DNA from: Utricularia gibba
Lineage: Eukaryota > Plantae > Magnoliophyta
DNA: 17,181 nt
Assembly (NCBI GenBank): GCA_002189035.1
Contig: NEEC01000512.1
Coordinates: forward strand, 1 to 17,181
Direction: 5' to 3'
The notes under the pieces are model-generated. The model saw only the letters and a program-made list of their open reading frames with translations. It did not search any database and was not told the origin of the DNA. This document shows, one piece after another, positions 1 to 17,181 of the stretch. Each line of letters opens with the position of its first letter. The first letter of the stretch is position 1. A program made the translations under genes and the position numbers.

Positions 1-834
1 CCGAAAGTAAGTTGTAGCCCGGCAAAGAAAGTGATGTATTTATTAACGTTCGGTTTTCAGGGTTGCCTACATGGTTTTCCAAGGAAAAGCTTTTCGTTTT
101 GTGGCGGCCGCTCTCGCTGGGCACTTGGTCCGGGCCCCTGATTTCTTTATGGCTCATGAGGACAAAAGATGCAAATCGATGAAAATAATGATGCATTTGT
201 TTAAATTACGATGTCGCGTGCACCCAAATGATTTTTTTAACAACATACTTTATACATGAGGAGGCGGTCTTGGGGGGCACTTGGAACCGGAAAAAGATCA
301 GCTTAGGCTTGGGCCGAAAGTAAGTTGTAGCCCGGCAAAGAAAGTGATGTATTTATTATCGTTCGGTTTTTGGGGTTGCCTACATGGTTTTTCAAGGAAC
401 ATCTTCTCGTTTTGTGGTGGCTAGTTTCGCTGGGAACTTGGTCCTTGACCCCGATTCTGTATGGCTCATGGGGTCAACCGGATGCAAATCGAAGAAAAAA
501 AAATGATGCATTTGTTTAAATTACGATATCACGTGCACCCTACATGATTTTTTTCGACAACTTACTTTATACATGGGGAGGCGGTCTTGGGGGTACCTGG
601 AACCGGAAAATGGTCAGCTTAGGCTTGGGCCGATAGTAAGTTGTAGCCCGGCAAAGAAAGTATGTATTTATTATCGTTCGGTTTTCGGGGCTGCCTAAAT
701 GCTTTTTGAAAGAACATCTTCTCGTTTTATGGCGGCCAGTCTCGCTGGGAACTTGGTCCTTGACCCTGGTTCTGTATGGCTCATGGGGTGATGAAAAAAA
801 ATGATGCATTTGTTTAAATTACGGTATCACGTGC
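1..834. repeat. ~315-bp satellite array, segment 1 (about 2.7 monomers)
   Basis: The landmark ATGATGCATTTGTTTAAATT occurs at 188, 503 and 801. Spacings are 315 and 298; the last monomer carries a 16-bp deletion. Confidence 0.97.
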
Positions 835-1568
835 CCTGGTTATATTCATATTGTGCATTTTGGTGAGGAGAGCAGATTCACCATAAGTTTTCTCAACTTC
901 ATTACATCTCTTAGTTCCAATCTCTTTTCTGTAGATTGCAACTCAATCATGATCTCTCTAAATGTTGGCTCTGGTGTAACAGGATATTCAGGATACAGCT
1001 GATGGAGCTTTCCTTCAATAATGTCAAGGATTTTTCTTTCTGTCTCAAGTGCACATAACTTTGGCTCGAATCTTGCAGGTAGGCTCATGATTGCCTTGCT
1101 AATCACCTTTTGATCCTCAAGTTTTTCCCCCAATCCTCGAATCTCCTTCACAAGCTTCGCAGTACGTTCATAATAGACTTGTATGGTTTCATTGTCTAAC
1201 ATTTTGTTCCTCTCAAAGTCCTCCAGCTTGTTTTTGCATAATATCTCTCTGAGTTTGGCATCGCCTTCATAATGGGATTTGAGAGTATCCCATATTTCTT
1301 TTGCTGATTGACACTCTGCAATATCATCAAATAGATGTTCAGAGATGGCTTGATACAAGGCATCCATTGCTTCATCTTTTCTCTGTTGAAGATACTCAGC
1401 TTCCTCTTGCTGTTCTGATGTGGATTTGCTTGTTATTGTAATAGCCGGAATCTCCCTTTCAACAACATCCCAAATCTTTCTGACCCGAAGGTAGCTGCGC
1501 ATCTTTTTGACCCAGCTTCCATACTCTGAACCATCAAATATTGGAGGTCCTCTACCAGATGCCATCAT
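814..1568 (-). pseudogene. gag: gag copy 1 with an apparent 1-bp frameshift near 905 (possibly a consensus error)
   Basis: Reads CATTACATCT where the other three copies read CATTACCATCT. This gives the alternative 846-1568 frame; the translation is otherwise identical to copy 2. Confidence 0.8.
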
Positions 1569-1674
1569 AGCCACCGCTTGACAAGCTTTGGGTTGATACT
1601 TGGTAATCTACCAAGTAAAAAACGCTGAACGGTATATAAAATACTGAAACGAACACAGGTTTGAGAACCTTACT

Positions 1675-1686
1675 GCTCTGATACCA
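1675..1686 (-). other. Primer-binding site complementary to the 3' end of initiator tRNA-Met, copy 1
   Basis: Plus-strand GCTCTGATACCA equals minus-strand TGGTATCAGAGC, immediately after the LTR-terminal CA. This is the standard plant copia PBS. Confidence 0.93.
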
Positions 1687-2011
1687 TGTTGTTGCAAGAA
1701 AAATAGAGTCTTGGGAAGTAACAAAAAGGTAATGCTTATGAGATCACCTTGGATGAAAAACGACTCATGAACAATAAGAATGACCGAAAACCTAATTGAC
1801 ATGCATTTCTAGTAGGGCTTATATATACCAAATACCTAGGTTACCCAACAGTGGGCCACAATCATTGAAAACACACAAAAAGCCCAACAACTCGAATCCA
1901 ACACTTCCATGCTCGAACCCAACACCTTTTTTTATCTGAAATATGACATTATGACACAAGTTTAGTTCTTCCAATCACCTTCAAGCTTTGGATTGAGGCT
2001 GATCTCCAACA
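1687..2011 (-). repeat. LTR (5' LTR of the element), 325 bp, copy 1
   Basis: On the minus strand it begins TGTTGGAG and ends CAACAACA (TGTTG/CAACA terminal inverted repeat). It directly abuts the PBS and contains a TATA box. Confidence 0.9.
1818..1827 (-). promoter_or_regulatory. Putative LTR TATA box, copy 1
   Basis: Minus-strand TATATATAAG lies about 185 bp into the LTR and about 130 bp before its 3' end, the expected U3 position and orientation. Confidence 0.65.
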
Positions 2012-5000
2012 CTTGGTCCGGCCCCCTGATTCTTTATGGCTCATGAGGACAAAAGGATGCAAATCGATGAATACAATGATGCAATTGTTTAAATTACGAT
2101 ATCACGTGCACCCTACATGATTTTTTCAACAACTTACTTTATACTTGAGGAGGTGGTCTTGGGGGGCAAGAGGAACCGGACAAAGGTCAGCTTATGCTTG
2201 GGTCGAAAGTAAGTTGTAGCCTGACAAAGAAAGTGATCTATTTATTAACGTTCGGTTTTCGGGGCTACCTACATGGTTTTTCAAGGAACCGCTTCTCGTT
2301 TTGTGGCGGCCAGTCTCGCTGGGAACTTGGTCCTTTACCCGATTCTGTATGGCTCATGAGGTCAACCGAATGCAAATCGATTAAAAAAATGATGCATTTG
2401 TTTAAATTGCGATATGACGTGCACCCCACATGATTTTTTTCAACAACTTACTTTATACTTGGGGAGGCGGTCTTGGGGTGCACCTGGAACGGGACAAAGG
2501 TCAGCTTAGGCTTGGCCGAAAGTAAGTTGTAGCCCGACAAATAAAGTGATAAATTTGATATCGTTCGGTTTTCGGGGGCTACCTACATGGTTTTTCAAGG
2601 AACCGCTTCTCGTTTTGTGGCGGCCAGTCTCGCTGGGAACTTGGTCTTTGACCCCGATTCTGTATGGCTCATGAGGTCAACCGGATGCAAATCGATTAAA
2701 AAAAATGATGCATTTGTTTAAATTGCGGTATGACGTGCACCCCACATGATTTTTTTCAACAACTTACTTTATACTTGAGGAGGCGGTCTTGGGGTGCACC
2801 TGGAACGGGACAAAGGTCAGCTTAGGCTTGGCAGAAAGTAAGTTGTAGCCCGGCAAAGAAAGTGATGTATTTATTATCGTTCGTTTTTTGGGGGCTGCCT
2901 ACATGGTTTTTCAAGGAACTTCTCGTTTTGTGGCGGCAGTCTCGCTGGGAACTTGGTCCTGGACCCCGATTCTGTATGGCTCATGGGGTCAACCGGATGC
3001 AAATCGATGAAAAAATGATGCATTTGTTTAAATTACGATATCACGTGCACCCTACATGATTTTTTCAACAACTTACTTTATACATGGGGAGGCGGTCTTG
3101 GGGGGTACCTGGAACGGAAAATGGTCAGCTTAGGCTTGGGCGATAGTAAGTTGTAGCCCGCAAAGAAAGTGATGTATTTATTATCGTTCGGTTTTTGGGG
3201 GCTGCCTACATGGTTTTTCAAGGAAATCTTCTCGTTTTGTGGTGGCAGTCTCGCTGGGAACTTGTCCTGACCCCGATTCTGTATGGCTCATGGGGTCAAC
3301 CGGATGCAAATCGAAGAAAAAAAATGATGCATTTGTTTAAATTACGATATCACGTGCACCCTACATGATTTTTTCGACAACTTACTTTATACATGGGGAG
3401 GCGGTCTTGGGGGTACCTGGAACGGAAAATGGTCAGCGTAGGCTTGGGCCGATAGTAAGTTGTAGCCCGACAAATAAAGTGATGTATTTATTATCGTTCG
3501 GTTTTCGGGCTGCCTACATGCTTTTTAAAGAACATCTTCTCGTTTTATGGCGGCCAGTCTCGCTGGGAACTTGGTCCTTGACCCGGTTCTGTATGGCTCA
3601 TGGGTCAACCGGATGCAAATCGATGAAAAAAATGATGCATTTGTTTAAATTGCGATATCACGTGCACCCCATGATTTTTTCAACAACTTACTTTATACTT
3701 GAGGAGGCGATCTTGGGTGCACCTCGAACAGGACAAAGGTAAGGTTTGGCTTGGCCGAAGTTAGTTGTAGCCCGACAAATAAAGTGATGTATTTATTATC
3801 GTTCGGTTTTCGGGGCTGCCTACATGGTTTTTCAAGGAACCGCTTCTCGTTTTGTGGTGGCCAGTCTCGCTGGGAACTTGGTCCTTGACCCCGATTCTGT
3901 ATGCTCATGAGGTCAACCGGATGCAAATCAATTAAAAAAAATGATGCATTTGTTTAAATTACGATGTCACGTGCACCCCACATGATTTTTTTAACAACAT
4001 ACTTTATACATGAGGAGGCAGTCTTTGTGCATTTGGAACGGGACAAAGGTAAGGTTTTGCGTGCACCGAAAGTAAGTTGTAGCCCGGCAAAGAAAGTGAT
4101 GTATTTATTAACGTTCGGTTTTCGGGTTGCCTACATGGTTTTTCCAAGGAAAAGCTTTTCGTTTTGTGGCGGCCGCTCTCGCTGGGACTTGGTCCGGGCC
4201 CCTGATTCTTTATGGCTCATGAGGACAAAATGCAAATCGATGAAAATAATGATGCATTTGTTTAAATTACGATATCGCGTGCACCCCAATGATTTTTTAA
4301 CAACATACTTTATACATGAGGAGGCGGTCTTGGGGGCACTTGGAACCGGAAAAAGATCAGCTTAGGCTTGGGCCGAAAGTAAGTTGTAGCCCGGCAAAGA
4401 AAGTGATGTATTTATTATCGTTCGGTTTTGGGTTGCCTACATGGTTTTTCAAGGAACATCTTCTCGTTTGTGGTGGCTTTTCGCTGGGAACTTGGTCCTT
4501 GACCCGATTCTGTATGGCTCATGGGGTCAACCGGATGCAAATCGAAGAAAAAAAATGATGCATTTGTTTAAATTACGATATCACGTGCACCCTACATGAT
4601 TTTTTCGACAACTTACTTTATACATGGGGAGGCGGTCTTGGGGGTACCTGGAACCGGAAAATGGTCAGCTTAGGCTTGGGCCGATAGTAAGTTGTAGCCC
4701 GGCAAAGAAAGGGATGTATTTATTATCGTTCGGTTTTGGGGGCTGCCTACATGGTTTTTCAAGGAAAATCTTCTCGTTTTGTGGTGGCTAGTCTCGCAGG
4801 GAACCTTGTCCGACCCCGATTCTGTATGGCTCATGGGGTCAACCGGATGCAAATCGAAGAAAAAAAATGATGCATTTGTTTAAATTACGATATCACGTGC
4901 ACCCTACATGATTTTTTCGACAACTTACTTTATACATGGGAGGCGGTCTTGGGGGTACCTGGAACTGGAAAATGGTCAGCGTAGGCTTGGGCCGATAGTA

Positions 5001-6447
5001 AGTTGTAGCCCGACAAATAAAGTAATGTATTTATTATCGTTCGGTTTTCGGAAGCTGCCTAAATGCTTTTTGAAAGAACATCTTCTCGTTTTATGGCGGC
5101 CAGTCTCGCTGGGAACTTGGTCCTTGACCCTGGTTCTGTATGGCTCATGGGGTCAACCGGATGCAAATCGATGAAAAAATGATGCATTTGTTTAAATTGC
5201 GATATCACGTGCACCCCACATGATTTTTTCAACAACTTACTTTATACTTGAGGAGGCGATCTTAGGGTGCACCTCGAACAGGACAAAGGTAAGGTTTGGC
5301 TTGCGCCGAGAGTTAGTTGTAGCCCGACAAATAAAGTGATGTATTTATTATCGTTCGGTTTTCGGGGGCTGCCTACATGGTTTTTCAAGGAACCGCTTCT
5401 CGTTTTGTGGTGGCCAGTCTCGCTGGGAACTTGGTCCTTGACCCCGATTCTGTATTGCTCATGAGGTCAACCGGATGCAAATCAATTAAAAAAAATGATG
5501 CATTTGTTTAAATTACGATGTCACGTGCACCCCACATGATTTTTTTAACAACATACTTTATACATGAGGAGGCAGTCTTTGAGTGCATTTGGAACGGGAC
5601 AAAGGTAAGGTTTTGCGTGCACCGAAAGTAAGTTGTAGCCCGGCAAAGAAAGTGATGTATTTATTAACGTTCGGTTTTCAGGGTTGCCTACATGGTTTTC
5701 CAAGGAAAAGCTTTTCGTTTTGTGGCGGCCGCTCTCGCTGGGCACTTGGTCCGGGCCCCTGATTCTTTATGGCTCATGAGGACAAAATGATGCAAATCGA
5801 TGAAAATAATGATGCATTTGTTTAAATTACGATGTCGCGTGCACCCCAAATGATTTTTTTAACAACATACTTTATACATGAGGAGGCGGTCTTGGGGGCA
5901 CTTGGAACCGGAAAAAGATCAGCTTAGGCTTGGGCCGAAAGTAAGTTGTAGCCCGGCAAAGAAAGTGATGTATTTATTATCGTTCGGTTTTTGGGGTTGC
6001 CTACATGGTTTTTCAAGGAACATCTTCTCGTTTTGTGGTGGCTAGTTTCGCTGGGAACTTGGTCCTTGACCCCGATTCTGTATGGCTCATGGGGTCAACC
6101 GGATGCAAATCGAAGAAAAAAATGATGCATTTGTTTAAATTACGATATCACGTGCACCCTACATGATTTTTTCGACAACTTACTTTATACATGGGGAGCG
6201 GTCTTGGGGGGTACCTGGAACCGGAAAATGGTCAGCTTAGGCTTGGGCCGATAGTAAGTTGTAGCCCGGCAAAGAAAGTGATGTATTTATTATCGTTCGG
6301 TTTACGGGGCCTAAATGCTTTTTGAAAGAACATCTTCTCGTTTATGGCGCCAGTCTCGCTGGGAACTTGGTCCTTGACCCTGGTTCTGTATGGCTCATGG
6401 GGTGATGAAAAAAATGATGCATTTGTTTAAATTACGGTATCACGTGC
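2012..6447. repeat. ~315-bp satellite array, segment 2 (partial monomer plus 14 monomers)
   Basis: Landmark at 2076, 2389, 2705, 3015, 3324, 3632, 3941, 4249, 4555, 4867, 5179, 5495, 5809, 6122 and 6414. Spacings are 306-316, with the last at 292. Confidence 0.97.
3049..6155. repeat. Two copies of a pure-satellite 5-monomer HOR (~1.55 kb)
   Basis: Five distinguishable variants (I, B, C, D, E) start at 3049/3358/3666/3975/4283 and again at 4589/4901/5213/5529/5843. Markers include GGTCAGCGTAGG (B), GCGATCTT (C), GCGGCCGCTCTCG (D) and AAAAAGATCAGC (E). Confidence 0.8.
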
Positions 6448-7182
6448 CCTGGTTATATTCATATTGTGCATTTTGGTGAGGAGAGCAGATTCACCATAAG
6501 TTTTCTCAACTTCATTACCATCTCTTAGTTCCAATCTCTTTTCTGTAGATTGCAACTCAATCATGATCTCTCTAAATGTTGGCTCTGGTGTAACAGGATA
6601 TTCAGGATACAGCTGATGGAGCTTTCCTTCAATAATGTCAAGGATTTTTCTTTCTGTCTCAAGTGCACATAACTTTGGCTCGAATCTTGCAGGTAGGCTC
6701 ATGATTGCCTTGCTAATCACCTTTTGATCCTCAAGTTTTTCCCCCAATCCTCGAATCTCCTTCACAAGCTTCGCAGTACGTTCATAATAGACTTGTATGG
6801 TTTCATTGTCTAACATTTTGTTCCTCTCAAAGTCCTCCAGCTTGTTTTTGCATAATATCTCTCTGAGTTTGGCATCGCCTTCATAATGGGATTTGAGAGT
6901 ATCCCATATTTCTTTTGCTGATTGACACTCTGCAATATCATCAAATAGATGTTCAGAGATGGCTTGATACAAGGCATCCATTGCTTCATCTTTTCTCTGT
7001 TGAAGATACTCAGCTTCCTCTTGCTGTTCTGATGTGGATTTGCTTGTTATTGTAATAGCCGGAATCTCCCTTTCAACAACATCCCAAATCTTTCTGACCC
7101 GAAGGTAGCTGCGCATCTTTTTGACCCAGCTTCCATACTCTGAACCATCAAATATTGGAGGTCCTCTACCAGATGCCATCAT
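6427..7182 (-). CDS. gag: C-terminally truncated copia Gag, 251 aa from the first ATG; last 6 residues and stop come from satellite DNA
   Basis: PPIFDGSEYGSWVKKMRSYL..KIWDVVE matches the copia Gag N-terminus (DUF4219-like). SAKEIWDTLKSHYEG..FE..KM..NETI..YY.R...LV.EIRGLGE.LED.KVI.K.IMSLP.RF matches the Retrotran_gag_2/UBN2-like region. No CCHC zinc knuckle is present. The track's start at 7188 is a GTG; the first ATG is at 7182. Confidence 0.85.
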   Translation of the reverse strand: MMASGRGPPIFDGSEYGSWVKKMRSYLRVRKIWDVVEREIPAITITSKSTSEQQEEAEYLQQRKDEAMDALYQAISEHLFDDIAECQSAKEIWDTLKSHYEGDAKLREILCKNKLEDFERNKMLDNETIQVYYERTAKLVKEIRGLGEKLEDQKVISKAIMSLPARFEPKLCALETERKILDIIEGKLHQLYPEYPVTPEPTFREIMIELQSTEKRLELRDGNEVEKTYGESALLTKMHNMNITRARDTVI

Positions 7183-7288
7183 AGCCACCGCTTGACAAGC
7201 TTTGGGTTGATACTTGGTAATCTACCAAGTAAAAAACGCTGAACGGTATATAAAATACTGAAACGAACACAGGTTTGAGAACCTTACT

Positions 7289-7300
7289 GCTCTGATACCA
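7289..7300 (-). other. tRNA-iMet PBS, copy 2
   Basis: TGGTATCAGAGC on the minus strand, adjacent to the LTR. Confidence 0.93.
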
Positions 7301-7626
7301 TGTTGTTGCAAGAAAAATAGAGTCTTGGGAAGTAACAAAAAGGTAATGCTTATGAGATCACCTTGGATGAAAAACGACTCATGAACAATAAGAATGACCG
7401 AAAACCTAATTGACATGCATTTCTAGTAGGGCTTATATATACCAAATACCTAGGTTACCCAACAGTGGGCCACAATCATTGAAAACACACAAAAAGCCCA
7501 ACAACTCGAATCCAACACTTCCATGCTCGAACCCAACACCTTTTTTTTATCTGAAATATGACATTATGACACAAGTTTAGTTCTTCCAATCACCTTCAAG
7601 CTTTGGATTGAGGCTGATCTCCAACA
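7301..7626 (-). repeat. LTR, 326 bp, copy 2
   Basis: As copy 1. Confidence 0.9.
7432..7441 (-). promoter_or_regulatory. Putative LTR TATA box, copy 2
   Basis: TATATATAAG on the minus strand, same position in the LTR. Confidence 0.65.
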
Positions 7627-9590
7627 CTTGGTCCGAGCCCCTGATTCTTTATGGCTCATGAGGACAAAAGGATGCAAATCGATGAATACAATGATGCAAT
7701 TGTTTAAATTACGATATCACGTGCACCCTACATGATTTTTTCAACAACTTACTTTATACTTGAGGAGGTGGTCTTGGGGGCAAGAGGAACCGGACAAAGG
7801 TCAGCTTATGCTTGGGTCGAAAGTAAGTTGTAGCCTGACAAAGAAAGTGATCTATTTATTAACGTTCGGTTTTCGGGGCTACCTACATGGTTTTTCAAGG
7901 AACCGCTTCTCGTTTTGTGGCGGCCAGTCTCGCTGGGAACTTGGTCCTTTACCCCGATTCTGTATGGCTCATGGGGTCAACCGGATGCAAATCGAAGAAA
8001 AAAAATGATGCATTTGTTAAATTACGATATCACGTGCACCCTACATGATTTTTTCGACACTTACTTTATACATGGGGAGGCGGTCTTGGGGGTACCTGGA
8101 ACTGGAAAATGGTCAGCGTAGGCTTGGGCCGATAGTAAGTTGTAGCCCGACAAATAAAGTAATGTATTTATTATCGTTCGGTTTTCGGAAGCTGCCTAAA
8201 TGCTTTTTGAAGAACATCTTCTCGTTTTATGGCGGCCAGTCTCGCTGGGAACTTGGTCCTTGACCCTGGTTCTGTATGGCTCATGGGGTCAACCGGATGC
8301 AAATCGATGAAAAAAAATGATGCATTTGTTTAAATTGCGATATCACGTGCACCCCACATGATTTTTTCAACAACTTACTTTATACTTGAGGAGGCGATCT
8401 TAGGGTGCACCTGAACAGGACAAAGGTAAGGTTTGGCTTGCGCCGAGAGTTAGTTGTAGCCCGACAAATAAAGTGATGTATTTATTATCGTTCGGTTTTC
8501 GGGGGCTGCCTACATGGTTTTTCAAGGAACCGCTTCTCGTTTTGTGGTGGCCAGTCTCGCTGGGAACTTGGTCCTTGACCCCGATTCTGTATTGCTCATG
8601 AGGTCAACCGGATGCAAATCATTAAAAAAAATGATGCATTTGTTTAAATTACGATGTCACGTGCACCCACATGATTTTTTTAACAACATACTTTATACAT
8701 GAGGAGGCAGTCTTTGAGTGCATTTGGAACGGGACAAAGGTAAGGTTTTGCGTGCACCGAAAGTAAGTTGTAGCCCGGCAAAGAAAGTGATGTATTTATT
8801 AACGTTCGGTTTTCAGGGTTGCCTACATGGTTTTCCAAGGAAAAGCTTTTCGTTTTGTGGCGGCCGCTCTCGCTGGGCACTTGGTCCGGGCCCCTGATTC
8901 TTTATGGCTCATGAGGACAAAATGATGCAAATCGATGAAAATAATGATGCATTTGTTTAAATTACGATGTCGCGTGCACCCCAAATGATTTTTTTAACAA
9001 CATACTTTATACATGAGGAGGCGGTCTTGGGGGGCACTTGGAACCGGAAAAAGATCAGCTTAGGCTTGGGCCGAAAGTAAGTTGTAGCCCGGCAAAGAAA
9101 GTGATGTATTTATTATCGTTCGGTTTTTGGGGTTGCCTACATGGTTTTTCAAGGAACATCTTCTCGTTTTGTGGTGGCTAGTTTCGCTGGGAACTTGGTC
9201 CTTGACCCCGATTCTGTATGGCTCATGGGGTCAACCGGATGCAAATCGAAGAAAAAAAATGATGCATTTGTTTAAATTACGATATCACGTGCACCCTACA
9301 ATGATTTTTCGACAACTTACTTTATACATGGGGAGCGGTCTTGGGGGGTACCTGGAACCGGAAAATGGTCAGCTTAGGCTTGGGCCGATAGTAAGTTGTA
9401 GCCCGGCAAAGAAAGTGATGTATTTATTATCGTTCGGTTTACGGGGGCTTCCTAAATGCTTTTTGAAAGAACATCTTCTCGTTTATGGCGGCCAGTCTCG
9501 CTGGGAACTTGGTCCTTGACCCTGGTTCTGTATGGCTCATGGGGTGATGAAAAAAAATGATGCATTTGTTTAAATTACGGTATCACGTGC
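7627..9590. repeat. ~315-bp satellite array, segment 3 (partial monomer plus 6 monomers)
   Basis: Landmark at 7691, 8005, 8317, 8631, 8944, 9259 and 9557. Confidence 0.97.
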
Positions 9591-10323
9591 CCTGGTTATA
9601 TTCATATTGTGCATTTTGGTGAGGAGAGCAGATTCACCATAAGTTTTCTCAACTTCATTACCATCTCTTAGTTCCAATCTCTTTTCTGTAGATTGCAACT
9701 CAATCATGATCTCTCTAAATGTTGGCTCTGGTGTAACAGGATATTCAGGATACAGCTGATGGAGCTTTCCTTCAATAATGTCAAGGATTTTTCTTTCTGT
9801 CTCAAGTGCACATAACTTTGGCTCGAATCTTGCAGGTAGGCTCATGATTGCCTTGCTAATCACCTTTTGATCCTCAAGTTTTTCCCCCAATCCTCGAATC
9901 TCCTTCACAAGCTTCGCAGTACGTTCATAATAGACTTGTATGGTTTCATTGTCTAACATTTTGTTCCTCTCAAAGTCCTCCAGCTTGTTTTTGCATAATA
10001 TCTCTCTGAGTTTGGCATCGCCTTCATAATGGGATTTGAGAGTATCCCATATTTCTTTTGCTGATTGACACTCTGCAATATCATCAAATAGATGTTCAGA
10101 GATGGCTTGATACAAGGCATCCATTGCTTCATCTTTTCTCTGTTGAAGATACTCAGCTTCCTTGCTGTTCTGATGTGGATTTGCTTGTTATTGTAATAGC
10201 CGGAATCTCCCTTTCAACAACATCCCAAATCTTTCTGACCCGAAGGTAGCTGCGCATCTTTTTGACCCAGCTTCCATACTCTGAACCATCAAATATTGGA
10301 GGTCCTCTACCAGATGCCATCAT
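9570..10323 (-). pseudogene. gag: gag copy 3 with an apparent 2-bp frameshift near 10160 (possibly a consensus error)
   Basis: Reads AGCTTCCTTGC where the other copies read AGCTTCCTCTTGC. The downstream 184 aa are identical to copy 2. Confidence 0.8.
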
Positions 10324-10429
10324 AGCCACCGCTTGACAAGCTTTGGGTTGATACTTGGTAATCTACCAAGTAAAAAACGCTGAACGGTATATAAAATACT
10401 GAAACGAACACAGGTTTGAGAACCTTACT

Positions 10430-10441
10430 GCTCTGATACCA
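10430..10441 (-). other. tRNA-iMet PBS, copy 3
   Basis: TGGTATCAGAGC on the minus strand, adjacent to the LTR. Confidence 0.93.
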
Positions 10442-10764
10442 TGTTGTTGCAAGAAAAATAGAGTCTTGGGAAGTAACAAAAAGGTAATGCTTATGAGATC
10501 ACCTTGGATGAAAAACGACTCATGAACAATAAGAATGACCGAAAACCTAATTGACACATTTCTAGTAGGGCTTATATATACCAAATACCTAGGTTACCCA
10601 ACAGTGGGCCACAATCATTGAAAAACACAAAAAAGCCCAACAACTCGAATCCAACACTTCCATGCTCGAACCCAACACCTTTTTTTATCTGAAATATGAC
10701 ATTATGACACAAGTTTAGTTCTTCCAATCACCTTCAAGCTTTGGATTGAGGCTGATCTCCAACA
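10442..10764 (-). repeat. LTR, 323 bp, copy 3
   Basis: As copy 1. Confidence 0.9.
10571..10580 (-). promoter_or_regulatory. Putative LTR TATA box, copy 3
   Basis: TATATATAAG on the minus strand, same position in the LTR. Confidence 0.65.
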
Positions 10765-12731
10765 CTTGGTCCGAGCCCCTGATTCTTTATGGCTCATGAG
10801 GACAAAAGGATGCAAATCGATGAATACAATGATGCAATTGTTTAAATTACGATATCACGTGCACCCTACATGATTTTTTCAACAACTTACTTTATACTTG
10901 AGGAGGTGGTCTTGGGGGGCAAGAGGAACCGGACAAAGGTCAGCTTATGCTTGGGTCGAAAGTAAGTTGTAGCCTGACAAAAAGTGATCTATTTATTAAC
11001 GTTCGGTTTTCGGGGCTACCTACATGGTTTTTCAAGGAACCGCTTCTCGTTTTGTGGCGGCCAGTCTCGCTGGGAACTTGGTCCTTTACCCCGATTCTGT
11101 ATGGCTCATGGGGTCAACCGGATGCAAATCGAAGAAAAAAAATGATGCATTTGTTTAAATTACGATATCACGTGCACCCTACATGATTTTTCGACAACTT
11201 ACTTTATACATGGGGAGGCGGTCTTGGGGGGTACCTGGAACTGGAAAATGGTCAGCGTAGGCTTGGGCCGATAGTAAGTTGTAGCCCGACAAATAAAGTA
11301 ATGTATTTATTATCGTTCGGTTTTCGGAAGCTGCCTAAATGCTTTTTGAAAGAACATCTTCTCGTTTTATGGCGGCCAGTCTCGCTGGGAACTTGGTCCT
11401 TGACCCTGGTTCTGTATGGCTCATGGGGTCAACCGGATGCAAATCGATGAAAAAAATGATGCATTTGTTTAAATTGCGATATCACGTGCACCCCACATGA
11501 TTTTTTCAACAACTTACTTTATACTTGAGGAGGCGATCTTAGGGTGCACCTCGAACAGGACAAAGGTAAGGTTTGGCTTGCGCCGAGAGTTAGTTGTAGC
11601 CCGACAAATAAAGTGATGTATTTATTATCGTTCGGTTTTCGGGGGCTGCCTACATGGTTTTTCAAGGAACCGCTTCTCGTTTTGTGGTGGCCAGTCTCGC
11701 TGGGAACTTGGTCCTTGACCCCGATTCTGTATTGCTCATGAGGTCAACCGGATGCAAATCAATTAAAAAAAATGATGCATTTGTTTAAATTACGATGTCA
11801 CGTGCACCCCACATGATTTTTTTAACAACATACTTTATACATGAGGAGGCAGTCTTTGAGTGCATTTGGAACGGGACAAAGGTAAGGTTTTGCGTGCACC
11901 GAAAGTAAGTTGTAGCCCGGCAAAGAAAGTGATGTATTTATTAACGTTCGGTTTTCAGGGTTGCCTACATGGTTTTCCAAGGAAAAGCTTTTCGTTTTGT
12001 GGCGGCCGCTCTCGCTGGGCACTTGGTCCGGGCCCCTGATTCTTTATGGCTCATGAGGACAAAATGATGCAAATCGATGAAAATAATGATGCATTTGTTT
12101 AAATTACGATGTCGCGTGCACCCCAAATGATTTTTTTAACAACATACTTTATACATGAGGAGGCGGTCTTGGGGGGCACTTGGAACCGGAAAAAGATCAG
12201 CTTAGGCTTGGGCCGAAAGTAAGTTGTAGCCCGGCAAAGAAAGTGATGTATTTATTATCGTTCGGTTTTTGGGGTTGCCTACATGGTTTTTCAAGGAACA
12301 TCTTCTCGTTTTGTGGGGCTAGTTTCGCTGGGAACTTGGTCCTTGACCCCGATTCTGTATGGCTCATGGGGTCAACCGGATGCAAATCGAAGAAAAAAAT
12401 GATGCATTTGTTTAAATTACGATATCACGTGCACCCTACATGATTTTTTCGACAACTTACTTTATACATGGGGAGGCGGTCTTGGGGGGTACTGGAACCG
12501 GAAAATGGTCAGCTTAGGCTTGGGCCGATAGTAAGTTGTAGCCCGGCAAAGAAAGTGATGTATTTATTATCGTTCGGTTTACGGGGGCTTCCTAAATGCT
12601 TTTTGAAAGAACATCTTCTCGTTCTATGGCGGCCAGTCTCGCTGGGAACTTGGTCCTTGACCCTGGTTCTGTATGGCTCATGGGGTGATGAAAAAAAATG
12701 ATGCATTTGTTTAAATTACGGTATCACGTGC
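10765..12731. repeat. ~315-bp satellite array, segment 4 (partial monomer plus 6 monomers), near-identical to segment 3
   Basis: Landmark at 10829, 11142, 11456, 11772, 12086, 12399 and 12698. The monomer variants occur in the same order as in 7627-9590. Confidence 0.97.
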
Positions 12732-13463
12732 CCTGGTTATATTCATATTGTGCATTTTGGTGAGGAGAGCAGATTCACCATAAGTTTTCTCAACTTCATT
12801 ACCATCTCTTAGTTCCAATCTCTTTTCTGTAGATTGCAACTCAATCATGATCTCTCTAAATGTTGGCTCTGGTGTAACAGGATATTCAGGATACAGCTGA
12901 TGGAGCTTTCCTTCAATAATGTCAAGGATTTTTCTTTCTGTCTCAAGTGCACATAACTTTGGCTCGAATCTTGCAGGTAGGCTCATGATTGCCTTGCTAA
13001 TCACCTTTTGATCCTCAAGTTTTTCCCCCAATCCTCGAATCTCCTTCACAAGCTTCGCAGTACGTTCATAATAGACTTGTATGGTTTCATTGTCTAACAT
13101 TTTGTTCCTCTCAAAGTCCTCCAGCTTTTTTTGCATAATATCTCTCTGAGTTTGGCATCGCCTTCATAATGGGATTTGAGAGTATCCCATATTTCTTTTG
13201 CTGATTGACACTCTGCAATATCATCAAATAGATGTTCAGAGATGGCTTGATACAAGGCATCCATTGCTTCATCTTTTCTCTGTTGAAGATACTCAGCTTC
13301 CTCTTGCTGTTCTGATGTGGATTTGCTTGTTATTGTAATAGCCGGAATCTCCCTTTCAACAACATCCCAAATCTTTCTGACCCGAAGGTAGCTGCGCATC
13401 TTTTTGACCCAGCTTCCATACTCTGAACCATCAAATTGGAGGTCCTCTACCAGATGCCATCAT
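12711..13463 (-). pseudogene. gag: gag copy 4 with apparent 1-bp (~13128) and 2-bp (~13435) deletions (possibly consensus errors)
   Basis: CAGCTTTTTTTGC versus CAGCTTGTTTTTGC, and CAAATTGG versus CAAATATTGG. The 101-aa and 141-aa ORF pieces match copy 2. Confidence 0.8.
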
Positions 13464-13569
13464 AGCCACCGCTTGACAAGCTTTGGGTTGATACTTGGTA
13501 ATCTACCAAGTAAAAAACGCTGAACGGTATATAAAATACTGAAACGAACACAGGTTTGAGAACCTTACT

Positions 13570-13581
13570 GCTCTGATACCA
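13570..13581 (-). other. tRNA-iMet PBS, copy 4
   Basis: TGGTATCAGAGC on the minus strand, adjacent to the LTR. Confidence 0.93.
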
Positions 13582-13902
13582 TGTTGTTGCAAGAAAAATA
13601 GAGTCTTGGGAAGTAACAAAAAGGTAATGCTTATGAGATCACCTTGGATGAAAAACGACTCATGAACAATAAGAATGACCGAAAACCTAATTGACATGCA
13701 TTTCTAGTAGGGCTTATATATACCAACCTAGGTTACCCAACAGTGGGCCACAATCATTGAAAACACACAAAAGCCCAACAACTCGAATCCAACACTTCCA
13801 TGCTCGAACCCAACACCTTTTTTTATCTGAAATATGACATTATGACACAAGTTTAGTTCTTCCAATCACCTTCAAGCTTTGGATTGAGGCTGATCTCCAA
13901 CA
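13582..13902 (-). repeat. LTR, 321 bp, copy 4
   Basis: As copy 1. Confidence 0.9.
13713..13722 (-). promoter_or_regulatory. Putative LTR TATA box, copy 4
   Basis: TATATATAAG on the minus strand, same position in the LTR. Confidence 0.65.
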
Positions 13903-16900
13903 CTTGGTCCGCCCCCTGATTCTTTATGGCTCATGAGGACAAAAGGATGCAAATCGATGAATACAATGATGCAATTGTTTAAATTACGATATCACGTGCA
14001 CCCTACATGATTTTTTCAACAACTTACTTTATACTTGAGGAGGTGGTCTTGGGGGGCAAGAGGAACCGGACAAAGGTCAGCTTATGCTTGGGTCGAAAGT
14101 AAGTTGTAGCCTGACAAAGAAAGTGATCTATTTATTAACGTTCGGTTTTCGGGGCTACCTACATGGTTTTTCAAGGAACCGCTTCTCGTTTTGTGGCGGC
14201 CAGTCTCGCTGGGAACTTGGTCCTTTACCCCGATTCTGTATGGCTCATGAGGTCAACCGAATGCAAATCGATTAAAAAAAATGATGCATTTGTTTAAATT
14301 GCGATATGACGTGCACCCCACATGATTTTTTTCAACAACTTTCTTTATACTTGGGGAGGCGGTCTTGGGGTGCACCTGGAACGGGACAAAGGTCAGCTTA
14401 GGCTTGGGCAGAAAGTAAGTTGTAGCCCGGCAAATAAAGTGATAAATTTGATATCGTTCGGTTTTCGGGGGCTACCTACATGGTTTTTTACAGGAACCGC
14501 TTCTCGTTTTGTGGCGGCCAGTCTCGCTGGGAACTTGGTCTTTGACCCCGATTCTGTATGGCTCATGAGGTCAACCGGATGCAAATCGATTAAAAAAATG
14601 ATGCATTTGTTTAAATTGCGGTATGACGTGCACCCCACATGATTTTTTTCAACAACTTACTTTATACTTGAGGAGGCGGTCTTGGGGTGCACTGGAACGG
14701 GACAAAGGTCAGCTTAGGCTTGGGCAGAAAGTAAGTTGTAGCCCGGCAAAGAAAGTGATGTATTTATTATCGTTTGGTTTTCGGGGGCTGCCTACATGGT
14801 TTTTCAAGGAACCGCTTCTCGTTTTGTAGCGGCCAGTCTCGCTGGGAACTTGGTCCTTGACCCCGATTCTGTATGGCTCATGAGGTCAACCGGATGCAAA
14901 TCGATTAAAAAAATGATGCATTTGTTTAAATTGCGATATCACGTGCACCCCACATGATTTTTTTCAACAACTTACTTTATACTTGGGGAGGTGGTCTTGG
15001 GGTGCACCTGGAACGGGACAAAGGTAAGGTTTGGCTAGCGCCGAGAGTTAGTTGTAGCCCGACAAATAAAGTGATAAATTTGATATCGTTCGGTTTTCGG
15101 GGCTACCTACATGGTTTTTCAAGGAACCGCTTCTCGTTTTGTGGCGGCCAGTCTCGCTGGGAACTTGGTCCTTTACCCCGATTCTGTATGGCTCATGAGG
15201 TCAACCGAATGCAAATCGATTAAAAAAAATGATGCATTTGTTTAAATTGCGATATGACGTGCACCCCACATGATTTTTTTCAACAACTTACTTTATACTT
15301 GGGGAGGCGGTCTTGGGGTGCACCTGGAACGGGACAAAGGTAAGGTTTGGCTAGCGCCGAGAGTTAGTTGTAGCCCGACAAAGAAAGTGATAAATTTGAT
15401 ATCGTTCGGTTTTCAGGGGCTACCTACATGGTTTTTACAGGAACCGCTTCTCGTTTTGTGGCGGCCAGTCTCGCTGGGAACTTGGTCTTTGACCCCGATT
15501 CTGTATGGCTCATGAGGTCAACCGAATGCAAATCGATTAAAAAAAATGATGCATTTGTTTAAATTGCGATATGACGTGCACCCCACATGATTTTTTTCAA
15601 CAACTTACTTTATACTTGGGGAGGCGGTATTGGGGTGCACCTGGAACGGGACAAAGGTCAGCTTAGGCTTGGACAGAAAGTAAGTTGTAGCCCGGCAAAT
15701 AAAGTGATAAATTTGATATCGTTCGGTTTTCGGTGGCTGCCTACATGGTTTTTCATGGAATCGCTTCTCATTTTGTGGCGGCCAGTCTCGCTGGGAACTT
15801 GATCCGGGCCCCCGATTCTTTATAGCTCATGAGGACAAAAGGATGCAAATCGATGAATACAATGATGCATTTGTTTAAATTACGATATCACGTGCACCCA
15901 CATGATTTTTTCAACAACTTACTTTATACTTGAGGAGGTGGTCTTGGGGGGCAAGAGGAACCGGACAAAGGTCAGCTTATGGTGGGGCCGAAAGTAAGTT
16001 GTAGCCTGGCAAAGAAAGTGATCTATTTATTAACGTTCGGTTTTCCGGGTTGCCTACATGGTTTTTCAAGGAACCGCTTCTCGTTTTGTGGCGGCCAGTC
16101 TCGCTGGGAACTTGGTCCTTGACCCCGATTCTGTATGGCTCATGAGGTCAGCCGGATGGAAATCGATTAAAAGAAATGATGCATTTGTTTAAATTGCGAT
16201 ATCACGTGCACCCCACATGATTTTTTCAACAACTTACTTTATACTTGAAGAGGCGGTCTTTGGGTGCAAGAGGAACGGGACAAAAGTCAGCTTAGGCTTG
16301 GGCCGAAAGGAAGTTGTAGCCCGGCAAAGAAAGTGATGTATTTATTATCGTTTGGTTTTCGGGGCTGCCTACATGGTTTTTCAAGGAACCGCTTCTCGTT
16401 TTGTAGCGGCCAGTCTCGATGGGAACTTGGTCCTTGACCCGATTCTGTATGGCTCATGAGGTCAACCGGATGCAAGTCGATTAAAAAAAATGATGCATTT
16501 GTTTAAATTGCGATATCACGTGCACCCCACATGATTTTTTTCAAACAACTTACTTTATACTTGAGGAGGCGGTCTTGGGGTGCAGCTGGAACGGGACAAA
16601 GGTAAGGTTTGGCTTGCGCCGAGAGTTAGTTGTAGCCCGACAAAGAAAGTGATAAATTTGATATCGTTCGGTTTTCAGGGGCTACCTACATGGTTTTTCA
16701 AGGAACCGCTTCTCGTTTTGTGGCGGCCAGTCTCGCTGGAACTTGGTCCTTTACCCCGATTCTGTATGGCTCATGAGGTCAACCGAATGCAAATCGATTA
16801 AAAAAAATGATGCATTTGTTTAAATTGCGATATGACGTGCACCCCACATGATTTTTTTCAACAACTTACTTTATACTTGGGGAGGGGTATTGGGGTGCAC

Positions 16901-17181
16901 CTGGAACGGGACAAAGGTCAGCTTAGGCTTGGACAGAAAGTAAGTTGTAGCCCGGCAAATAAAGTGATAAATTTGATATCGTTCGGTTTTCGGTGGCTGC
17001 CTACATGGTTTTTCATGGAATCGCTTCTCATTTTGTGGCGGCCAGTCTCGCTGGGAACTTGATCCGGGCCCCCGATTCTTTATAGCTCATGAGGACAAAA
17101 GGATGCAAATCGATGAATACAATGATGCATTTGTTTAAATTACGATATCACGTGCACCCCACATGATTTTTTCAACAACTT
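13903..17181. repeat. ~315-bp satellite array, segment 5 (about 10.4 monomers, different variant set)
   Basis: Landmark at 13966, 14281, 14598, 14913, 15229, 15546, 15862, 16176, 16490, 16807 and 17122 (spacing 314-317). Most monomers carry GATAAATTTGATATCG and/or ATCGATTAAAA variants. Confidence 0.97.

Follow-up and report, generated by a model that had tools for sequence, protein, structure and literature searches.

A truncated Ty1/copia remnant carried through nested segmental duplications of a ~314-bp satellite array in Utricularia gibba

The window, a stretch of 17,181 bp from Utricularia gibba (contig NEEC01000512.1, assembly GCA_002189035.1), consists of a ~314-bp plant satellite that nhmmer tiling resolved into 44 monomers, interrupted by four retrotransposon fragments, here called stubs. 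Satellites have been reported absent from the centromeres of this species (PMC8333044). Satellite tracts, repeat blocks and chimeric monomers are given on the plus strand throughout. The monomer identity matrix shows that unlike monomers are 85–91% identical, that is, 9–15% apart, and reveals a native higher-order repeat (HOR) of five monomers, C-D-E-A-B, at positions 3261–6365. Its two copies (3261–4803 and 4804–6365) differ by 0.98% substitutions overall and by 0.24% across C-D-E-A. To the left of stub 1, positions 1–834 hold a part-monomer, A, B and a truncated monomer P (nhmmer tiling), with 1 substitution relative to positions 5622–6447. Beyond stub 4, satellite without a stub extends from 13903 to 17181 as R, Y1 and Y2, followed by an irregular order (Z Z Y1' R' ...). 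Monomers without a stub number 14 between stubs 1 and 2 and at least 10 after stub 4. A dimeric origin of the monomer from 157-bp halves was unsupported in the monomer tried, with a half-versus-half score of 18 where shuffles scored 15.5 ± 2.1. Rfam and tRNA scans of the window returned no matches, and neither did searches of metagenome contigs with a degenerate satellite motif or of viral contigs with a satellite 18-mer; in prokaryote genomes, a satellite 18-mer had 11 single matches, close to the count calculated for chance.

All four stubs lie on the minus strand, measure 1171–1179 bp and comprise a Ty1/copia 5' LTR, a tRNA-iMet primer site and the front part of gag. In copy 1 (835–2011, 1177 bp), the LTR runs from 2011 to 1687, the primer binding site (PBS) from 1686 to 1675, and gag from an ATG at 1568/1565 to a break at 835. 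The 325-bp LTR (1687–2011) was recognized by its TG...CA ends (TGTTG...CAACA) and by the primer site directly after it, TGGTATCAGAGC (1675–1686), which has four minus-strand matches, one per stub, each directly after the LTR. This site is presumably of the initiator tRNA-Met type, which is typical of Ty1/copia. The gag fragment ORF of copy 1 (846–1574, minus strand, 242 aa) matches Pfam Retrotran_gag_2 at 2.8e-27 (95.7 bits, cut-off 27), and a match to DUF4219 (5.9e-05, 23.1 bits) falls under the cut-off of 27. In copy 2 (6448–7626, 1179 bp) the gag frame runs open across the junction into the satellite (ORF 6427–7188); relative to copy 2, the frame is shifted past about residue 54 in copy 3 (9591–10764, 1174 bp) and past about residue 10 in copy 4 (12732–13902, 1171 bp). 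A word search for relatives of the gag fragment, with a length filter that left out full polyproteins, yielded 459 candidates, 0 of them at E ≤ 1e-10. By exact look-up, the four gag ORF versions were absent from a collection of 15 billion proteins, and the stub had no match among plasmids.

The stub thus carries the hallmarks of Ty1/copia: an LTR with TG...CA ends and a short terminal inverted repeat, a PBS and a copia-type gag. No pol (with integrase before reverse transcriptase) and no second LTR were found in the stubs, and the flanking 5-mers, CGTGC and CTTGG, differ, so that there is no 5-bp target-site duplication (TSD). Because these parts are absent and the sequence ends inside gag, the stub is a truncated remnant and not an element.

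The four stubs share both of their boundaries. The left junction, ACGGTATCACGTGC directly followed by CCTGG, is found at exactly four positions (821, 6434, 9577 and 12718), as is the right junction, CTCCAACA directly followed by CTTGGTCC (2004, 7619, 10757 and 13895); neither occurred in 200 shuffles, and a junction 31-mer had no match in metagenome contigs. On the right, the stub ends at the LTR terminus (TGTTG...), a true integration boundary; on the left it breaks off within gag, and there monomer tiling places the loss of monomer positions ~100–315. The flanking satellite is marked as well. A 16-bp deletion (GGGGT joined to GATG) is limited to the four truncated monomers that adjoin the stubs on the left, and GCAATTG is limited to the four monomers just right of them, against GCATTTG in 38 monomers. 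Beside stub 1, the truncated monomer P (752–834) retains monomer positions 1 to ~100 together with the private deletion. P is too short to be matched to one monomer type. Any two stubs differ by 0–1 substitutions and 2–11 gap columns. Given the identical junctions and flanks, the retrotransposon part and the tandem-repeat part are of single origin, as in a Sobo-like compound repeat, and so are the four stubs. The original prediction had described four LTR-PBS-gag fragments with common junctions and private flank marks, and had read them as an insertion followed by a truncation; each of these points is borne out here.

Three of the stubs lie in a tandem triplication at 4813–14249, built of units of 3141–3144 bp (4813–7953, 7954–11096 and 11097 to ~14240). 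Each unit reads C D E A B P, stub, R, and so contains six full monomers, a truncated one and one stub. Successive stubs are spaced 5613, 3143 and 3141 bp apart, the last two values reproducing the predicted period of 3141–3143 bp. The edges of the triplication are sharp, with the last mismatch on the left at 4812 and the first mismatch run on the right starting at 14250, and the predicted extent of 4813–14226 agrees with this high-identity zone (edges 4812/4813 and 14249/14250). Between units there are 0, 1 and 2 apparent substitutions, all beside indels and none of them confident. At the boundary of units 1 and 2, the alignment reveals a chimeric Y1/C monomer (7940–8251), the recombinant joint, in which the exchange falls within a 20-bp identical stretch (7954–7973); a second Y1/C chimera with the same joint separates units 2 and 3 (11077–11391). 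A variant common to R2 and R3 and absent from R1 and R4 fits two successive steps. The copies also differ by many indels of 1–4 bp (24 events per 3.1 kb, of which 16 lie in homopolymers), which shows a noisy long-read consensus and makes fine detail less trustworthy.

The fourth stub, copy 1, resides in a somewhat older duplicate, ~0.2% diverged. This block (1–2880) contains satellite and stub 1 followed by R, Y1 and the greater part of Y2; it extends leftward past the start of the window, and its right end, at ~2880, is not sharp. It matches positions 11899–14770 with 7 substitutions in 2880 bp (0.24%). Stubs 1 and 4 have in common the longer original right flank R-Y1-Y2, the first 870 bp to the right of stub 4 matching those to the right of stub 1. 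The proposal that the stub had become part of the repeat unit of a composite HOR holds in part. The three exact tandem units form a head-to-tail, multi-monomer repeat whose unit identity is far above that of unlike monomers. The long, fixed-length array of a HOR is not seen, however, since the window holds 3.0 units and one further stub at a spacing of 5613 bp. Since the spacing varies and the satellite goes on without the stub on either side, "composite HOR" overstates what are nested segmental duplications with no fixed new unit.

We consider it very probable that one copia insertion and one truncation were followed by nested segmental duplications through ordinary satellite recombination. 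The predicted course, with recent amplification by the process that builds HORs, is supported by the identical junctions and flanks, the lack of any confident substitution between units and the recombinant monomer at the unit boundaries. A single Ty1/copia element would have inserted, in minus orientation, where two monomers meet, its LTR end abutting CTTGG. One deletion would then have taken out the rest of the element, from within gag through the 3' LTR, along with ~215 bp of adjacent satellite, and perhaps whole monomers too, leaving a dead 1.18-kb stub without a target-site duplication that was carried passively by array-turnover recombination. A larger block of satellite, stub, R, Y1 and Y2 was probably duplicated first, giving the 5.6-kb spacing and ~0.2% divergence. 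An in-register unequal exchange between Y1, on the right side of the stub, and C, which lies seven monomer positions further left, may next have produced the 3141-bp duplication, and a further exchange between the new units the triplication. The stub has been carried passively by routine turnover of the array, since the native stub-free HOR copies (0.24–0.98%) are about as similar to each other as the older stub-bearing duplicate is to its counterpart.

The sequence shows a single origin, how far the copies extend and how alike they are, and the recombinant joint; the succession of steps, like the preference for crossing-over or gene conversion over a replication-based route, is inferred. The final structure would look alike after unequal crossover, long-tract gene conversion, template switching or rolling-circle copying. 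From the same single origin, a 3.14-kb circle could have been excised from the array, amplified by rolling-circle copying and recombined back, or a replication fork could have switched template or slipped. An R-to-C joint through 20 bp of identity, and two identical joints, would be expected there too. At both edges the triplication nevertheless passes without a break into native satellite (B'' to C at the left edge, R to Y1 at the right), which in-place exchange would predict, and the R2/R3 variant missing from R4 suggests two steps over one burst; neither point is decisive, and we regard such a route as unlikely. Somewhat less probable still is an assembly expansion, in which one or two stub-bearing units in the genome were laid out as three. 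The number of tandem copies is taken from the assembly, read length alone anchors units that have no confident substitution, the indel noise marks an error-prone consensus, and the window is short and satellite-only. Yet each copy carries its own indel errors, so the copies were called separately, and the R2/R3 variant is absent from R4. Stub 1, with its different downstream context and real substitutions, establishes at least two genuine copies, and the whole triplication, at 9.4 kb, is within reach of single long reads.

A selective origin, in which the composite would be favored as a putative functional compound repeat that keeps the satellite phase and from whose LTR gag and satellite could be transcribed, draws on two features. 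P and R begin 1254–1261 bp apart, or 4.0 × 314, in a unit of 10.0 monomers, and the gag frame of copy 2 is open into the satellite. The length match is a single after-the-fact coincidence with a chance of ~3–5%, however, and the spacing varies (5613 vs 3141 bp) while the gag frame is unlike among copies; selection is highly improbable. Four independent insertions of one copia family, as might arise because some retrotransposons target satellite motifs, are refuted by the common truncation junction. All four stubs share the same gag break and the same ~215-bp monomer loss, none has a TSD or a second LTR, and their flanking monomers are identical down to private mutations, in line with the earlier view that they are not separate integrations.

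Passive carriage of a single remnant by satellite recombination is a kind of event already known from other genomes, of which this locus is a clean, very young example. Bovine satellite 1.711b is the 1.711a unit with an amplified inserted sequence, and in both this satellite and the "composite elements" annotated among human T2T repeats a foreign or mobile sequence was inserted once and then amplified with the satellite unit. In contrast to the block described here, these are animal satellites in long established arrays with fixed units. In Arabidopsis CEN180 arrays, gaps formed by ATHILA elements or solo LTRs were duplicated after integration, which the authors credit to the HOR-making mechanism or to gene conversion (Naish et al. 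2021 preprint, 10.1101/2021.05.30.446350). There too, a satellite-inserted LTR retrotransposon or remnant was later copied on the same chromosome with its flanking satellite. The CEN180 elements, however, are Ty3/gypsy, mostly intact or solo LTRs, with copies 8.9–538 kb apart, whereas the U. gibba locus holds a Ty1/copia LTR-gag stub in adjacent 3.14-kb tandem units with the joint resolved to 20 bp. The Sobo satellite of the potato Solanum bulbocastanum (Tek et al. 2005) has a compound monomer and, as far as it is described in PMC8091179 and PMC9659126, forms a large homogeneous array with a fixed 4.7-kb monomer. Relative to Sobo as described there, the window contains three exact units and one copy at another spacing, and its host satellite goes on without the stub. 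The maize repeats CRM1TR and CRM4TR are retrotransposon-derived tandem repeats, for which illegitimate deletion followed by gene conversion was proposed (Sharma et al. 2013, PMC3648361). They resemble the present case in that an LTR and the adjacent leader region were turned into tandem repeats, but their units are wholly element-derived, whereas here satellite that was already present makes up ~63% of the unit, with the element as a passenger.

The locus reveals no new mechanism or system; it offers a base-pair-resolved snapshot of block duplication in a satellite array. There is a slim chance that the stub-bearing block is seeding a new compound satellite, which is spreading through the 314-bp arrays of this genome. 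If so, its success may be linked to the exact 10-monomer length, which keeps the phase across the stub, or instead to a putative LTR-driven gag-satellite RNA. The direct LTR...LTR layout also creates LTR-gag-satellite-LTR pseudo-elements, which in principle could move satellite DNA. Serving as a natural tag, the stub makes block boundaries, the in-register recombinant joint with its 20 bp of identity, and the order of events readable, and such tagged, substitution-free units could, given reads or population data, gauge rates and tract lengths of satellite recombination in U. gibba.

Nearly the whole window is occupied by a tandem repeat of ~314–315 bp, as detected by Tandem Repeats Finder. A profile made from clean monomers tiles it with 44 monomer matches, the only gaps being four blocks of ~1.18 kb. 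The monomer identity matrix, in which unlike monomer types share 85–91% identity, gives the order .. A B P (stub 1) R Y1 Y2 B' C D E A B'' C D E A B P (stub 2) R C D E A B P (stub 3) R C D E A B P (stub 4) R Y1 Y2 Z Z Y1' R' .., where P is the truncated monomer to the left of each retrotransposon remnant, or stub. Left of the stub, 3261–6365 carries a native five-monomer HOR, C-D-E-A-B, of ~1.55 kb. Its two copies, stub-free or partly so, differ in substitutions by 0.98% overall and by 0.24% over C-D-E-A. Right of 13903, the monomer pattern is irregular (R Y1 Y2 Z Z Y1' R' ...), unlike the C-D-E-A-B HOR, and the stub position marks the border between two array domains.

The four stubs lie on the minus strand at 835–2011, 6448–7626, 9591–10764 and 12732–13902 (stubs 1–4). 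They are 1171–1179 bp long, with 0–1 substitutions and 2–11 gap columns per pair. Each starts after the 14-mer ACGGTATCACGTGC and stops before CTTGGTCC; the full junction strings occur four times each in the window and never in 200 shuffles. In stub 1, a 325-bp 5′ LTR with TGTTG...CAACA ends (2011→1687, minus strand) is directly followed by the primer site TGGTATCAGAGC (1686–1675, minus strand), which we take to be the initiator tRNA-Met site typical for Ty1/copia elements, and then by a leader and gag from ATG 1568/1565 on the same strand. Its 242-aa ORF matches Pfam Retrotran_gag_2 (2.8e-27) and, more weakly and under the family cut-off, DUF4219. Because LTR, primer site, leader and gag are read in this order inward from the right junction, that junction marks an integration boundary beside CTTGG, at which the 5′ LTR has its true outer terminus. 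The left junction falls inside gag. Since the monomer to its left ends at approximately position 100 of 315 in the profile tiling, ~215 bp of satellite, and possibly whole monomers too, were lost along with the rest of the element. The stub has no second LTR and no target-site duplication, the 5-mers beside it being different (CGTGC vs CTTGG). It is a dead remnant of a single insertion followed by a single deletion.

The flanks carry private marks as well. A 16-bp deletion (GGGGT/GATG) is present in the truncated monomer left of all four stubs and nowhere else in the window, and the monomer to their right reads GCAATTG where 38 other monomers read GCATTTG. These marks and the gag break are common to all four stubs, which excludes independent insertions. 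The original prediction of identical junctions, private flank marks, and one insertion with one truncation is thus borne out. The 16-bp deletion, at 785–800 and equivalent positions, coincides with a short direct repeat in the monomer (GATG...GATG) and could have arisen by slippage or microhomology-mediated loss.

In a self-comparison of the window, an offset of 3136–3141 bp spans 4490 to 15895. The near-perfect zone is narrower, with the last left mismatch at 4812 and the first right mismatch run from 14250; its 9.44 kb correspond to 3.0 units of 3141–3144 bp, in agreement with the predicted 3141–3143 bp period of three fragments. Units differ from one another by 0, 1 and 2 apparent substitutions, every one beside an indel. 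The segment from 1 to ~2880, holding stub 1 with its flanks, matches 11899–14770 with 7 substitutions in 2880 bp (0.24%), and stub 1 is spaced 5613 bp from stub 2. This block extends beyond the window on the left, and its right boundary is blurred. As the match takes in 520 bp beyond the 3.14-kb unit, namely Y1 and the greater part of Y2, the block represents a larger and older duplication than the triplication. From 0 differences in 3141 sites, pairwise divergence of the units would be below ~0.1%. At a mutation rate of 7e-9 per site per generation, the triplication would be younger than ~70,000 generations, and the older block, 0.15–0.24% diverged, approximately two to three times that bound.

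The leftover unit differences are indels of 1–4 bp, probably the noise of an unpolished long-read consensus; units 1 and 2 are separated by 24 such events, 16 of them in homopolymers. Frequent indels of this size, mostly at homopolymers, set otherwise identical copies apart window-wide (e.g., 4879, 5174, 6116, 7541), at ~0.8% of positions per pair. The gag frame of copy 1 stops at 846–848, 11 bp short of the junction, whereas that of copy 2 stays open across it and terminates after seven satellite codons (253-aa ORF, 6427–7188, minus strand). Small indels close to the stub's 3′ end account for this difference. In copies 3 and 4, the frame shifts early. Because such indels, read as consensus noise, change the frame among copies, reading-frame calls in the contig are unreliable and stub coding status carries no weight. 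Copy number is that of the assembly, and the tandem copies could in principle be an assembly artefact. Against this, indel errors are specific to each copy, stub 1 lies in another context and carries real substitutions, units 1 and 2 are distinguished from unit 3 by one variant, and a single long read could cover the entire block.

The joint between units bears on how they arose. The original context, B-P-stub-R-Y1-Y2, is kept at stubs 1 and 4, whereas between tandem units R is followed by a Y1/C chimera: 14 Y1-type bases (CTTGGTCCTTTACC), 20 bases common to both (7954–7973), then C-type sequence. The same chimera is found at 7940 and again at 11077. A chimera of this form is expected if Y1 and the C monomer located seven positions leftward underwent in-register unequal exchange. 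Long-tract conversion, template switching or rolling-circle copying could give the same product; unequal exchange is favoured, as both outer ends run on continuously into native context and the R monomers adjoining the stubs hint at two steps. CCGAGCCCC is common to R2 and R3, against CCGGCCCCC in R1 and CCGCCCCC in R4, a weak hint that the triplication took place stepwise. The array most likely turns over by in-register monomer–monomer recombination, and the duplicated block simply happened to include the stub. The stub is a passenger, and no special property of it is needed, because stub-free HOR copies nearby resemble one another about as closely as the older stub-bearing duplicates do. Together with the Y1/C joint, this likeness upholds the predicted amplification by the ordinary satellite-HOR process.

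Direct tandem copying also creates an LTR–primer site–gag–2 kb satellite–LTR layout on the minus strand, at 10765–13902 and 7627–10764. Mobilisation of this arrangement looks unlikely from its sequence, because the sequence immediately preceding the downstream LTR, AATCAGGGGGCCGGACCAAG, is no clean polypurine tract. Truncated monomer and stub together measure 1260 bp (752–2011), 1261 bp (6366–7626), 1257 bp (9508–10764) and 1254 bp (12649–13902). Since these lengths correspond to 4.0 monomers, the stub leaves satellite phase uninterrupted and the 3141-bp unit amounts to 10.0 monomers, a single after-the-fact coincidence with a chance of ~3–5% and no mechanism found.

External sequence searches were blank or uninformative. 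Naish et al. described five cases of CEN180 gaps with ATHILA or solo LTRs duplicated on the same chromosome, explained by post-integration copying through the HOR-forming mechanism or gene conversion (preprint 10.1101/2021.05.30.446350). Compound satellite monomers are overviewed by Vondrak et al. (PMC8091179), and maize tandem repeats derived from LTR/UTR were described by Sharma et al. (PMC3648361). The U. gibba case, with its copia stub, adjacent units and resolved joint as particulars, is another instance of TE–satellite co-duplication rather than a new kind.
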